Source: a virus (Duplodnaviria; Caudoviricetes). Taken from it: a stretch of DNA of 64,000 nucleotides. The stretch lies in IMG/VR virus record IMGVR_UViG_3300025129_000005. One strand, 5' to 3'. Positions 1-64,000 of this stretch are shown here, one piece after another. The translations under genes and the position numbers were made by a program. The notes under the pieces were generated by a model. That model did no database searches. It saw nothing but the letters and a program-made list of their open reading frames with translations, and was not told the origin of the DNA. The stretch's first letter is position 1; every line of letters starts with the position of its first letter.

Positions 1-1
1 A

Positions 2-2821
2 ACCGATGCAACTTTTCAGGGTGATATAATTTCTCCTGATGGGACGACAATCTTTAGTAACGGTGATCTTATTGATGGTTCTGATTCTTTATTAACAAGT
101 AATGTAATAGGTAATGTAACAGGGGGTATTACGGCAACTTCACTGAATGTTACTGGTAATATCACATCAAATATTATACCGAATGTTACAAACACCTATA
201 CATTAGGTGACAATACCCATAGATGGGCTAATGTATATACCGGAACAATAACATCAGGGACAATTATTTCTACAAGCATCATAGGTACTGTTATTGGCGA
301 TTTAACTGGTGATTTGATTGCTATAACAACAAATGCTGTTAATATAACAACAACAGGTGATATTAATGTTGGTGGGACGTTAACATCTGATATTATTATA
401 ACACCACAACTTGACGGTAATATCAAGGGTAATATTTTAAATTCTGATGATGTTTTCATTTTTAACAGTGGCGGTAATGGAAATGATGCTGAGTATACAG
501 GCAACGTAACCGGTGATATAAGGTCTGGTAACGGTGTTGTTATATTAGATAACGGGTCTGATGGTACTGATGCAGTTTTTGTAGGTAATCTAACAAAGAC
601 AACAGGTGTTAGTGTTACGAGTGTATCAAACTCAGTGGATCAATATACAGGCGCTCTTAGGGTTGCTGGTGGTATTTCACTGGAAAAAGATATATGGATT
701 GGAGGAACTGCACACGTTCTTGGTTCATTCATACTCTCAGGTGCATTCAGTGTCCCTTATGCCACGATAGTTCAGGCTGAAATTACAAGTACAGCATCAT
801 CATTTGATAAAAATACAGGGGCTTTGGTTCTTACACACGGAGGTCTTGGTGTTGAAGAAAATGCCAACATAGGCGGTTACGTCACTATAGGCGAAACTCT
901 CGATGTCATTGGTTCTACATATCTTCACAGCACGTTAAGAGTTGACGGTTCTGTTGATATAAACAATTACATTGACATAGATATAACTGGCGCTCCGGGT
1001 GACGCATTTTCACTTAACACTGATGGTTCTGTTACATTCGTTAACAATTCGTTTGATATAGACAGTAACGATGTGATTGGTATTGATACAGACACAACCC
1101 TTACACTAACAGGTACAACTAATCTCGATATAAATGGTGGAGATGTAACTTTTGACAGCACTGGAACTATGGTTATAGGTTCTATAGGGTCAACTACTAT
1201 AACATCGGGTGATACTTACAGTATAACCGCAGATAATCAACTTAACATCACAAGTACAGTTGGAGATTTGTGGTTGTATTCTGGTGACAATTTTAAAGTG
1301 GTAGGCTATAACACACTTAATATTGAAAGTCCTGTCTCAACCATCGGATTAAATAATACTCAACTTCTTAACATAACTTCCAAGGTTAATAGTAATATTA
1401 TACCAAGCGGTACAAATACGTTAGATATTGGTGGTGTTGGAGAAGCTTGGAGAGATTTTTATGTTAACAGAGTATTAGTTGAAGGTGGTAACACAACAAC
1501 TAATAACAACACAGGAGACGTTATTGTTATCGGTGGTATTGCGACCCAGAATAATTTATGGGTTGATGGTAACACTGATATCATTGGAACACTTGATGTT
1601 GTAAGTAATACAACTATTGGTGGAACACTTGATGTTGTAAGTAATACAACTATTGGTGGAACACTTGATATATCTGGCATCACAACCATAACAAATACAA
1701 CACAATCAGTAGATGTTGCTACAGGTGCGTTGGTTGTTGATGGTGGTGTGGGTATAGCGAAAAATGTATTCATAGGTGGTAATATAGAAGCCGGTGATAT
1801 TACGGCACATATAAGTTTTCATGGTCAATTAATCGGAAATGTCATTGGTAATGTTACAGGAACTCTTGATGGTGATCTTCTCAACATGGTGACACATGGT
1901 GTTGCAATGGAGCTTGCTGATTATTTAGCTGTTGGTACATCACTAAGTGTTAATGGTATCTCAACACTAAATGATGATCTTTATGTTGATGGTAATACAA
2001 CAGTTACCGGTAATTTAGATGTTATTGGTGATCTTATTGTTCAGGGAACTCAGACAATAATTAACACCGAAACTATAACTTTACAAGATAATATGATCAT
2101 CTTAAATAATGGTCAAACTGGTATTCCATCTACATCACTGGTATCAGGATTTGAAGTTAATCGTGGAACAGAAGATAATTATAGATTTATGTTCCGTGAA
2201 ACTGATGACACTTTCCGTGTTGGTGCCGGGTTCTTATCAATAGAAGTTTCGCCGGGTGAAGGGGCTTTATTCCAAGTTGGTGAATTGGTAACAGATATAA
2301 CCACAGGTGCTTCTGGTACTGTAATATTAATTACAGGTGATATTCTTGATATTAATAAAACAGCCAATACAGCTGATTTTGTAAACGGAAACACTATTGA
2401 TAGTGCAAGTGTAGGAGCATCATCAACTATAGTATCAGTTATATATGGTGATCAAACACAAGCTGTTGCGACAAGAGAGGATGTACCTCTTGATACTGGT
2501 ATTGCGACATGGGATTCATCACAACAAATGTTTGTCGCCCTTTTATGGGAAACAGCGACTGATGCAATGGAGTTGATTCTTGGTCGTAAATATATTGTTG
2601 ATGATTCAGTTTCCACGTTAACATTACCTGCATCACCGTCAGAGGTCGGGCAAATTGTGACATTAAAAGACCTTGATGGTGTTTGGTTTTCTAACCCGGT
2701 AACACTAGGATCAAATGGTAACAACATTATGGGATCTGTACAAGATATAATTCTTAATGTCACAGGTGATACCCTTGAATTAGTGTGGTCTGGTAATGTT
2801 CAGGGATGGATAATTTTATAA
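2..2821 (+). CDS. Long tail fibre / virion structural protein, 5'-truncated by the window edge
   Basis: Frame is open from base 2 (TDATFQGDIISPDG...), upstream of the tracked TTG at 314. Gly/Thr/Val/Asn-rich beta repeats typical of fibre shafts. C-terminal YIVD..LP..P..G..V...D...NP.T...NG..I.G...D..L.V....LELVW....GW module shared with three other fibre genes here. Confidence 0.75.
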   Translation, partial: TDATFQGDIISPDGTTIFSNGDLIDGSDSLLTSNVIGNVTGGITATSLNVTGNITSNIIPNVTNTYTLGDNTHRWANVYTGTITSGTIISTSIIGTVIGDLTGDLIAITTNAVNITTTGDINVGGTLTSDIIITPQLDGNIKGNILNSDDVFIFNSGGNGNDAEYTGNVTGDIRSGNGVVILDNGSDGTDAVFVGNLTKTTGVSVTSVSNSVDQYTGALRVAGGISLEKDIWIGGTAHVLGSFILSGAFSVPYATIVQAEITSTASSFDKNTGALVLTHGGLGVEENANIGGYVTIGETLDVIGSTYLHSTLRVDGSVDINNYIDIDITGAPGDAFSLNTDGSVTFVNNSFDIDSNDVIGIDTDTTLTLTGTTNLDINGGDVTFDSTGTMVIGSIGSTTITSGDTYSITADNQLNITSTVGDLWLYSGDNFKVVGYNTLNIESPVSTIGLNNTQLLNITSKVNSNIIPSGTNTLDIGGVGEAWRDFYVNRVLVEGGNTTTNNNTGDVIVIGGIATQNNLWVDGNTDIIGTLDVVSNTTIGGTLDVVSNTTIGGTLDISGITTITNTTQSVDVATGALVVDGGVGIAKNVFIGGNIEAGDITAHISFHGQLIGNVIGNVTGTLDGDLLNMVTHGVAMELADYLAVGTSLSVNGISTLNDDLYVDGNTTVTGNLDVIGDLIVQGTQTIINTETITLQDNMIILNNGQTGIPSTSLVSGFEVNRGTEDNYRFMFRETDDTFRVGAGFLSIEVSPGEGALFQVGELVTDITTGASGTVILITGDILDINKTANTADFVNGNTIDSASVGASSTIVSVIYGDQTQAVATREDVPLDTGIATWDSSQQMFVALLWETATDAMELILGRKYIVDDSVSTLTLPASPSEVGQIVTLKDLDGVWFSNPVTLGSNGNNIMGSVQDIILNVTGDTLELVWSGNVQGWIIL
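1586..1669 (+). repeat. 36-bp in-frame tandem repeat (2 exact copies plus partial), GTLDVVSNTTIG
   Basis: ggaacacttgatgttgtaagtaatacaactattggt at 1586-1621 and 1622-1657, partial ggaacacttgat at 1658-1669. Confidence 0.95.
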
Positions 2822-2824
2822 ATA
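2817..2824 (+). promoter_or_regulatory. T4-type late (gp55) promoter TATAAATA
   Basis: Exact consensus overlapping the upstream stop codon, followed by SD aggag and ATG at 2843. Confidence 0.7.
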
Positions 2825-2842
2825 AAGAGTAGGAGATAATAT

Positions 2843-3280
2843 ATGTTATACCTGAGTAATTTTAAGACGTACCCGAAGGTTGTTACAAATAACCAAACGT
2901 CAGGTACCGTGACTATTGACTCGCTTGATGCGAGTATGTATAGGATGATTAAATATGACATTTTGATAGAAGATTTTTATACAAACTCTATATATCAAGG
3001 TCGATTTACAGTAACACATGATAGTTTGGACACTATAGTATCAGGGTTTGATTTGGTTATAGGGGGTGTTGATATAACATTAGATGCTGTTTATACAACA
3101 ATCGTGGACTATTATCCAACGGTTATAGATATTAATCTAACCTTTCCTGCTAATTTTAACGGAAGTTGGTCATTAACCAAAGAAGTTTTTATAAATATTT
3201 CAAATATACAACGTGATGGATTTGATGGACCTGGAGATGGTCTTTTCCCCGGTCCTTACTTGTATCCGAACAATAGTTAA
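2843..3280 (+). CDS. Small virion structural protein (fibre-associated), 145 aa
   Basis: Good SD. The TIDSLDASMYRMIKYDILIE...VTHD pattern resembles a small domain recurrent in T4-like phage structural proteins (recognised by eye). Confidence 0.5.
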   Translation: MLYLSNFKTYPKVVTNNQTSGTVTIDSLDASMYRMIKYDILIEDFYTNSIYQGRFTVTHDSLDTIVSGFDLVIGGVDITLDAVYTTIVDYYPTVIDINLTFPANFNGSWSLTKEVFINISNIQRDGFDGPGDGLFPGPYLYPNNS

Positions 3281-3297
3281 TACAGGAGGAACAATAA

Positions 3298-3720
3298 ATG
3301 TCTTACACAAAAACAACATGGGTGGATGGTCCTGGTGGTGGTACACCAATCAACGCTGTCACTTTAAATAATATCGAGGACGGTATCGAATCCGTTGAAA
3401 TGAAGTCTGTAGGAGGGTGGGTCACAAAAACATTTGCGGATGATGGTACAAGTATCGTACCATTTCAGAAAGTTTTTGTTGATACAACAGGCGGAGCATT
3501 TGGTTTGGTATTACCTCTTACACCCGAAAACGGAACGACTGTTAAATTTGTTGATGTTAAAAGTAACTTTTCAACAAATAAGTTCACTATAAATGTGGGG
3601 GCAGGGGTTCTTTTGATGGGTGTAGCTGATGATTTCCTTGACCTTGTATCTGATAATGATTTTCTTGATATTACATATTTCAGTGCCGACGATAATTGGG
3701 TTGTGACAAACAAACCATAA
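3298..3720 (+). CDS. Small fibre-associated structural protein, 140 aa
   Basis: SD aggagg. N-terminal YTKTTW.DG....TPINA..LNNIE.GI motif of phage minor structural proteins, plus the shared FVDT..G...LP..P..G C-terminal module. Confidence 0.55.
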   Translation: MSYTKTTWVDGPGGGTPINAVTLNNIEDGIESVEMKSVGGWVTKTFADDGTSIVPFQKVFVDTTGGAFGLVLPLTPENGTTVKFVDVKSNFSTNKFTINVGAGVLLMGVADDFLDLVSDNDFLDITYFSADDNWVVTNKP

Positions 3721-3786
3721 AAATAGATCATAAATTATTCTTTTTATAGATAATATAATAAAACTCATAGTGGAGGTTTGGAAGCT

Positions 3787-5394
3787 ATGTCAAACATAGA
3801 TTTTAAAGTAAAAAAAGGTATTAATGTTAATAATGGATTGTTTGTGGCGAATGAACACGGAGTCCACATTAACAATACTCCCGTCACAACACAAACAGAT
3901 ATTAATAATCTCAAATCAACATTGGATGCTGATATATCTAGCGTACAAACACAAGTCACAACTATACTTGATAAAGGTGTTGACACTCTAACTGAATCTG
4001 AATTAACCCAATTAAATAACATTGATTCAACCACAATATCATCCACTCAATGGGGGTATGTTGGTACATTGGATCAGGGTTTAACTACTAGAACCAGAAC
4101 AAACTTTGGTGGTCTTACTATCAAACCCGTTGTTGTTGATAGTAGTTTACCGGAATTCTCTTTAAGGGGTTTACAAAATCAGGCTAGGAACCTGTTGGAG
4201 ATAAAAGAACCTGTATCTGTCAGTGAAAATGTCATCTTAAGTATTGAGTCGAGTGGTCGCATGATCTTTAATAACTATGAGGATCAACAGGCTTTTTCTA
4301 TAACTCAACATACGGATAATGGCGTATTAGAATTAAATAATACCCCTACAAGTTCGGGTGGATCATTTTTAACAATATATAATAATAGTGATATGTGGGG
4401 TGATGTATTTATTGATTGTATATACACTTTAACAGGAGATTCTCTATTTACTGTTGACGGATCAGGTAATGTTGCAGCTAATAGCTTAGATGTTACTACT
4501 GATATCATACTTAAAGGTGATAATAATGCAACATCAATGATTATAGATTATATAGGTACTGGTGGAGAAGGTGGTTATGGTTACATTAATCTTACGTATG
4601 ATGAGCCTTCTGATCTACGAATACAAACTGGTGTCACTAATTATGTAACAATGGATGGTGGTTTAAGTGTTGCGGGTAATGTTATATCTGGTACATGGAA
4701 TGCTACTGCTATCGGCGCTACTTACGGAGGTACGGGACAAACATCATATACTGTTGGTGATATTATTTATGCTGACACAACAACAACATTAACCGTACTA
4801 CCAGATGTTGATGTAGGTAGCGTGTTGATATCAGGTGGGGAGGGTGCAATCCCTTCATATGGCAAGGTTGATTTAACTTTACATGTCTCTGGTACATTGC
4901 CTGTCACGAGTGGAGGTACGGGGTTATCTACTGTTGTCTCGGGTGACATTATATACGCAAGTGCTAATGATACTATATCATCACTTGCGAAGACGGTTGA
5001 TGGTCAGGTATTAAATCTTAGTTCGGGGTTACCTTCTTGGACTGATTCTATTAGTGTTAGAGAACCTTGGGTTGTTATTACAGCAACCGCTGATTCTACA
5101 ACAGCGGATGATTTTACTGCACTTCCTAACAAAAAATATATGGTTGATAGCAATCTGAGAACGGGTGGTTTTATTACTATGACTCTTCCTACTTTGACTA
5201 CAGAGGTTGGAACTACCGTCACTGTTACGGACATGAAAGGTGATTTTGCTGTTGCCGGTACAAAAAATGTTATATCTAATGTTACAACAATAAATGGATT
5301 AAGTCAGGCATGGGAATTTGATATTATTAATTCAACAACTCAATTGGTTTGGACAGGTGTGGATTATGGATGGAAGGTAATATCTGTTCAATAA
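3787..5394 (+). CDS. Tail fibre protein
   Basis: SD ggagg at 3772 favours ATG 3787 over TTG 3778. N-terminal DFKVKKG motif, GTLPV..GGTG....GDIIYA fibre repeats and the shared C-terminal module. Confidence 0.75.
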   Translation: MSNIDFKVKKGINVNNGLFVANEHGVHINNTPVTTQTDINNLKSTLDADISSVQTQVTTILDKGVDTLTESELTQLNNIDSTTISSTQWGYVGTLDQGLTTRTRTNFGGLTIKPVVVDSSLPEFSLRGLQNQARNLLEIKEPVSVSENVILSIESSGRMIFNNYEDQQAFSITQHTDNGVLELNNTPTSSGGSFLTIYNNSDMWGDVFIDCIYTLTGDSLFTVDGSGNVAANSLDVTTDIILKGDNNATSMIIDYIGTGGEGGYGYINLTYDEPSDLRIQTGVTNYVTMDGGLSVAGNVISGTWNATAIGATYGGTGQTSYTVGDIIYADTTTTLTVLPDVDVGSVLISGGEGAIPSYGKVDLTLHVSGTLPVTSGGTGLSTVVSGDIIYASANDTISSLAKTVDGQVLNLSSGLPSWTDSISVREPWVVITATADSTTADDFTALPNKKYMVDSNLRTGGFITMTLPTLTTEVGTTVTVTDMKGDFAVAGTKNVISNVTTINGLSQAWEFDIINSTTQLVWTGVDYGWKVISVQ

Positions 5395-5426
5395 TAAAAT
5401 ATGATATTTATGAGTAATTTAAAATA

Positions 5427-5434
5427 TATAAATA
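5427..5434 (+). promoter_or_regulatory. T4-type late promoter TATAAATA
   Basis: Exact consensus in the intergenic region, about 110 nt before ATG 5545. Confidence 0.7.
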
Positions 5435-5544
5435 ACAACAAACTCTAATGACTGACTGATTAAGTTCAGGTTTCTCTACCTAACCTTTCGGGGAAGAGTA
5501 ACACAGATTAGAGATAGAAGGGAATAAATTATTGGAGAAAGGAT

Positions 5545-6381
5545 ATGAAATTTTACGGAATAGACGTACAGGGTTATTTTAAATTAAAGGAGTATGTGGA
5601 TCTATTACCTATTTATGACGGTGAAATTCACCGCAGAGATTTAGTTTATCTCAATGATAGTGTTTCGGGTAATGATAGAATATATATAGGGGGGAGAAGA
5701 GCAGGAAATTGGGTTGAAGTCATAACATCCCAAATCCTTAATAATAATTATTATACAGTAGACGCATCAAATTTGAAATTTTTATCAACATCAAATACTG
5801 GTGTGTTAGACGCGGATCAATGGATTGGTAAGGTTGTATTTGACCCTACACAATCAGGTTCTTATGTCATACCTTCAGGTTCAACTATCTGTAATGTTGC
5901 TAATTCAGGTGTATTTTATAATAATGCACAAGGGGCCAATCAGGTTGTGAAACGAGATTCTTCTGGTGATATATTTGCCAATATCGGACACTTAACTGCA
6001 ACTGCTGCTCAATATGCTGACTTAGCCGAAAAATATACATGTGATGAATCTATCCCTACGGGCACTGTTATGGAAGTTGATTTTAATTCAGATGACGAGG
6101 TAGTTGAATGTCAGTTTGAATTATCAACATCCGTTGTTGGTATAGTATCAGATAATCCTGCATATTTAATGAACTCTTCAAGTGAAGGTTTACCTATAGC
6201 ATTAACAGGTAAAGTTCCTGTGAGGATAATTGGATCAATTTCAAAGGGTGATTTTATCGTTTCCGCTGGAAATGGGTTAGCTCGTAAAGGACATAAATTA
6301 GAACTTCTCTATAAAATTGGTATAGCTTTAGAAAGTAATCTCGTTGATGAAGAAAAGTTAGTAACATGTATTATAAAATAA
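5545..6381 (+). CDS. Structural protein with C-terminal peptidase G2 / intramolecular-chaperone-like domain
   Basis: YADLAEKY...GTV......VVGIVS.NPAYLMN......IAL.GKVPV...G.I.KGD.IV motif typical of the phage fibre autocleaving chaperone domain. Confidence 0.65.
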   Translation: MKFYGIDVQGYFKLKEYVDLLPIYDGEIHRRDLVYLNDSVSGNDRIYIGGRRAGNWVEVITSQILNNNYYTVDASNLKFLSTSNTGVLDADQWIGKVVFDPTQSGSYVIPSGSTICNVANSGVFYNNAQGANQVVKRDSSGDIFANIGHLTATAAQYADLAEKYTCDESIPTGTVMEVDFNSDDEVVECQFELSTSVVGIVSDNPAYLMNSSSEGLPIALTGKVPVRIIGSISKGDFIVSAGNGLARKGHKLELLYKIGIALESNLVDEEKLVTCIIK

Positions 6382-6399
6382 AATGTATTGGAGTAAAAA

Positions 6400-7971
6400 A
6401 TGGGATGGCTGGCTAAACTAAAAAATAAAGATACTCCTATAGAAAGAATTGATGAGCAGTTGGATGCATTCAAGCCTAGACGAGAGAGAGCCTCAACAAA
6501 AAAGGCAAAATCTGGTGAAGGTCTTGAGGATATGGATTTTATCCTACAAGGTAATTACAATGCCTTGGGATTTAATAGCTTTTATCGTACATATATAAAC
6601 AAAACCTTTCAAAATGAGTTGGAGCGTCTTAAATATTATCGTGAAATGTCACAATATCCAGAGATTGCTGATGTTATAGAAGATGCCGCCATGGAATCTA
6701 CTCAAGAAGACTACGAAGGGCGTACCGTTAGATTAGAGGTCATCGACGAAGATTTTGCTTCTAATAAAAACATTGTAACAAATTTGCAGAAAGAATTCAA
6801 CGATTTGTTTTACAAGAAGATGAAAATTAAATGGGAAATGTGGAACCTGATGTATAACTATTTTGTTGACGGTAAGGTTTATTTTGAACATTTGATTAAT
6901 AAAAATCGACCTAAACAGGGAATTATAGGAATAAAAAGATTGCCTTCGGAAACAATGGATTTTGTATATGATCCGGTTACAGGGGAAATTGTTGCCTATT
7001 ATCAGTATTTGTCACTCAAACCAAGGCAACAACCACCTACAGTTGAAGATGCAATTAAAGATCCTAATATTATTGTATTTTATCCAGATCAAGTATCATT
7101 GGTACATTATGGATATCAAGGCGAGACTAAACGCGAGTTTCTTGGTTATCTCGAAAAAGCCAAACAACCATATAACAATTTAAGACTTCTTGAAACCTCT
7201 GTTGTTATATATCGTTTAATTCGTGCCCCTGAGAGATTCGTATTTTCAATTGATACGGGTAATATGCCTAAAGATAAGGCTATGAAATATGTAGAGAAGA
7301 TGAAGCAAAAATTTCAGAAAAAACAAACATATGATGCTGGTACTGGTAAATTAACAAATGAACCAGAAGTGTTTTCGATTCTTGAAAATTTTTTCTTACC
7401 CCAATCAGCTGATGGTCGCGGTTCAAGTGTTGATTCTGTTGGGGGAAACCCTAGCGGTTTTGCTGAGTTAGATGATTTGTATTACTTTCAAAGAAAAATG
7501 TATAAATCATTAAAATATCCAGCTTCGCGTGTAAGTTCATTACAGGAACGTGCAGAATCAGACATACTTTTTAATAACGGTCAAATGGGGGAAATAACTC
7601 GCGACGAAATTAAGTGGGCTAAATTCCTTGAAAGACAACAGATGAGATTTTGTAATGAATTTCTTAATCTATTTTTAATACACTTGGATTTAAAAGGTCT
7701 AAAGAAACAATATGATGTAAGTGAGGATAAAATAAGAGTTACTATGACCTCACCTAACCAATATCGTGATCATATGAGACAGGGCTTACAGGAAACTAAT
7801 TTTAATAACTATAATCAGTTAGCAAATAATGAAGAATTCTCTAAATACTATTTAATGAAGAGATATTTAAAATGGACTGATGTTGAAATAGATGCAAATG
7901 CTGCAGGTTTTAAGAGAGATAAAGAATTGATGCCAAGTGATGATGAATCGGGTGGCGGATTTGGATTTTAG
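6400..7971 (+). CDS. gp20: Portal protein (T4 gp20 family)
   Basis: YREMSQYPEI, LETSVVIYRLIRAPERFVFSIDTGNMPK and ENFFLP...GRGS motifs; 523 aa; sits before the protease, scaffold and capsid genes. Confidence 0.97.
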   Translation: MGWLAKLKNKDTPIERIDEQLDAFKPRRERASTKKAKSGEGLEDMDFILQGNYNALGFNSFYRTYINKTFQNELERLKYYREMSQYPEIADVIEDAAMESTQEDYEGRTVRLEVIDEDFASNKNIVTNLQKEFNDLFYKKMKIKWEMWNLMYNYFVDGKVYFEHLINKNRPKQGIIGIKRLPSETMDFVYDPVTGEIVAYYQYLSLKPRQQPPTVEDAIKDPNIIVFYPDQVSLVHYGYQGETKREFLGYLEKAKQPYNNLRLLETSVVIYRLIRAPERFVFSIDTGNMPKDKAMKYVEKMKQKFQKKQTYDAGTGKLTNEPEVFSILENFFLPQSADGRGSSVDSVGGNPSGFAELDDLYYFQRKMYKSLKYPASRVSSLQERAESDILFNNGQMGEITRDEIKWAKFLERQQMRFCNEFLNLFLIHLDLKGLKKQYDVSEDKIRVTMTSPNQYRDHMRQGLQETNFNNYNQLANNEEFSKYYLMKRYLKWTDVEIDANAAGFKRDKELMPSDDESGGGFGF

Positions 7972-8004
7972 AATATGTGAATACATAAAAAAGGAGAATA
8001 TGTT

Positions 8005-8205
8005 ATGCCAATAGACAACAAAAATATCAAAAAAGCAATGGACGATTTTGAAAATGATGACTTTATTAGTGCCAAGGATATCATTAAAGCAGAAATCAAG
8101 GGCGCTGTTAGTGATTATTTTAAAGATAAATTAGAACTACAAAATGATTTGGATCCAAAGACCGGAGTTGATACTACCAAAGCTGATAGTGACTCCGATG
8201 AATAA
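8005..8205 (+). CDS. Small prohead core protein (gp67-like)
   Basis: 66 aa, acidic, SD aaggag, between portal and protease as in T4-like phages. Assignment mainly by synteny. Confidence 0.55.
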   Translation: MPIDNKNIKKAMDDFENDDFISAKDIIKAEIKGAVSDYFKDKLELQNDLDPKTGVDTTKADSDSDE

Positions 8206-8217
8206 GGAGTAAATAAT

Positions 8218-8835
8218 ATGAAAAAGGGTTTTCTGATTACAGAATACAACCATGACCTTCAAATAAATGAAGGTAAAGATAAAAACTTATATGTAACCGG
8301 TATATTTTCTTCATTTGGTGATCGTAACAATAATGGTCGTGTTTATGAAGAGGATACAATGAAGCGTGAGGTTGATAAAATCTTAGGTAAAATAGAGAAA
8401 AAGTGTTTATGGGGGGAGCTTGGTCACCCACCTAATCCCGAAATCAACCCCGACAAAATTGCCATTAGAGTGGAATCTTTGGAATGGGAAGGTAAACATT
8501 TATATGGTAAAGCTAAAATACTCAACACACCACAAGGTCAGATTGCGAAAGAATTAGTAAAAGAAGGGATGATTGGTATTTCTTCGCGAGGTCTTGGTAC
8601 AGTATCGGAAGATGGAACTGTAAACGAAGATTATAATCTTTTGACATGGGATTTGGTTACTGACCCATCAAATGGACCATCATGGGTTAATGGTATATTT
8701 GAAGGTCGTACATGGGAAATATCCAAAGAAAAAGAATCTGAACCAGATGTTCCTCAGATCACTGAATCACAAGCAAAAGAAGAGTATTTTAGGTATATTA
8801 TAGATTCTATTCGTTGTATTGAAAAGAACTTATAG
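8218..8835 (+). CDS. gp21: Prohead protease (T4 gp21 family)
   Basis: GIF.....NNNGRVY, GELGHP and GISSRGLG catalytic motifs. Confidence 0.96.
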   Translation: MKKGFLITEYNHDLQINEGKDKNLYVTGIFSSFGDRNNNGRVYEEDTMKREVDKILGKIEKKCLWGELGHPPNPEINPDKIAIRVESLEWEGKHLYGKAKILNTPQGQIAKELVKEGMIGISSRGLGTVSEDGTVNEDYNLLTWDLVTDPSNGPSWVNGIFEGRTWEISKEKESEPDVPQITESQAKEEYFRYIIDSIRCIEKNL

Positions 8836-8906
8836 AAATCACGATAATGTGAATCCTTGGAAATAAAGGAAAAAATGGTTGTAGATATTATTGACTAACA
8901 GTTTCA

Positions 8907-8913
8907 CTAAATA
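8907..8913 (+). promoter_or_regulatory. Late promoter variant CTAAATA
   Basis: Intergenic, upstream of the scaffold and capsid genes. Confidence 0.5.
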
Positions 8914-8973
8914 TATATAGAGATTAGAAGGGTTTATTAACCTTTATTAAATATTCTAAGGAGGAATCCACAA

Positions 8974-9756
8974 ATGAATTTAAAAAAAATTCTAGAAATG
9001 CTTGAAGTAGAAAAGATTGATGAATCCAAACAATCTGAAATTAAAGATATCCTTAATACTATTATCGAATCAAAAGCGAAAGAAATTTCCGATAAAAGAA
9101 TTGAAGAGTCATTAATTGTAGAAAAGGATAAGTTGGTCGAAGAGTTTGAAACCAAGTTTGAAGATTACAAAGAGGATGTTACATCAAAGTTTAGTAATTT
9201 TGTTGATAGTATTCTTGAAGAAGAGATGATTATTCCTGATAAAATTATCAAATATGCTCGTTTAGGTGAACTGTATGAAGATTTGATTGACCAATTCAAA
9301 GTTCGTCTTGCTATTGATGAAGGTTTGCTTGATCAAGAAGTCAAATCTATCCTCAGTGAAGCAAAATCTGAAATTGAAACTCTTCGTAACAATGTCAATG
9401 AACTTACCGGTCAAAAACTTACACTTGAAAGGGATGCACGTGATCTTGCAACGCACGTATATTTGCGTAAGAAATGTGATGGTCTTACTGAGTCCCAAAA
9501 AACATCAGTAATGAGTATTTTAGAAGGATCATCCAAGGATGATATTGATAAAAAGTTTGAAATTGTACTTGAATCTATCAGATCTACCGATGATAAAGAG
9601 GAAATAAAAGAAGAAGTGAAAGTTGAAACAAAAATAGAGACAACCGAAGTAAAAGAATCGACAACCGAAGCTTCGGAGGAAGTGAAGGAAAAAATGAACG
9701 AAAGCAATTCCATGATGTCTCAGTGGAAAAAAATGCTTCGTGAAAACAAATTTTAA
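8974..9756 (+). CDS. gp22: Prohead core scaffolding protein (T4 gp22 family)
   Basis: Glu/Lys-rich coiled-coil protein of 260 aa between protease and major capsid gene. Confidence 0.85.
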   Translation: MNLKKILEMLEVEKIDESKQSEIKDILNTIIESKAKEISDKRIEESLIVEKDKLVEEFETKFEDYKEDVTSKFSNFVDSILEEEMIIPDKIIKYARLGELYEDLIDQFKVRLAIDEGLLDQEVKSILSEAKSEIETLRNNVNELTGQKLTLERDARDLATHVYLRKKCDGLTESQKTSVMSILEGSSKDDIDKKFEIVLESIRSTDDKEEIKEEVKVETKIETTEVKESTTEASEEVKEKMNESNSMMSQWKKMLRENKF

Positions 9757-9784
9757 TTTAAATTAATTTAGGAGGAATTTTATA

Positions 9785-11089
9785 ATGAGTGCATATGTAG
9801 AAAATCTTGTTAAAAATTGGGGAGAAATCCTCGATGAAGGACAAAAAATTAATAATCGTAAGGTAAGACGTGCTACCGCTGTTATGCTTGAAAACCAAGC
9901 AAAATACCTTACAGGTCGTTCAGGAATGAACGAGTCCAGCGCCACTGCGTCTACAGTTGGACCAGAAGGTGGTGGTACTTTTTATAATGGTGGTAATGCT
10001 GATTATCAAACGAGTGGTGAGTTTCACAAAATTGCGATTCCTATGGTTCGTCGTACCTTCCCCGAACTGATCGCTCATGATATCGTTGGTGTTCAGCCCA
10101 TGACTGGACCTGTTGGTCTTGCGTTTGCTCTTCGTTTCCGCGCAGATCAAGAATATGCCGGAACTGCTACCGGTCAGGAAATAGGATACAACACTGTTGA
10201 TCCTTATTACACCGGTGATAATCAAAATCAAGAACGTATGACCACAGTTAACGCCGAGGGTCTTGGTTCTCGTGCTGCAGATGCTGCTAATACATCTGTT
10301 GACGGACATTTGTCTCAAGATACAGGTGCTGCTGGCACTGGTGATCGCGGTCTTGGTATTGGTTCAGGAAAGCAAATCAAAGAACTTAGCATGACAGTTG
10401 AAAAGGCTCAAGTTGAAGCGGGTACCCGTAAGTTGCGTTCTCGTTGGAGTCTTGAAGTCGCTCAAGATCTAAAGGCGATGCATGGTCTTGATCTCGAAGA
10501 AGAAATGATGGACGTTCTTGCTTACGAAATCACCGCTGAAATTGACCGTGAACTTATCAACACAATTCGTTCGGTTTCCGCTAATAACGCATCATCAACC
10601 GCTTGGAATTATGCTACTGCTGATGGTCGTTGGGAAGCAGAAAAATATCGCAATTTCTACAACCTGATTATTCGTAAAGCAAACCGCATTGCTGTTGATA
10701 CTCGTCGTGGTGCTGGTAACTTTACTGTAGCGGCTCCTTCGTTGTGTGCTGCCCTTGAAACTACATCGTCTTTTACAATTCAACCTGTAAATGCCGCTGT
10801 AAATACCGCAGTAACAGGTGTAGCAAAGATTGGGTCTCTCGATGGTCGTATGACTGTATATCGTGATACTTTTGCTACAATTGATGATATCATCATTGGC
10901 TACAAAGGACCTAGTGAGTATGACACCGGTATTATATATCTTCCTTATATTCAGCTTCTTGTTTCTAAGGCTGTTTTTGAGGATAGCTTTAATCCTACCG
11001 TTGGTCTGATGAGTCGTTATGCTATTCATCAACACATTTTTGGTGCTGAAAACTACTACATTCAGGTTGCTGTTCAAAATCTGCCTTAA
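9785..11089 (+). CDS. gp23: Major capsid protein (T4 gp23 family)
   Basis: IPMVRRTFPELIAHDIVGVQPMTGPVGLAFALR, RKLRSRWSLEVAQDLKAMHGLD, EITAEIDRE and GYKG.SEYD.GIIY.PY motifs. Confidence 0.98.
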   Translation: MSAYVENLVKNWGEILDEGQKINNRKVRRATAVMLENQAKYLTGRSGMNESSATASTVGPEGGGTFYNGGNADYQTSGEFHKIAIPMVRRTFPELIAHDIVGVQPMTGPVGLAFALRFRADQEYAGTATGQEIGYNTVDPYYTGDNQNQERMTTVNAEGLGSRAADAANTSVDGHLSQDTGAAGTGDRGLGIGSGKQIKELSMTVEKAQVEAGTRKLRSRWSLEVAQDLKAMHGLDLEEEMMDVLAYEITAEIDRELINTIRSVSANNASSTAWNYATADGRWEAEKYRNFYNLIIRKANRIAVDTRRGAGNFTVAAPSLCAALETTSSFTIQPVNAAVNTAVTGVAKIGSLDGRMTVYRDTFATIDDIIIGYKGPSEYDTGIIYLPYIQLLVSKAVFEDSFNPTVGLMSRYAIHQHIFGAENYYIQVAVQNLP

Positions 11090-11111
11090 AATGTATAGTT
11101 ATCTATAATTC

Positions 11112-11145
11112 AAGGGTGATACCCAGAAGGGTATCACCCTTTTTT
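11112..11145 (+). terminator. Rho-independent terminator after gp23
   Basis: aagggtgataccc-agaa-gggtatcaccctt perfect 13-bp stem followed by a T run. Confidence 0.92.
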
Positions 11146-11152
11146 ATTAACA

Positions 11153-11186
11153 TTCGGTTGGTTCAACGATATTCATAAACTCATAT
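11153..11186 (+). repeat. Direct repeat copy 1 (34 bp, 1 mismatch to 11703-11736)
   Basis: ttcggttggttcaacgatattcataaactcatat; weaker similarity continues about 12 nt (..tcacctt). Confidence 0.92.
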
Positions 11187-11207
11187 AACTCTCACCTTAC
11201 GTCTTTT

Positions 11208-11215
11208 TATAAATA
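11208..11215 (+). promoter_or_regulatory. Late promoter TATAAATA, 5 nt before ATG (probably leaderless mRNA)
   Basis: tataaata-catat-ATG; no SD present. Confidence 0.7.
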
Positions 11216-11220
11216 CATAT

Positions 11221-11700
11221 ATGAAATTACTGAAATATATCAATGAATCCTTTGATAAACCATACCCTTTCGATTGGAGAAGAATTCCCCATGACAACAA
11301 AGGTATCGGTTTCAGAGGTTCATTTAAGTCATCTAAGCATACTATTGAAGTCGCTCTTACCCCTGATCTTGATAAAGAAAATGAGTGGGAACTTTTCTTC
11401 TTTATCAAAAATAAAGATATATCTGGTAACTTCGATCTTACTAATGATGGCGATGCATTCAGAATCTTTGCCACAGTTATCGCTATGACCAATGATGCAC
11501 TTGATATTATACAGAAATCTAAAAAACTCTCCATTGATACCCTCTTCTTTACTGCAAGTAAAGAAAAAAGTGATAATGAAAAAATTACCTCCGATGCACG
11601 TTCCAAACTCTATGTCAGAATCGTTAAAAAACTTATTAAACCCAAAAATATCAGAATCGTTGACTTATATGATAAAACTAAATTCTATATCATAATTTAA
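11221..11700 (+). CDS. Hypothetical 159-aa protein, candidate internal head protein
   Basis: N-terminus MKLLKYINE resembles a T4 capsid-targeting sequence ending in an I-x-E protease site. Flanked by the 34-bp direct repeat. Confidence 0.6.
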   Translation: MKLLKYINESFDKPYPFDWRRIPHDNKGIGFRGSFKSSKHTIEVALTPDLDKENEWELFFFIKNKDISGNFDLTNDGDAFRIFATVIAMTNDALDIIQKSKKLSIDTLFFTASKEKSDNEKITSDARSKLYVRIVKKLIKPKNIRIVDLYDKTKFYIII

Positions 11701-11702
11701 CC

Positions 11703-11736
11703 TTCGGTTGGTTCAACGATATTCGTAAACTCATAT
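11703..11736 (+). repeat. Direct repeat copy 2
   Basis: ttcggttggttcaacgatattcgtaaactcatat, starting 2 nt after the stop of 11221..11700. Confidence 0.92.
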
Positions 11737-11908
11737 CCTTTTCACCTTCATTTAGATTTACATCTCTTTTGATAAATAGAAGTATAAACTGTGATTTATT
11801 GATTTATTAATAAAAACTATATACCCTTTATATAATATATATTATCCGTGGTTAGATAACCTTATTCTACACCATAAATCAAAATTTGTAAATATGGAGA
11901 AAAAATAA

Positions 11909-12463
11909 ATGAGTTATGATGAAGACCCCGCTAACAGTCAAGTCAACCAAAACACTCTCGAACAAGAATTCAACATAAATACCAGTGAAGATAGGCGATT
12001 GGAAATAGAATCAATTAGGGATATGAGAAAACAGTTAATGACTGTCAGTAACGAACCCGATGCGGATAGTATATTGATATCTAACATTGAAAGAGCTAAT
12101 TCTTTATTGGATGTAGCACAAAACTCAATAATAAATGGCGGAGAAACAAATGCAAGATTATTTGAGGTGTGTTCTCAGCTTATAAATGCAATCACATCAG
12201 CATCAACCTCTTTACAAAATAGTACTTTTGGCACACAAAAACACCAATATAATATGAAAATGGTGGAGGTTAAAGAGCAAGAACTCCTTGTAAAACAAGC
12301 TATAGCTCAAGGTAAGCTTGATAGCTATAATAAAGAAAAAAATAAAAAAAGTAATGGTACATTGGTTGTTATGAATAGAGAAGAATTATTAAGAATGATC
12401 GAAAAGGAGGATACTGAGGTAGAAATAACTTCAACAGATAAATCAAATTCAGATCAAGAGTGA
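11909..12463 (+). CDS. gp16: Terminase small subunit (T4 gp16 family)
   Basis: ARLFEVCSQLI (compare the PRAYEV..QLI consensus) and C-terminal LVVMNREELLRMI; upstream of the large terminase. Confidence 0.75.
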   Translation: MSYDEDPANSQVNQNTLEQEFNINTSEDRRLEIESIRDMRKQLMTVSNEPDADSILISNIERANSLLDVAQNSIINGGETNARLFEVCSQLINAITSASTSLQNSTFGTQKHQYNMKMVEVKEQELLVKQAIAQGKLDSYNKEKNKKSNGTLVVMNREELLRMIEKEDTEVEITSTDKSNSDQE

Positions 12464-12609
12464 TAGGAGAATTTCTTTATGTATAAACTATTAACCGAAA
12501 AATATGTATATACAATGGTATCAAAATAATAAAATCATGGGATTTATATTAAAAGCCTGATTAACCGAGTAAAGACCATTTTTAAATAATATTTGATAAA
12601 GGAGATACC

Positions 12610-13797
12610 GTGATCAAAAAAAATTATGTTATAGATACAAATGTTTTGCTGGAGAATGAGAAGTGCATTGAAATTTTAAGGAACGGTGAAGATAATAACA
12701 TATTTATTCCTTATACTGTAATAGAAGAGTTAGATAAATTAAAAGGAAATAAAAGAAAGAGACACCAAGTTACAAGAGCAGTAAATGTCCTCAGAGATAA
12801 TGCTGATTATATAACAGTTATATCAAATGGGATTAAACATGAATCCCCTGATAACTTTATTATAAAAGAAATACTATCAAATTTAGACAAAATTCCTGAT
12901 GCGATATTTGTTACAAACGATAACCTGTTAAGGTTTAAGGCTCAAAAACAAGGAATAATGTCAGAGGAATTTAGAGATAGCAATCCATTTCAATCTGAGT
13001 CCCAAAGATATACAGGATTTGTTAATGTTGAAAATGGTGAAATGATAGAAAAAAATTGTTTTTATTGGAAGGATGGTAAATTATTCTTCAATAATAGATA
13101 TGGAGAGGAAAGGTTAGTCGAGGATCGTGAGGTTTGGAAAGTTTCCCCGAGAAATCAATACCAGAAAGCGGCTATGGATTTAATATTGAATGACGATATT
13201 GATTTGGTCACCATTCAGTCAGATGCTGGATTTGGAAAAACCTTTTTGGCATTAACTGCTATGTTTGACCAAGTGTTCGAAAAAAAGAAATTCAAAAAGA
13301 TTTTCGTTTTTAAGGCTAATATAGAAATTGGCAATGAATTAGGATTTTTGCCCGGTGATATGAATGACAAAATGTATCCGTATTTTAGACCAATTCAGGA
13401 TCTTATGGAAAAGCTTCATGACCTGAGAATTTGTAATTCTGCATGGGAAGATCCTCAATCAATGAAGCTGGAATTGAACAGACGTAAGATCGAAATGTTG
13501 CCAATAAACTTCTTGAGAGGGATGAATATAGATGATGCTATTGTATTGATAGATGAGGTTCAAAATTTATCTAGAGATGAATTAAGGACTGTTTTGAGCC
13601 GTATGGGGGAAAAAGTAAAGGTTATATGCACAGGCGATGTTAGGCAGATAGATAATATTCATTTGAACCAAGATAATAATGGATTAAATTGGATGGTTAG
13701 ATTATTTAAAGGTCAAGATAACTATGGTCATGTTGTTTTGGCTGGAAATAAATCAAGAGGACCAATTGCTGACCTAGTGAGAGAGAGTGGAATGTAG
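12610..13797 (+). CDS. phoH: PIN-domain plus PhoH-family ATPase (PhoH2/YlaK-like)
   Basis: PIN motifs DTNVLL, EELD, PDNFI and VTND; Walker A GFGKT; FLRG..I.DAIVLIDEVQN PhoH signature. GTG start with SD aaggag. Confidence 0.92.
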   Translation: MIKKNYVIDTNVLLENEKCIEILRNGEDNNIFIPYTVIEELDKLKGNKRKRHQVTRAVNVLRDNADYITVISNGIKHESPDNFIIKEILSNLDKIPDAIFVTNDNLLRFKAQKQGIMSEEFRDSNPFQSESQRYTGFVNVENGEMIEKNCFYWKDGKLFFNNRYGEERLVEDREVWKVSPRNQYQKAAMDLILNDDIDLVTIQSDAGFGKTFLALTAMFDQVFEKKKFKKIFVFKANIEIGNELGFLPGDMNDKMYPYFRPIQDLMEKLHDLRICNSAWEDPQSMKLELNRRKIEMLPINFLRGMNIDDAIVLIDEVQNLSRDELRTVLSRMGEKVKVICTGDVRQIDNIHLNQDNNGLNWMVRLFKGQDNYGHVVLAGNKSRGPIADLVRESGM

Positions 13798-13835
13798 ATT
13801 CTGTAATAACAAGCTGTTTGGTATACCGTACAGTA

Positions 13836-13870
13836 CAGTCAGTTTTTCTGAATCACAGAAAAACTGACTG
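13836..13870. promoter_or_regulatory. Perfect 15-bp inverted repeat between phoH and terminase
   Basis: cagtcagtttttctg-aatca-cagaaaaactgactg; no classical U tail on the + strand. Confidence 0.75.
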
Positions 13871-13904
13871 ATGAATTATAACACCAATCAGTGGGAGGTG
13901 TATT

Positions 13905-15455
13905 ATCGGTGGTAATGTAAAGTACGATTCATATGTAAAAGCCCCCAATCTTGAATGGGAATATACACATGATCAGATAAGAGAGTTGAATAAATGTAAA
14001 AATGACCCTCTATATTTTATCAGCAATTATATTAAAATTGTTTCGCAAGACAGTGGGGTTATAATTTTCAATCCATATCCCTATCAAATAGATTTAATTA
14101 ATCAATTTGTAGAGAATAGATTCAACATATGTCTCCTTTCACGACAGTCTGGTAAATCAACCATTGTTGCAGCATATGCATTATGGTTTGCTTGTTTTAA
14201 CAGTCACAAGAATATTGGTGTTGTTTCTAACAAAGCAGAGGCAGCTAAGAATTTCTTATCTCGCCTGAAATATATGTATGAACTTTTACCTTCTTGGTTA
14301 AAACCGGGGGTACCGGGATGGGCGCAAACTACCGTTGAATTTGACAACCATACGAAATTATATACAGCCGCTACATCAAAAGATTCGTTTCGTGGTGAGC
14401 CTATGGGTATGTTGATATGTGACGAGTTTGCATTCGTTGAGCCATCATGGAAAGCAGATGAGTTCTGGGCATCAAACTATCCAACAGTTTCAGCGTCACA
14501 GAACTCCAAGATTATCATTATATCAACCCCTAATGGTATGTACAATAAGTTTCATGAGATTTATACCAATGCAGAAGAAGGTAGAAACACATTTAAACAT
14601 GCTCGTTATAATTATAGAGTTGTTCCGGGTCGTGACGAAGAGTGGGCTAAGGCTCAAATACAGAACCTTGGTAAAATCAAATTTAATCAAGAATTTGGTT
14701 GTGAATTCATTGGTTCTAGTGCAACGGTTATTGATTCTGAGACTCTCGAATATTTATTTAAACGAAGAGTTGACCCTGAGTGGTTAGATCAAAAAGGAAA
14801 GATGAGAATATGGGAAAAACCTGTTGATGGTGCGACTTATGTTTTGGGTGTTGATACCGCTAAAGGTACCGGTGAAAACTTTTCCGTTATACAAGTAATG
14901 AGGGTTCATGGTATTTCACCCGTTCGAATGCAACAGGTCGCTGTATGGGAAGATAATTATACAGATGTATATACTTTTTCGTCAGTTGTTAACAAGATGT
15001 CATATTATTATAACAATGCATATATGATGGTTGAAAATAATGGTGAGGGTTCGCCGGTCGTTAATAGATTGTGGTGGGAATATGAGAATAGCAATTTGAT
15101 AAATACTGGTAGTAAAGAGCGGGATTTGGGTATAAGAGCAACAAATAAAACCAAAAATCTTGCTGTTCTCTTAATGAAGAAGTTGATTGAAGATAAAAAT
15201 GTGGAGTTATATGATCCTAGAACTATCGAACAATTGGCTGATTTTCAGGATTTGGGTCACGATAAATACGGTGGCGTGAACATTGCCGATGACTGTGTAT
15301 CCGCGCTGTATTGGAGTATATTTGTTTTGGAACAAGAGGTTTTTGATGAGTCTTATTCTTTCACTCCCGAAGAAAATACTGACGAAGAAGCATGGGGGAT
15401 ATTATCGGATATTAACGAATATCAGGAGGATTGGAGTTGGTTAACTGAAAAGTAA
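13905..15455 (+). CDS. gp17: Terminase large subunit (T4 gp17 family); start uncertain (ATC 13905 proposed, tracked TTG 13986)
   Basis: KC..DPLYF, SRQSGKST Walker A, LICDEF Walker B, QEF.CEF.GS, LGVDTAKG and DDCVSAL nuclease motifs. Frame is open from 13875. Strong SD ggaggtg at 13894. Confidence 0.95.
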   Translation: MGGNVKYDSYVKAPNLEWEYTHDQIRELNKCKNDPLYFISNYIKIVSQDSGVIIFNPYPYQIDLINQFVENRFNICLLSRQSGKSTIVAAYALWFACFNSHKNIGVVSNKAEAAKNFLSRLKYMYELLPSWLKPGVPGWAQTTVEFDNHTKLYTAATSKDSFRGEPMGMLICDEFAFVEPSWKADEFWASNYPTVSASQNSKIIIISTPNGMYNKFHEIYTNAEEGRNTFKHARYNYRVVPGRDEEWAKAQIQNLGKIKFNQEFGCEFIGSSATVIDSETLEYLFKRRVDPEWLDQKGKMRIWEKPVDGATYVLGVDTAKGTGENFSVIQVMRVHGISPVRMQQVAVWEDNYTDVYTFSSVVNKMSYYYNNAYMMVENNGEGSPVVNRLWWEYENSNLINTGSKERDLGIRATNKTKNLAVLLMKKLIEDKNVELYDPRTIEQLADFQDLGHDKYGGVNIADDCVSALYWSIFVLEQEVFDESYSFTPEENTDEEAWGILSDINEYQEDWSWLTEK

Positions 15456-15458
15456 ACC

Positions 15459-15465
15459 ATAAATA
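15459..15465 (+). promoter_or_regulatory. Late promoter ATAAATA, 5 nt before ATG (probably leaderless)
   Basis: cataaata-cttat-ATG, same spacing as 11208; no SD. Confidence 0.6.
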
Positions 15466-15470
15466 CTTAT

Positions 15471-15815
15471 ATGAGATTTGTCAATTACATAACAGAAGAC
15501 TATGAGACGGTTCGGGATTATAAAAAAGCAATCTTTGACTTGAAGGTTGCTTTGGGTGAAATAGATTTTCATGAAGATGAAAAGGTGCCTAGTGATCCTG
15601 AGAAGCATAAGTTATTTAAACAGAAAAAGTTAGGTCTTAAACTTAAAGTTATAGCGTTAAAAGAAAAAATTCAGAAATTAGCTAAGGTTTTGGGTGAGTC
15701 AGGGGAAGAGGTTCCTCAAGTAGAAGGTCTTAAAGATTTTCTTGATAGAGTTCCTGATAAAGATAGTGAAGAATCACAAACTCTACTAAAAAAGAGAGAG
15801 AGGTTTAGTAAATAA
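15471..15815 (+). CDS. Hypothetical 114-aa protein, candidate internal head protein
   Basis: N-terminus MRFVNYITE (capsid-targeting-like); coupled to gp13 by a TAATG overlap. Confidence 0.55.
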   Translation: MRFVNYITEDYETVRDYKKAIFDLKVALGEIDFHEDEKVPSDPEKHKLFKQKKLGLKLKVIALKEKIQKLAKVLGESGEEVPQVEGLKDFLDRVPDKDSEESQTLLKKRERFSK

Positions 15816-17563
15816 TGGCTATTTCACGTACACAATTAATGGATAAAGTTAAGAGACGATTGGGTGCCCCGATGGTTAAAGTGGAACTTTGTGATGAGCA
15901 GATTATTGACCATATAGACTATGCTCGACAAAAATGGATTAAATGGGCTATAGGAAATGCAACTCAAGAGACGTATTTTACTGTTATGTTACAGGCCGGT
16001 AAGAGATTTTACGATCTACCTGCAGGAGTTCAAGAGGTCGTTTCGTATGATGACTCCCCTATTAAATCAGGTGGTATTAACACACTTTTTACTATTGATA
16101 ACTTTATGTTTTCTAATGGGTTTTATGGAAACGCTTTTCAAGGTGGATATGATTTAGTTTCATATCACCTCGTTTTGGATTTTATGACCACTTTATCAAA
16201 ATATAGAACAACACCTTATAATTATAAGTATCATAAATCTACTAATCAGATAGAGATTGATCCTGCGCCACCCTTTGACGGAAAACAGAAGAGTGTTAAT
16301 ATCAACCATCCAGTTACAGGTTTGCCTACAAAAATGTATGTTGATTCACCCGGATGGGTTTTATTGAGAACTTATATGATACAGGGTGCCACGCTTCCAA
16401 ATTATACCCCTGATTGGAGTATGATCCTCAAAGAACGCAAGACCATAGTTGAACAAAGGACATTAACAGAGGTGGAGGTTTTGAATAAATCAATCCTCTT
16501 GAATCATACCCCATTAGATGATGATGTTGATAGAACCGACTTTAATATTGAAGAAGATACTACTGTTACTATCGGAGGTCTTGCGTCTGTGAAGGGCGTG
16601 GATTGGGACTTTCATTTTTATAATCCAAGGGTTATAACTTGGGCCCAACCAGAAAGACAGGATCCTTATGGATTTGACGGAAATGTTAGTGTTGGTGATC
16701 AAATAACCATCACATATCCAGTCATATTTAATTCACAACACTATCCTGATGAATGGGATAATGTAACTGCCACTTCTACTGAGGTTGAACAGTATGTTTT
16801 GACACAATCAGACATAGATAGAGGGTTTGTGAAGCTACAGAAGAAGGTGTTTAATAATAACATTAAAATGTCTATCGGCGGTATAGATCATTTATATGGT
16901 GAAGATTTTATTGTTATTAATAATAAAATTCTTGATTGGAATGGTTTGTCCATCCAACCGGTGTTGACTGTTGGTGATGTCATTGTTGTTACATATGTGA
17001 CGGTTACCAGTATGAAACCGTCAGGTGGATCTACAGCCAAAATGCATGGTGTTAAAAAACAGTACACAACGAGAATAGAAAATTTTAATATCACACAAGA
17101 TAATATTGATTCTAAATCAATAACATTAGAAGAACCTATTTCTATGTATGACGGAGTTAAGCTTTCAGCGGGAGGTTTCGCTAAAGTTCTTGGTATTGAT
17201 TTTAAAATTGACTCGTATGACCCAAATGTTATTACTTGGAATGGTTTACAGATGGACGGTGATATATCACTTGACGATAATATTGTTGTTACGTATACAT
17301 CAGCAAATCCTATTATAACCGAACTCGAAGAACAGTTATACGATGAGGATTGGATTCTTGATTATGTTACAGCTTTATCAAAGATATCTCTTGGTATGAT
17401 TAGACGTAAGCCGAGTACGTTTTCGGGTCTTGGTAGTTCTGGTGTAGGTCTTGATGGATCTGATCTTATATCGGAAGGTAAAGAAGAAAAAGATGATCTT
17501 GAGACTAGATTGCGTGATGAAGAAGCATATGAGGGTTACGGTATTGAAATAGGATTAATGTAA
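15815..17563 (+). CDS. gp13: Neck protein (T4 gp13 family) with a large three-domain insertion
   Basis: RRLGAPMVKVEL.DEQI N-terminus and WILDY..AL.K...G..R.K......G.G.LDG C-terminus; 582 aa. Confidence 0.88.
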   Translation: MAISRTQLMDKVKRRLGAPMVKVELCDEQIIDHIDYARQKWIKWAIGNATQETYFTVMLQAGKRFYDLPAGVQEVVSYDDSPIKSGGINTLFTIDNFMFSNGFYGNAFQGGYDLVSYHLVLDFMTTLSKYRTTPYNYKYHKSTNQIEIDPAPPFDGKQKSVNINHPVTGLPTKMYVDSPGWVLLRTYMIQGATLPNYTPDWSMILKERKTIVEQRTLTEVEVLNKSILLNHTPLDDDVDRTDFNIEEDTTVTIGGLASVKGVDWDFHFYNPRVITWAQPERQDPYGFDGNVSVGDQITITYPVIFNSQHYPDEWDNVTATSTEVEQYVLTQSDIDRGFVKLQKKVFNNNIKMSIGGIDHLYGEDFIVINNKILDWNGLSIQPVLTVGDVIVVTYVTVTSMKPSGGSTAKMHGVKKQYTTRIENFNITQDNIDSKSITLEEPISMYDGVKLSAGGFAKVLGIDFKIDSYDPNVITWNGLQMDGDISLDDNIVVTYTSANPIITELEEQLYDEDWILDYVTALSKISLGMIRRKPSTFSGLGSSGVGLDGSDLISEGKEEKDDLETRLRDEEAYEGYGIEIGLM

Positions 17564-17574
17564 AGGAGAATATT

Positions 17575-17862
17575 ATGATTGATGAACTGGTAGAAAAATA
17601 TATTAACGAGTCAACAGAATGGTTTTATGTTGTTGATGATAAGACCAAAGAGGTTATGCATGACCTAAAAACAGGTGGAGTTGCAACTTTTGATACTCTG
17701 TTTAATACGAACCATAGTAAGGTTATCGCCTACAAGACACGGAAGGGTGCGGATAATAAGATAAAAAATATATCAACAAAGTCTAAATTGACCGTGATGA
17801 GTAGAAGTGAACTAAAAGATTATTATGATAAAATGGGTGTGTTAAGTAAGGGAGGTTCATAA
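17575..17862 (+). CDS. Hypothetical 95-aa protein, candidate internal head protein
   Basis: SD aaggag; N-terminus MIDELVEKYINE ends in an I-x-E site. Confidence 0.5.
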   Translation: MIDELVEKYINESTEWFYVVDDKTKEVMHDLKTGGVATFDTLFNTNHSKVIAYKTRKGADNKIKNISTKSKLTVMSRSELKDYYDKMGVLSKGGS

Positions 17863-18086
17863 TGAGTACAATTGACCCTAAATGGCTACAGTATGATGAG
17901 AATAAGCTATCAATTATTGATGATGGTGGTATTAATAAATTGAGCATTAAATCTGGTATCATACTTGATAGTGTATCTGTAGAGAAGGTTAACGATTCTA
18001 AAATTGAAATCAGAGAAACAAGACAGGGTGCCCCACTTAACCCTGGTCCGTTGGATTTTTATATCGAAGTACCAGATAAGGTTTAA
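17862..18086 (+). CDS. Hypothetical 74-aa protein
   Basis: TAATG coupling and SD ggagg; no recognisable family. Confidence 0.5.
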   Translation: MSTIDPKWLQYDENKLSIIDDGGINKLSIKSGIILDSVSVEKVNDSKIEIRETRQGAPLNPGPLDFYIEVPDKV

Positions 18087-18096
18087 GGAGTTTTAA

Positions 18097-19221
18097 ATGG
18101 CAATATCCTGTCCACCAAACTGCGTTAAGGGTACCCCTTTATGGGATCTTTATGATGTAACGGATCAGAATCCCGAGTTTTGTTTATATGATTCTATTAT
18201 ATCAGAGTATGTGGACATGGCGGGATTCCCTGTTATGTATTATCGTGCAAAATCTAAAATGGATCGCCTTTATGGGGAAGATCCTAATCAAGATTTTTAT
18301 GAACCAGTACGCACAAAGCTTTATTATGAACCAACAGATGAACCTAACATTATAGATATGTTTGGAATTAGATCAGACGAAACTTTGGAATATTCTTTGA
18401 TGCCTAAGTCAACGTTTTCTCGTGATGTTGTTGGTGTGGTACAAGGGATCCCTAAATCATTGAGTGTTGTTTTTGCTGGGAACGGATATTTTAATTCACA
18501 GTCAGTTCATACAATTGGTGGATCAGGTGAGGGTTTGAGAGTTGACATTAATGTAACTAATGGAGTTATTACTAAAATCAAAGTTAACACATTCAACAAG
18601 GGTTTTGGTTACAAAGTAGGTGACATTGTTTTGATTGATTCTGGTAACATTAATGCGGAATTTACAATAACATCAACAGTGGTTGAGGAAGTTATCCCGA
18701 GTCCGGGAGATGTTATTAAGACATTATGGAATAATAGAAATTATGAGATAGTTGATGTGGGCGCTGAACAAAATGTTTTCATGGCAAAAAAATTAGTATG
18801 GGAATTCATTTTGAGACCATATCGTTTTAGTGAGCAGTCATTAAGATCTGAGGAAATACACAGAAGTTCTCCGGGATGGAATTATATATACATATATCCA
18901 GATGGTGTGTTGGCGGATGTTATGTACTCTGATGGAAGTGAGGTTACAGGCATTCCTATAGATACTTTGGATATAGACCTTTCAGTATTGGAATGTGGAT
19001 ATAAATACAAGAGAAATGAAGACGGAAGTGTTGAATTGATAGAGGAAGTCCTTATTTTTGATCCAGATGATTCATCTGATACTCATACCGGTCAGTCAGG
19101 GGAAACATCGAATCTTAAAGATAAAAGTTCTCGTGTTTATGGTGATGATTCTTGGGTCGAAGTTGAGTCTGATAAAATTGATGATTATTCGGATGTTGAT
19201 TCGAAAATATTTGGATATTAA
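18097..19221 (+). CDS. gp14: Neck protein (T4 gp14 family) with an inserted beta-repeat module
   Basis: G..V.YY...DRLYGED....F, FGI.SD and P.PGD.I......YEI..V motifs. Confidence 0.82.
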   Translation: MAISCPPNCVKGTPLWDLYDVTDQNPEFCLYDSIISEYVDMAGFPVMYYRAKSKMDRLYGEDPNQDFYEPVRTKLYYEPTDEPNIIDMFGIRSDETLEYSLMPKSTFSRDVVGVVQGIPKSLSVVFAGNGYFNSQSVHTIGGSGEGLRVDINVTNGVITKIKVNTFNKGFGYKVGDIVLIDSGNINAEFTITSTVVEEVIPSPGDVIKTLWNNRNYEIVDVGAEQNVFMAKKLVWEFILRPYRFSEQSLRSEEIHRSSPGWNYIYIYPDGVLADVMYSDGSEVTGIPIDTLDIDLSVLECGYKYKRNEDGSVELIEEVLIFDPDDSSDTHTGQSGETSNLKDKSSRVYGDDSWVEVESDKIDDYSDVDSKIFGY

Positions 19222-19254
19222 TCTCCAAATGTTCGGATACTATGGAGACATATA

Positions 19255-19983
19255 ATGCCATTATTAGCTATAAAATCATTTGCCAAGAAGATAGGAAAAC
19301 CGGAATCAACCGTCGAGAAGTATTGGGAAGAAGCTAAGACTGAATCAGGGAAAGAATATAATAAGGAGACAGAGTCCAGAAAGTTCTACGGAACCGCTAT
19401 GAAGATTCTTAAAAATAAATTGAAAAAACATGAAGGCTTAACTGAATCGAGATTTTTTAACTTCATCACTAAAGATGACGGTATTCACGAAGATAAATTT
19501 AATGGATATGTTGATCTTGATCATAAAGATATGGAACTCATAAAATTGTTTTCTGGTGACAAGAAAATAAATGATCACAAGGATTTTCATAAATTAGCAG
19601 AAGATTTAGGCTTAAAAGAGGCAGCTGAATTAGAGGAGAGAGCTTATGCGATGCTTCAATCTTTCTGGTCACAGGGTCGTGCTATGAAAAAGGGCATGGA
19701 TTTCAAGGTTGATGAAAAGGAAGTTAAAATGGGGATGGAGGTAGAAAAAGAGCATACTGATAATCCTGTTATCGCATATCGTATTGCAATGGATCATTTA
19801 GCCGAAATGCCTGATTATTATACCAAGCTTGCGAAGATGGAAAGTGAGGGTGGAGTAAATGAGTCAGACGAGATTTGGCATTGTGATGAATGTGGATGGG
19901 AAGGACCAAAATCCAAATTAAAACAACCCGGTGATAAGTGCCCCAAGTGTGGTGCAAAGCCCCCTGTTGTTCATAAAAAATAA
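19255..19983 (+). CDS. Modular hypothetical protein (ChaB-like N-terminus, EHT..P..A..IA.DHL.E.PDYY domain, Zn ribbon)
   Basis: N-terminal KSFAKK.GK....VEKYW.EAK; GMEVEKEHTDNPVIAYRIAMDHLAEMPDYYTKL (DUF5661-like by recall); C-terminal CDECG...CPKCG. Confidence 0.55.
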   Translation: MPLLAIKSFAKKIGKPESTVEKYWEEAKTESGKEYNKETESRKFYGTAMKILKNKLKKHEGLTESRFFNFITKDDGIHEDKFNGYVDLDHKDMELIKLFSGDKKINDHKDFHKLAEDLGLKEAAELEERAYAMLQSFWSQGRAMKKGMDFKVDEKEVKMGMEVEKEHTDNPVIAYRIAMDHLAEMPDYYTKLAKMESEGGVNESDEIWHCDECGWEGPKSKLKQPGDKCPKCGAKPPVVHKK

Positions 19984-19992
19984 GGAATAGTT

Positions 19993-20841
19993 ATGCCGAG
20001 ACAACATTATTTTTATAATGTGATGCGTAAAACAATCATTCAGTTTCTTGATATGTTTAATGATATTGTTATAGCTAGATATAATCAGGATACAGGTGCT
20101 GTAATTAAATACATTAAAGTTCCATTAAAATTTTCCCCTAAAACAAAACAGTGGTATTGGACTGAATTAAGGGAATCCGGTGATAGAAGAGATCAGGTAC
20201 TTCCTATGATGGCTATTAATCTTGAGAATGTAGAATTTTCGTCAGATAGACAGGTCAATCGTAATGCAAAAATAGAAGCATTGAGTGAAGGTAGTAATTC
20301 AACCCAATTTTTTAATCCCGTACCTTATGATTTTTCTTTTAGTCTACAGATAGCGGCGGAGTATATGGTCGACGTTACGCAAATCGTTGAACAAATATTT
20401 CCATTTTTTACACCAGAGGCGTGGATTAGGGTTACTATACCAGAATTGAGTATAGACGGTCTTGCCAACAAAGACCAGTCTGGTTCTGATAAATTGGAGT
20501 TGAGAGTTACTTATGAGGGATCAAGTAAAGAGTCCCCGGTTGAATTGGATGAGGCTGGATATAGAGTTCTTCTCTGGAAATTGGATTTTAAGGTTCAGGG
20601 CTATCTATTTTCACCTATTACTGAAAGTAAACCAATTCATAAAGTTATTCAGAGTTATTATATAACAGAAGATGCGTGGAACAGACAGGTGTCTGATAAT
20701 GTGAATGAACCTGCGGAACTAGGGTCATCTGCCATGCACGGGGTAACAAGTGCCTCATACATTCCACCAGAAGGTATTCCGGTGGACGATGAAATTAGAA
20801 TGATGTACAAATATGAACATTTTATAGAAGGTGAGGGATAG
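19993..20841 (+). CDS. gp15: Tail terminator / sheath stabiliser (T4 gp15 family)
   Basis: YFY...RK.I..F..MFN.I, IKVPL.F.P, LP.M and PVPY.F.F.L....QIVEQI.PFF.P motifs. Confidence 0.9.
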   Translation: MPRQHYFYNVMRKTIIQFLDMFNDIVIARYNQDTGAVIKYIKVPLKFSPKTKQWYWTELRESGDRRDQVLPMMAINLENVEFSSDRQVNRNAKIEALSEGSNSTQFFNPVPYDFSFSLQIAAEYMVDVTQIVEQIFPFFTPEAWIRVTIPELSIDGLANKDQSGSDKLELRVTYEGSSKESPVELDEAGYRVLLWKLDFKVQGYLFSPITESKPIHKVIQSYYITEDAWNRQVSDNVNEPAELGSSAMHGVTSASYIPPEGIPVDDEIRMMYKYEHFIEGEG

Positions 20842-21341
20842 TGAGACAAAACTTAAATAAAGCTACAGCAAGTAATTTTCAATTAATATTTCCAAAGATT
20901 CCTACTGGCAGCACTATAAAAGATATGAAACAGTTGACGATGAATATTCATTCAACTGTTATACCGTCTCTGACCCTTGAAACAACAGATATATCATGGC
21001 AGGGTGGTATCTATCGACAGGATATCGGAAGTCTTACATTTGAACCATGGTATGTAAATTTTACAGTCGATTCAACTTTTTCTAACTGGTTGACGTTATA
21101 TAAATGGCTTACTTTTATAAATAATAATAAGGATACATATGGACGTGCAACCAACGAGTATAAAGTTGATGCGACGTTACAAATTTTGGACAATTATAGA
21201 CAAGAGATTCTCGTTATGGATATCCACGGGATATTTATAAATATGTTAGGTGAGATTACACTGACGTATCGAGAGGGAACTCAGAATCTAGAATCTAGTG
21301 CAAATTTTACTTACGATAGATATGAAATTAGAAATATCTGA
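20841..21341 (+). CDS. gp3: Tail tube terminator (T4 gp3 family)
   Basis: NF.L.FPK.P, IPS..L and L.FEP..V.F.VD...NW..LY.W motifs; GTG start overlapping the gp15 stop. Confidence 0.8.
   Translation: MRQNLNKATASNFQLIFPKIPTGSTIKDMKQLTMNIHSTVIPSLTLETTDISWQGGIYRQDIGSLTFEPWYVNFTVDSTFSNWLTLYKWLTFINNNKDTYGRATNEYKVDATLQILDNYRQEILVMDIHGIFINMLGEITLTYREGTQNLESSANFTYDRYEIRNI
21236..21243 (+). promoter_or_regulatory. Possible late promoter TATAAATA for the sheath and tube genes
   Basis: Exact consensus inside the 3' end of gp3, about 120 nt before the sheath start. Confidence 0.45.
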
Positions 21342-21366
21342 TAATAATTAGGAGGATAACAATATT

Positions 21367-23679
21367 ATGGCTTTCTACCTTTCCCCACTCGTAGACGTGA
21401 ATGAAATTGATTTGTCTACAACGATCCCAGCAGTTGCAACCAGTATAGGTGTGATTGTGCTTAGAAATACGTTTAAAGGACCAGAAAACACAAAACAACT
21501 GGTTACAGATGAAAATGACTTGATCCGTACTTTTGGTGAACCGACAGGAACATCTTATGAGGATATTATGTCGGCTACAGGGTTTTTAAAGTTTGGTAAT
21601 AAATTATACTGTACAAGGGTTATGCCTGATGACGCGAGATTTGCATCAGTTAAAATAGATGATGCGGGTGTATCTGGAAGACTTGAGACAGGTGGTGTAG
21701 GTCTTACGATAACATTTGGCGATGAGACTGGAAATGTTTCAACCCTTACCAGTGGAACACCACTATCAACTTTTTCTGGAGTTTCTAATGGTGTTCATGA
21801 AGTAACTCTAAATGGTGGTTTACTTGGTACAGGTATTAAATTAGAAATTACCGTTTCTGCTAACAGTATAACAAACACCACTATTCTTGATGGTGGTCAA
21901 GGGTTTGTTGCTGGAGAACCGATAATTGTTAACGGAACTGATATCGGTGGATCTGGCGGTTCTGCCACTTACACCGTTGCGGTCGGAGGTCTTAGTGCTA
22001 ATGCCGCAGGAGTTATTGATGCGGGCGAGTTGACACTTAACGATGGTGGTATTCGTTACGCAGCAGGTCAGGTTTATGAGGTAATGGGAACTGTAAGTGG
22101 CGGTGATGTTAATCCTGCAGGTAGTGGAGCATTTATCACTATTGATACTGTTGATGCGGTCGGAACTGTTCTTACTTATTCTATAACTTCACCCGGTAGT
22201 GAATATCAGGGTGGTCAATTGTCATTGGCAGCTGTAACTAAAGCTGATGACCCTAATTCCATTATAGATATAGCAACCGCAACACTTGATGATTTGCCAA
22301 CAGGGGACCCTGATAATTTTGGTGATGATATGTCGGTTGCCGGTGGTGACCTCATGTGGTTTATTTCTTCGTCAAGAGGAGCTTGGGGTGACGAAATTCG
22401 TGTTGCTATTATTGATCAACCGACACAACAGGATCTTTTGTATGGAGTGACAAATGATACTCCGGGTTTGCCGTCAGAAGTATTCAGTTCTATTGATAGT
22501 CAACTTGAAAAAGCTAATGACTTTTTGGTCATTGTTCAAGCTAAAGCACAAAGAAAAAATACATGGTCAACTGTTGAAATATTTAACGTTTCTTCTGACC
22601 CGAATGCACTTGATGACACAGGTACTACACGTTATGTTGAGAGTGTAATCAATCAAACATCGGAATATGTTCGAGTTGCTATTTCTTCCAATATTATCGG
22701 TGATGATGTTGATGCAGCCGTTCAAGCACATCTCGCAACTCTTTCCGCTGATGTTTGGTATAATTTTGGTGACGGTTTTAATGGAACAGGTCTCGCTGAC
22801 GATGGTAATATAATTAACGCTTATCGTCTTTATGAAAATTCTGAGGAAATTGATGTTAATCTTTTCATTGATTCAGGAAAGCCTGATACCGTTAAATCCG
22901 ATCTTATTTCTTTATGTGAAGAGCGTCTTGACTGTATGGCAATTCTTGATTGTCCTAAAAACCTCATTCTTAATAATAGAGGAAATGAGGCACTTAATCT
23001 TCGTGATTGGAGAAATATGACCATCGGAACATCTACATCATATGCGTCGTTGTATGGTAACTGGTTAGAAGTTTATGATAAGTTTAATCAGAAATATAGA
23101 TGGATTCCTTCTTCTGGTTTTGTTGCTGGTGTTTATGCGAAAACTGATGATGTTCGTGATCCTTGGTGGGCACCCGCTGGTCTGAACCGAGCAATTTTAA
23201 CCTCTGTTCGTAGACTGGCTTGGAATCCTAAACTTGGATATCGCGATATTCTATACGCAAATGGTATTAATCCGATTGTAACATTCCCCGGAGAAGGCAA
23301 AGTTATTTGGGGACAAAAAACAATGTTGTCCAAAGAATCTGCATTCAATCGTGTTAATGTTCGTAGATTGTTTTTGGTTCTTGAGAAGGCGATTTCTACC
23401 GCTGCGGTTTATTTCTTATTTGAGCCTAATGACGCGGCTACAAGGAACTTGCTGGTTAATATGATTAATCCGTTCCTTCGTGATGTTAAGTCAAGAAGAG
23501 GTATTTACGATTTCAAGGTTGTTTGTGATGAAACTAACAACACACCAGCCCGTGTTGATAGAAATGAGTTGTGGTGTAATATTTTTATTAAACCCACTCG
23601 TACTGCTGAATTCATCGTTCTGAACTTTGTCGCAACAGCAACAGGCGCATCGTTCGAAGAAGCGGCTGCGGCTGTTTAA
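21367..23679 (+). CDS. gp18: Tail sheath protein (T4 gp18 family)
   Basis: SPLV.V.EIDL N-terminus; YGNW..VYDKFN.KYRWIP.SG.VAG, PWWAPAGLNR and RVNVRRLF..LEK motifs. Confidence 0.97.
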   Translation: MAFYLSPLVDVNEIDLSTTIPAVATSIGVIVLRNTFKGPENTKQLVTDENDLIRTFGEPTGTSYEDIMSATGFLKFGNKLYCTRVMPDDARFASVKIDDAGVSGRLETGGVGLTITFGDETGNVSTLTSGTPLSTFSGVSNGVHEVTLNGGLLGTGIKLEITVSANSITNTTILDGGQGFVAGEPIIVNGTDIGGSGGSATYTVAVGGLSANAAGVIDAGELTLNDGGIRYAAGQVYEVMGTVSGGDVNPAGSGAFITIDTVDAVGTVLTYSITSPGSEYQGGQLSLAAVTKADDPNSIIDIATATLDDLPTGDPDNFGDDMSVAGGDLMWFISSSRGAWGDEIRVAIIDQPTQQDLLYGVTNDTPGLPSEVFSSIDSQLEKANDFLVIVQAKAQRKNTWSTVEIFNVSSDPNALDDTGTTRYVESVINQTSEYVRVAISSNIIGDDVDAAVQAHLATLSADVWYNFGDGFNGTGLADDGNIINAYRLYENSEEIDVNLFIDSGKPDTVKSDLISLCEERLDCMAILDCPKNLILNNRGNEALNLRDWRNMTIGTSTSYASLYGNWLEVYDKFNQKYRWIPSSGFVAGVYAKTDDVRDPWWAPAGLNRAILTSVRRLAWNPKLGYRDILYANGINPIVTFPGEGKVIWGQKTMLSKESAFNRVNVRRLFLVLEKAISTAAVYFLFEPNDAATRNLLVNMINPFLRDVKSRRGIYDFKVVCDETNNTPARVDRNELWCNIFIKPTRTAEFIVLNFVATATGASFEEAAAAV

Positions 23680-23694
23680 TTAAAATAAGATAAA

Positions 23695-23716
23695 AGGGGG
23701 AGTTAATTCTCCCCCT
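23695..23716 (+). terminator. Hairpin between sheath and tube genes (weak terminator or processing site)
   Basis: agggggag-ttaatt-ctccccct 8-bp stem; no long U tail on the + strand. Confidence 0.5.
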
Positions 23717-23741
23717 GTTAGATAATTAGGAGGATACAAAC

Positions 23742-24278
23742 ATGGGATTTAATCTTGATGACATGATCGGTAAATATAGTGATTATGCTAGAGGGTATTT
23801 GTTTTACGCTCAAATAACAAACCCTAAAGGCGGTGTTCCCGGCGACCACCCCTATCTAGTTAGTTCGACACAATTACCGACACAGACATTAGGTACAACA
23901 GAAGTTCAATGGCAAGGAAGTGTTTATAAATTCGGAACTACTCATGAATTTGAGACCATCGACATTACCTTCCGATCTGATACAGACCAAGAGTTGAGAC
24001 GTTCGTTTTTGAGATGGCAACAAATAGCACATGATCCTGTAACAAATATGCACGGGAACCCGATTGATTATTTTGGAACGGTCGGACTGTCACAACTTGA
24101 CGGTAAAGGTGAACCTATTATGAAGTATGACCTGATTAATTGTTTTCCTAGTGTGGTAGGTGAAATTTCGTTGGATTATAGTTCAAAAGAAGTTTCTACT
24201 TTTAGTGTTACATTTGTATATCAATATCACACTGTTGATGATGTTTTTGATACAGGTGCTAGTGGAGCAAGTGTTTAA
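23742..24278 (+). CDS. gp19: Tail tube protein (T4 gp19 family)
   Basis: QLP..TLG...V.WQG...KFG..HEF....ITF and QLD..G.....Y.L...FPS.VGEI.LDY motifs; directly after the sheath. Confidence 0.9.
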   Translation: MGFNLDDMIGKYSDYARGYLFYAQITNPKGGVPGDHPYLVSSTQLPTQTLGTTEVQWQGSVYKFGTTHEFETIDITFRSDTDQELRRSFLRWQQIAHDPVTNMHGNPIDYFGTVGLSQLDGKGEPIMKYDLINCFPSVVGEISLDYSSKEVSTFSVTFVYQYHTVDDVFDTGASGASV

Positions 24279-24305
24279 GTTAAAATAAAAAAAGGAGTTT
24301 TATAA

Positions 24306-25055
24306 ATGAGTGATATTAAATCTGTGGATATCAGGGGACTACTTGATATATATGAATTCCCATATATTCTTCCCGGTAGTAGAAAGGAATTATTGATCAG
24401 ACCTATTACTACAGGTCAAATGAAGAAAGTATTGGCATATGAGGACGAGACTGACCCCTATATCATCGAAGAAGCATTGGATAAATTGATTTCTGACTGT
24501 GTTGTTACGCCCGAATTTGATATTGGGAAAACCTATTTACAGGACAGGTTTTCCCTGTTACTTGAAATTCGTAGAGTCACTAAAGGTGATAATTATAATT
24601 TCACTAGAAAGTGTCATTCATGTGGACTGATGAATGTAGAGAGTATCAAAATTTCGGAACTAGATGTGAAGCCCTTTATAAAAGTAGATAATATCTTGGT
24701 TATAAACGAAAGGCTAAAGTTTGAAGTTGATTTTCCAACACGAAATGATCAAAAGGATTCTATAAGAAGGAATAATGATAGTAGTATGAGTTTAAGATCT
24801 CGACACGCCGAGGTTCAAACAGGAACTTATGCGAATTCTATAAAAAAGGTGCATACCCCGGAAGGAGTGTTCGAGGATGTGTCTTATGAAGATAAGGTCT
24901 ATATTTTAGAGAACATTTCAAGTGATGTTTTTGAGAGGTTCACCAAATGGTTCACTGAACATGATTTTGGTGTACAGTTTAAACAGGAACTTGTCTGTGT
25001 TGGATGCGGAAAGAAAGAAATAATCGAAATACCGTTATCCGATTTTTTCGTCTAA
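24306..25055 (+). CDS. gp26: Baseplate hub / tail assembly chaperone (T4 gp26-like)
   Basis: YE...LPGS.K....RP.T.GQ.K N-terminus, CxxC motifs, ends in ...SDFFV*. Confidence 0.75.
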   Translation: MSDIKSVDIRGLLDIYEFPYILPGSRKELLIRPITTGQMKKVLAYEDETDPYIIEEALDKLISDCVVTPEFDIGKTYLQDRFSLLLEIRRVTKGDNYNFTRKCHSCGLMNVESIKISELDVKPFIKVDNILVINERLKFEVDFPTRNDQKDSIRRNNDSSMSLRSRHAEVQTGTYANSIKKVHTPEGVFEDVSYEDKVYILENISSDVFERFTKWFTEHDFGVQFKQELVCVGCGKKEIIEIPLSDFFV

Positions 25056-25237
25056 TATTCGTTCTCTGTAATGATTGTGATCTTGAGTCTATACTCAAGG
25101 AGCAATACTTTCTGGCAAGGGGATCGAATATAACAATAACAGATAGTAATTTAATGCCAGAGTTTGAAAGGAAGATCATTTTTGGTATGCTGTTAAAAGA
25201 TCTTAAAGAAGAATCTAACGCATATAAACAAAAATAA
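25043..25237 (+). CDS. gp51: gp51-like hub assembly catalyst, probably the -1 frameshift extension of gp26
   Basis: L..ILKEQYFLAR.......DSNLMPEFERKI..GML..DLKEE matches the T4-like gp51 pattern. Only upstream ATG (25004) has no SD. Slippery T TTT TTC at 25043-25049. Confidence 0.65.
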   Translation, partial: FFRLIFVLCNDCDLESILKEQYFLARGSNITITDSNLMPEFERKIIFGMLLKDLKEESNAYKQK

Positions 25238-25275
25238 CCATATTCTTAGGGATTGACCCTAATGAGGCTCTATTT

Positions 25276-25309
25276 ATGGGTCTAAGAGACTAAATACTCT
25301 TAGACCCAT
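25276..25309 (+). terminator. 13-bp hairpin whose loop is a late-promoter motif (ACTAAATA)
   Basis: atgggtctaagag-actaaata-ctcttagacccat followed by ttgttttt. Confidence 0.7.
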
Positions 25310-25344
25310 TTGTTTTTACCTTATATTTTTTGCGGAGACAGATC

Positions 25345-28300
25345 ATGGCTGGAAATTATGGATTAGATATCAAAAGATACCTCGAAAGTGAAAAGAAAAA
25401 TATTAAAGCCAGAAGTGAAGCTTTGAGATTACAAGCCGAAGCCGAGGAAAATCTATCCGCCGAGAAACTTAAGATGAGAGAAAAGGGTCTCAAGGTGGCA
25501 AAGGAATACGAGAAAGCTGAGAGCGAAAGGGATGATCTTGCAATAAAAAAACTTAAGGATGAGATAGAGAATTCTAAACGGATTATTGAAGGTATTGAGG
25601 AGAGTAAAAAACACCATGAAGAGATTATAAGACAAACTAGACTGGAATCTTTGAGATTAGAAAAAAGATCGGAGAAATATAAAGATCTAGGTGGTCAAAT
25701 TTCAAACTTAGCCGGAACAATATCTAAATCCTTGGGGGCAGAAGAGGCATATAAACGAACTCTTTCTGAAATGGTTATTGATGAAATACGCGAAAATAAG
25801 GAGATAGCTAAGGTCTATAAAACAGGATCAGCTGAGGATAAGGATGTTGTTTTTGATCAAATGTTCAATAAACTTAGGGAAGTATTAGAAAAAAATAACC
25901 CAGAAGACAAAGATTTGATAGAGAACGCAATAAAAGAACTTACCGATACTCATATGGATGAACTTGTCAGTAAAAGTGAGAATATGTTTCATCCATTAAT
26001 CAAACAGTTAAAATCAACTGCCGGTGCCGTTAGGAAACAAATGCAGAATATACCTTTAATAGGAAGATTGATGTCAGATGAGATGACGGAGCATTGGAGG
26101 TCTGCTGGTAAAGATATATTGGGTGAGATGAACACACATCTTGGATCTATACTGAAACCGATTGATGTTCTTGTTGGACCTTTTAGGTCTATAGGTAAAA
26201 GTCTTATGGTCGCATTTAAATCCTTGACAAGTGGACCGACAGAATATGAAAAGAGTGTTGTTGTGTATTTAAAGAAAATAGCGGGTGATGTATCAGAAGA
26301 TAGATCGGTTGGTATTAAGGGATGGATGGAACAAAAGAAGCAATGGATTGGTGAGAAAAAACAATGGCTGTTTAGCAGAAAGCAGTGGGCTATAAGTCAA
26401 AGAGACAAAGCAAGGGAGTTATATGGAAGGAAGGATGAAGTGCTTGATGGTGTTAAAAAATTCTTTAAAAAGGGATTAATGTTTGTTATAGCGGCAGTTG
26501 GGCTTGCTGCGGGTGCCCTTGTTAAACAGATAATATACCCATTTGAGATTATGTTTAAATCTCTTAGAGCTATAGCTAAATTTCCTTTAATCTCAAATTT
26601 TATAACACAAGCTAGTAAATTTATCAATAGTTTACCGGTAATGGGCAAGGTTCTAGCAAACATCGGCGGTGTTATTGGGAAAGTTATAGGTATATTTAGT
26701 AGGGTTGGCTCATCTATTGGTGGTTATATTAGAATAGGTTTAGATTTTTTGAAAAAGTCATCTCTGATTGCGGAATCTATGGGAAAATTTGTTAAAGGGT
26801 TTAAATTAGGGTTGGGTATTATAGGTAAAGCTTTGTTTTGGGTCACAGCTATATTTGATTTTGTTAAAGGGTTCCTGAACACAGAAGGAACCATCCTTGA
26901 TAAATTGTGGGGTGGTATTGAGGGTGTCATTATAGGCTTTGTGAAGGCACCCGTAGTGATATTGAGTTGGTTGTTTGAAAAGGTTATGGGTTTCTTTGGC
27001 GTCGAAATTAAAGGTACCGCAGATAGTATTATGTCTGGTGTAAAAAATATCCTTGGTTTCGTTAAAGACTCTATAGGGTTCTTATTCAAACCTCTGATGC
27101 TTTGGTGGGGTTTTATAAAGGATATGATAGTGATACCTTTTACTGCCGTATTTAATACCATAAAATCAGTGTTCACTGGTGTATGGGATGGTCTGGAGAA
27201 AATTTTTAGCGGTGACGTGGTAGAAGGTCTTTGGGAGATTATAAAATCAATCAATCCTATATCTATATTAGGTGATTTTTTGTATAACATATTTGACTCT
27301 ATTGTTGATGTTTTTTCTGGAATAGTAGATAAGGTAAAAGATTTTTCTGGTAAGATTGGAGATTTTATTTCTAATTTAATACCGGATTGGGCTAAAAATT
27401 TATTAGGTATGGGAAAAGAAAAAAAAGATAAAGCTTATGAAGCTATGTCAGATTCATTGAATATGTATGACGAGGTTTCAAATGCCGGTGCGGTTGGTGT
27501 AAACGAAAGAGGCATGTCTTTTGGTACGGCCATGAAAAATGGTTATATTGATATTGATGAGTCACGTGAACTTGCATCACAGGACGGTAAATATAAGGTT
27601 CTTTCTAGGGAAGAGAAGAGTGAGTTAGAGAAATTATACAAGGCAGATTATGAGAGAAAAAGAGACGAGTATCTAGAGTTATCAAAACAACTCAAGTCGT
27701 CAGATGTTATGGGAGGTATTAAAGATTTCTTTGTTGGAATATGGAATGATATCTCAAACTTCTTTGGTAAGGTTGGAGAGGTTTTTACTGACATTAAAAA
27801 TGGTTTATTTGATGCAATATCTACAATATTTAACAGAGTTCCTGAGATTCTATCTGATGTAAAAAATGGTATTTTTGGTGCGATATCATCGGTAGTTGAT
27901 AGCTTTTCCGAAGTTTTTGTTGTAATGAGAGATGGTCTTTTTGATTCAATATCATCCATAGTTGATAAGATTGGAGGTATTTTTTCTAAGATAAAAGATG
28001 GTCTTTTTGGTGCAGCGAGTAAGATAGTAGATAAAGTGGTTAACATTTTTGGTTTTGGTGGTGATGATGAGGGTGATGAGAAAGAAGTTTCTACTAAAAT
28101 TAACCTCCCCGAAACAATTAAATCACCTGATATACCTGAAAGGAAGTGGCGTGGTGTAGAAGAAAAAGATCGCTTATATAACAATCAGACCAAAGATGAA
28201 GTTATTCCTAGAAGTAGATTGGACGGTGATAATAAAATTATAAACAAAGATCAGACTTCTATGGTAGATGTTGCTGCCGCTAAGATTAAATATGAAGATG

Positions 28301-28509
28301 ATCGCAATAAAAAAACACAGGAAGAAATGGGAAGTGTTAATAAGGCGTTGAAGGAGAGTATCAATGTTATGAATAATAACACAGAAAAACAGATTTCTGT
28401 TATCAATAATAATAGTTCTACTAATAGTGTGGTAAATAAAAAACAGATACCTGATGGTGTTGAGAGTATAGCCGTTATGTTTGTTAATAAATCATGGGGG
28501 ATGACATAA
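25345..28509 (+). CDS. Tape measure / hub protein (functional analogue of T4 gp29)
   Basis: ATG 25345 after SD ggag; about 1054 aa; coiled-coil N-terminus, hydrophobic middle, roughly 11/22-aa F/W-periodic repeats (KNGLFDAISTIF, KNGIFGAISSVV, RDGLFDSISSIV, KDGLFGAASKIV); follows the tube and chaperone genes. Confidence 0.8.
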   Translation: MAGNYGLDIKRYLESEKKNIKARSEALRLQAEAEENLSAEKLKMREKGLKVAKEYEKAESERDDLAIKKLKDEIENSKRIIEGIEESKKHHEEIIRQTRLESLRLEKRSEKYKDLGGQISNLAGTISKSLGAEEAYKRTLSEMVIDEIRENKEIAKVYKTGSAEDKDVVFDQMFNKLREVLEKNNPEDKDLIENAIKELTDTHMDELVSKSENMFHPLIKQLKSTAGAVRKQMQNIPLIGRLMSDEMTEHWRSAGKDILGEMNTHLGSILKPIDVLVGPFRSIGKSLMVAFKSLTSGPTEYEKSVVVYLKKIAGDVSEDRSVGIKGWMEQKKQWIGEKKQWLFSRKQWAISQRDKARELYGRKDEVLDGVKKFFKKGLMFVIAAVGLAAGALVKQIIYPFEIMFKSLRAIAKFPLISNFITQASKFINSLPVMGKVLANIGGVIGKVIGIFSRVGSSIGGYIRIGLDFLKKSSLIAESMGKFVKGFKLGLGIIGKALFWVTAIFDFVKGFLNTEGTILDKLWGGIEGVIIGFVKAPVVILSWLFEKVMGFFGVEIKGTADSIMSGVKNILGFVKDSIGFLFKPLMLWWGFIKDMIVIPFTAVFNTIKSVFTGVWDGLEKIFSGDVVEGLWEIIKSINPISILGDFLYNIFDSIVDVFSGIVDKVKDFSGKIGDFISNLIPDWAKNLLGMGKEKKDKAYEAMSDSLNMYDEVSNAGAVGVNERGMSFGTAMKNGYIDIDESRELASQDGKYKVLSREEKSELEKLYKADYERKRDEYLELSKQLKSSDVMGGIKDFFVGIWNDISNFFGKVGEVFTDIKNGLFDAISTIFNRVPEILSDVKNGIFGAISSVVDSFSEVFVVMRDGLFDSISSIVDKIGGIFSKIKDGLFGAASKIVDKVVNIFGFGGDDEGDEKEVSTKINLPETIKSPDIPERKWRGVEEKDRLYNNQTKDEVIPRSRLDGDNKIINKDQTSMVDVAAAKIKYEDDRNKKTQEEMGSVNKALKESINVMNNNTEKQISVINNNSSTNSVVNKKQIPDGVESIAVMFVNKSWGMT

Positions 28510-29240
28510 TGCCAGATTTTTTTCCAGATTTTTATGACGCTAAGTTCAAAGGATCCCCTGATACTTTATGGTTAAGAGTTAGACCTAAAGAATTTAGACC
28601 TAACATACAAAAACAGACCGGTGCTAATGAGGGATCTATCGTGGATGGTATTGATTATAGGTTCCTATTATCAGGATCTGTTAATATAGGCATCGATCAT
28701 ACTTGGACTTCTCTTGATACAATTTCTGGTGAGATTCGAAACCTTAAAGCGAATGTGTCGAAAGCTGTAGCTCAAGCCGGTGCTGCCGGTGGTTCTTCGG
28801 CTGGTAATATTTTTAGTCAGGGTATCAGCAGTAAAAACGATAATCCTTTTATATACGAAGATACTCAGAGAAGAACTGTTAATATTGAATTGAAATTTGC
28901 CACATATAAAGATGCTTCGAAAGAGGTGTGGACTCCTATACAGAATCTTATGAGGTGGTCTTGTGCCGAATCTACCGAATCAGGGTCACTTGCCACTAAT
29001 TTCAAATTTCCTTATGTATTCGAGCTTAGAACTGTAACAGGTTCGGGTGAACTGACAGGTATGATAAATATACCAAATGCTGCATTGACGCAAATACTAC
29101 CTACATACGAGGCACCTTATAAGAATGGATACCCCATGAGCGCCACTGTATCGGTGACATTTTCGGAAATAGATCCTGTGTACAGAAGTTCCTTGGTTAT
29201 CAGAAAAAGTAAAGTTAGCTCTAATGTTCAAGGTGGGTGA
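28509..29240 (+). CDS. gp48: Baseplate tail-tube cap / initiator (gp48-like)
   Basis: TAATG coupling; Y....RR...I...F, FP..FE.., AL..I...Y and G.P....V.VTF.EI tube-initiator pattern. Confidence 0.65.
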   Translation: MPDFFPDFYDAKFKGSPDTLWLRVRPKEFRPNIQKQTGANEGSIVDGIDYRFLLSGSVNIGIDHTWTSLDTISGEIRNLKANVSKAVAQAGAAGGSSAGNIFSQGISSKNDNPFIYEDTQRRTVNIELKFATYKDASKEVWTPIQNLMRWSCAESTESGSLATNFKFPYVFELRTVTGSGELTGMINIPNAALTQILPTYEAPYKNGYPMSATVSVTFSEIDPVYRSSLVIRKSKVSSNVQGG

Positions 29241-29245
29241 TTATA

Positions 29246-29611
29246 ATGACGATTAAAAGAGTTGAGAATGTTTTTAGGAATTTGCCTGTTAACTCAATGT
29301 TAAGGGCTTTTCCTGTTATGGAAGATGAAGATAAAGTGCAACTTCTTAATATTTTCAGACCTTATACCATATCAGCGTTATCCAAAGAGAACCCCTATTT
29401 GTTTGAGTATTATCAGGTAGAAGAGAATGACTTTTTGGATACAATTGCATATAAGTTCTATGGTAACTCTGCTCTATGGTGGGTTGTGGCGGATTTTAAT
29501 GACATAACTAATCCATATGAGGCTCTTGAGGCAGGAACTTTACTAAAACTTATGCGTAGTGATTATTTGTATATATTATATGACGATGTTCAACTTATCG
29601 GAGATTTATAA
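29246..29611 (+). CDS. gp53: Baseplate wedge protein with LysM-like fold (gp53-like)
   Basis: Y.V.E.D.LD.IAYK.YG...LWW.....N.I.NP motif. Alternative GTG start at 29237. Confidence 0.8.
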   Translation: MTIKRVENVFRNLPVNSMLRAFPVMEDEDKVQLLNIFRPYTISALSKENPYLFEYYQVEENDFLDTIAYKFYGNSALWWVVADFNDITNPYEALEAGTLLKLMRSDYLYILYDDVQLIGDL

Positions 29612-30936
29612 TGTCTAATTCTACCGGATGGGAGATTATTGACATTGAGATATATACTACAGGTGTGTTTGAGAGTAAATGGACGTTAAGTTTTACTTCA
29701 ATAGAACAAGCTTATATCATTGAGGATATGTTTTCGTTTAGTATGACTGGTAAGATATCTTTTCATGACAGAATAGGTGTATCTGAGATAGGTCCATTGA
29801 CAGGCGAAGAAAAAGTTAAAATAAAGTATGGTAACACAGACGGTGATGGTAAATATAAGGAGTATACTTTTCATATACTGGAAATACAAAGATTTGAGAG
29901 GAATATAACACTAAATCCCGCAGGTAATGATCTTATAACTCTGATATTGGTTGATGAATATTACCATAAATGGCATTCACATTTTTGGAGTAAATCTTGG
30001 AAGGATACAAAGATAGGTGATATTATTAAAGATATATCAGAAAATCATCTTGGTATAACAGTATTTAATGAGTTTGAATCAACGAAAGAGAAAATAGAGT
30101 ATTTCGATACTCACCAAAGAACTCCCGCAGAATGTATCACATGGTTGATGAATAGGGCAAGTGGATCCATATCAGGCCAACCGGGATACCTGTATTGGAT
30201 GTCTGGTGTAGCAGATTCTACGGAATTTAAACATTCATTTGTTACCATTGAGAAAATGCTGGCTAAGACTGGTTGGATGAAACCTTATGTTGAAACATCA
30301 GGTCTATATTCAGATGGGAATGGTATAGGGTCATATATATTTGATGGCAAAAATCCTGATTTTATCAATAAAATTCGTGATCATGAGGTTAGGAATGTTG
30401 ACTTAAGTTCACTTAAAACCCTTACTGGCGGTAAAGCTTTGGGGTATGATTCGAAGAGAAAAAAACTAATAAAACAAGAGTATACCTATCAAGACGCTCT
30501 GTCTAGATATACTTTGTTAGGAAAATTTTCATTATTTCCTTCGAGTCTTGAGATATCAAAACCTGTCATTATAATAGATGGATGTCATGACGAAAAGATT
30601 TTGGATAACATATGGTACGGTAATTGGATAAAAGAGTATTCTAATCAATTACTGGTAAGTATAACAGTGGACGGTCATGTTGATAGGCATGCAGGAGGAA
30701 TGATTCGTATTATTTGGCCGAGTCATGCCGAAAAGGATTCGGTGTCTGGGTTGTGGACACCCAAAGAAGAGGAATTTAATAAACAGCTTGATGGTAGATA
30801 TATGGTTAAAAGTATAACACATTATTTTGATAAAAATCAATCATATGGATGGCAACAGAAATTAGTGTGTATAAAGAATGGGTACAAAGACACTTTTAAT
30901 AAAAACCTCATACCTGCGTCTAAGAAAAATTTGTAA
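29611..30936 (+). CDS. gp27: Baseplate hub protein (gp27/VgrG-N-like)
   Basis: I.EDMF...M.G.I...D N-terminus and G.Y.V..I.H C-terminus; lies between gp53 and gp5. Confidence 0.7.
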   Translation: MSNSTGWEIIDIEIYTTGVFESKWTLSFTSIEQAYIIEDMFSFSMTGKISFHDRIGVSEIGPLTGEEKVKIKYGNTDGDGKYKEYTFHILEIQRFERNITLNPAGNDLITLILVDEYYHKWHSHFWSKSWKDTKIGDIIKDISENHLGITVFNEFESTKEKIEYFDTHQRTPAECITWLMNRASGSISGQPGYLYWMSGVADSTEFKHSFVTIEKMLAKTGWMKPYVETSGLYSDGNGIGSYIFDGKNPDFINKIRDHEVRNVDLSSLKTLTGGKALGYDSKRKKLIKQEYTYQDALSRYTLLGKFSLFPSSLEISKPVIIIDGCHDEKILDNIWYGNWIKEYSNQLLVSITVDGHVDRHAGGMIRIIWPSHAEKDSVSGLWTPKEEEFNKQLDGRYMVKSITHYFDKNQSYGWQQKLVCIKNGYKDTFNKNLIPASKKNL

Positions 30937-30945
30937 GGAGAGTCC

Positions 30946-32019
30946 ATGTCAAGAATCGATTTAGCTCACATGCAACTAAAAACCAATAAATTTCACGGTA
31001 TATATCGTGGGGTGGTGGAAGACAATGTTGACCCTGATATGATGGGGAGATGTCGTATTAGGGTTTGGGGTCTACATGATGACGTTAAAGTTTCTACCCC
31101 AGAGGAGGGTATACCTACTGACCAATTACCTTGGGCCGAACCATGTCTTGGTCTTATAGAAGGGTCTGTGAGTGGGTTGGGATGTTTTTCCGTGCCATTA
31201 CAAGGGTCACATGTTTTTATGTTCTTTGAGGGTGGTAATTGGGGATGTCCGAGGTTTTTCGCAACCGTACCAGGTAGACCTGTTGATGCCCCTGACACAT
31301 CCAAAGGGTTTAATGATCCTGACGGGGTTTACCCAAAATCCGATAGACTTGATGAACCAGATTATCCTAGACTTTCTCGTGGAGATATTACTGATACAAT
31401 AATCGAAACTCGGAACAACAATCTTGACACGGGCGTATCACTTGCCGGGGGTGGTAGTTGGGATGAACCACAATCAGCTTATGCGGCTGAATATCCTCAG
31501 AATATAGTCATTTCGACTCACGGTGGAATAACCATAGAGATTGATAATACTCTTGATGCCGAAAGGTTACATGTATATCACCCATCAAACACATATATAG
31601 AGATAGATGTTGATGGTAATGTTGTGTTTGGGAATGAGGGTGACAGGTTTGAAATTACGAGACAGACACGGAATAAGCATATAATGGTGGATGATAACGA
31701 AACTATTGATGGGAATAAAACTTCAAAAGTTGGTAGTGACAGAACATCTCATATTATAAGTAATGATGATTTAACTGTTGGTAGTAACTGGTCTATAAAC
31801 GTTGGTGGAAATATTAGCATTAGTGCCGGTGGTAATATAACAATGGACTCAGGTGGAAGTACGGAGATATCAGCGGGTAGTTCTTTAAGTGCTTCGGCTA
31901 GTAGCACTTTCAGTGCATCGGCTGGTAGCACCGCAACAGTATCAGCGTCTGGACCAGCGACATTAGAAGGTTCTGTTGGTGTTGTTAAAGGAACCGCAAA
32001 AACTTTTACGGTGGCATGA
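30946..32019 (+). CDS. gp5: Baseplate central spike (gp5-like), no lysozyme domain
   Basis: YRGVVEDN.DP...GR.R.RV.GLH...LPWA OB-fold; C-terminal 8-residue beta-helix repeats; 357 aa. Confidence 0.92.
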   Translation: MSRIDLAHMQLKTNKFHGIYRGVVEDNVDPDMMGRCRIRVWGLHDDVKVSTPEEGIPTDQLPWAEPCLGLIEGSVSGLGCFSVPLQGSHVFMFFEGGNWGCPRFFATVPGRPVDAPDTSKGFNDPDGVYPKSDRLDEPDYPRLSRGDITDTIIETRNNNLDTGVSLAGGGSWDEPQSAYAAEYPQNIVISTHGGITIEIDNTLDAERLHVYHPSNTYIEIDVDGNVVFGNEGDRFEITRQTRNKHIMVDDNETIDGNKTSKVGSDRTSHIISNDDLTVGSNWSINVGGNISISAGGNITMDSGGSTEISAGSSLSASASSTFSASAGSTATVSASGPATLEGSVGVVKGTAKTFTVA

Positions 32020-32020
32020 T

Positions 32021-32329
32021 ATGGGATATGATATTTTACAGGTTGGTGATTCTGGTTCGGGTGTTTGTACGTCACATAAAAGCCCAAAATCCGTTGTAGG
32101 GACTATAACAACAGGGATAGATGGTGCTGATAAGGATGGTATTTTGTTGGCAAAGGAAGGATCGGTTGTTAATTTAACATGTGGTCATACAGGGACTTTG
32201 ATTGCGTCAGAATCCTCTATGAATGTTAGCGGTGATATTTTAGCAAAATTAGGGGACTCATGGGGTCCAGGTTCTGGTGCTACGACAGGGACAATTACAT
32301 CAACATTAGGTGGAATTTCTGGAGAATAG
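32021..32329 (+). CDS. PAAR-like spike tip protein (gp5.4-like)
   Basis: VGD...G.C..H and CGH.G metal-binding motifs, AKLGD repeat; immediately after gp5. Confidence 0.8.
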   Translation: MGYDILQVGDSGSGVCTSHKSPKSVVGTITTGIDGADKDGILLAKEGSVVNLTCGHTGTLIASESSMNVSGDILAKLGDSWGPGSGATTGTITSTLGGISGE

Positions 32330-32352
32330 GTTTACATGCCTATGGTTTTTAA

Positions 32353-32359
32353 ATAAATA
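32353..32359 (+). promoter_or_regulatory. Late promoter ATAAATA
   Basis: Intergenic, upstream of the SD and ATG of gp25. Confidence 0.5.
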
Positions 32360-32374
32360 AGACAGAGGATGTTT

Positions 32375-32767
32375 ATGTCAAAGATAACATATTGGAAAGA
32401 CTTTGATAACAACTTTACTAGAAAATCTGGTGGAGATGTTAATACTATGTCGAATATTGAAGCCATTTATAATTCGCTGACCAATATTTTTGAAACACTG
32501 AAAGGTGGTAGGCGCATGTTACCGGAGTTTGCTCTACCTTTACATAATATACTATTTGAGCCTATAGATGACATGACCTCACAGGAACTTGGTGAGATGA
32601 TATTAGCCGCTGTTCATTTATGGGAAACTCGTATAGAGGTTGACAATGTTAATGTTATAGGTAGACCTGATAGAAATTACTATGAAATAAATTTAGAATT
32701 TAGAATAGTTAATGACCCTAGTTCTGATACCACAGAGGTATTTACTAGCGTTCTAAGGACAACATAA
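32375..32767 (+). CDS. gp25: Baseplate wedge subunit (gp25 family)
   Basis: D.D.NF.....GDV......EAI.NSL.NI..T.KG.R...PEF.......LFEP and WE.RI motifs. Confidence 0.92.
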   Translation: MSKITYWKDFDNNFTRKSGGDVNTMSNIEAIYNSLTNIFETLKGGRRMLPEFALPLHNILFEPIDDMTSQELGEMILAAVHLWETRIEVDNVNVIGRPDRNYYEINLEFRIVNDPSSDTTEVFTSVLRTT

Positions 32768-34791
32768 TGAGTGTAAAATTTACCCCGGATTATAGAGATA
32801 TTGATTACAAGACAATGGTAGCAAGGCTTAAAACCTTGTTATCAAAATTGGATTCTTTTAAGGATTATAATTTTGAAGGTTCTAATATATCAATGCTTAT
32901 AGAACTTGTCTCATATGTCGGTGATCTCAATACATATTTTACCAATAAATTGGCACAGAACTTACATCCAGAGACTGCAAATGTTTATGAAATAGTCCAT
33001 TCTTTGGTCAAACAACAGGGTTACAATCCAGTGGGGTATGTTGCTTCTGAATTGACGGTTACGATCAGAGTTTACAGGGTTGCTCTTGATGAGTTTGAGG
33101 CTGTATATAATGCTAATGATCAAATATTCATACCACAGTGGTCAATCATTGACACTGGTATAAAGGATGATGTTAATGGTGATAATATTTATTACACTCT
33201 TACTGACTCATATAATTATACTGTAACGGATGATGATGTTACGAATGGTTATATTGAATTTGATGTGGTTTTGAAACAAGGGGTTCCCGTAACATCACCT
33301 TTAACATACACGGGTTCTGATATAGTTGATAATCAGATTATCCTTCCGTTTAAGCAGTATGATATGGGAACATATCCTTATGATTTTTATACACCATCTA
33401 TTGAGGTTCGTGTAGGAACTGGTCAGGATAAATGGGTTCGTATCAATGACTTTTTTGATGGTATTTCTGGTCTTTTGGGTGAAAATAATACCTATATGTT
33501 TTCATATGACAAATATAGACGATATGTTATAAATTTTTCTAATACGAGAAATATACCTGATGTGTCAGATTCTATTCTAGTTTATCCCATAGAAACGCTA
33601 GGTTCTCTTGGTGCTGTTACAGCAAACACATTTTCTGTTGATAGAGATTCAGTAGCTACACATTATATACAAGATAGAGGGATTAGACCGGAAACAACTG
33701 ATATATTGGGGATTGAAACCCCTTTTATGACGAATTTAAGGACATCAACGGTTATTCCTGTTGATAACTATGTAATATATAATGTATCTGGTTCTTCTGG
33801 TGGTTCGGATCCACAAACAATAGATGATCTTAAAATATCAGGATCCTCTGCAGCACAAAATCAACAAAGAAATTGTACGAGATATGATTATAAGGGTAAT
33901 CTTGAATCTAGAGGGGATGTGATTGTTGCCAATGCTTGGGGTGAACAAGAGGCGAATCCCGGAGCATTATATCTTGAAAACTATAACAAGGCATATATAT
34001 CAGTTATACCAGCAGAGTGGTCAAATGGTGTTGCTAATAATGTAACGTTGAAACAATTAAGTGGTAGTGATATTGATGCTTATTTTACTGGTGGTGTGAA
34101 TGTAACATTAGATTTCCCCCTTTCATATAATCCAGTGTGGGTTAATGATATATTATCATATATAGAGCCGAGAAAAATGATAGGTATATATGAGATATTT
34201 GTTACTCCCGAGGTGGTTAAATTTAGAATCGATTTTGGTCTTAAAATCAAAAGAACTTACAACTGGATAGAAGTCAAAGAAACAGTTCTTCGTAAATTAG
34301 AATATTACTTTTCCCCTGACAATAGAGAGTTTGGTGAGGTTATAGATTTTAGAGAAATAATCAATTATTTATTGGATCCTAGTGTAGCATCTAATACAGA
34401 TGATTTTATGTTGGTTCGTGGTATAGATAGTTTGGTTATACGAGACATAATGATACATCGTGATCCTGAGTTGGTTGAAAGACTTAATGTTCAGAATGTA
34501 TGTAATTTTATGGGTGGCAATATGATTGGTCAGTGTAGCAATACAAATTTCAGTGATGAAGCATCATGTAATGCTGCCGGTGAAGCGTGGAGTCTTGTGT
34601 GTAGCTTGGTTCCAGACTCAATGTATATTTACCCGGAGAATGAATTGAGTTATTTTCCTCATTATATAGATCTTGGGTATACACATAGCACTAACGATGA
34701 AACTTATAATGATCTATTACCCATACAATTAGGGTATAAACAATTTCCGCAGCTTGTTAAAGACTTGTGCGTATTTGTAAACGAAGGATAA
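32767..34791 (+). CDS. gp6: Baseplate wedge subunit (T4 gp6 family)
   Basis: DIDY......LK..L.....FKDYNFEGS.IS.LI....Y and GGSDP.TID motifs. Confidence 0.9.
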   Translation: MSVKFTPDYRDIDYKTMVARLKTLLSKLDSFKDYNFEGSNISMLIELVSYVGDLNTYFTNKLAQNLHPETANVYEIVHSLVKQQGYNPVGYVASELTVTIRVYRVALDEFEAVYNANDQIFIPQWSIIDTGIKDDVNGDNIYYTLTDSYNYTVTDDDVTNGYIEFDVVLKQGVPVTSPLTYTGSDIVDNQIILPFKQYDMGTYPYDFYTPSIEVRVGTGQDKWVRINDFFDGISGLLGENNTYMFSYDKYRRYVINFSNTRNIPDVSDSILVYPIETLGSLGAVTANTFSVDRDSVATHYIQDRGIRPETTDILGIETPFMTNLRTSTVIPVDNYVIYNVSGSSGGSDPQTIDDLKISGSSAAQNQQRNCTRYDYKGNLESRGDVIVANAWGEQEANPGALYLENYNKAYISVIPAEWSNGVANNVTLKQLSGSDIDAYFTGGVNVTLDFPLSYNPVWVNDILSYIEPRKMIGIYEIFVTPEVVKFRIDFGLKIKRTYNWIEVKETVLRKLEYYFSPDNREFGEVIDFREIINYLLDPSVASNTDDFMLVRGIDSLVIRDIMIHRDPELVERLNVQNVCNFMGGNMIGQCSNTNFSDEASCNAAGEAWSLVCSLVPDSMYIYPENELSYFPHYIDLGYTHSTNDETYNDLLPIQLGYKQFPQLVKDLCVFVNEG

Positions 34792-34795
34792 GATA

Positions 34796-37700
34796 ATGAA
34801 TAATTTTTGTGATTCACCTTATTTTCTACTAAAAGATTTTGTACTGGAATTAACAAAGCCTTCAATTACTACAACAAACATTCCGTTGTATGTAAATCTC
34901 ATACCTGAGATTAGGTTTAATGATATAATTTATGTCGGAAATGTTGATTATTATAATACCAGTAGACCCGGTGATCCTTTAGCAAAATATCCAAATTTCG
35001 ATGAAGATGTTGATACTGCTAACATATTTGAGAATTCTAATCGTATCAATTGGAATGCTTTTATTGGTGTTAATGGTTTTGTTGGATATCACATTGATGA
35101 CTTGAGTTTACCGGGTGTTGTGTTTAGAGGTCAAGAAAAATCTCTCATCGTTTCAGGTGGATCTCACATTGATCTTTATGCAAAAACTGATGATAAGTTT
35201 GTTGTTGTTAGGCTAAAGCCTTTACATGAGGAGCCTCTTGAAAAAACATATTTCCGTATGGATAAAGTGGAAATAAAAGTTCTGAATTATAATGGAACCT
35301 CTGTTAACTATGATTCTGAGTATACAGAAGGATATGAACCGATTTTACCTAATGGGTATCCGTCAGATACTGATGGGGATGATAGCTATGATGGGTCAAG
35401 ATCATATAGATATCAGACGTATGATTATACGTATACCACAGAATTTGCTACAAATACAGTATTAGAACCGGGAACAGAATTATATTTTAGAAAAGATAGT
35501 TACTTTCATGAATGGTTGCGTGATGGGGATAAAGCATCAAAATTTTATAAGGATGCATTTGACGAAGATTTTATTGCGAGAAACTATGTAAACACTGATA
35601 AAATGTTTATATATTTCGGCAAGGTCTATAATTCTGATACAGAGAGTGATACAATTCCGAGATATCAAGTTGTTTTTAGTGGGTTAAAGGATTGGATTGC
35701 TAGTGCTTTGCCTCCAAACAATCGTAAAGAGTTGTTTATAGAGTTTCTTGATACATATTTTGATATGGTATATGGGGAAGGGTATCAACAACTCAAAGAT
35801 GTTTGGTCACTTCGTGATGCCATGGAGTGTAATGAAACCTTTTTGAGTTACGTTCCAACATTTTATGGAATAGAAAGATACGATGATATTCCAACATGGT
35901 TTACCGATATATACAGAGAATATGCTCGTGATGTTGTATGGTTGCTGAAACGTAAAGGAACCTATGCATCGATGTATATCATTAAAGATCTTTTTTGTAG
36001 AAATACCGAAAATAAATTTGATGTATATGAGAGATGGCATGATAAAGATATTCAGATAGATAGTGAACCGTATTCTGGCGATTATCCCATAACAGTTCAA
36101 AGTGATAAATGGTCAGTAAAATCAACAGAAAACGGGATAACTACCGTTAATAGTACTCAAAGTACTATAACATTTGATATCCCGACAGGTCAAAGCTCTG
36201 TTGTTACTCTCGATAGAAATTTTATTGACAGCAGGGAAAGTTTTAGTCTTAGTACCTCGATGTCTCTTGAGACTGTAATACCTGTCACTGAGTATTCGGT
36301 TACAGGAGATCCTCAGATTCAACCCCCAACAAATATAAGGTTTAATTGTATATCCGGTATGTTGTTATGGGATGCTAGTACAACAATAGGTGTTACTTAT
36401 ACGATAGAAAAATCTAATAATAATTTTAGAGAATTTGAAACTGTTGTTGAGGATATAACGGACACCTCGTGGCTTATAGAGAAGTATGCATATGGCGATA
36501 CGTATGTTCGTATTTTATCAAAAAAAGTTGCTGCGAACACAACAGAAAACAACACTATATCGATGTTACAGGGCAATCCGATATTATATGATTATGATGA
36601 TGAACGTCTTGGAATATATCTTCATGGCAATGTGGTGTATTCATATCGACCACGATCCCCGGTACCTCAAACAATAAACCCGATAAACAATAATGGTGAG
36701 GGTTATATTTATAGTACTGATTATACGGCAACAGAAATTGATGTTGAAATAAATGCCGGTAGTGTTAGTGTTTTACCTTCAAATTCATATCAAGTTGGTG
36801 AAGTTTTAAGTTTGAGTGGATCTTCTGGTGGTACAGGGGCTTCTATTATCGTTAATAGTATCAACTCTAATACCGGTGAGATAGTGGGCTATACATTAAA
36901 TAAAATTGGTTCAAAGGATTATACTGCAAATTCACCTTTTTTATTGAATAGTTCAGTTAGCACAGGAAAAGGTGCCGTTTTCAGGATTGACCATGTTTTG
37001 ACTAGTTTGTCTTATAATGGGGTTCCATCACAACAGGGAAGTGATTACGGGTCGGGTGGTAACAATATTAATACTTCCGGTGGTAGTGGTGGTGGTCTTA
37101 CAGTTAACTATCAAACTAATCAACATCAGGGTAAAGTACTAAGAGTATCAGCTTTATCTATTTCAAATGTCGTTCCTTATGATTCAGGTAATCATATTGT
37201 AAAGGTCTATAGCGATGCGGCGTTTACTAGTTGGAAAGGACTTAAGGTTTTAGTTAGCATAAGCACCACCAACGTGTGGTCACCTCTTAGTGTAGTTGAC
37301 TCTGGATCCACCAACACGTATTCTAACAATGAGACTGGATATTTAAACGCTAATGAGTTTGGTGGTAGTGGTAGTCTCCTAGTTAAAATAACGACATCAA
37401 CCGAAACAGACAGTAATACAACGGGAACTGATGGTGTGGTTCTGACTATGAAACTTTTCGAATCGGCTAAGTCTTATGATATACGAGATGTTGATGGTAA
37501 GTCTTATGATGACTATCCAATGCCCGCAGAAGGGTCGAATGTGGTTCCTTGGAGATCTAATGTACCCATTTACTACCCGTATAGTACCGACCTTACCATT
37601 GATAATACAAATAATTCTAATATGAAGATAAATTTTAGGATTGTTAATCAAAGAGCGGAAATACAGTATTTAGTTAATACATCAAATCATAAGGATACTT

Positions 37701-40700
37701 CCTATGATACCACTCATCCGACAAAATACTTTTTATATCCAGATCATTATATAATTACGGGTGATATTTGGGATAATCCCGTTCCGATTGTACTGGTTAC
37801 TGATACTGTTTCGACATCAACTACGACAACAACTACTAACGAAACCGTTGAGTCGGTTTCGTTAGTAAGTCAACCAAACCAAACACAAGAATTTAATCCC
37901 GGTACATATATTGATACCGTATCAGGTGGTAGCGGGACTGGTTTGAGAATTTCATATACTATTGGTTCTGGTCCAATTATTAATAATGTAACGGTAATTG
38001 ATAGTGGTAGCGGATATAATGTTAATGACTCAGTATATTCAAGTATATCCGGCGGTCCGAGTCCTGTTTATTTTGGAGTGGATTCACTTGTAAGTCAGGT
38101 TACAAGTGTTACAGTTGCTTCTTATGGAAATATAGATGATTATAGGACTGGTGACACTTTAACTATTGCGGCTGGTAACAATGATGCTACGTTTTCTATA
38201 ACTAACGTAACCAAAGGTTCCGTTGATAGCGTTTCAATGACTAATCCCGGTGCAACTTTAAAGTATGATGGTACTGTTACTAACCATACATGGGATTTAT
38301 ATTATCGAAGGGCACTTGATCCCGCAGTTAGTGATAACGGAGGCACTCCAAATAGTTGGACTCGTGGTCCAAGTGTCACTACTTCTGGGTACATTCTTAG
38401 TGGTTCTTATGATATAGAAGATCGTAAAACATTGTCTATATCCAATCTATCTTCCGGTCAATATGAATATTATATAAGATATGTCGGACAATCCACAGTA
38501 CCATTAACTGGTGTGTCTTCGTATATAAACCGTTCAGTTGCCAATGAAGCATTTGTTACTACATTTGGATGGGATAAAATATCCCATCCAGCAGAACAAG
38601 CTATTTATAACATAGTAGACAAAACTATAGATGAGATAGTAAGAACCAATGAATCTATGAGTAATGCCTCGACTGTTAATTTCTCTCTACCAACAAAAAA
38701 AGCCAATGCTTATTATTATAATAACAATGATGACATTTCTCCCGATAAAAGAGTTGTATTTATATACACCGAAAGTACACTTGCGTTAGTTAAGTATTAT
38801 AATGAAATTGACAAAATGTGGCATGACGGAGCCAGCGGTGGATTTGTCATAGGAGACAGGGACACGAGAGTTAGACATGGTAATTATGTTTATGTGCAAG
38901 GATCCACCCTTGGTAAAAGTATCCACAGATACGATCTTGCCAATGACAGTTGGTTCACTGTAGCAACCAATTTGGATATGTATCAAAATTCTACACTTGT
39001 TGTTTATAATATGAATGGTGAGGATTATTTGTATTATTTGAGTAATATTTTTGATAGTAGGATTAATTATATACCGTTAGAGGGAAGTATTGTAGAATAC
39101 AGTATAGACATGAATATGGACTTGTCATATAAAGACTGTAATGTAATGTTTGCAAAGAACAATAGAATGATTATAACTGGTGGCAATAGTTCGCCTATTC
39201 TTAATGTTCCATCTAACATTTATAAAATTAATATAAACCCAAGCGATGATAATGTAGGCGAAACACAAATTGTTGGTGAGGATGATTTGCCTAACGCTTT
39301 GATTCCAAGAACTTATTTTACATGGAGTAGAGGTGTAGATGAAACTCTTTCCGTCAAGGCTATTGGAGGAACGTTTGATCCTACAGGTAATAGTCTTGGA
39401 TACAATCCTTATATTATATCTTTTGATGCTGACGCAGGAACAGGGACATTTCAATCATCAGGTGTTGAATTTAATACCTGTCCTGTATGGACAAGTACAT
39501 CAACCTCTTCTATTTTAGGGTTTTTTATCAGCGCAACTAACTATAAAGGGGTTCCTGTAGACATTATCAAGGCGACTTTGGAGGTTTCCACCCCAACTAT
39601 TTCGAATACAGGTGGTGGTATATGGAATGTTGAATTTACTTCTGACGCTACTATTGATGGTGCGCCTAGAACTTTTCGACAAGAAATTCAGTATAACCCA
39701 CAATCAAGTCCAATAGAAACCATAACACCATCTGTTATATATGATTCTCTTAGAAGTAATATTAAAATAAGTTTTAATGGTGATGATACTCCTGATATAG
39801 ATACTTTTGTTAGAGGTGATATAGGAAATAAATGGAGTTTGAGATATTCAGCAAACAACCCATCATTTGGTAGGATATTATTTAAAGTTAATGGTTTACA
39901 TGTGGATTATGGATATTTCGGGGATTATACGATATTAAATAGTATAAATGATTTTGTTGATTATGAGTACACCGGTTTTTATAATCACAACGCTCCTGTG
40001 AGATACTATCCTCGCAATGCGGTCGAAGAATATCCGAATGAAAGGTTTAATGTTTATAACAATGGTGCCGTATTTTCCGTAAAACTGGATGATCCTAATA
40101 ATAGAATATATTTCAAATTAAAGACATTTGATACTAATATAGGATCGTCTGTAGATGTTGTGTTTGAGTATGAAGTGTATCAGTCAAGTTTTGGTTCTGT
40201 GAGGAGTGTGTCACTTACAGGTGATGATTTAGACATTGTAAATGGTCGTATTATAGAAACATTTGACTTTGATAACGCTGAGGAGAGAACTTGGTCTTCG
40301 AATGGTGGTCTTATGAGAATTACCGTTTATGGTGACGGGGAATCAGAGGCAGAATATTATCACGGATTTACTGATCTTACCGAAAAAGTTCTTGTTCGGG
40401 TGAAAGTTATAAGTGTGGAAAGTGTTGGAACTGGTGATGTCAGAATGTCTATTGGTGATAGATGGTCTGTTGACGATGATAATGTTGTTTTGAAAAATAC
40501 TGATATTCAAGATGAATATTTTTTCTCTACAAATATATTAAGTGATTTCACAAAGGACTATACAGTTGAAAGTATTATAGCTGATTTAGGATATCCTGAT
40601 TGGGTTACCGGTTATCCTGATGGTTATATAAGCTCAACCAATGAAAGACTTTCTACGATGTATAGGGCAAGGTTGGGATTAAACCATCAACCACTGTCGG

Positions 40701-42406
40701 CATTAAAAATCATGCCAAAACAGATCGCTGATAATTTATATAGAAATTGGGAAATGACACGACCAGTTAATAGACAAGCTATATATGAATTTTTCTATGA
40801 ACCGTCAACTGATTTGTTGAGTAAATATTATTCTATTTACACCGGTGAATATGCGGGTCAATCATTATCAAAAGTTATCGATAACGTAAAGTTTGATGAT
40901 GATAATTATATCCATATACAAGGTGATGTATCATCTTCGTGGAGGGTTAAACATAACCTTGACAGTGAGGTTATAGTACATGCTATGGATGAGAATCAGA
41001 TCGAAATTGTCCCTGAGTCTATAGTATGGGTTTCTTCTAATGTAATTAATATCAATTTCTCTGAAAGTATTCAGGGTATTGCGGTTGTAACAAAAGCTAA
41101 AAGTTGTGCTTATTTAAACTCAACTTATAGAATGTTTCATGGATTTGGTCGAAATGAAGTTTTTGTTCAGATAAGAAACAACACGACTAATGAAATAGAT
41201 ACTCCTTCAACCATAAACACTGTTACCAAGAATTTTGTGTATATACCTGAGATGGATGAGGGTGAAAGTTATGCATATCTTAGTAGGAAGGGTTTTGCTC
41301 AAACAACGGTTGATTTTGTCGACACAAAACCTTCGAGTACCTTCGTTGGAATTGTTCCTGGTGTTTATTCGGTGACCGTAAATGGATCTAGCGGAACTGG
41401 AATGCAGATAGATATTACATATTCCGGTGGAAAGATAGTATCAACGGTTATTGTAAATGAAGGAATTGGTTGGGTTGAGGGCGAAGAGGTTGTGGTTAAT
41501 TATGACGACCTTGTTGGTTCTGGTGCAACATCAGGGAGCGTGACATATAAGGTTACTCTCGTGAACACTCATGAAGGTTTACCTGTTGATGCATCTATAT
41601 GGACGTTCCCTTATGGATGCAGGGAGGGCGGTTCTTGTTCCATTGGTGATCATGGAACTAGAGGCGAATGTGAGAGTTCAGGTGGTGTGTGGACATCAAA
41701 CGGCGAATGGTATTGGGATATATACCATGGATACAGTGAAAACCTTTTCATGGTCGATTGTTATGACTCTTCTAATGAAAAGATAGTACCATTAAATGTA
41801 GATATGAGTCCGTTGGATGAGAACACTAATCCTTATATAATTGTAACATTTAGTGAGGATATATCGGGTTTTGCTGCCATATGGCATGTTGGTAATCTTA
41901 ATTCGTTTGCAGGTTTGATACCAAGATCCCCTGACGGGTCACTTTTACCTTTGGAGTGGAGAATTACTATCAGCGATGGTAGTAAAATTATATCATCATT
42001 TAAAGAAAATTCTGAATACGAAAGCAGATATAGATATAGTAAGATTCCTGTTGAATTTTGGGATGGTGATTTGAATAATAAAAACTTTGTGTATGGTGAC
42101 ACTGATTTTCAGGAAGAGGATGAATTTTGGTATTATTACACATTTACAGTAACAGATGAAGCTCTATCTCTTTTAAATGTCAGTGAATATGATATCCTTG
42201 ACATAGAACTTATAAATACTGATATACCTCGTATTGATAAACAACAAGTTGCTGTCAGTAGGGTTAGCGGTATATATAAACCTTCTGGGGTTAACTTTGT
42301 ATGTAGATTTAAAGTATGGAGAAACCCTTATGGGTTTGATTCAGCATTACAAGACCATTTGGATATCAATCTTCTTGATAACAATGAAGGATTCTTGTAT
42401 ATATAA
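34796..42406 (+). CDS. Very large baseplate wedge protein (gp7-like), 2536 aa, with inserted accessory domains
   Basis: F.EFLD.YF....L.D..EC....L........R......KRKGT..S wedge motif; follows gp6. Contains GGSG.G..GY..GD beta repeats, Kelch-like blades (about 38780-39400) and W.V.HNL-type repeats. Confidence 0.7.
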   Translation: MNNFCDSPYFLLKDFVLELTKPSITTTNIPLYVNLIPEIRFNDIIYVGNVDYYNTSRPGDPLAKYPNFDEDVDTANIFENSNRINWNAFIGVNGFVGYHIDDLSLPGVVFRGQEKSLIVSGGSHIDLYAKTDDKFVVVRLKPLHEEPLEKTYFRMDKVEIKVLNYNGTSVNYDSEYTEGYEPILPNGYPSDTDGDDSYDGSRSYRYQTYDYTYTTEFATNTVLEPGTELYFRKDSYFHEWLRDGDKASKFYKDAFDEDFIARNYVNTDKMFIYFGKVYNSDTESDTIPRYQVVFSGLKDWIASALPPNNRKELFIEFLDTYFDMVYGEGYQQLKDVWSLRDAMECNETFLSYVPTFYGIERYDDIPTWFTDIYREYARDVVWLLKRKGTYASMYIIKDLFCRNTENKFDVYERWHDKDIQIDSEPYSGDYPITVQSDKWSVKSTENGITTVNSTQSTITFDIPTGQSSVVTLDRNFIDSRESFSLSTSMSLETVIPVTEYSVTGDPQIQPPTNIRFNCISGMLLWDASTTIGVTYTIEKSNNNFREFETVVEDITDTSWLIEKYAYGDTYVRILSKKVAANTTENNTISMLQGNPILYDYDDERLGIYLHGNVVYSYRPRSPVPQTINPINNNGEGYIYSTDYTATEIDVEINAGSVSVLPSNSYQVGEVLSLSGSSGGTGASIIVNSINSNTGEIVGYTLNKIGSKDYTANSPFLLNSSVSTGKGAVFRIDHVLTSLSYNGVPSQQGSDYGSGGNNINTSGGSGGGLTVNYQTNQHQGKVLRVSALSISNVVPYDSGNHIVKVYSDAAFTSWKGLKVLVSISTTNVWSPLSVVDSGSTNTYSNNETGYLNANEFGGSGSLLVKITTSTETDSNTTGTDGVVLTMKLFESAKSYDIRDVDGKSYDDYPMPAEGSNVVPWRSNVPIYYPYSTDLTIDNTNNSNMKINFRIVNQRAEIQYLVNTSNHKDTSYDTTHPTKYFLYPDHYIITGDIWDNPVPIVLVTDTVSTSTTTTTTNETVESVSLVSQPNQTQEFNPGTYIDTVSGGSGTGLRISYTIGSGPIINNVTVIDSGSGYNVNDSVYSSISGGPSPVYFGVDSLVSQVTSVTVASYGNIDDYRTGDTLTIAAGNNDATFSITNVTKGSVDSVSMTNPGATLKYDGTVTNHTWDLYYRRALDPAVSDNGGTPNSWTRGPSVTTSGYILSGSYDIEDRKTLSISNLSSGQYEYYIRYVGQSTVPLTGVSSYINRSVANEAFVTTFGWDKISHPAEQAIYNIVDKTIDEIVRTNESMSNASTVNFSLPTKKANAYYYNNNDDISPDKRVVFIYTESTLALVKYYNEIDKMWHDGASGGFVIGDRDTRVRHGNYVYVQGSTLGKSIHRYDLANDSWFTVATNLDMYQNSTLVVYNMNGEDYLYYLSNIFDSRINYIPLEGSIVEYSIDMNMDLSYKDCNVMFAKNNRMIITGGNSSPILNVPSNIYKININPSDDNVGETQIVGEDDLPNALIPRTYFTWSRGVDETLSVKAIGGTFDPTGNSLGYNPYIISFDADAGTGTFQSSGVEFNTCPVWTSTSTSSILGFFISATNYKGVPVDIIKATLEVSTPTISNTGGGIWNVEFTSDATIDGAPRTFRQEIQYNPQSSPIETITPSVIYDSLRSNIKISFNGDDTPDIDTFVRGDIGNKWSLRYSANNPSFGRILFKVNGLHVDYGYFGDYTILNSINDFVDYEYTGFYNHNAPVRYYPRNAVEEYPNERFNVYNNGAVFSVKLDDPNNRIYFKLKTFDTNIGSSVDVVFEYEVYQSSFGSVRSVSLTGDDLDIVNGRIIETFDFDNAEERTWSSNGGLMRITVYGDGESEAEYYHGFTDLTEKVLVRVKVISVESVGTGDVRMSIGDRWSVDDDNVVLKNTDIQDEYFFSTNILSDFTKDYTVESIIADLGYPDWVTGYPDGYISSTNERLSTMYRARLGLNHQPLSALKIMPKQIADNLYRNWEMTRPVNRQAIYEFFYEPSTDLLSKYYSIYTGEYAGQSLSKVIDNVKFDDDNYIHIQGDVSSSWRVKHNLDSEVIVHAMDENQIEIVPESIVWVSSNVININFSESIQGIAVVTKAKSCAYLNSTYRMFHGFGRNEVFVQIRNNTTNEIDTPSTINTVTKNFVYIPEMDEGESYAYLSRKGFAQTTVDFVDTKPSSTFVGIVPGVYSVTVNGSSGTGMQIDITYSGGKIVSTVIVNEGIGWVEGEEVVVNYDDLVGSGATSGSVTYKVTLVNTHEGLPVDASIWTFPYGCREGGSCSIGDHGTRGECESSGGVWTSNGEWYWDIYHGYSENLFMVDCYDSSNEKIVPLNVDMSPLDENTNPYIIVTFSEDISGFAAIWHVGNLNSFAGLIPRSPDGSLLPLEWRITISDGSKIISSFKENSEYESRYRYSKIPVEFWDGDLNNKNFVYGDTDFQEEDEFWYYYTFTVTDEALSLLNVSEYDILDIELINTDIPRIDKQQVAVSRVSGIYKPSGVNFVCRFKVWRNPYGFDSALQDHLDINLLDNNEGFLYI

Positions 42407-42417
42407 CGGAGGAAAGA

Positions 42418-44394
42418 ATGCCCAAATTTTATACATTTAATGCGCCAGAAATAGGTTCTATTACAGGTGCAGAAATATTCACGATATATCAGGAGTATGA
42501 TACTAAATCCGTCACATTGCAGCAGGTGTGGAATGAAATGCCATCACAGCCAATGTCTCTGTATAACTTAGATGATACTGAGTATTCACTCAAAACATGG
42601 AAAGATGTTACAGATCAGAGTACATATTGGCCTGTTATAACTGATGGTGTATGGAACGGGACTTATTATGAGCCTAGAGATCTTGGTGACGGTGGATGGT
42701 CGGACCTGTATATAAGAACGGGTGATTCTACTTGGGTTAAAGGTTTCAGACCAACACATGTAAGAATTACCCTTGGTGTGGATCCCGGCGATATTTATTT
42801 TCGTGTATATAATCCAAACCTTGATTATATTGTTGATGTTGATCCTTCTTTTGATAATATATTAGAGTCAGGTAAATCTTATAAAATAGGTTATCTGAAT
42901 GGAATGGATATAGAAAGAATACGTATAGTGTCAGATACTGATAAATATTTTACCGTCGAGAAGATTGAATTTTTATATGGTAATACCGGAGAAGAAATAG
43001 AACATTTAAGTTGTCTTGTATATGATTATGATTCACAGAAATGGATTAATAATAACAATGTTTTTGAATTTCATCACGTAGAGGCAACACAGTTAACAGG
43101 AAGTCCAAAAATAACATGGAGAGATATATGGGAAGAAGGTGATGATGGTCCTGATGTTAATTTTCTCGAAATGTATCGTCCAAGGAATGAATTAAGCTAT
43201 GATAGCGAGGATACGTGTATAGAAATTGGACCTCAGGGACCATACATATTTCGTAATTTCGAATACGAAACTGGTTTTACCATAGAGCAGCATAGATCAT
43301 ATGAGAATCTTCTTGTATTACGCCATGTATATCCTAATACATACAGTCAAGGTGATTTTATTGTATGTAACAAGGCGATAAACGAATTTGCCAATGTGAG
43401 AGTTTTTAATATTGACCGAGATGGTATAGTCTATGCTAATGGTTATAATTATAGTGGCGGGGTCACGACAAATTTAGGAACCATAAGTGGCTCATGGAAT
43501 ATTGACATGTCAGGTTTTAATGAGAGATGGTTTAAGGCAATAACAGGATCATCAATGACATTTACTATTACCAATCCTCCGGATGATGCGATGTCTTTGA
43601 TATTTGATTTAAAAACCACTGCGGATATAACAGTGACTTTTATAGATTCTCAACCGTCAGAGTTCATGTTGAGTTCGGATCTAATATATCGTTTTACTGT
43701 AACAATGTACGATGATGGGTCATGGCCTTCTTATTGGGTTCGGTGTGATGAACTTGGCAGTGATAATAATGGAGGTGTTACTAGAGATGTTTCTAATATT
43801 ATTGCTACCGGTGATGAACAGGGTGTATTTGTACAACCAGCCATGAGTTCGAGTATATCGGATGTTGACGTGTGGGTCAATGGAATCAAATTGGTTCGAT
43901 CATTGGAACATACCTCGGATGGAACTTTTATCAATATACTTAACCCTGCGATTTTGGCTGGAGATGATGTTGAAATTATAGTTTGGAATGGAACTCCAAT
44001 AAGTGGAAGGTGGGAACCATACTTTGATAACACGTTCTGGGTACCTTCATGGGATTCTTCAGCGTCATGGTCAGTTGCACAGTCAGCTTGGGAGTTTGGT
44101 CTCGTAACGTATGTCAATGGATACGGAATAATCCTCAACGCAATCGGTTCATGGTCAACTGAGTTGAGACCTACTGCCATGAGATTTAGTGTAAGTCAGG
44201 ATATTGATAATTTTATTTTAAAGGATAAGTGGGGTGTTGATATCGTAAACGTTATCGGTCCCTTTAGTGCAAATACGTTACATGAAATACCTATAACAGG
44301 TCAAACAGCAGCCATTGATCAGATAGTGTTTGAACAAGCTGCCGCTATATGGCCAAGTTATTTTACATCGTTTGAGTTATATGTATCCTATTGA
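42418..44394 (+). CDS. Virion structural / tail fibre-like protein, 658 aa
   Basis: SD ggagg; Trp-rich domain with W...(F/L)RPT..R present twice (N- and C-terminal); V.VNG..L......D small domain. Confidence 0.55.
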   Translation: MPKFYTFNAPEIGSITGAEIFTIYQEYDTKSVTLQQVWNEMPSQPMSLYNLDDTEYSLKTWKDVTDQSTYWPVITDGVWNGTYYEPRDLGDGGWSDLYIRTGDSTWVKGFRPTHVRITLGVDPGDIYFRVYNPNLDYIVDVDPSFDNILESGKSYKIGYLNGMDIERIRIVSDTDKYFTVEKIEFLYGNTGEEIEHLSCLVYDYDSQKWINNNNVFEFHHVEATQLTGSPKITWRDIWEEGDDGPDVNFLEMYRPRNELSYDSEDTCIEIGPQGPYIFRNFEYETGFTIEQHRSYENLLVLRHVYPNTYSQGDFIVCNKAINEFANVRVFNIDRDGIVYANGYNYSGGVTTNLGTISGSWNIDMSGFNERWFKAITGSSMTFTITNPPDDAMSLIFDLKTTADITVTFIDSQPSEFMLSSDLIYRFTVTMYDDGSWPSYWVRCDELGSDNNGGVTRDVSNIIATGDEQGVFVQPAMSSSISDVDVWVNGIKLVRSLEHTSDGTFINILNPAILAGDDVEIIVWNGTPISGRWEPYFDNTFWVPSWDSSASWSVAQSAWEFGLVTYVNGYGIILNAIGSWSTELRPTAMRFSVSQDIDNFILKDKWGVDIVNVIGPFSANTLHEIPITGQTAAIDQIVFEQAAAIWPSYFTSFELYVSY

Positions 44395-44989
44395 TGTTCA
44401 TATACTAACGCTTCCCGGTGAAGACAAAAGATTGTTTGATATTTGTCTGGACTCATTAAAAAACGAGCCAGTAAATATTCACATATGTGAAGGTATTGTT
44501 GGTTGTACTGGAACAGCAAGAGCAAATGCGTTTTTAAAGGGAACAGCAAAATATGTGTCGTTTGTTGATCCCGATGACTACATTGAACCGGGTATATTTG
44601 ATAAATGTCTTGAAGTATTAGAATCAAAAAACTGTAATGTATACACAACTGAAAATTATGTTGATGATGGCGGTAACTTTTTAATGGTTGGACCACAATC
44701 AACACATCCTTGGTCTTATACATCGATGAGACGAATGTATGTGTTGGTTCACCATCTTGTAGTGTATCAAAGGGTGGTAGTTGAAAAACATCTTCATTGG
44801 ATTAGAGGTGTATCTTCATTATCGGAATATATGTTAAACCTTCTATGTTCTTTGGATGTACCATTTGAGCATATTAACGAAGTTGGTTATTATTGGAGAC
44901 AATTAAATAAGGATCGCTCATTAAGAAACCTGAGTAATTCACATGAAAATATTTCTCGTATCTGTAAATACATAAAGGAACAGAGATAG
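44381..44989 (+). CDS. Glycosyltransferase family 2 (GT-A fold)
   Basis: IDVHI N-terminal strand, G..ARANAF..G...YVSFVDPDD DxD motif, C-terminal GYYWR. ATG 44381 preferred over the tracked 44330. Confidence 0.85.
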   Translation: MYPIDVHILTLPGEDKRLFDICLDSLKNEPVNIHICEGIVGCTGTARANAFLKGTAKYVSFVDPDDYIEPGIFDKCLEVLESKNCNVYTTENYVDDGGNFLMVGPQSTHPWSYTSMRRMYVLVHHLVVYQRVVVEKHLHWIRGVSSLSEYMLNLLCSLDVPFEHINEVGYYWRQLNKDRSLRNLSNSHENISRICKYIKEQR

Positions 44990-45004
44990 AGTGTTATATA
45001 AACC

Positions 45005-45028
45005 AAAAACAATGGAGTAACAAATGGC
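45005..45028 (+). repeat. 24-bp exact direct repeat (SD plus start codon), copy 1
   Basis: aaaaacaatggagtaacaaatggc, identical at 46033-46056. Confidence 0.92.
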
Positions 45029-46012
45029 CGAGAGAAAACCAGCAAAAAAATATAGATAAATTGAGATTAGAAGCGGGTGAAGAACAAATTTTGACATCAG
45101 ATTTTACCCAATTTGAACCTTTAACATCATACAAGCTTGGGTCATCAACTTTTGCTGTTGATATGACGAGTAGTGACTGGCCTTTACTTGGCAAAGGTAT
45201 TGTTAACACAAGTAAGGCATCTGATATTTATGGAACTCAGCAATATCAACCAAAAGCTACAAATTATATATACACGAGACGATGGGATGAAACACCGCCT
45301 TCCCCGAGTGATGATTTTAATAGTGTTTCTCTTGATACTGATGTGTGGAATCTTGTGAGTGGTAATATAAGTCTTGTTACCTACCCCGGTAATTTGGCGT
45401 TTGAATGGAATGCTAATGTGTCTTCGAAATGGAGTATATCCAGTGCATTGTCATGGGGGGGTTGATATAGGAGTAGATTTCCCATCACCTTTAACAGGAG
45501 GTAATTCGATTGCCCTTATATTTCAATTTTCGGGGGGTTCTATTGCGGGATTTCAGTTCGGAGCGTCTGGTGGTCTTGGAACCATATATGGTGGTGTCTC
45601 ATGGGCATATCACGGCATCGATTTTGGTCCACAGACACTATCCATAAGAAGGGCTGAAAACACTATATCATTGTATAAAAATGATGTTCTTTTAAGACAG
45701 GGTGTTAGTGGGTTTCATGGTCAAGATGTGGTAAAATTTTATATATCTGTTAGTGGGTTTGCTCCAACCAAAATTGACCATGTAACAGTTGTTGATGGTT
45801 TGGTTACCGGGCTTATCGGGACGGCTCATTGGTCGCCGTGGTTTGAACAGCTTGATGCACAATCCCAATCGGATGCAAACCAAAGTCAGATAGATGTTGC
45901 TCTACTTACACACGAAACAAATAAACATGCTACCGGTGTGACCGGATCATTTACCACTACTGACGGAAAAACTGTAACAATTACCGACGGAATGGTAACC
46001 AGTATAGTTTAA
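45024..46012 (+). pseudogene. Fibre-like gene split by two +1 frameshifts at A7 (45044-45050) and G7 (45455-45461)
   Basis: SD plus ATG 45024 reads only 11 codons. Removing one A and one G gives one ORF of about 328 aa (MAERKPAKNIDKLRLE...SWGVDIGVDF...GVTGSFTTTDGKTVTITDGMVTSIV), ending in a typical fibre C-terminal motif. Confidence 0.7.
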
Positions 46013-46015
46013 ATG

Positions 46016-46022
46016 ATAAATA
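46016..46022 (+). promoter_or_regulatory. Late promoter ATAAATA
   Basis: Intergenic, 30 nt before ATG 46052. Confidence 0.55.
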
Positions 46023-46032
46023 GATATAGACT

Positions 46033-46056
46033 AAAAACAATGGAGTAACAAATGGC
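46033..46056 (+). repeat. 24-bp exact direct repeat, copy 2
   Basis: Identical to 45005-45028. Confidence 0.92.
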
Positions 46057-47101
46057 TAGAAAACATTATTGGCAGTTTCTTGTTACAGATGAGGGTGTTC
46101 CAGTTGAAAATGCACAGATATCGGTATATCTTGCAGGAACCAATGACCCCGTGTGGATTTACACAGATGAATTTAGTATTAGGGGTACTGCTATAGTACC
46201 ACAAACAATATCAAGTCTTAAGGGTTATTTTGAGTTTTGGATTGCTGACGAGTCTGATACCTCACATGGGTATGATATATCAACAAAGTTTAAGATTGCT
46301 TGGTCTGCCACAGGAGTATCAAGTGGTTACATTGACCATGTTGACATATTTTCAACTTTTATCCAAAAAGTTGATGTTACTGATGATAGTGATTTAATTA
46401 ACAAGATGATTTCTAATTCCTTAGCTAAAGGATGGGAGAGTCATAAAAACTCTGTTATAGTTGACGGTGAAATTCATGGTATTTCTAGTGTTAACACTGA
46501 TAGCTCAGATGACGTTATAAATAAATTGATATCAAACTATCAAGGTCATACATGGGAATTACATTCAAGAACTATGTATAATGGTGATGTATCGACTGCT
46601 ATTTCACCTAATTTACCAACATCCGTACATGGCATAGAACAAGTAGATTTATCTGACACGGTATCAATAACAAAAAATAAATTAGTTTCCAATCAAATGG
46701 CTCGGTTATGGAATGACCACGCGAATGATGTAACTGTTAATCCACACCCACAATATGTTGCTATAGATGGATCTACCTCATTTACAGAACCAGTTGGATA
46801 TGCTGACAGTAGTATCATCTATTCTGCATCACCTGATGATTTTGTCACACTATCATATGTAGATAATAAAAGATATGTAGAATATATACCATCATTGTCG
46901 TTTATGTATGATGCTATAACTAAATCATATTACTATGATATAGTTCATGGTACAAACACTCAATGTCCCATCATCCAATGTTGGGATAATAGCACATCAT
47001 ATAGTATTGTCCCTGTTGGATACAAATGTATTAACGATGATACTGTTAGAGTTTTTATGTATACAAATACTATATCTTTGTTGGTGAGGGTTATAACGTA
47101 A
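46052..47101 (+). CDS. Virion structural protein (tailspike/fibre attachment-like), 349 aa
   Basis: G.PV.NA.ISVYLAGT..P..IY particle-binding-type N-terminus; three NK..SN..A..W..H repeats; HPQY motif. Confidence 0.55.
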   Translation: MARKHYWQFLVTDEGVPVENAQISVYLAGTNDPVWIYTDEFSIRGTAIVPQTISSLKGYFEFWIADESDTSHGYDISTKFKIAWSATGVSSGYIDHVDIFSTFIQKVDVTDDSDLINKMISNSLAKGWESHKNSVIVDGEIHGISSVNTDSSDDVINKLISNYQGHTWELHSRTMYNGDVSTAISPNLPTSVHGIEQVDLSDTVSITKNKLVSNQMARLWNDHANDVTVNPHPQYVAIDGSTSFTEPVGYADSSIIYSASPDDFVTLSYVDNKRYVEYIPSLSFMYDAITKSYYYDIVHGTNTQCPIIQCWDNSTSYSIVPVGYKCINDDTVRVFMYTNTISLLVRVIT

Positions 47102-47457
47102 TGAGACTCTATAAGTACCTTTCAATATCATCCGATGACGAAACGAGCGCCTTTCGATCACTAAATATTGATTTGGTTGATGAAGATACAGGTAATGTTG
47201 ACCTTGTTAGGGTTGTTGCTAGTAGATACGGTCTTGATGTTGTCACTCTCAGTTTACTAGAAAGAGCTAATAAAGAGTTGAAGAAGATGTATAGAGGTAA
47301 GTTTAAATTTGATTTTTGTCTTGAGGATCAAGGATTTAATCCAGAAAACATAAACATAGATAAAAGAAAGGCGAGGCAGATAAAAGAAAAGTGGTTTAAG
47401 TTTAATAATGAATTGTCTGAGATACAGATGAATTTGGAAAAAAGTTTACAAAAGTGA
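47101..47457 (+). CDS. Hypothetical 118-aa protein
   Basis: TAATG coupling; no recognisable family. Confidence 0.5.
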   Translation: MRLYKYLSISSDDETSAFRSLNIDLVDEDTGNVDLVRVVASRYGLDVVTLSLLERANKELKKMYRGKFKFDFCLEDQGFNPENINIDKRKARQIKEKWFKFNNELSEIQMNLEKSLQK

Positions 47458-47473
47458 TATATAATGATACTAT
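47445..47473 (+). promoter_or_regulatory. Possible sigma70-type promoter for gp55 (TTTACA-N17-TACTAT)
   Basis: -35 at 47445-47450, -10 at 47468-47473, 17-nt spacer. Confidence 0.45.
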
Positions 47474-47506
47474 ATGTGGTATTAAATATCATATATGGAG
47501 GAATAT

Positions 47507-47956
47507 ATGCCAGAAGGAACAGTTTCAGATGAAACATCTCATTATGTGAGGAATAAAGATCTCATACCTGAGATTAAGGAATTTAATAAATCAGGCAGAA
47601 TATCAGAAGAATTAGGAAGAATGTTACTTTTGATAGCTAAAAATCTTTCCAATAAAGGTAATTTTATAAACTATACTTGGAAGGATGATATGATACAAGA
47701 AGCGGTATTAACCTGTTGTAAATATTTAAAGAACTTTGATTTAGAAGTATCAAACAATCCGTTTGCTTATATTACAACAATTTGTAGTCACGCATTTGTG
47801 AACTACATTAATAAACAAAAAAGACACAGTGATATAAAGGATACATTGTTTCATAATCGTATGGACATGGATGATGAATCATCCTCTTATAGATATAAGG
47901 CAATTGATTACACTGTAATGTCGGATGATATAAAGAAGAAAAAGAATTCCAAGTGA
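47507..47956 (+). CDS. gp55: Late-transcription sigma factor (T4 gp55 family)
   Basis: HYV.NK.L, LIA.NLS.K.NF.NYTWKDDMI.EA...C.KYL.NFD....NPFAYIT.IC..AF motifs. SD ggagg favours ATG 47507. Confidence 0.92.
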   Translation: MPEGTVSDETSHYVRNKDLIPEIKEFNKSGRISEELGRMLLLIAKNLSNKGNFINYTWKDDMIQEAVLTCCKYLKNFDLEVSNNPFAYITTICSHAFVNYINKQKRHSDIKDTLFHNRMDMDDESSSYRYKAIDYTVMSDDIKKKKNSK

Positions 47957-47977
47957 TGATCTCGGAGGAAAAAATTA

Positions 47978-50900
47978 ATGGCCGTTAACAGAATTTATGG
48001 CGCTATTTCAATAACAAACAACCCTACAGGACTGACAACCAATCCAGAAAACGGTTCATTGAAGGGTATTAGTAAGGATATAATTTCCGATGGTGATATG
48101 GCTGTGGTTAGGGATATCACCGGAGAATCCATTCATTTCTATACGTATGATGAATCTTCTAGCGCCATGGATGATAACGTTAAAGTCGTAAAACCGGAAG
48201 GCGGATCTGTTGGAAGGTGGTTAGTAACCTCGCCTAAGTATTTTGCTGAAAACATAATTGTTGACAGCGACAAGATGGTTCTTGTTAATAAAATAGCTCC
48301 TAATGGATCAAATCTTGTATTAAGTTATAACGGTACGTCTATTGATCTATCTATAGGATCATCTAACATAACCATAACAAAACCGCTAATAACAGATAAA
48401 CAAATAACATCCACGGTCGTTGATGGTACTCCTGCATTTATTATATCAAGTTCTACTATGATCCCCAATTTAAGGGCTGAATATATAGGAAATACTTTAC
48501 ATAGTAATGTGTGGACTAAAGATGCATCTATTGCAGTTACAGGTGTTCCGGTTCTTGATGGTACATTAGATTCAATAACATCCATAACAAACGCAAGACA
48601 TTTAACAACAAAAGATTATGTTGATAATAAAATTTCCATTGTTAACTCTTCTTTTACAAAAGTACATAACAATCTTACAGGTCTAACTACAGGTGACCCT
48701 CATACCCAATATATGTTGGTAGATGGGTCAAGACCATTCAATAATAATATTAATTTCCCTAGAGTAAGCACGGATCTGGTAAACCCCATTAATACATATG
48801 ATCTTGTTCATAAGAAATATGTTGATGATAGGATTACTCTCATATCACAGGGAGATCTTTTTGTTACTGTTGACGGAAGTAGCATAGTAACCGCACCGAT
48901 TTTATACGATGGTGCTGTTGATTTTTCTGCTTTGGATGCCCAAGATCAAGCCTTTGCTTCTGTTGATTATGTAAAGCAATCGTTTATCAATCATAATACC
49001 GGAATCACTCATACAGAGTACCTTATAAACAGTAGTAATGATACTATTGATGGTCATTTGTCCACGACACAGGCAGTAACTACAGCATCTAATCAATATA
49101 TTACTAGAGGTGAGATTGATGCTTTCTTACGTGGAGTTTATAAAAACACTTACATGTCAGATTATTATATTGATATTGGTTCTGTTGTATATAATTCAAA
49201 TATTGTAAGAAAAGATAGACCACGATCTGATAGTAATTATACATTCTCAAAGTTAGAATCATCAGGTTTAAATCTTGTGAGCTATGAATATCTTAGATCA
49301 AAAATATATAACATATTACAAGGAAGTCCTGATGTAATCATAGGTGATGTTTTACGTTCTACCCTTATTAGCGGTAGTGATGGATACCTTAATGGTTCTG
49401 ATGTAACTGTTCGTGGTGGCAGTGGAACTGGTATGGTTATTAATATAACCACTGACGGATCTGGAACTATAACAAGCTATAATATTGTTGATAGTGGAAT
49501 GAATTATGTTGAACTTGATACTGTATATGTAAATGGTACAAGTGGTGGATATGTTGTGGGGGATATCGTATCGGTTGATTCTTCGTTAAATGGCATTGGT
49601 GGTGAATTACGGGTAACAGAGGTTGATTCTTATGGAAAAGTTATACAAGTTTCTGTATCCTTGTCAGGAAGTGGATATCAAGATGAAACGTGTACAACAA
49701 CAGCTATACAGGGTCAAGGAACGGGTCTGACTGTTGATATAGTTGAAATTACGGTAGATGGACTTCTGTCGACACCAGAGGTAAGTATAAATCAATCAGG
49801 TGATGGTGACGGGAGATATAAAGTTGGTGACACAGTACGTTTGGTTGGTGGTAACAATGATACCGTTATAACTATTGATACTGTATTAGAATCAGGAGAA
49901 GTTACCGATTTTACAGTTACGAATGGTGGCACAGGTGGTATCTCCACAGGAACATACACAACTACATCGTTGTCAGGCGATGGTTTGGGTTTGACCTTTG
50001 ATGTTGTTGATGGCGGGGACGGCATAGTTCAACAAGGTGAAATTAATATAAATGTACCCGGAACTGTACACGCATCGATACGACTGGACGAAACGGTTCG
50101 TGGTGCTTATCATTCATATCTCATTGGTAGTGGTGTGGGTGATGATCATACTCAATATATGCATATTGATTGTAGAAGAGGTTTTGATAATTCATTAAAT
50201 TATCCACGAGTCAATAATAGTAGTATAGAACCAACACAGCCGGGAGATCTCATAACTAAAAGTTATTTTGATAGTCGGGCGGGTTTATCTCAGAAATACC
50301 CTCATTACTATTTTACACAGAATGTTGATACCTCTAATGACGAATCTAAAGAAAAGGTTAGAAAGGATTATGTTGATAGATATGTAGGATTATCCCTTGT
50401 ATCTCCCACAGACAAACATTTTGACTATCTGTCAGAATCTTTTGTTGGTAATGGATGGGTTGGGGCATTGGATTCAACTTATAATGATGGTTCTGATAAT
50501 GGTATCATTATAACAAATAACTTCAAAAATTATGGAACAATTGTTAATTTTAATTTGATCAATGGTGGTAGTAATTTATTATCTATTAGTGCTGAACTAG
50601 ATAGAATACCTTTAAATTATCCAAGAAGTATTGGTGATTCTTCAACTTCGAGTGCCGAGGGTAGTGGCTTGTCCGTTGATACTACAATATCCGATGGATA
50701 TGTTACCTATGTATCACTTACGTATGGGGGTACGTCATACACTACTAACGGTTCTGGAGTATCAACGACAAGTTCTGGGTCTGGAATGGGTCTTTTGGTT
50801 TCGATTGAAAGTGATGGGAATTCTGTCACGAAAGTTACCGTGGATTCGGGAGGTTCAGGATATGTCACGGACGATGTTGTTTCTATATCAGGATCAGGTA

Positions 50901-52402
50901 ATGGTGATGCAACTTTAGTGGTACAGTCAGTTTCGGATGGGGTTGTGACTGGTGTATCTATTAATGATGGTGGTGTTGATTATTCAGTTAATGATGTATT
51001 ATCCATAGGAAATGTTGTAGGTTATAAAAATGGGGACACTGTAACTGTTGATGGAGGTACTACATTAGCATCTATTACTATAACAGGGGTTACCCCTTAT
51101 GGTGATGTATTAACATTTACGGTTACGGATGGTGGTACAGGATATTCTATGGGAACAGATATATCAACAACAACTACTTCGGGTTTAGGTATTGGATTAA
51201 CTTTTGATATAAATCCAATTGATGGTATTTTAAGTACCGGTAGAGTTACTTTATCTAATAAAGGTACGTTAACAAAGTGCTTGGCTAGAGTTACATCGGC
51301 TGATGTTAACGGTACTGTTTCATCTTTGTCAATTATTCATGGTGGATCTGGTTATGCTTCACTGACAGAAGAAACAACAACTGGTATTGGCTATCCAACA
51401 ATGGATATTTCAGGTATAAATGTTAATCGAACAGAAACAAGTGTTGTTTTAGATGAATCAGGTGGAGGAGGAACAACTCTTGGTATAGTTCCGAGAATTA
51501 TTGGTTCGATACAATTTGTATCTATAATTAATAGTGGTTATGGTTATCAGGTTGGTGATACAATTGATTGGTCAGGTGATGGTTCTTATGGTACATGGAA
51601 AGTTTCTGGTGTTGGACCAGAAGGTCAGATATCGAAAGTATCAAGGCTATATTCTTCCGTATCTCAATGGTCAACCATTTCCATGAGAAGCATATCAACG
51701 ACAAATGGTTATGGTGCCGTGGTAAAACCATACCTTGTTGGGTCAATTTCTGATTTTATATTAGAAGGAGGTTCCGGTTATGTGGCTAACAATTTTACTT
51801 ATGATCCAACTAACTCAACAAATGATGGGTTCTTTTGGTCTGGTTATGGAACCGCCGCAGGTGATACTAATTCAACTTCTACTAACTTTACGTTCCTTAA
51901 CCAGCGAGATGAAAGGTTGGAGATTGGTCATTATGGCTCAGGTACTCTTGAGTCGAATGTCGGAGGAAGTGGTAGTTTCACTGTACCAGCAAGTTCGTCT
52001 ATAACCGGAGTTCAATTTGATACATATGGTCATATAACAAACATATTAACCGGAATAACAACTATATCAGAATCTTGGTCTAAACAAACCAGTGATTTCG
52101 TATCCTCATTCGGATATGCGTATTTTGTTGATACCAGTTCTGGTGCTATTACTGTTCAGTTGCCAGATACCGTTTCAGGTACAATCTTACCATCTATAGG
52201 GGATATTTTAATAATTGATGATTATAAAGGCTCATCATCTGTTAATAATATAAAGATTCGAGCGCATGATAATGATGGAGGATCTAATAATATAATTATT
52301 GAGGGGGTGTCGTCTCAAGATTTAATTTTAGATGTTGATGGTGCTAAATTAACAATGATTTATGTTGATGCTGTTTATGGATGGAGATATAAAATATCAT
52401 AA
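47978..52402 (+). CDS. Large tail fibre / virion structural protein, 1474 aa
   Basis: H..LTGL...DPH.QY and LTTK.YVD fibre motifs, many GSG.G...GY..GD beta repeats, shared C-terminal YFVDTS.GAITV.LP module. Confidence 0.7.
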   Translation: MAVNRIYGAISITNNPTGLTTNPENGSLKGISKDIISDGDMAVVRDITGESIHFYTYDESSSAMDDNVKVVKPEGGSVGRWLVTSPKYFAENIIVDSDKMVLVNKIAPNGSNLVLSYNGTSIDLSIGSSNITITKPLITDKQITSTVVDGTPAFIISSSTMIPNLRAEYIGNTLHSNVWTKDASIAVTGVPVLDGTLDSITSITNARHLTTKDYVDNKISIVNSSFTKVHNNLTGLTTGDPHTQYMLVDGSRPFNNNINFPRVSTDLVNPINTYDLVHKKYVDDRITLISQGDLFVTVDGSSIVTAPILYDGAVDFSALDAQDQAFASVDYVKQSFINHNTGITHTEYLINSSNDTIDGHLSTTQAVTTASNQYITRGEIDAFLRGVYKNTYMSDYYIDIGSVVYNSNIVRKDRPRSDSNYTFSKLESSGLNLVSYEYLRSKIYNILQGSPDVIIGDVLRSTLISGSDGYLNGSDVTVRGGSGTGMVINITTDGSGTITSYNIVDSGMNYVELDTVYVNGTSGGYVVGDIVSVDSSLNGIGGELRVTEVDSYGKVIQVSVSLSGSGYQDETCTTTAIQGQGTGLTVDIVEITVDGLLSTPEVSINQSGDGDGRYKVGDTVRLVGGNNDTVITIDTVLESGEVTDFTVTNGGTGGISTGTYTTTSLSGDGLGLTFDVVDGGDGIVQQGEININVPGTVHASIRLDETVRGAYHSYLIGSGVGDDHTQYMHIDCRRGFDNSLNYPRVNNSSIEPTQPGDLITKSYFDSRAGLSQKYPHYYFTQNVDTSNDESKEKVRKDYVDRYVGLSLVSPTDKHFDYLSESFVGNGWVGALDSTYNDGSDNGIIITNNFKNYGTIVNFNLINGGSNLLSISAELDRIPLNYPRSIGDSSTSSAEGSGLSVDTTISDGYVTYVSLTYGGTSYTTNGSGVSTTSSGSGMGLLVSIESDGNSVTKVTVDSGGSGYVTDDVVSISGSGNGDATLVVQSVSDGVVTGVSINDGGVDYSVNDVLSIGNVVGYKNGDTVTVDGGTTLASITITGVTPYGDVLTFTVTDGGTGYSMGTDISTTTTSGLGIGLTFDINPIDGILSTGRVTLSNKGTLTKCLARVTSADVNGTVSSLSIIHGGSGYASLTEETTTGIGYPTMDISGINVNRTETSVVLDESGGGGTTLGIVPRIIGSIQFVSIINSGYGYQVGDTIDWSGDGSYGTWKVSGVGPEGQISKVSRLYSSVSQWSTISMRSISTTNGYGAVVKPYLVGSISDFILEGGSGYVANNFTYDPTNSTNDGFFWSGYGTAAGDTNSTSTNFTFLNQRDERLEIGHYGSGTLESNVGGSGSFTVPASSSITGVQFDTYGHITNILTGITTISESWSKQTSDFVSSFGYAYFVDTSSGAITVQLPDTVSGTILPSIGDILIIDDYKGSSSVNNIKIRAHDNDGGSNNIIIEGVSSQDLILDVDGAKLTMIYVDAVYGWRYKIS

Positions 52403-52429
52403 AAAATAAATGATTTAGTTATATTCACA

Positions 52430-52437
52430 TATAAATA
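52430..52437 (+). promoter_or_regulatory. Late promoter TATAAATA heading the radical SAM island
   Basis: Exact consensus in the intergenic gap; a second variant GTAAATA at 52456-52462. Confidence 0.65.
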
Positions 52438-52485
52438 CATTTATGGTATTATTTTGTAAATAAAGAATCGGGAGATATTTAAGTT

Positions 52486-53610
52486 TTGAAGTCATTAACA
52501 GTTGAATATGTTATAACAGAACAATGCAATCTTAATTGTGAATATTGCTATATGAAAAATAGTAATACATATATGGATCTCGAAGGAACCCTTCATTTTA
52601 TCGAAAATGTCCATAAATTAATGGAAGTATATGGTAGTGATAAATACAATATATCATATTTTGGCGGAGAGCCTTTAATGAATTGGGGGTTGATTGAAAA
52701 GTCAGCCCCTTTATTCAAACAAGACCCTAGATGTGAACATCAGATAATAATAAGCAACGGTCTTCTTCTTGATGAAAATAAAATAAATTTCATAAAAGAA
52801 AATGAGATTGGATTTTCTTTCTCCTTTGATGGATTGTGGCAGAATAAAAATCGTCCACATGTATCACACGAGGATGTGTTTTCATTATATATGAAAAAAA
52901 TTCCCCTTGTAAAAAAACTTGTCGGTAATGGTGGGGGTAAAGTTATGGTATCCCCTAGTAATATTGATACAATGACAGAAAATTTTGAATTTTTTGTAAA
53001 CGAAATTGGAGCTTATTTTCCAGATTTCAGTCTAGTTCGAGATGATATTTGGAGTGAGGATGATGTAAAAAGGTTCAAGGTTGAGAGCCGGAGACTTGCT
53101 GATAGAATTGTAAAATATTACGAAGACGGTAAGGCGGTTTTTGTTGGGTTTTTTGGATTACATCTCATCGATTCTATATTAGGTTATAATAAAGGTAAAA
53201 GACCTTTTGGGTGTTTTGCGGGATGTTCTGGTGTTGGTTATATGCCAGACAAACAATTTTATTTATGTGCCAGATACGGATCAGGTGATTCTGATAAAAG
53301 TGGTCTTATAATGGATGTTAATGGTAATTTAAATCATGATTTGATTAATAAATATTTAGATCCAAATATTCATAACCCTAAATGTTACGAGGAATGCAAG
53401 GCATGTGATCTGTATAAATTTTGTAATGCTGGTTGTACTTATTCACAGACACGTGAAGATGAACAAGGTAATATAACAGCAAAACCAGTAAAAAATGTAT
53501 GTGAATTATATCATATTATACAAGATGATGTATTTTATTTACACGATAAATTAAAAGATAATAAGTTATATATTGATTGTATGGTGAATCGTTATGGTAA
53601 ATACTTTTAA
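52486..53610 (+). CDS. Radical SAM enzyme with SPASM domain
   Basis: CNLNCEYC; FGGEPL; SPASM C(FAG)C...GYMPD...YLC and C.AC.LY.FC.AGC...C. Confidence 0.93.
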   Translation: MKSLTVEYVITEQCNLNCEYCYMKNSNTYMDLEGTLHFIENVHKLMEVYGSDKYNISYFGGEPLMNWGLIEKSAPLFKQDPRCEHQIIISNGLLLDENKINFIKENEIGFSFSFDGLWQNKNRPHVSHEDVFSLYMKKIPLVKKLVGNGGGKVMVSPSNIDTMTENFEFFVNEIGAYFPDFSLVRDDIWSEDDVKRFKVESRRLADRIVKYYEDGKAVFVGFFGLHLIDSILGYNKGKRPFGCFAGCSGVGYMPDKQFYLCARYGSGDSDKSGLIMDVNGNLNHDLINKYLDPNIHNPKCYEECKACDLYKFCNAGCTYSQTREDEQGNITAKPVKNVCELYHIIQDDVFYLHDKLKDNKLYIDCMVNRYGKYF

Positions 53611-53622
53611 GGAGAAAATGCA

Positions 53623-53979
53623 ATGAGTGTAAAAAATATGTCAGAAGTTGTTAGAAAAATGATGGATATTGTTAATTTAATGGAAGAATGCCCTAGTACT
53701 CCCGAAAAGGATGCTATTGTAAACTCCATGCTTAAATTATCATCCATGGTATTGAATAATTTGATGAATGGAAAATCGCCGATGAAGAATGATGGGAAGT
53801 GTGATAATCCTGATTGTAAGTGTGGTGGCAAAAACAATCAAGACGGTAATGGGTGTAATGGTCATACAAGTCAAGGTGGTAATCTTAGGTCTAATAATAT
53901 ATTACCTTCTGTTGATTTAAATTCTACGATAGAGAAAATAAGAGAAGAAATTAAAAATAGTAAAAATGAAAAAGACTAA
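53623..53979 (+). CDS. Small protein with Cys/His patch (CDNPDCKC...CNGH)
   Basis: SD aggag; between two radical SAM genes; shares CNGH with the N-terminus of the Cys-rich protein. Confidence 0.6.
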   Translation: MSVKNMSEVVRKMMDIVNLMEECPSTPEKDAIVNSMLKLSSMVLNNLMNGKSPMKNDGKCDNPDCKCGGKNNQDGNGCNGHTSQGGNLRSNNILPSVDLNSTIEKIREEIKNSKNEKD

Positions 53980-54787
53980 TATTATATATTTGACGACAAG
54001 ATGTAACCTTGGATGTGAGTATTGTTACGAGTCAAGAAAAAATCAGATACAGAGTGATGTCACGAAGGATCAAATTGATGAGTTTATATCTGAGATAGAA
54101 GTTCGTGAATCAGAATACAATCAACACACGGTTGTTATTATGGGTGGTGAGCCAACTATAGTTCCCGATATGGTTGAGTATATAGCAGAAAAAATGATTT
54201 CTTCTAAAAAAACATTTAATGTTCATATGAACACTAACGGTATATTATTGGATAATGATGACTACAGGAATAAATTTTATGACTTGATTGAAAGATCTTC
54301 TGATAATGGTGTTAGTTGGCTAGTTTTGGTTAGTTATGATTGGAAAAATAACAACAAGAGGAAATTTAAAAGCGGTGAAACGTCTACTCATATAGTGGAG
54401 AGTACTTTACGTAAACTTAGTAATGAGGATAGACAGTTCGGTATATCATGCACTGTTTCATATGATAACTGTGAAGAACTTATGGACTATAGCATTAATA
54501 TATTAGAAAGATATAAAATTGTTAGATTGGTTTTTTCTTGGAATTACCAGAATATATCGAATCATATAGGACCTGGTTATATAAAACAGTTACAAGAGTA
54601 TTATGATCCGTATATGGCTGAATTACAAAGAATGTACGATGTTAATATCTGTGGTTTTAATGGAAAAACGTGTTTTGAATGTGGAAATTGTGCAGGAATA
54701 GATTATGATGGTAATTTATATTTAAGCCCAACAAAGGGTATATTGATAGAACCATCTACAACTTTCAAAGAGTTTGATAGATTTTAG
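53966..54787 (+). CDS. Radical SAM enzyme (short, partial SPASM/twitch-like C-terminus)
   Basis: CNLGCEYC; MGGEPT; TNG; C-terminal C....TC..CG.C.GID.DGNLY. Confidence 0.9.
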   Translation: MKKTNIIYLTTRCNLGCEYCYESRKNQIQSDVTKDQIDEFISEIEVRESEYNQHTVVIMGGEPTIVPDMVEYIAEKMISSKKTFNVHMNTNGILLDNDDYRNKFYDLIERSSDNGVSWLVLVSYDWKNNNKRKFKSGETSTHIVESTLRKLSNEDRQFGISCTVSYDNCEELMDYSINILERYKIVRLVFSWNYQNISNHIGPGYIKQLQEYYDPYMAELQRMYDVNICGFNGKTCFECGNCAGIDYDGNLYLSPTKGILIEPSTTFKEFDRF

Positions 54788-54805
54788 GAACAATAAGGAT
54801 TATGG

Positions 54806-55900
54806 ATGAGAATATTTCATATAGATATAAATTCGACAAGACAATGTAATTTAAGATGTAAGTATTGCTATGAGGCTAATAATAGTCTTATGGAGAATGA
54901 GTCATATAAAGATCCTGAAAACTTCATCAAGTTCTGTAAAGATTTCATGGAGTCCGATTTCTTTAAGAGTAATTATGATGCAATTAAAGTAAATTTTTGG
55001 GGCGGAGAGCCTTCACTTAACAAAGAATTATTTAACCATTTAATGGATGAGTTCTTAGAAGATAATAGAGTTATCTTTTTTATGTTTTCTAATGGATTTT
55101 ATATAGATGATTATTACATAAATTTATTTAAAATGTTACAGAAGATAAAAATTAATAGCGAACCTAAATTTGTCATGCAGGTCAGTTATGATGGTGAAAT
55201 TATTCATGACATAGATAGGGTTGATGTTAAGGGTAAAGGTTCTTCTGAGAAGGTTAGACAAACTCTACAGAAGCTTATTGATAACAATATATATTATGTT
55301 ATGAAAAGTACTATATCCCCTAAAAACTTTAAACACTTGTATGAAGCATATCTTGATGTAAGTAAATTTTTACCCCAAGGACGTAGCTACTTTCCGACGA
55401 TAGATTTGCATCTTTCTTATGAGGAAGGTGATGATAGTTATAAACAACATGGTCAAGATTTATATGAGCAATTGATAAAAATATCATCATACCAAAAACA
55501 AAACGGATTGGATAATTTTGTGTTTTTCTTTCCCAATAAAGCATTGTGTGCTGCCGGTGTTAGTATGATAGCAGTGGATATTAATGGTAATATATTACCA
55601 TGTCATGGGGCTTTATATACCAATTATGATGAACATCTTATTGGTAATGTTTCGGACGAGGATGCTATTGATAAAGTTATAAATAGTTCAAATTGGTTTA
55701 AAGACTTCTATACAAACGTTCCAGAAGAATGTAAAGGATGTACAAATAAGTTTTGTTTGAAGTGTAATGTTGTGAAGTATGAGCATAGTGAGAAAGATAA
55801 ATATGAGGAAAAATGGACTGATCATACCTGTCAACCTTATCAATGTTATTTTTTTGATATAATAGATTTGGTTAGTAGGGCACATAGAATGGTTAGTTAA
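54806..55900 (+). CDS. Radical SAM enzyme with SPASM domain
   Basis: CNLRCKYC; FWGGEPS; CAAG.SMIAVDINGNILPCH and CKGC.NKFC..C...C..YQC. Confidence 0.93.
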   Translation: MRIFHIDINSTRQCNLRCKYCYEANNSLMENESYKDPENFIKFCKDFMESDFFKSNYDAIKVNFWGGEPSLNKELFNHLMDEFLEDNRVIFFMFSNGFYIDDYYINLFKMLQKIKINSEPKFVMQVSYDGEIIHDIDRVDVKGKGSSEKVRQTLQKLIDNNIYYVMKSTISPKNFKHLYEAYLDVSKFLPQGRSYFPTIDLHLSYEEGDDSYKQHGQDLYEQLIKISSYQKQNGLDNFVFFFPNKALCAAGVSMIAVDINGNILPCHGALYTNYDEHLIGNVSDEDAIDKVINSSNWFKDFYTNVPEECKGCTNKFCLKCNVVKYEHSEKDKYEEKWTDHTCQPYQCYFFDIIDLVSRAHRMVS

Positions 55901-55911
55901 GGAATTTAATT

Positions 55912-57006
55912 ATGGCATGTAATGGGCATGTAAGTAGTACGGGTTGTCATGGTCATACCCTAACGGGGTGTGTAGGTCACATTAACTCATGTGGTGGTCA
56001 TTCTGGATATTATCCATCAAGGGCTGTTGCATTTACTAATAATGTAGCGGATTCTGGTGATATCATAGACTATGAGAATGAACTTAATGAATTAAGAGAT
56101 GAACTGAATTATGAGGCGTCTAGGAGAGGATTAACTAATCTATTAATTCCCGTATTTGATCAACCAGTGGATGCACTTGAAATAAGAACCATGAGAGATA
56201 CTTATGTGAGTATAACAGGGAACTGTGCAGATACCCCTATAAGTGATGCAGACATTGTAACAGGTGAACTAATACGTCCAATTACAGTAGAATCCATGTT
56301 AGAAGGATTTATCGATTGGGCATCTAATTGTACGTGTAACTGTAACTACTCTTGTACGTGTAACTGTAACTACTCTTGTACGTGTAACTGTAACTACTCT
56401 TGTACGTGTAACTGTAACTATTGTGCATGTGATTGTGATTATTGTACATGTCAGTGTGCTTATGCTTGTACTTGTGATTGTAATTATGCTTGTACATGTG
56501 AGTGTAACTATTGTGCATGTGATTGTAATTATGTTTGTACTTGTGATTGTAATTATGCTTGTACATGTCAGTGTGATAATGAGTGTAATTGTGATTGTAA
56601 TTATGCTTGTACATGTCAGTGTGATTATGCTTGTACCTGCGATTGTAATCATGACTGTATTTGCGATTGTAATCATGCTTCATGTAGTTGTGATTATGCT
56701 TGTACCTGCGATTGTAATCATGACTGTATTTGCGATTGTAATCATGACTGTATTTGCGATTGTAATCATGACTGTATTTGCGATTGTAATCATGCCTGTA
56801 TTTGCGATTGTAATCATGCCTGTATTTGCGATTGTAATCATGCCTGTATTTGCGATTGTAATCATGCCTGTATTTGCGATTGTAATCATGCCTGTATTTG
56901 CGATTGTGCTTATGCTTGTACTTGTGATTGTAATCATGCCTGTATTTGTGATTGTTATTATGTAACATCGTATGTTCCTAGTGGATGTTATAGTCACAAA
57001 AATTAA
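55912..57006 (+). CDS. Cys-rich repeat protein, putative radical SAM substrate / RiPP-like precursor
   Basis: Four N-terminal CxGH motifs, a roughly 110-aa helical-looking domain, then about 27 CxCxCxxx units (about 80 Cys by hand count). Confidence 0.8.
   Translation: MACNGHVSSTGCHGHTLTGCVGHINSCGGHSGYYPSRAVAFTNNVADSGDIIDYENELNELRDELNYEASRRGLTNLLIPVFDQPVDALEIRTMRDTYVSITGNCADTPISDADIVTGELIRPITVESMLEGFIDWASNCTCNCNYSCTCNCNYSCTCNCNYSCTCNCNYCACDCDYCTCQCAYACTCDCNYACTCECNYCACDCNYVCTCDCNYACTCQCDNECNCDCNYACTCQCDYACTCDCNHDCICDCNHASCSCDYACTCDCNHDCICDCNHDCICDCNHDCICDCNHACICDCNHACICDCNHACICDCNHACICDCNHACICDCAYACTCDCNHACICDCYYVTSYVPSGCYSHKN
56329..56961 (+). repeat. In-frame 24-bp (occasionally 21-bp) tandem repeat array encoding CxCxCxxx
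   Basis: tgtacgtgtaactgtaactactct x3 at the 5' end; tgtatttgcgattgtaatcatgcc x5 exact at 56773-56892; related variants between. Confidence 0.97.
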
Positions 57007-57020
57007 TAGGAGGTTAAAAA

Positions 57021-57605
57021 ATGTTGGCTGTTAAGATATTTCCTTTAGATGAAAAGAAAGCTAGAATAACAGGTTCTGGTGATATACCAGAAGGGAGCAG
57101 TGATCCTACAGTGTATATAGGTGTTTCAGATGAAGTGTATAAATTTGTATGTGATAACATCGAAGAACATATATTAATCTGTCCTAGAAACGTGGAAGAA
57201 TTGAAAGTGGATATGATAGAGGTTAAGGCTGCCAATATTCTAATAGAGTTAAAACATACAGCTGTAAAGGCATACAAAAATTTCCATTTGGGTAGAGTTA
57301 TGGATCCAGAATTTCTCATTACATTTATAGATTATACCATGTTGAATAATAAATTTTGTTCACATGGGTTTTTTATAACACAGGATAATAAAGAAGAGAT
57401 GTATCTTGACATACTGAATACCGGTGATATGTCACTTATAGAATCATTGGAGCGATACCTTAATGTTTCTGATAAAATATGTGAGTATTGGTGCCATACG
57501 GATAATTTAATTAAATTCAAAGAAGAAATTTATAATGCCGAAAGTAGGGAAGAATTGGAAGAGATATATAAAAGGTATTGTTACGGTCAAAGTTTCATTA
57601 AGTAA
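57021..57605 (+). CDS. Hypothetical 194-aa protein, possible accessory factor of the radical SAM system
   Basis: SD aggagg; directly after the Cys-rich gene; no family recognised. Confidence 0.55.
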   Translation: MLAVKIFPLDEKKARITGSGDIPEGSSDPTVYIGVSDEVYKFVCDNIEEHILICPRNVEELKVDMIEVKAANILIELKHTAVKAYKNFHLGRVMDPEFLITFIDYTMLNNKFCSHGFFITQDNKEEMYLDILNTGDMSLIESLERYLNVSDKICEYWCHTDNLIKFKEEIYNAESREELEEIYKRYCYGQSFIK

Positions 57606-57609
57606 TTAA

Positions 57610-58476
57610 ATGTTTAGCGATAAAAACATTATATTATTCGGTTTGGTATTAGATGCCGAATCTAACATTACTCCAATGGGGTCATTATATGACGCATTGG
57701 AGTATTTTATGTTTATATATAAGCATAACAAAGATGTACATCTCATCTTTAATATAATTAAGATTAATCGGTATGTTAAGGATGTAAAAATAGAAAGTAT
57801 AAAGAATGAAATAGTAAAAATAATCAATGGTAAATATGACATAAGCGATTACTCATTTATGGGTAATGTTCATGTTCTGAATTTAAAAGACTTGTTCTTT
57901 AAAAATAAACCAAATATAGTCATGACTGTTGATCTTACGATGCCTTTCGGCTTTAAAAATTTTATGTGTAGAGCTAAAGAAGTCATAATAATACCTGAAT
58001 ATACGACCAGTATGTATTACTATAAATCAAAAAAGAATAAGGTTACCTATTTTACTGAAATGTCATTTTGTTATTCAGATGTCCCTTATAAAATGAAGAT
58101 TGATTTTGAATCGCATAAGAAGATAGATAAGTTTGATAATAAATTATATGTTAATTATCCAAAGTATGATGCTAAAAATAGACCAGAAGTGTTAGATTTT
58201 GCCTGTGATATAGGCAAAGAATTGTTGATTAAAGAAGATCGATATTTCTATGATCTTCATGAAAGGTTTGATGAATATGTTTATTTTCAATCGGATAGAT
58301 GGTTTGATCCTCACCCAAGATTATTTCATGAATGTAAATTATACAATAAACCCTATCACTATAAGAGTATTGGTGTAAAGGATGGATCTTATTATCGATA
58401 TAAAGATAGTCTGGCCGAGAATCTTAGTGACCGACAACTGACAAAGGATGATATTATTGTTAAAATGATGTCTTAA
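57610..58476 (+). CDS. Hypothetical protein, possibly glycosyltransferase(GT-B)-like
   Basis: C-terminal FDEYVY....FDPHPRLFHEC.LY.KP loosely resembles the GT-B E...EA...G.P motif; weak. Confidence 0.35.
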   Translation: MFSDKNIILFGLVLDAESNITPMGSLYDALEYFMFIYKHNKDVHLIFNIIKINRYVKDVKIESIKNEIVKIINGKYDISDYSFMGNVHVLNLKDLFFKNKPNIVMTVDLTMPFGFKNFMCRAKEVIIIPEYTTSMYYYKSKKNKVTYFTEMSFCYSDVPYKMKIDFESHKKIDKFDNKLYVNYPKYDAKNRPEVLDFACDIGKELLIKEDRYFYDLHERFDEYVYFQSDRWFDPHPRLFHECKLYNKPYHYKSIGVKDGSYYRYKDSLAENLSDRQLTKDDIIVKMMS

Positions 58477-58497
58477 TTAATAATTTGTGAGGTACCT

Positions 58498-59610
58498 ATG
58501 AAGGTTTTTTCTGAGAATGAGTGGAGTCCCCTGAAAGAAGTTATTGTTGGTTCTGCTTTTTCTGATTACGTTTTTGATGTCGACCTATCTTTTAAGTTGT
58601 TTTTTCGTGATAATTATTCTTGGGGAGCCAGAAAAGGATCCCCAGAAAGAATTGTAATAAAAAAGAAATATGTAGATGAATTACAAGAAGATGTTGAATG
58701 TTTTTCCGAAACACTCACAGACTTAGGTATTAATGTACACAGACCAAATGATATAAAAAAGGTCGTTAGGGTTAAAACTCCTCATTGGTCAACAGAAATA
58801 ATTCCAGCACTGAATGTTCGTGATCAGACCGTTATACTCGGTGATACTATTCTTGAAACATCACCATGTGTGAGGAATAGATATTTTGAAAACGACCTCA
58901 TGAAAGACATTTTTTATGAGGGTTTTCTTGATGGGGCTAATTGGATGGTGATGCCTAGACCTATCATGACCGATAACAGTTTTGACAGGAACCTTTTAGA
59001 TCACAAGTCAAAGTTGAACTCAATACCAGACAAACCGTTCGATCATAGCGATTTGTTCCTAAACCCAAACGATATCATACCTGATGCTAATGACCTGAAA
59101 ATACATGAAATGATGATTGATGGCGCTCAACTGGTACGTTTTGGGAAAGATATCATAATCAATATTTCCAACAAAAATCATTACTTGGGGTACCTGTGGA
59201 TTAAAAGACAATTCCCTCAGTATAATTACCATCCAGTTTATTCGCTGTGTGATAACCATTTGGATACACTGATAGTTCCTCTATGCGAAGGTGTTTTGTT
59301 GTTAAGGTCTAAGAAGTTTGAAGAATTCCTACCCCCATTTCTAAAAGATTGGAAGATCATATATCCACCTGAGATAAGAAGTGATATGTTCCCTAAATAT
59401 GATTCAACCGACCTTATATTAACATCACCATATATTGACATGAACATATTATCGGTTGATGGTAATAAGATAATTGTAAATGAGTTGTTCCCTGAACTAT
59501 CTGAACTGTTGTATAGTGAGGGGTTTGATCCCATTCCAGTGCGACACAGACATAGGAAGATATTTGCTGGTGGATTCCACTGTTTCACATTGGATCTGTT
59601 GAGAGGTTAG
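58498..59610 (+). CDS. Amidinotransferase (glycine / inosamine-phosphate amidinotransferase family, StrB1-like)
   Basis: NEW.PLKEVIVG, RD....G..I.E.P....RYFE, DGAQ, HLD, MN.LS.D and GGFHC.TLD catalytic motifs (Asp/His/Cys). Confidence 0.93.
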   Translation: MKVFSENEWSPLKEVIVGSAFSDYVFDVDLSFKLFFRDNYSWGARKGSPERIVIKKKYVDELQEDVECFSETLTDLGINVHRPNDIKKVVRVKTPHWSTEIIPALNVRDQTVILGDTILETSPCVRNRYFENDLMKDIFYEGFLDGANWMVMPRPIMTDNSFDRNLLDHKSKLNSIPDKPFDHSDLFLNPNDIIPDANDLKIHEMMIDGAQLVRFGKDIIINISNKNHYLGYLWIKRQFPQYNYHPVYSLCDNHLDTLIVPLCEGVLLLRSKKFEEFLPPFLKDWKIIYPPEIRSDMFPKYDSTDLILTSPYIDMNILSVDGNKIIVNELFPELSELLYSEGFDPIPVRHRHRKIFAGGFHCFTLDLLRG

Positions 59611-60366
59611 ATGGAAGTACAAGGAAAAAGGGTGATGTTTGGGCCACCAAGAGGATATACATCTTCTATATGGGATTATTTTAAGGTTCTTCCCGATTAT
59701 CATACTCACAAAACCAAAGAGTTTGACAGGGATACGATTCATGCCATGTCTGACGAAGATGCTTACAAAGAGTATTTACAAGGATATGATGGTTCGAAGC
59801 CATTTATAGATTGTTGTTTGTTGTATTATAACAACCATGCCAACTTATCGTTTATTAAGGATTTGTTATTTACCGATCTGGACTGCTCTGTGTATAATGT
59901 CAGGTCATACAAAGCCGCCGTAAAATCTTATTATCTAATGGTTATGAGAACCATGAATAAATTTTATATGGTCGATGATTTTGAATACTACGACCAAGCA
60001 GGTAAAGATAGGTTGTTTGATTTTGCATATAACCGATTCTCTGTTGAATGGCATCTAAACTATATTAAAAATACCTGTAGGTATAAAGGTGATGTATATT
60101 TCGTGCAAGGTGTTGATATACATGAAGTGATGAACACCTTTAATATGAGAATACCGAATTATGGATTACAGAAACTTAATTCGACAGCATCACATCTTGT
60201 GATTAAACCAAGACTCAAGTATATGCTTGAAAGGTTTAGAGAGTTCGAGCGGTACTGGTCAGACAATATAGAAAAATGTCATGCTGTTAGGGAGAACAAC
60301 ATTAAGATACTGAAAGAATCAAGATTCATAGGGAAATTTGACGAGGATTTATATAGACGTGAATAA
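59611..60366 (+). CDS. Sulfotransferase-like protein
   Basis: GPPRGYTSSIWDYF..LPD.....KEF resembles the G.PK.GT.SL..YL..HP.....KE..F PAPS-binding loop; divergent. Confidence 0.5.
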   Translation: MEVQGKRVMFGPPRGYTSSIWDYFKVLPDYHTHKTKEFDRDTIHAMSDEDAYKEYLQGYDGSKPFIDCCLLYYNNHANLSFIKDLLFTDLDCSVYNVRSYKAAVKSYYLMVMRTMNKFYMVDDFEYYDQAGKDRLFDFAYNRFSVEWHLNYIKNTCRYKGDVYFVQGVDIHEVMNTFNMRIPNYGLQKLNSTASHLVIKPRLKYMLERFREFERYWSDNIEKCHAVRENNIKILKESRFIGKFDEDLYRRE

Positions 60367-61339
60367 CAACCAAAAAATAAATCGAAAGTATTTAGAGCCT
60401 TTAATGAACTGGTGTCAAGAACATCCTTTAAGTGAGTTTGGTGTCATATATGATAATGAGAGATACTTTGCTGATTATCTTGGCGTTAAGACATTCAAGT
60501 TTGTGAATTCTGGCACATCAGCATTAGATTTGATAATGAAGAGAATATCTATCGATAGACCTAAACCTCTGATCTATGGACCCTCATTCTGTCATGTATC
60601 ATGGATCAATGTTTGTGAATGGAATGACTTTGAATATTATTTTGTTGATGTTAAGGAAGATACCCTATCTATTGATCCCGTAAAATTGAAGGAGATGATC
60701 GTAGAAAAAGGAGTTCCTGATATCGTTGTTATGGTTGATATGGGTGGTTACGTTGGCGATGATACGTTGACTGTGAGGGAGATATGCGACTCTCATGGTA
60801 TAATTTTGGTTGAAGATGCCGCGAATGCCTTCGGTCAACAGTATAAGGGTTATAAGGCTGGAACTATTGGTGATTTCTCATTCTTCTCATTTTCCAATCC
60901 CAAACTTCTGACGTGTGGTGAGGGGGGTGCTATTGTATGTAATGGTGACGACTTTAATGATTCTTTTGAGGAAATGATTTATCAGGGTGGATGGTATAAA
61001 TACGGAAAGTCCAGACGAACAAATGGTCTAAATTATATTATGTCTAACTGGATGACTCAGTTATTAAGATATCAATTAGATGACATAGAGACGATCCAGA
61101 AAGAACGTCATGACCAGTTTTTAGTATATTCGGATAAATTTAATTTATTTAGATATGATTCTGATAATAAATATTATTCGCCAAGTTATTACTGCTACAG
61201 ACAGAAAGGTGTATCAAAAAGGATATTCGAGCGTATGACTAAATTGGAAATGTATAGGTATAAAAACCATGATCCTGAGTGTAAAGTGGGTCAGTTGTTA
61301 GAAGATGAACTTGTATACCTTTATATGGAGTATAAATGA
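60338..61339 (+). CDS. DegT/DnrJ/EryC1/StrS-family PLP aminotransferase
   Basis: NSGTSAL, VD....T..IDP, LVEDAA.AFG..Y.G.KAGT.GD....SF...KLLTCGEGG. Start may be GTG 60359. Confidence 0.93.
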   Translation: MTRIYIDVNNNQKINRKYLEPLMNWCQEHPLSEFGVIYDNERYFADYLGVKTFKFVNSGTSALDLIMKRISIDRPKPLIYGPSFCHVSWINVCEWNDFEYYFVDVKEDTLSIDPVKLKEMIVEKGVPDIVVMVDMGGYVGDDTLTVREICDSHGIILVEDAANAFGQQYKGYKAGTIGDFSFFSFSNPKLLTCGEGGAIVCNGDDFNDSFEEMIYQGGWYKYGKSRRTNGLNYIMSNWMTQLLRYQLDDIETIQKERHDQFLVYSDKFNLFRYDSDNKYYSPSYYCYRQKGVSKRIFERMTKLEMYRYKNHDPECKVGQLLEDELVYLYMEYK

Positions 61340-62643
61340 AACTATTGTTTATTGACCTTCCGTTTCTTGATATGAAGAATAATGACCTTAATTTAGGGCT
61401 AAGGTATTTGTTGGGGTATTTAGACCAGAATGATATTGCCTATGACCTGCTTGACTTTAAAGGTACTGATTATTTAGAGAAGTATCGAAAGATCGTATAT
61501 TTCACTTCCACGAAAGCATATCAAAGTTACCGTGAAGATATTGAAAGACGAGAAAGTTTCAAACAAACGGTACATGAATTTATACCATATATCCAAACGT
61601 TTGATGTTGTAGCATTCAGTATCTTCTTTGAATTGAACAAGGTACATTTTGATGAAATGTATGAGACATTAAAACCACATTTAAAACCTAATCAAAAAGT
61701 GGTTATCGGTGGAAATTATCTACGACATTATGACCATCACCTTCAATTCAAAGACTTTGATGGTGATGTCGTTGTTGGACCGGGGGAGCCTTATTTCCAA
61801 AAAATGTTTGGTTTACCTGATTTTGATTTGTATTCATACAATCATTCACCTTGCACCAATCCTTACGCTGTTCCGATAATAGGATCCCATGGATGTGTCA
61901 ATAAATGTGTATTTTGTACACATAGAAGAATAGATATGTGGCACCGTAAGCCAGAGTACATTGTTAAAGAGATTGCTCATTTTTACACGAAATACCATAA
62001 AACTCGTTTTACTATAAAAATGGATAATATGTTAAATGATTACGAAAAACATAACGATTTGATGGAGAAGTTGTCCTTGTTAAACAGGACTATTTTAAGA
62101 TCAAAACTTAAATGGTCAACCAGTTTTTCTTTGTCGAGATATAAAGATTTTGTCGAAAAAGTTGATATCAATAAAATAAGAGAAGCTGGATGCGATACGT
62201 TACTTATAGGGGTGGAAAGCTATAATGAAAATGTCAGAAAATCGTTAAATAAGCCTAGATTTGATATGGATGATATAGAAAATTTTTATAAGTTATTTAG
62301 AGATAATGGGATCAAAGTTTGTCAGAATCTAATGATCGGATATATATCAGAAACTGATGATGATTTTGATAAAAGTGTTGAGATGACTAAGTATATTATG
62401 GATAGATACAGTGATGTTGTCGTTTATACGGACATTTGGACCTACATAATTAACAGCGAGTACAACTATAGAGGGTACGAAAAGGAATTGTATTTTAGAG
62501 AAGACGGTCATTGGGTGTATAGGGATAACACTCACGAAAAACGTATGCATCGTAAAGATGTAATGTTATCCTTGATGTCTAATTACGGTGAAAAACATTG
62601 TATGATAGTAGGACAAGACAATTCAGGAATTATTATGGTATAA
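61336..62643 (+). CDS. Cobalamin-binding radical SAM enzyme (class B methyltransferase-like)
   Basis: N-terminal B12 domain (LG..YL.GYL, VVIGG, V.GPGE); SHGC.NKC.FC; R.PE.IV.EI; IGVES. Confidence 0.88.
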   Translation: MKLLFIDLPFLDMKNNDLNLGLRYLLGYLDQNDIAYDLLDFKGTDYLEKYRKIVYFTSTKAYQSYREDIERRESFKQTVHEFIPYIQTFDVVAFSIFFELNKVHFDEMYETLKPHLKPNQKVVIGGNYLRHYDHHLQFKDFDGDVVVGPGEPYFQKMFGLPDFDLYSYNHSPCTNPYAVPIIGSHGCVNKCVFCTHRRIDMWHRKPEYIVKEIAHFYTKYHKTRFTIKMDNMLNDYEKHNDLMEKLSLLNRTILRSKLKWSTSFSLSRYKDFVEKVDINKIREAGCDTLLIGVESYNENVRKSLNKPRFDMDDIENFYKLFRDNGIKVCQNLMIGYISETDDDFDKSVEMTKYIMDRYSDVVVYTDIWTYIINSEYNYRGYEKELYFREDGHWVYRDNTHEKRMHRKDVMLSLMSNYGEKHCMIVGQDNSGIIMV

Positions 62644-62654
62644 AGAGGAGTAAC

Positions 62655-63779
62655 ATGTTATATTACAATCCGTTTGCAATGAAGAAAATTTTACATAAAA
62701 ATGATTATGAATATGATCTGTTTTATTTGAATAGGGCGGCTGCACCAAAGTTCGATAGGACGGGGTTATTCACCAAATTTGATATAAGTGAGAAATATAA
62801 TTTTCAATCTATATTCAGAATGCCAGATTTTTCAACCCCCTACAACAAAAACTTCGAGGAAACGGCTATGAATACGGCCAAGAAAATTGTTGAATCGGAA
62901 GAACAATTTAACTTATTTTGGTCAGGTGGTTTGGACTCAACAACAGTTTTGATATGTCTTCATCAATGGCGTGATATTATTAAGGATAAAATTAAGATTA
63001 TTATGACCAATGCTTCTATATACGATAATAATTATGCATACAATGAGATAATTAAACATAATTATGATCATGTTGTGTGTGATGATTTTGGTGGGGCTTT
63101 GGATTATTATTCATTAGAGTTTATGAATGTAACAGGGGATGCCAGTGAATCTATATACGGATGGTCTGGAGTTTTACAGAACTTTACGAGAGAGTTAGGG
63201 GTTGATGGGTTATATATAAAACTTAAGGATATTCCTAAACTCAGAAATAGAATAAGCATTGATAATTATGCAACATTCGAATATTATTTGAAATTGTATG
63301 AACTGATCAAGGTGACCCTACCAGCATGTCCTATAGATATAGTTGATGTTCAGGATTTGAATTGGTGGTTCGTGTTTAATTTCTGTTATCAATATGATGT
63401 GTTGAGGTTTATGGTACCACATCTTAAAAATTATAAGAAGTGCTGGGATAACATGAATGCCTTTTTTGCAAACGAGGAATGGCAATTATGGATATATAAT
63501 ACATATGAATCAACCATGAAAGGTTGTACTGACTTTAATTATTTTAAGAAGGATGAAATTAATTTTATCCATAAGTATTATCCAAAGATTGATATATCTG
63601 CTACTTATCCGCGAAAGACCAATGTGCATCTTAAATATTTAGCGCCAATAAATTTCTTAATGATAGATGATGATTATAACCTTATTGATTGCCCTGATTA
63701 TTTGAAGACAACAAAAAAGGAATTATTATGGAATTATAAGAACAAACCCATGGAAGAAGTTCAGATGTTGTTTGACTAA
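62655..63779 (+). CDS. PP-loop adenylating enzyme (asparagine-synthetase C-terminal-like)
   Basis: LFWSGGLDST PP-loop; VTGDASE. SD gaggag favours ATG 62655. Confidence 0.75.
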   Translation: MLYYNPFAMKKILHKNDYEYDLFYLNRAAAPKFDRTGLFTKFDISEKYNFQSIFRMPDFSTPYNKNFEETAMNTAKKIVESEEQFNLFWSGGLDSTTVLICLHQWRDIIKDKIKIIMTNASIYDNNYAYNEIIKHNYDHVVCDDFGGALDYYSLEFMNVTGDASESIYGWSGVLQNFTRELGVDGLYIKLKDIPKLRNRISIDNYATFEYYLKLYELIKVTLPACPIDIVDVQDLNWWFVFNFCYQYDVLRFMVPHLKNYKKCWDNMNAFFANEEWQLWIYNTYESTMKGCTDFNYFKKDEINFIHKYYPKIDISATYPRKTNVHLKYLAPINFLMIDDDYNLIDCPDYLKTTKKELLWNYKNKPMEEVQMLFD

Positions 63780-64000
63780 TGAGAACTACTACGCTTGTAT
63801 TGACAACTGATTGTGATTGGGATTGTAGTTATTGTAACGTCACAAAGTTCGGTAAATATGTTACCAGTAAAGAGAAAATTGATCGCCACCTTCCCTATAT
63901 TATGGAGTTGATAGGAGACTATAACTTCGTTTTAGCGGGGGGTGAGATTGGTCTGGTAGATCCTGATATCATTTCTAATCTGATGGTATCCATAGGAAAG
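63779..64000 (+). CDS. Radical SAM enzyme, 3'-truncated (absent from the ORF track)
   Basis: TAATG overlap; translates MRTTTLVLTTDCDWDCSYCNV...LAGGEIG, with CxxxCxxC and GGE motifs; open to the window end. Confidence 0.85.
   Translation, partial: MRTTTLVLTTDCDWDCSYCNVTKFGKYVTSKEKIDRHLPYIMELIGDYNFVLAGGEIGLVDPDIISNLMVSIGK

Follow-up and report, generated by a model that had tools for sequence, protein, structure and literature searches.

Six tightly packed, co-oriented genes occupy positions 52486–57605 (+) of the window, a stretch of 64,000 nucleotides of DNA from a groundwater phage. The ORF list contains every gene named in the initial annotation, including the small Cys/His ORF, the 364-aa Cys-repeat protein and the 194-aa gene. 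Adjacent genes are separated by 11–19 nt or, once, overlap by 14 nt, in keeping with the short spacing it described. The genes and the features around them are:

47495–47956 (+): gp55-like late sigma factor gene (tblastn-type match to the gp55-like ORF of locus L061, E=7.9e-43, 50% identity)
52430–52437 (+): TATAAATA, T4-type late-promoter-like octamer (exact match), in the 83-nt gap before rSAM1
52486–53610 (+): rSAM1, radical SAM/SPASM enzyme, 374 aa, TTG start; PF04055 at 40.7 bits; two auxiliary clusters predicted
53623–53979 (+): small ORF, 118 aa, 5 Cys and 1 His; helical ends flank a Gly/Asn/Cys-rich linker with CNGH
53966–54787 (+): rSAM2, short radical SAM enzyme, 273 aa; PF04055 at 53.4 bits; one auxiliary-cluster motif, CX6CX2CX2C
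54806–55900 (+): rSAM3, radical SAM/SPASM enzyme, 364 aa; PF04055 at 32.7 bits, plus PF13186; most related loci also have this paralogue directly upstream of the Cys-repeat gene
55912–57006 (+): Cys-repeat protein, 364 aa, 86 Cys (ORF and repeat parse)
57021–57605 (+): 194-aa cassette partner (phrog_25260); nearly all related loci have a homologue of it, placed after the Cys-repeat gene or after the S74 piece
57610–58476 (+): 288-aa conserved neighbour (phrog_14526), present in most cassettes; glycosyltransferase-like fold lead

The octamer is the exact match that had been claimed, and its 16 occurrences across the window, against 13.2 expected, amount to no enrichment. The cassette may be expressed late, from TATAAATA, by a gp55-RNA polymerase; the L061 ORF is judged to be gp55-like from its sequence and position, and none of the RNA runs searched for the locus sequence contains it. 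The 1474-aa gene upstream of the cassette, with weak leads only toward a fibre identity, is a possible fibre gene. On the other side, the 194-aa protein is modeled as a beta domain with helical hairpins (pLDDT 90.4) and has weak leads only (DUF4376, "phage tail protein"), while a structure search of the Atlas places the 288-aa protein near GT-family clusters (TM 0.60–0.61, a lead only).

Radical SAM enzymes and their nearest relatives

Pfam searches and orthologue alignments uphold the description of the three tandem radical SAM enzymes as two with full SPASM sets and one shortened. All three pass the PF04055 (Radical_SAM) cut-off of 29.5 bits, rSAM3 also passes that of SPASM (PF13186), and the three Cys of the CX3CX2C cluster motif are invariant in the orthologue alignments of each enzyme. 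Besides this C14/C18/C21 triad, the further invariant Cys of rSAM1 (C243, C261, C304, C307, C313, C317 and C339, 14 orthologues) and rSAM3 (C248, C266, C309, C312, C317, C320 and C347) make up the seven-Cys set of the SPASM subfamily, the motif for two auxiliary [4Fe-4S] clusters. Because rSAM2 has just four extra Cys beyond its C13/C17/C20 (C229/C236/C239/C242, 11 orthologues), it is not a full SPASM enzyme. rSAM1 is 37.5% identical to gp023 of phage CP220, and rSAM3 has orthologues of 33–56% identity in CP220-type and environmental phages.

On sequence grounds, the nearest relatives of rSAM1–3 are thioether-forming peptide and protein maturases, and the proposal that these are SPASM enzymes of the maturase type is borne out. 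Among curated models (NCBIfam), each of the three scores highest with the PapB ranthipeptide maturase, NF047865 (rSAM1 114.7, rSAM2 61.7 and rSAM3 103.3 bits, below the cut-off of 340), followed by Nif11, QhpD, SCIFF and CXXX-repeat maturases; for rSAM1 the Nif11-type model ranks second and QhpD third. The SCIFF, CXXX-repeat, QhpD, Nif11 and CefB equivalogs all score 42–79 bits against cut-offs of 350–600, and no curated family takes in rSAM1–3, every model lying far under its cut-off. The best relatives of solved structure are 5WGG/5WHY: 5WGG is the top one for rSAM1 (E=3e-15, the alignment beginning at chain residue 103), and the rSAM3 profile matches it from chain residue 101 onward (E=2.9e-22). 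Both alignments start after the N-terminal domain of 5WGG and the enzymes begin 13 residues before the radical SAM motif, so they lack an RRE (PqqD-like) domain. The small ORFs have no Pfam match.

Identities named as competitors of the maturase assignment were also rejected, namely anSME (65–70 bits, cut-off 349) and NrdG2 (38.8 bits, cut-off 131), as was MoaA (about 43 bits, cut-offs 231–325). QueE is likewise rejected, its one trace being a weak QueE-like PHROG match of rSAM2 alone (E=2e-8).

The 118-aa small ORF has no match in Pfam, NCBIfam or PHROG. Comparison of 11 loci shows a small ORF of 69–177 aa next after the rSAM1 orthologue in 10 of them; at L021 another radical SAM-like ORF intervenes between the two. 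Several of these small ORFs are weakly similar to one another, and four of those compared contain C[NH]GH, the motif found at the N-terminus of the candidate substrate.

The Cys-repeat protein and its family

The Cys-repeat protein is 24% Cys and consists of four parts:

55912–56010 (+): N-terminal MACNGH and three further CxxH motifs, residues 1–33 (sequence); optional across the wider family
56011–56328 (+): three-helix "xNELRxAIxxExxRR" domain, residues about 34–139 (AlphaFold2 model, conservation)
56329–56964 (+): repeat array, 27 units of seven or eight residues, C-[TIA]-C-[DNQ]-C-[ND]-[YH]-(x) (repeat finding and unit parse)
56965–57006 (+): C-terminal tail, 13 aa plus stop, ending VTSYVPSGCYSHKN; no SDxRLK/S74 tag

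The three-helix domain is modeled at pLDDT 80–94 (helices 54–71, 88–102 and 123–137), and a fold search of PDB and BFVD returned no match. By hhalign (98.2%, E=5e-14) it has a homologue in the N-terminal part of another Cys-repeat protein, one of a different kind that adjoins a distant radical SAM gene at L090. The array has a 24-nt period (Tandem Repeats Finder: 27.0 copies, 83% matches, 56328–56962), parses into 26 units and one degenerate unit, and is disordered in the monomer model (pLDDT under 50). Units of seven and eight residues are mixed within single proteins, which speaks against a triple beta-helix of the gp5 type in the strict sense, with its octapeptide periodicity. Blocks of nucleotide-identical units (3x CTCNCNYS, 5x CICDCNHA) point to recent expansion of the array; their copy number is uncountable because the contigs come from short reads, with a depth of about 4–5 fold across the blocks. 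Logan contigs of four runs break within the array, and exact unitigs cover internal units (56391–56718) in 4 independent runs. A 198-aa version of the protein (P0011), 98% identical and with 6 units, could represent either true allelic variation or repeat collapse during assembly.

The protein belongs to a large family of phage proteins from metagenomes, for which phmmer retrieves 355 cluster representatives (E<=1e-3). Of 152 sequences inspected, comprising the top 150 hits, the protein of the window itself and a single hit from an earlier search, 123 carry three or more CxCxC[ND][YFH] units. The shared layout is a conserved N-terminal domain followed by a hypervariable C-terminal array of varying repeat number, with Asn-Tyr strictly conserved in each unit. 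The window protein has the defining order of the family, the NELR three-helix domain and then at least three units, and N-terminal-domain matches reach E=1.7e-26; the family corresponds in part to phrog_26958. The initial annotation had called the array giant: its 27 units are indeed present, but they are an outlier among relatives with 3–18.

Many relatives carry the Peptidase_S74 chaperone (PF13884), known from endosialidase and tail fibers, in fused or split form (22.2–34.3 bits, cut-off 22). The array of these relatives stops exactly at the self-cleaving Ser of Peptidase_S74, directly after the last CNY; many of the proteins either bear a fused S74 domain or terminate 12 aa past SDxRLK. 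When the domain is split, the fiber retains a 12-aa SDxRLKxxIxY[FLM] strand and the remainder is a separate ORF of 84–95 aa. The window protein, ending in VTSYVPSGCYSHKN, has neither part and no Peptidase_S74 match. Related genes are situated between tail-fiber genes, within tail-fiber modules, and a distant homologue, IBB_35 gene 3-9 (CP220 gp140), is listed among virion proteins by MS (2.6% coverage). From its sequence and context the Cys-repeat protein thus looks like a component of the virion fiber module rather than a secreted peptide, the alternative that the initial annotation had also disfavored.

The same observations bear on the view that the protein is a multi-core RiPP precursor, its helical domain acting as a long leader (Nif11/NHLP-like) and its modified Cys-rich peptides being released against the host or competitors, outside the virion. 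A conserved N-terminal domain ahead of a variable-repeat "core" recalls leader/core logic, and the rank of the Nif11-type model for rSAM1 fits with it. A RiPP system in the usual sense combines a short leader/core precursor with a protease or exporter; the candidate here has 364 aa and a folded domain, and Pfam, NCBIfam, PHROG and locus comparison found no protease, exporter/transporter or immunity gene in the cassette. In addition, S74 autocleavage chaperones mark trimeric fiber and spike proteins and cut after the array, not before it. With the tail-fiber modules and the virion proteome listing also against it, this view is highly improbable.

It is scarcely credible that the protein serves in the manner of a metallothionein, or as a store or scaffold for metal or Fe-S clusters, to supply or buffer iron and sulfide for the phage's many Fe-S enzymes. 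The Cys content and the many radical SAM enzymes encoded by the genome would suit such a role, as would the Fe-S assembly genes of marine radical SAM-rich T4-like phages (PMC5332604), but an S74 chaperone and a tail-fiber context are unexpected for a cytoplasmic metal store, a strictly conserved Asn-Tyr per unit is foreign to metallothioneins, and some family members come from contigs that have no radical SAM gene.

Association of the enzymes with the repeat

Judged by gene order, a cassette of two SPASM radical SAM enzymes, one radical SAM enzyme with a single auxiliary cluster, the small helical ORF and the 194-aa and 288-aa partners is conserved in the window phage and in a broad clade of radical SAM-rich T4-like myoviruses. 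The Cys-repeat gene is a conserved neighbor of these enzymes across very diverged phages when the pairing is approached from either side. On the substrate side, 21 of 26 fetched viral loci of the repeat family have radical SAM genes in their flanks, and every MACxGH-type gene has an rSAM3 orthologue 1–35 nt upstream. On the enzyme side, a family member lies within 6 kb at about 41 of 46 rSAM3-orthologue loci, immediately downstream in about 20 and 2.4–3.7 kb downstream on the same strand in 21; five have none, one of these at a contig end. These counts run against the possibility, raised in the initial annotation, that homologous clusters usually lack the Cys-repeat gene. A second clade has the order rSAM3, rSAM1, small ORF, rSAM2, small ORF and then one to four tandem Cys-repeat genes; in most of its Cys-repeat proteins the 12 Cys of four repeat units are the sole Cys. 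More distant phage SPASM enzymes adjoin other kinds of Cys-repeat protein, one of which shares the three-helix domain.

Five family loci (L017, L018, L019, L022 and L031) have no radical SAM gene anywhere on their contigs (13–60 kb, 7–33% complete), which suggests that the repeat can probably exist without a neighboring maturase. Its motif is the same in radical SAM-linked and radical SAM-less members, which weakens the case for the conserved Asn, Asp and Tyr as acceptors. Such phages carry about ten radical SAM genes each, with sugar-pathway genes close by, so some of the adjacency could reflect a general "rSAM island".

These observations favor, in part, a different explanation: that the Cys array of a trimeric fiber stays unmodified and acts as a ladder of metal sites or disulfides, and that the radical SAM enzymes serve a sugar/aminoglycoside-like pathway or another protein. 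The N-terminal CxxH motifs resemble metal ligands, and the HxH-Fe iron sites of the T4 gp37 needle are analogous. Directly downstream follow glycosyltransferase-like, amidinotransferase-like, DegT, B12-type radical SAM and PP-loop genes, as would suit another substrate for the enzymes. We nevertheless consider this explanation rather unlikely: the rSAM3 orthologue stays adjacent across 33–56% identity and in two gene orders, the distant SPASM enzymes are paired with other Cys-repeat proteins, the radical SAM-less contigs are partial, and the enzymes belong with the SPASM maturases of peptides and proteins rather than with sugar- or cofactor-type enzymes.

A candidate thioether-stapled fiber protein

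The best explanation, at a probability of about 0.5, is that the Cys-repeat protein, from a widespread family of short tail-fiber-module proteins, is a radical SAM-modified, probably thioether-stapled, trimeric fiber protein whose array would form the distal end of the mature molecule. Recurrence of the pairing in dozens of distantly related phages suggests that a structural protein of the virus probably undergoes the kind of modification seen in RiPP natural products. Within the host cytoplasm, which is reducing and probably anoxic, 5'-deoxyadenosyl radicals derived from SAM by the three enzymes would abstract hydrogen from residues in or beside the repeats, and Cys sulfurs would then be joined to those carbons as thioethers, as by CteB, PapB and QhpD. 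The array would become a covalently stapled rod or tip, with no need for oxidative disulfide formation, and the product would assemble into the virion as a trimer late in infection. The source habitats, aquifer and hot-spring metagenomes, are compatible with oxygen-sensitive chemistry. That rSAM1–3 act on the Cys-repeat protein, that the chemistry is thioether formation rather than metal or Fe-S loading and that a trimer forms is what we infer; prediction of the enzyme-substrate complex returned a score of 0.00, equivalent to no answer by the tool's own scale. A more specific version is tentative and somewhat doubtful: a distal rod with up to about 80 Cys, stapled by three dedicated RRE-less SPASM/twitch enzymes for which the three-helix domain is the recognition module. 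As a whole, the earlier interpretation of the locus is partly supported.

This candidate system resembles CteB (5WGG/5WHY) and PapB in the radical SAM core, in the full SPASM set of rSAM1 and rSAM3 and in a Cys-rich candidate substrate with Asp/Asn/Thr partners. Unlike them, its enzymes score far below the family cut-off (62–115 bits against 340), have no N-terminal RRE, are encoded by lytic phages and number three for a single candidate substrate, a folded protein of 150–530 aa with up to 27 units and a fiber chaperone; the peptides of those maturases have about 45 aa. Systems of the CXXX-repeat (TIGR04115) and Cys-every-fifth (CefB, NF038107) types likewise pair a SPASM maturase with regularly spaced Cys, but score 65–69 bits against 350 and 42–49 against 600, and their bacterial peptides have CxxxC or every-fifth spacing instead of CxCxC. 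QhpD is a precedent for a SPASM enzyme that staples a protein subunit, not a secreted peptide, through Cys-to-Asp/Glu thioethers. rSAM1 aligns near full-length with its model (TIGR03906, quinohemoprotein amine dehydrogenase gamma-subunit maturation), although at 75 bits against a cut-off of 453, and QhpC is a small enzyme subunit with three crosslinks, whereas here a repeat array sits in a virion-module protein. Metal-stabilized fiber needles include T4 gp37, with its HxH-Fe sites, and the spike apex of P2 gpV and phi92 gp138. As in the array, a short ligand motif is repeated where the fiber, trimeric in the needles and proposed to be so here, has its distal end, but the needles differ in using His instead of Cys and in lacking the radical SAM association.

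If the stapled-fiber reading is true, it would be the first case of a virion protein with a RiPP-like modification, and would explain part of the radical SAM richness of CP220-type Campylobacter phages and some environmental T4-like phages. The many unexplained radical SAM genes of CP220-type phages, to which the initial annotation had referred, are on record (PMC2853527). Its further statement, that no CxCxC-repeat radical SAM system is known on a T4-like phage, stands for the link to radical SAM genes, which is unreported; no paper describing a Cys-repeat fiber protein with a radical SAM maturase was found in the literature. It fails for the motif, which is not new to T4-like phages since CP220 gp140 (IBB_35 gene 3-9, phrog_26958, Firehammervirus) has seven CTCDCNY units like those of the window array. 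Compared with the window protein, gp140 is longer (534 aa), differs in its N-terminal half and has an additional region with Cys at its C-terminus; the two align only over the repeat and the junction preceding it. The rSAM3 orthologue of CP220, gp136, lies 2.2 kb downstream of gp140, not adjacent to it, and the rSAM1 orthologue, gp023, is elsewhere in the genome.

Cassette layout and possible late-promoter signals

The IMG/VR viral contig that holds the window is 141.9 kb long (55% complete by CheckV estimate) and belongs to a myovirus, with T4-type portal, terminase, sheath, tape measure and baseplate genes. Nearly identical DNA turns up in 20 runs of aquifer metagenomes and in one hot-spring sample. 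The radical SAM (rSAM) proteins of the window share only 33-38% identity with those of Campylobacter CP220-type phages. The cassette comprises six ORFs in one orientation, separated by 11-19 nt or overlapping by 14 nt:

ORFs of the cassette, in order
52486-53610, rSAM1, 374 aa, TTG start
53623-53979, small ORF, 118 aa
53966-54787, rSAM2, 273 aa
54806-55900, rSAM3, 364 aa
55912-57006, Cys-repeat protein, 364 aa, 86 Cys
57021-57605, 194-aa ORF

Neither the cluster, by megablast, nor the whole Cys-repeat protein, by tblastn, had a match in the phage collection, for which the low-complexity filter is probably responsible. Three features bear on expression:

Candidate late-transcription features
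47495-47956, gp55-like late sigma factor gene
52430-52437, exact TATAAATA, in the gap 3' of a 1474-aa gene and 5' of rSAM1
55678-55685, second exact TATAAATA, inside rSAM3, 234 nt before the Cys-repeat start codon

Late expression of the cassette is plausible, given the exact TATAAATA match (though the octamer is not enriched across the window, with 16 observed and 13.2 expected) and the late sigma factor gene. The copy within rSAM3 could act as an internal late promoter, giving an excess of substrate over enzymes. A scan for sigma-70 promoters and terminators found no signal above chance.

Directly after the cassette, window 57610-64000 contains a glycosyltransferase-like gene, then an amidinotransferase-like gene (C-terminal GGFHC motif), together with a DegT/StrS aminotransferase, an N-terminally extended rSAM of 435 aa, a PP-loop (SGGLDS) protein and one more rSAM. 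The first of these encodes a 288-aa protein (57610-58476), for which a glycosyltransferase-like fold is a weak lead. A similar trio has been called "antibiotic synthesis genes" in a cyanophage paper (PMC12801897). The product of this pathway could be a sugar put on the fibre. The final 616 bases of the window (63385-64000), which lie beyond contig G000:C1, include the first part of a further rSAM gene, from 63779 onward.

The radical SAM enzymes, the Cys-repeat protein and its partners

All three enzymes pass the Pfam Radical_SAM model, and rSAM3 also passes SPASM. Cys invariance, read from alignments of 11-14 orthologues, agrees with the initial annotation of two full SPASM proteins and one shortened: rSAM1 carries CX3CX2C and seven other Cys, all invariant, rSAM3 matches this pattern, the full SPASM set, and rSAM2 has four extra Cys only (CX6CX2CX2C), which suffices for one auxiliary cluster. 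None of the three reaches the cut-off of a curated NCBIfam model. The top match of each is the PapB ranthipeptide maturase model (rSAM1 115, rSAM2 62 and rSAM3 103 bits; cut-off 340), followed at 40-79 bits by Nif11-type, QhpD, HxsB, SCIFF, CXXX-repeat and anSME models. An identity as NrdG, QueE or anSME, which was to count against a maturase role, is not recovered, all lying far below cut-off. The best solved-structure match is 5WGG/5WHY (rSAM3 profile, E=2.9e-22; rSAM1, E=3e-15), which we take to be the SCIFF thioether synthase CteB. The alignment begins at chain residue 101-103, past the N-terminal peptide-recognition domain of CteB. Because PapB and CteB are the best matches and the alignment starts past this domain, rSAM1-3 are classed by sequence as SPASM proteins of the peptide- or protein-maturase type that lack an RRE.

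Some phages have the rSAM3 orthologue divided over two or three ORFs (L021:8089-9141; CP21_110/111 of Campylobacter phage CP21, H26 and H27). At many loci of a second clade, the match that tblastn gives for the rSAM3 profile is ~250-400 nt longer than the ~1,090-nt gene; the extra span comes from the match continuing beyond the stop codon into an adjoining rSAM1-like gene and thus gives no evidence of an insertion.

The Cys-repeat protein starts with MACNGH and three further CxxH motifs (residues 1-33), followed by a three-helix domain modeled with confidence (residues ~34-139, pLDDT 80-94) and by the array, which is disordered in the monomer model (pLDDT under 50). Foldseek searches of the monomer model against PDB and BFVD returned nothing at E<=0.001, which leaves the three-helix domain with no fold match there. 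Numbers of CxxH and CxCxC motifs are unequal in the examined set (4 vs 25, 2 vs 9, 7 vs 18). Tandem Repeats Finder places 27.0 copies of a 24-nt unit at 56328-56962, encoding intermixed 7- and 8-residue units of consensus C-[T/I/A]-C-[D/N/Q]-C-[N/D]-[Y/H]-(x). Part of the array expanded recently, because three CTCNCNYS and five CICDCNHA units are identical in DNA. Short-read contigs of four independent runs end within the array, exact unitigs span 56391-56718, and depth rises ~4-5 fold over the identical-unit blocks; the long array is therefore real, its exact unit number not being verifiable from short reads. An artefactual ORF in repeat DNA was excluded by the homologous N-terminal domains together with the independent unitigs. 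In another assembly a 198-aa relative with 98% identity, P0011, has six units, as against ~27 in the window, and is either a true allele, repeat number varying between close phages, or a collapsed assembly. Complex prediction for rSAM3 (profile A2) with P0011 (profile A3) scored 0.00 and is counted as no answer.

The small ORF 3' of rSAM1 has conserved helical ends and a variable, Gly/Asn/Cys-rich linker. Four loci have C[NH]GH in this linker, matching the MACxGH N-terminus of the Cys-repeat protein:

Small ORFs with C[NH]GH
window 53623-53979
L012:6827-7255
L013:6576-7058
L021:6888-7169

This ORF might serve as a second substrate, as a decoy or for docking. A small ORF of this kind, P0005, shows no similarity to the small ORF preceding second-clade Cys-repeat genes. 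The 194-aa partner yields a confident structure model, but neither PDB nor the AFDB clusters offer a clear counterpart; its best AFDB match is an uncharacterised protein (E=2.5e-4). DUF4376 and "phage tail protein" (E about 0.1-0.4) are weak leads.

The Cys-repeat family and its fibre context

An exhaustive phmmer search recovered 355 cluster representatives (50% identity) at E<=1e-3, 86 of them at E<=1e-10. At least three CxCxC[ND][YFH] units occur in 123 of the 152 sequences examined, that is, the 150 best hits, the protein of the window and one hit from an earlier search. Counts usually run from 3 to 18, and the 25-27 of the window are the highest among the 152. Many members terminate exactly 12 residues past the Ser of SDxRLKxxIxY[FLM]; others run on for 66-90 residues, and these long tails match Pfam Peptidase_S74 (model positions 1-51, 23.6-24.3 bits; cut-off 22). 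For the 12-residue class, a following ORF of 84-95 aa, beginning 10-23 nt after the fibre gene in a varying frame, matches positions 16-57 (22.2-34.3 bits):

Split Peptidase_S74 loci
L010:10001-10905
L008:2122-3318
L007:690-2302
L025:9866-10841

By these profile matches, relatives carry a predicted S74 fibre chaperone, either fused or split; we know of no described trans-acting split of S74. As the cleavage Ser comes directly after the last CNY, the mature protein has the array at its C-terminal, distal end. The protein of the window has neither the SDxRLK tag nor an extra S74 ORF.

S74 domains occur in trimeric tail spikes and fibres. At loci without rSAM genes, large collagen-like tail-fibre genes lie on one side of the Cys-repeat gene, and on the other a gene whose product has a fibre-tip/S74 C-terminus. 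The homologue in Campylobacter phage CP220, gp140 (534 aa), has seven CTCDCNY units, and its counterpart in phage IBB_35, gene 3-9, is equal in length and position. The latter is among 38 virion proteins identified by ESI-MS/MS, with 2.6% coverage (PMC3322345 supplement). The S74 domains, the fibre context and this virion proteome listing make a secreted multi-core RiPP less likely, and likewise a metal store. Some loci carry rows of two to four Cys-repeat paralogues:

Tandem Cys-repeat paralogues
L043:9810-12374, four genes of exactly four units each, N-terminal parts all different
L070:9501-11558
L008:1153-3021, two genes
L012:9413-10561

Linkage of the enzymes with the candidate substrate

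A viral-contig locus search with a single sequence (N-terminal 140 aa) retrieved no loci, whereas the family alignment did. Each of the four homologues retrieved with the N-terminal domain is closely preceded by an rSAM3 orthologue, contig permitting. Seen from the substrate, rSAM genes flank 21 of 26 viral loci in the family-alignment survey, and every MACxGH-type gene has an rSAM3 orthologue at most 35 nt upstream. One locus (L006/L010) has the order rSAM1, small ORF, rSAM3, Cys-repeat gene, S74 piece, 199-aa and 299-aa ORFs, and further on DegT and another rSAM. Five loci (L017, L018, L019, L022, L031) sit on contigs that lack an rSAM altogether and are only 7-33% complete. Seen from the enzyme, 46 loci have rSAM3 orthologues at E<=1e-29. 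A family member lies immediately downstream in ~20, many with degenerate repeats missed by the strict pattern, and 2.4-3.7 kb downstream on the same strand in 21; five lack one, one of them at a contig end. The 21 loci share the order rSAM3, rSAM1, small ORF, rSAM2, small ORF, followed by a tandem set of one to four Cys-repeat genes. Most of their Cys-repeat proteins have 12 Cys in all, located in four repeat units, so that the repeats are the sole possible target there if the enzymes act on Cys.

Among 34 control loci with distant SPASM rSAMs only, none encodes a CxCxC[ND]Y protein, and at three a different Cys-repeat protein adjoins the rSAM:

Other Cys-repeat proteins beside distant rSAMs
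L090:4542-5984 (rSAM from 6001), 481 aa, 88 Cys
L091:5402-5956
L082:496-891

The L090 protein has a CxxCDxD array after three copies of a "HIxELRxAxN" helix module and shares the three-helix domain with the window family (hhalign probability 98.2%, E=5e-14); the others have CSCNATCYGY-type repeats. The pairing of a phage SPASM rSAM with a Cys-repeat protein bearing this helical domain thus appears to occur in several lineages.

The observed basis for a functional link consists of the enzyme class, the lack of an RRE, the conservation of the cassette and the fibre context. The three enzymes would act on the Cys-repeat protein, each taking an H atom from the carbon of a neighbouring residue and joining this carbon to the Cys sulfur, by analogy with CteB, PapB and QhpD. 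Since there is no RRE, recognition would fall either to the conserved helical domain within the substrate or to the small ORF regularly found after rSAM1. At the distal end of a trimeric fibre, the stapled array would be a rod or tip that resists proteases and does not depend on redox state; S74 may, in relatives, assist folding of the array before cleavage past the last CNY. Chief among the rival readings is a metal or disulfide ladder without modification, for which the His-Fe needle of T4 gp37 is a precedent, with the rSAMs serving another pathway. Family members without rSAM and a motif that does not differ between rSAM-linked and rSAM-less members fit such a ladder, but synteny that is tight from both sides, enzymes of maturase type and the parallel rSAM/Cys-repeat pairs of other lineages weaken it.

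Radical SAM genes without explained role were described in 2010 for CP220-type phages (11-12 genes; PMC2853527) and in 2017 for marine T4-like genomes (12 genes; PMC5332604). Three of these families are now tied to one conserved candidate substrate in a tail-fibre module. In the searched literature on SPASM/ranthipeptide systems in phages and on CxCxC repeats, this pairing was not found described, and the two papers just cited go no further than noting the many genes. A SPASM maturase with a Cys-repeat substrate is already known as a type; the new element would be a phage structural-module protein as candidate substrate. With a concrete, conserved candidate that is also represented by a homologue in cultured phages, the question becomes directly testable. 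If stapling is true, RiPP-type enzymology would reach beyond peptides to virion proteins, phage particles would have a new covalent stabilisation beside HK97-type isopeptide chainmail, and RRE-independent maturases would become available for a simple, tunable repeat scaffold. Beyond this, the analysis delimits a large family of unannotated proteins, with its 355 clusters, and the split form of the S74 chaperone.

Two related loci, L059 and L061, differ in the stretch that separates the rSAM3 orthologue from a gp55-like gene: L059 retains the rSAM but has neither the Cys-repeat gene nor the 194-aa-type gene present there in L061, and so represents a natural "enzyme without substrate" case.

Follow-up and report, generated by a model that had tools for sequence, protein, structure and literature searches.

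Which product would a phage make with an amidinotransferase, an aminotransferase and a battery of radical SAM enzymes, and where would it be placed? The question is raised by positions 57610-64000 of a 64,000-nt stretch of DNA (the window) from an uncultured T4-like aquifer phage with a genome of about 216 kb. The original prediction read this region as a pathway for a guanidinylated, methylated and possibly sulfated sugar that decorates virion proteins, DNA or the host surface. Our analysis partly supported this interpretation.

An island of soluble tailoring enzymes between fibre-like genes

All genes named in the original prediction were found on the plus strand (Table 1). They form a single tightly coupled run with intergene gaps of -29 to +21 nt, and their enzyme classes had been assigned correctly. 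The region is the 5' half of a ~17-gene island for soluble tailoring enzymes, which passes position 64000 for ~5.5 kb on contigs 99.9% identical to the window; continuation and end were also read on full-length contigs of 214-216 kb. On the near-identical contigs the PP-loop gene is followed by five radical SAM genes and then by genes for a DXD glycosyltransferase and another GT-B-like protein, and the gene of a 919-aa fibre-like protein marks the 3' end. Including the upstream block, nine radical SAM genes were counted. None of the island proteins contains a transmembrane segment (highest 19-residue Kyte-Doolittle average 1.4), which argues for cytoplasmic chemistry without lipid-carrier steps. 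A check for downstream sugar activation genes came out negative: the island encodes no dehydrogenase/SDR, no 4,6-dehydratase and no nucleotidyltransferase.

Fibre-like genes flank the island: a 1474-aa ORF and the gene of the Cys-repeat protein on the upstream side, and that of the Thr/Ser/Gly-rich 919-aa protein (13% Thr, 9% Gly) on the downstream side. This position favours a virion target, as had been proposed. The earlier remark that no promoter is visible between the region and the late-promoter radical SAM block upstream was also supported. Between 47 kb and 64 kb, the sole intergenic copy of TATAAATA is located at 52430 and the copies at 55678 and 60995 are intragenic, while across the window the box is not enriched (16 found, 13.2 expected). 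The box at 52430 is likely the start of the whole operon, and the island is probably expressed late. The block behind it (52486-57006) was present in the closest relatives only (L001, L008, L011) and is thus a separable module. Homologues of o194, which matches a family without assigned function, sit 5' of the GT-B gene in L001, L008, L010, L011 and L024.

Table 1. Features of the island and its upstream context, in gene order.
Feature	Position	Strand	Remarks
TATAAATA, T4-late-promoter-like box	52430..52437	+	within the 83-nt gap 5' of the upstream radical SAM genes
Three radical SAM/SPASM genes, small ORF, 364-aa CxCxC-repeat protein	52486..57006	+	upstream context
o194, 194-aa orphan	57021..57605	+	first gene 3' of the Cys-repeat protein; phrog_25260, 4e-13
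o288, compact GT-B-fold glycosyltransferase-like, 288 aa	57610..58476	+	fold of predicted model
L-arginine-type amidinotransferase, AGAT/StrB1 family, 370 aa	58498..59610	+	catalytic and guanidino-binding residues kept
o251, 251-aa orphan, possible sulfotransferase	59611..60366	+	Atlas language-model features
DegT/DnrJ/EryC1/StrS PLP aminotransferase	60338..61339	+	333 aa from TTG 60338, or 311 aa from ATG 60404
Radical SAM with N-terminal B12-binding-like domain (class B type), 435 aa	61336..62643	+	Radical_SAM 65.1 bits
PP-loop protein, asparagine-synthetase synthetase-domain-like, 374 aa	62655..63779	+	SGGLDS; alternative TTG 62598
Radical SAM, 273 aa, N-terminus only	63779..64000	+	gene exits window
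Four radical SAM genes, 310, 318, 327 and 291 aa			on L005 and L020, after the 273-aa gene
GT188, 188-aa DXD glycosyltransferase			on L005 and L020, 3' of the radical SAM genes
o283, 283-aa E-x7-E GT-B-like			on L005 and L020, after GT188
919-aa fibre-like protein			on L005 and L020, after o283

The amidinotransferase belongs to a phage-specific clade

Although no Pfam model matched the amidinotransferase at E 0.01, phmmer against PDB sequences returned StrB1 (1bwd, 6e-44), HsvA (3e-37), SxtG (2e-31) and AGAT (about 1e-30). The catalytic residues Cys362, His254 and Asp208 and the guanidino-binding residues Asp109 and Asp256 are not degenerate: D109, D208, H254, D256 and C362 align with StrB1 D108, D179, H227, D229 and C332 and do not vary across an alignment of 25 sequences. 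In the tree, the phage enzymes group into a single clade (15 rows, support 97/89), separate from a 67-row bacterial clade (100/99). The nearest bacterial homologues (41-50% identity) are found in pheganomycin-like clusters, which carry a type III PKS, a PGM1-type ATP-grasp enzyme and a P450. The acceptor in such clusters is an amino acid, so that homology is uninformative on the acceptor of the phage enzyme.

The genes are also linked in related phages, in line with the original prediction. Partner genes accompany the amidinotransferase in 10 of 12 low-GC phage-like loci, compared with 1 of 68 bacterial loci, where the sole partner is a lone DegT gene and all others are absent (0/68). In the low-GC phage contigs these partners are DegT, three radical SAM families and the GT-B protein. 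The amidinotransferase, DegT and the families of the 273-, 310- and 291-aa radical SAM proteins were detected in most of L008, L010, L011, L016, L018, L024, L027, L040 and L043. The core conserved in related phages consists of a DegT aminotransferase, an arginine-dependent amidinotransferase, three small radical SAM families and a compact GT-B protein; relatives additionally carry an APS kinase, a methyltransferase and a metallophosphatase.

Aminotransferase, B12-type radical SAM and PP-loop proteins

The aminotransferase matched DegT (PF01041) with 157.8 bits (cut-off 19.8) and reached no NCBIfam equivalog. When aligned with perosamine synthetase, its Lys189, within SNPK, falls in the PLP lysine region. 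The C-terminal domain is shortened, with part of it absent. In the B12-type radical SAM protein the cluster motif is formed by Cys187, Cys191 and Cys194, and the B12-binding domain scored 20.8 bits, below its cut-off of 32.1. The PP-loop protein has no glutaminase domain; its Atlas structure resembles Asn_synthase proteins (TM 0.57-0.59), and it belongs to a large viral family. TilS matched this protein at only E 0.05. Sibling strains L004, L020 and L021 carry a divergent allele of the B12-type radical SAM gene (38-62% amino acid identity) broken over three frames, and the PP-loop gene is broken over two frames in L004, L020, L021 and L022. Both genes are therefore dispensable.

Glycosyltransferases and a sulfotransferase candidate

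The weak GT-B-like match noted earlier for o288 was confirmed at the level of the predicted fold. The AF2 model (pLDDT 96.2) aligned in VIA-align with 6eji (Z 14.7, 241 residues, rmsd 3.3), PimA (14.2) and AviGT4 (14.2), and its 50 best matches were all GT-B glycosyltransferases. A D-x7-E motif made up of Asp233 and Glu241 is nearly invariant. The family HMM matches CP220 gp077 at 3e-39, and two CP20 proteins match o288 with TM 0.72-0.80. Glycosyltransferases accompany the amidinotransferase in three phage lineages: this phage (o288, GT188, o283), CP220 (gp077, gp088, gp089) and S-SCSM2R (ORFs 302-304, 307, 310).

For o251 the gene itself stood, while its identity as a sulfotransferase is a weak lead. 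Its Atlas language-model score against viral Sulfotransfer_1 clusters was 0.95, the conserved N-terminal R-x2-F-x-P-x-R-x-Y-T-x-S and Y-N-x-R...S motifs are PAPS-binding-loop-like, and in L011 and L008 a homologue has a genuine APS kinase as its direct neighbour. Pfam matched 0 of 6 family members, hhalign gave no significant match, and the predicted model reached a pLDDT of only 45.

A tentative pathway and its alternatives

The substrates of DegT-family enzymes are NDP-keto-sugars or scyllo-inosose, StsC together with StrB1 yields a guanidino cyclitol, and sugars are oxidised or deaminated by radical SAM enzymes of which BtrN and DesII are examples. As the best explanation, held tentatively, we propose that a keto-sugar is aminated, amidinated, optionally tailored and transferred to a virion fibre protein. 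A radical SAM enzyme would oxidise a host-supplied or already protein-attached sugar to a keto-sugar; the island encodes no NAD-dependent dehydrogenase or dehydratase. DegT would turn the keto group into an amine via Lys189-PLP, and the amidinotransferase would transfer an amidino group from L-arginine onto that amine by way of a Cys362 thiouronium intermediate, giving a guanidino sugar. Strain-variable accessory tailoring may comprise C-methylation by the B12-type radical SAM enzyme, ATP-dependent carboxylate amidation by the AsnB-like PP-loop enzyme and the action of the possible sulfotransferase. Finally, the GT-B and DXD glycosyltransferases would attach the product to a virion surface protein, the 919-aa fibre protein and the upstream Cys-repeat protein being candidate targets. 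Enzyme classes, catalytic residues, operon structure, linkage, the phage-specific clade, strain variability and the lack of membrane proteins are observed; from the enzyme classes we infer the guanidino-sugar product and its methylation, and sulfation and the virion target are putative. Several points weaken the sugar reading. No nucleotidyltransferase, 4,6-dehydratase or SDR for an activated keto-sugar is present in the island, and nine radical SAM genes far exceed what known sugar pathways require. The neighbouring upstream block is of the peptide-maturase (SPASM) type. The shortened DegT without equivalog, the weak sulfotransferase assignment and the dispensable accessory genes also count against it.

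A rival reading is direct, RiPP-like protein maturation. Here the whole island and the upstream three radical SAM/SPASM enzymes would modify the Cys-repeat protein or the 919-aa fibre protein at its side chains by cross-linking, epimerisation, C-methylation or amidation, and the aminotransferase and amidinotransferase would take residues that are oxidised or bear an amine as substrates, or would build a small prosthetic group instead of a glycan. Nine radical SAM genes surround a CxCxC-repeat protein, the B12-type enzyme matches RiPP C-methyltransferase models (ApyD 1e-11, rSAM_ocin_1 3e-9), and lasso-peptide cyclisation employs asparagine-synthetase homologues with peptide substrates. We nevertheless consider this unlikely: no peptide substrates are known for DegT-family enzymes, AGAT-family active sites accept small molecules, and three glycosyltransferase-like proteins would be left without a role. 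Moreover, in L010, L016, L018 and CP220 the DegT/amidinotransferase/radical SAM core has no Cys-rich protein within 10 kb. The glycosyltransferases and tailoring enzymes could instead serve DNA hypermodification, in which an aminated or amidinated sugar on a modified genome base would block restriction, like the glucosylation of hydroxymethylcytosine in T-even phages. The phage is T4-like, known phage routes use radical SAM, PLP and PP-loop enzymes, and o288 also resembles T4 DNA alpha-glucosyltransferase (Z 10.1; Foldseek probability 0.77-0.94), which counts against the virion-sugar reading. However, o288 scores GT4-type protein/lipid glycosyltransferases above DNA enzymes, the island follows a late-type promoter box and has fibre genes, not replication genes, as neighbours, and the 142-kb phage record (55% complete) contains no thymidylate-synthase-like hydroxymethylase. 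CP220 DNA has been reported to carry 7-amido-7-deazaguanine, a modification that requires none of the island genes. We therefore rate DNA as a rather improbable target.

A free secondary metabolite, such as a soluble guanidino aminocyclitol or an aminoglycoside-like amino-sugar pseudo-oligosaccharide, acting within the infected cell or freed at lysis, appears improbable to the same degree. The gene content resembles that of aminoglycoside clusters, which combine a DegT aminotransferase, a StrB1-like amidinotransferase (the best PDB match here) and a GT4-like GT-B enzyme, and also contain radical SAM enzymes (BtrN, AprD4, NeoN types) and B12-type methylases (GenK type). The APS kinase, methyltransferase and metallophosphatase of relatives would fit, and the S-SCSM2R trio was termed 'antibiotic synthesis genes' (PMC12801897). 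Against this, the island lacks a cyclitol synthase, an exporter and a resistance gene, its accessory genes have decayed in sibling strains, and the position among fibre genes behind a late promoter box suits a virion product better. Remodelling of host LPS, capsule or flagellar glycans, for instance to block superinfection or to keep progeny from sticking to debris, is the customary reading of glycosyltransferase-rich cyanophage islands (PMC12801897), and CP220 encodes a PAP2 membrane phosphatase ~3 kb downstream of its module. We regard it as very unlikely, since genes for a membrane protein, a flippase, a polymerase and a polyprenyl-phosphate transferase are all absent from the island and late expression leaves little time to change the surface.

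Comparison with known systems

The streptidine branch of streptomycin synthesis likewise pairs a DegT-family aminotransferase (StsC) with an AGAT-family amidinotransferase (StrB1), and StrB1, the best solved-structure match, aligns at every catalytic and arginine-binding residue. Unlike that branch, the island lacks an inositol dehydrogenase, an inosamine kinase and a phosphatase, and the phage amidinotransferase is closer to uncharacterised enzymes of bacterial PKS/ATP-grasp clusters than to StrB1. Mycobacteriophage capsids and tails are glycosylated according to the account in PMC12801897 (citing Freeman et al. 2023). Chlorovirus and mimivirus glycosylate autonomously and use a DegT-type viosamine aminotransferase. 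Such viral systems share with the island soluble glycosyltransferases beside structural genes, in giant viruses with a sugar aminotransferase, and they decorate virion proteins in the cytoplasm, but none is known to include an amidinotransferase or a radical SAM battery.

The original prediction placed amidinotransferases outside the known phage DNA-modification routes; phage amidinotransferases are already in print without assigned function, in CP220 and CPt10 (PMC2853527) and in S-SCSM2R (PMC12801897), so the novelty is smaller than assumed. In the T4-like cyanophage S-SCSM2R, an AHBA_syn-like aminotransferase, a radical SAM maturase and an inosamine amidinotransferase adjoin among several glycosyltransferases, the same three enzyme classes as in the island (PMC12801897, 2025). 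Our DegT HMM matches its ORF305 at 5.5e-10. Its amidinotransferase shares only 26% identity and does not group with the main phage clade, its branch being very long, and its neighbours are 2OG-Fe(II) oxygenases in place of the many radical SAM genes.

The T4-like Campylobacter myoviruses CP220 and CPt10 carry an interchangeable module of five radical SAM genes and a putative glycine amidinotransferase, to which no function was assigned; its authors proposed that it boosts metabolism when oxygen is low and did not propose a glycan (Timms et al. 2010, PMC2853527). As of 2025 the module remained uncharacterised (PMC12398825). CP220 has no DegT gene within 12 kb and no B12-type radical SAM, AsnB-like PP-loop gene, o251 or adjacent Cys-repeat protein. 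Its amidinotransferase falls into the same clade as that of this phage (33% identity, tblastn 2e-50), on a long branch that leaves its tree position uncertain. As in the island, several small radical SAM genes form one co-directional run with glycosyltransferases at the 3' end, the o288 family is shared (gp077, with paralogues in CP20), and the block varies between siblings while its flanks are conserved (see also PMC2853527). The island is the same kind of module as the CP220/CPt10 block, and with a homologous module in culturable Campylobacter phages its function can be tested in culture.

Gene organization of the island and its continuation

All long open reading frames between 57021 and 64000 lie on the plus strand and are separated by gaps of only -29 to +21 nt, and the originally noted coordinates and gene list are correct. 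Every terminator-like hairpin returned by the scan was intragenic. The 83-nt gap in front of the upstream block carries the sole intergenic copy of TATAAATA in this part of the window. Two more copies were found within genes, one about 230 nt 5' of the Cys-repeat gene and the other about 340 nt 5' of the B12-type radical SAM gene, within the DegT gene. Each in-gene box could serve as a late promoter from within the run or could match by chance. A transmembrane segment was not found in any of the island proteins.

Features of the island, its upstream block and its continuation on related contigs
Feature	Position	Strand	Description
TATAAATA box	52430		In the 83-nt gap
Upstream block	52486-57006		Three radical SAM/SPASM genes and the CxCxC-repeat (Cys-repeat) protein gene; 3' of the 83-nt gap
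TATAAATA box	55678-55685	+	Within coding sequence
o194	57021-57605	+	194-aa orphan
o288	57610-58476	+	GT-B glycosyltransferase-like (putative)
Amidinotransferase	58498-59610	+	AGAT/StrB1 type
o251	59611-60366	+	Weak sulfotransferase candidate
DegT	60338-61339	+	DegT/StrS aminotransferase family
TATAAATA box	60995-61002	+	Within coding sequence
B12-type radical SAM	61336-62643	+	CxxxCxxC
PP-loop	62655-63779	+	SGGLDS
rSAM273	from 63779	+	Further radical SAM gene, cut by the window's end after 74 codons
Radical SAM genes	past the window		273 (the rSAM273 gene above), 310, 318, 327 and 291 aa, in this order; each with N-terminal CxxxCxxC
Glycosyltransferase	after the radical SAM genes		188 aa, DXD; PF04488, 4e-10
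o283	after the 188-aa glycosyltransferase		283-aa E-x7-E protein; hhalign match to the o288 family
Fibre-like protein	L020:11409-14168		919 aa, Thr/Ser/Gly-rich; directly 3' of the island
SbcD and SMC	after the fibre-like gene		Recombination nuclease genes

The island could be followed past the window on contigs carrying an identical amidinotransferase gene, namely L005, which is 99.87% identical to window positions 56878-64000 and runs on, and L020-L022, which are 214-216 kb long. With this continuation, the amidinotransferase block contains six radical SAM genes and the whole island nine. The 919-aa gene at its end has a strong ribosome-binding site, and its product matched no PHROG or Pfam family. 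This protein looks like a fibre and is a candidate acceptor of the island product.

The island differs between sibling strains. Contigs L004, L020 and L021 match the window at 99-100% in the flanks but have, as their B12-type radical SAM gene, a divergent allele (38-62% amino acid identity) spread across three frames. The PP-loop gene is split across two frames in the same contigs and in L022. Two independent assemblies agreed on this cassette (L020:3009-5446 and L022:1699-2822, corresponding to window positions 61336-63779), a sign of mosaic recombination and of decaying genes within the island. The genome record stops at window position 63384 with six mismatches to the window within its final 50 bases (63335-63384). 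This is probably an artefact of the assembly end, which falls in the variable cassette; several other assemblies break there as well. Given the divergent allele, the frame splits and the assembly breaks, the B12-type radical SAM and PP-loop genes are accessory and exchangeable.

Megablast of positions 57000-64000 against cultured phages gave no match, and no RNA run was listed among the public runs carrying the region. Near-identical copies came from metagenomes of aquifers (2017), of a cold spring (2019) and of hot springs (2025), so that the phage population is widespread in space or in time.

The amidinotransferase and the DegT aminotransferase

Over residues 3-369, the amidinotransferase is similar to the structurally characterized StrB1 (1bwd, 6e-44), HsvA (5wpi, 3e-37) and SxtG (6u1r, 2e-31), and it also matches human or recombinant AGAT over its full length at about 1e-30 (1jdw, 3e-30). 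The Pfam model PF02274 did not report it at E 0.01. In the alignment, Cys362, His254, Asp208, Asp109 and Asp256 correspond to Cys332, His227, Asp179, Asp108 and Asp229 of StrB1. None of these five positions, i.e. the Cys-His-Asp triad and the two Asp residues holding the guanidinium group, varies among 25 homologues from phages and bacteria. The proposed amidinotransferase identity is borne out by the full-length similarity and the retained residues. Homology does not single out an acceptor, which may be glycine, inosamine phosphate, a polyamine or another compound.

DegT scored 157.8 bits with PF01041 (cut-off 19.8) and has 42 relatives in the PDB at E < 1e-10, the best being the sugar aminotransferase 7b0m and perosamine synthetase. 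Lys189 lies in F-S-N-P-K-L-L-T-C-G-E-G-G, which aligns with the F-G-N-K-I-I-T-T-G-E-G-G region of 3bn1. The PLP lysine is thus kept, as expected of the aminotransferase type rather than of a His-type dehydratase. PF01041 is matched from position 30 to 256 of 360, and DegT has a short C-terminal domain. Family and PLP lysine agree with the predicted DegT/StrS identity. No substrate-specific NCBIfam equivalog was reached, all staying far under their cut-offs (best 107.7 bits, cut-off 375).

The B12-type radical SAM and PP-loop proteins

The B12-type radical SAM protein carries Cys187, Cys191 and Cys194 as CxxxCxxC and exceeds the cut-off of PF04055 (65.1 bits, cut-off 29.5). Its best NCBIfam matches, HpnJ, ApyD and PhpK, are B12-type families, all far under their cut-offs. 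Cluster motif and radical SAM core support the radical SAM part of the earlier call of a cobalamin radical SAM enzyme; the putative N-terminal B12-binding domain (PF02310) stays below threshold (20.8 bits, cut-off 32.1). Phmmer against the PDB found no relative of this protein or of two small radical SAM enzymes.

The SGGLDS motif that had been noted for the PP-loop protein occupies residues 90-95 in its 374-aa form, and three homologues have it unchanged. In the ESM Atlas the protein falls into a large viral family similar to the synthetase part of asparagine synthetase, with no glutaminase domain. Its Atlas model (pLDDT 0.66) gave TM scores of 0.57-0.59 to Asn_synthase clusters, and its language-model features matched viral clusters labelled 'Asparagine synthase family' at 0.98. 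Profile scores were low (TilS E 0.047 only; PDB profile search E 3). Tblastn against cultured phages returned no match at 1e-3, and exact-protein look-up of the 393-aa form with a TTG start found no record. An assignment of the PP-loop and radical SAM pair to QueC/QueE (7-deazaguanine) was rejected, as NCBIfam gave no QueC match and QueE reached only E 0.005, for one radical SAM protein.

Glycosyltransferase-like proteins and o251

For o288, which had no family assignment, 54 homologues were gathered by exhaustive profile search and the protein was then folded. The model (pLDDT 96.2) is a compact two-Rossmann GT-B fold across residues 4-288. The best 50 of 48,161 chains in the structure search were all GT-B enzymes (Z 14.7 down to 9.5), led by 6eji (Z 14.7) and by PimA and AviGT4 (Z 14.2 each), in line with the GT-B-like match seen earlier; Foldseek E-values were only about 1e-3. 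The best viral structural matches were two proteins of Campylobacter phage CP20 (TM 0.72-0.80). At the place of the E-x7-E of GT4 enzymes, o288 has Asp233 and Glu241 in a nearly invariant D-x7-E. The E-x7-E form is seen in the paralogous o283 family, which is collinear with the o288 family (hhalign E 0.0012). We conclude from the model that o288 is a GT-B-fold protein and a putative glycosyltransferase. Tblastn of o288 against cultured phages was silent at 1e-3, and its relationship to Campylobacter phage CP220 surfaced only with a family HMM. PDB profile searches gave no useful match for o288 or o251.

o251 is a weak candidate for a sulfotransferase. The original assignment is in keeping with its Atlas language-model features (0.95), with a motif resembling PAPS-binding loops and with a homologue adjoining a genuine APS kinase in two relatives. 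The remaining analyses speak against it: Pfam assigned no family to six members at E 5, the AF2 model (pLDDT 45) was too poor for structure search, and hhalign with a Sulfotransfer_3 protein aligned the 5'-PSB-like loop alone, at a non-significant probability of 0.3%. Homologue searches yielded five proteins only.

Conservation of the module in related phages

In six T4-like contigs (L001, L008, L010, L011, L016 and L018) an amidinotransferase of 46-72% identity is encoded in the same run as DegT and the small radical SAM families rSAM273, rSAM310 and rSAM291, usually with o288 and o194 as well. The L010 run leads directly into genes for the portal, the prohead protease and gp23. The B12-type radical SAM, PP-loop, o251, APS kinase, methyltransferase and metallophosphatase genes are present in some relatives and absent from others.

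A metagenome scan yielded 80 amidinotransferase loci, 12 at a GC content of 0.24-0.32 and 68 at higher GC. Partner genes such as DegT and the radical SAM families accompanied 10 of the 12 low-GC loci. At higher GC, DegT occurred in 1 of 68 loci and the other partners in none; these loci contained P450, PGM1-type ATP-grasp, type III PKS, O-methyltransferase and class I/II aminotransferase genes, a pheganomycin-like context. A scattering of the genes in related genomes, which would have contradicted the predicted pathway, was thus not observed. A maximum-likelihood tree placed 15 phage sequences associated with such islands in one clade (97/89), apart from a bacterial clade of 67 rows (100/99). 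Campylobacter phage CP220 fell into the phage clade on a long branch and cyanophage S-SCSM2R outside it.

Among the bacterial loci L034-L102, the nearest bacterial homologues of the phage amidinotransferase (41-50% identity) are part of conserved clusters of this pheganomycin-like type, which are widespread in high-GC metagenome contigs. A different, cyanotoxin-like context was seen at L012:10001-19487, where a bacterial amidinotransferase (49% identity) lies beside a Sulfotransfer_3 protein, two TauD dioxygenases, two fatty-acid-hydroxylase-family proteins and an ankyrin-repeat protein.

The APS kinase of L011 (L011:9120-10004; TIGR00455, 166.5 bits against 138.7) is fused C-terminally to an NMNAT/cytidylyltransferase-like domain (residues 163-242). 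This unusual fusion might supply APS or another activated donor. The L011 metallophosphatase is ApaH-like, and neither gene is part of the island of the window phage. Searches of the 142-kb genome record for APS kinase and thymidylate-synthase-like families were negative, which says little because the record is only 55% complete.

The module is widespread among uncultured T4-like phages and has a definable core, consisting of a DegT aminotransferase, the amidinotransferase, three radical SAM families and a GT-B transferase. According to the tree, the amidinotransferase was recruited by phages as a single clade, apart from the bacterial secondary-metabolite enzymes; its bacterial relatives sit in pheganomycin-like clusters, while the phage relatives occur with DegT, radical SAM and glycosyltransferase genes. 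Like receptor-binding functions, the island has its place among fibre genes and differs from one sibling strain to another. The idea that the Cys-repeat block and the amidinotransferase block work as a single obligatory system was rejected, since the two are found apart in more distant phages.

Possible product of the island

The observations fit best, although tentatively, with cytoplasmic synthesis of a modified amino sugar and its attachment onto a virion protein. This reading follows from the enzyme classes, the phage-specific linkage of aminotransferase and amidinotransferase and the presence of three glycosyltransferase-like proteins, together with the all-soluble make-up, the position between fibre genes and the late-type promoter box on the 5' side. 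The amidinotransferase would turn the amine made by DegT into a guanidine. The island contains no sugar-activation gene, and the number of radical SAM genes is left unaccounted for by a sugar pathway; direct maturation of a protein by these enzymes is a less probable rival, to be weighed against the three glycosyltransferase-like proteins. Modification of DNA, against which the fibre-gene position and the late-type box speak, and remodelling of the host surface are further readings of low probability. A guanidino-bearing glycan on a virion protein, if this is the product, would mean both a novel type of virion modification and new sugar chemistry.

The lytic phage could also make a free aminoglycoside-like metabolite, either a streptidine-like guanidino aminocyclitol or an amino-sugar pseudo-oligosaccharide, with radical SAM enzymes in place of NAD-dependent steps. 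We consider this improbable. The aminotransferase and amidinotransferase pair is shared with the streptidine-type pathway (StsC/StrB1), in which the two transferases act with a cyclitol dehydrogenase, an inosamine kinase and a phosphatase; those three were not found in the island. Such a virus-encoded compound would be directed against competing phages or bacteria or would reprogramme the host.

Comparison with known phage modules

An amidinotransferase with radical SAM proteins on a T4-like phage has already been published. In Campylobacter phages CP220 and CPt10, five radical SAM genes and a glycine amidinotransferase were described as one interchangeable module, for which a metabolic benefit was guessed (Timms et al. 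2010, PMC2853527). The CP220 run comprises gp077 of the o288 family (HMM 3e-39), the radical SAM proteins gp080, gp081, gp083, gp084 and gp087, the amidinotransferase gp086 and two GT-A-like proteins. The window island likewise combines a phage-clade amidinotransferase with at least five radical SAM genes in one sibling-variable run, and its exchangeable B12-type radical SAM and PP-loop genes mirror the variation reported by Timms et al. In a 2025 paper on a related phage, the radical SAM proteins are again listed without function (PMC12398825). Cyanophage S-SCSM2R carries an AHBA_syn-like aminotransferase, a radical SAM protein and an 'inosamine amidinotransferase' amid five glycosyltransferases, described as 'antibiotic synthesis genes' (PMC12801897). 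We found no paper assigning a product to CP220-, S-SCSM2R- or window-type modules, and the radical-SAM-rich islands with an amidinotransferase in Campylobacter phages have been unexplained since 2010.

The window island is thus a new form of a known, uncharacterised kind, to which it adds DegT, a B12-type radical SAM protein, an AsnB-like enzyme, GT-B proteins and perhaps a sulfotransferase, besides the association with fibre genes. Its chemistry would be new for viruses. As a homologous module is present in cultured phages, the question is directly testable.
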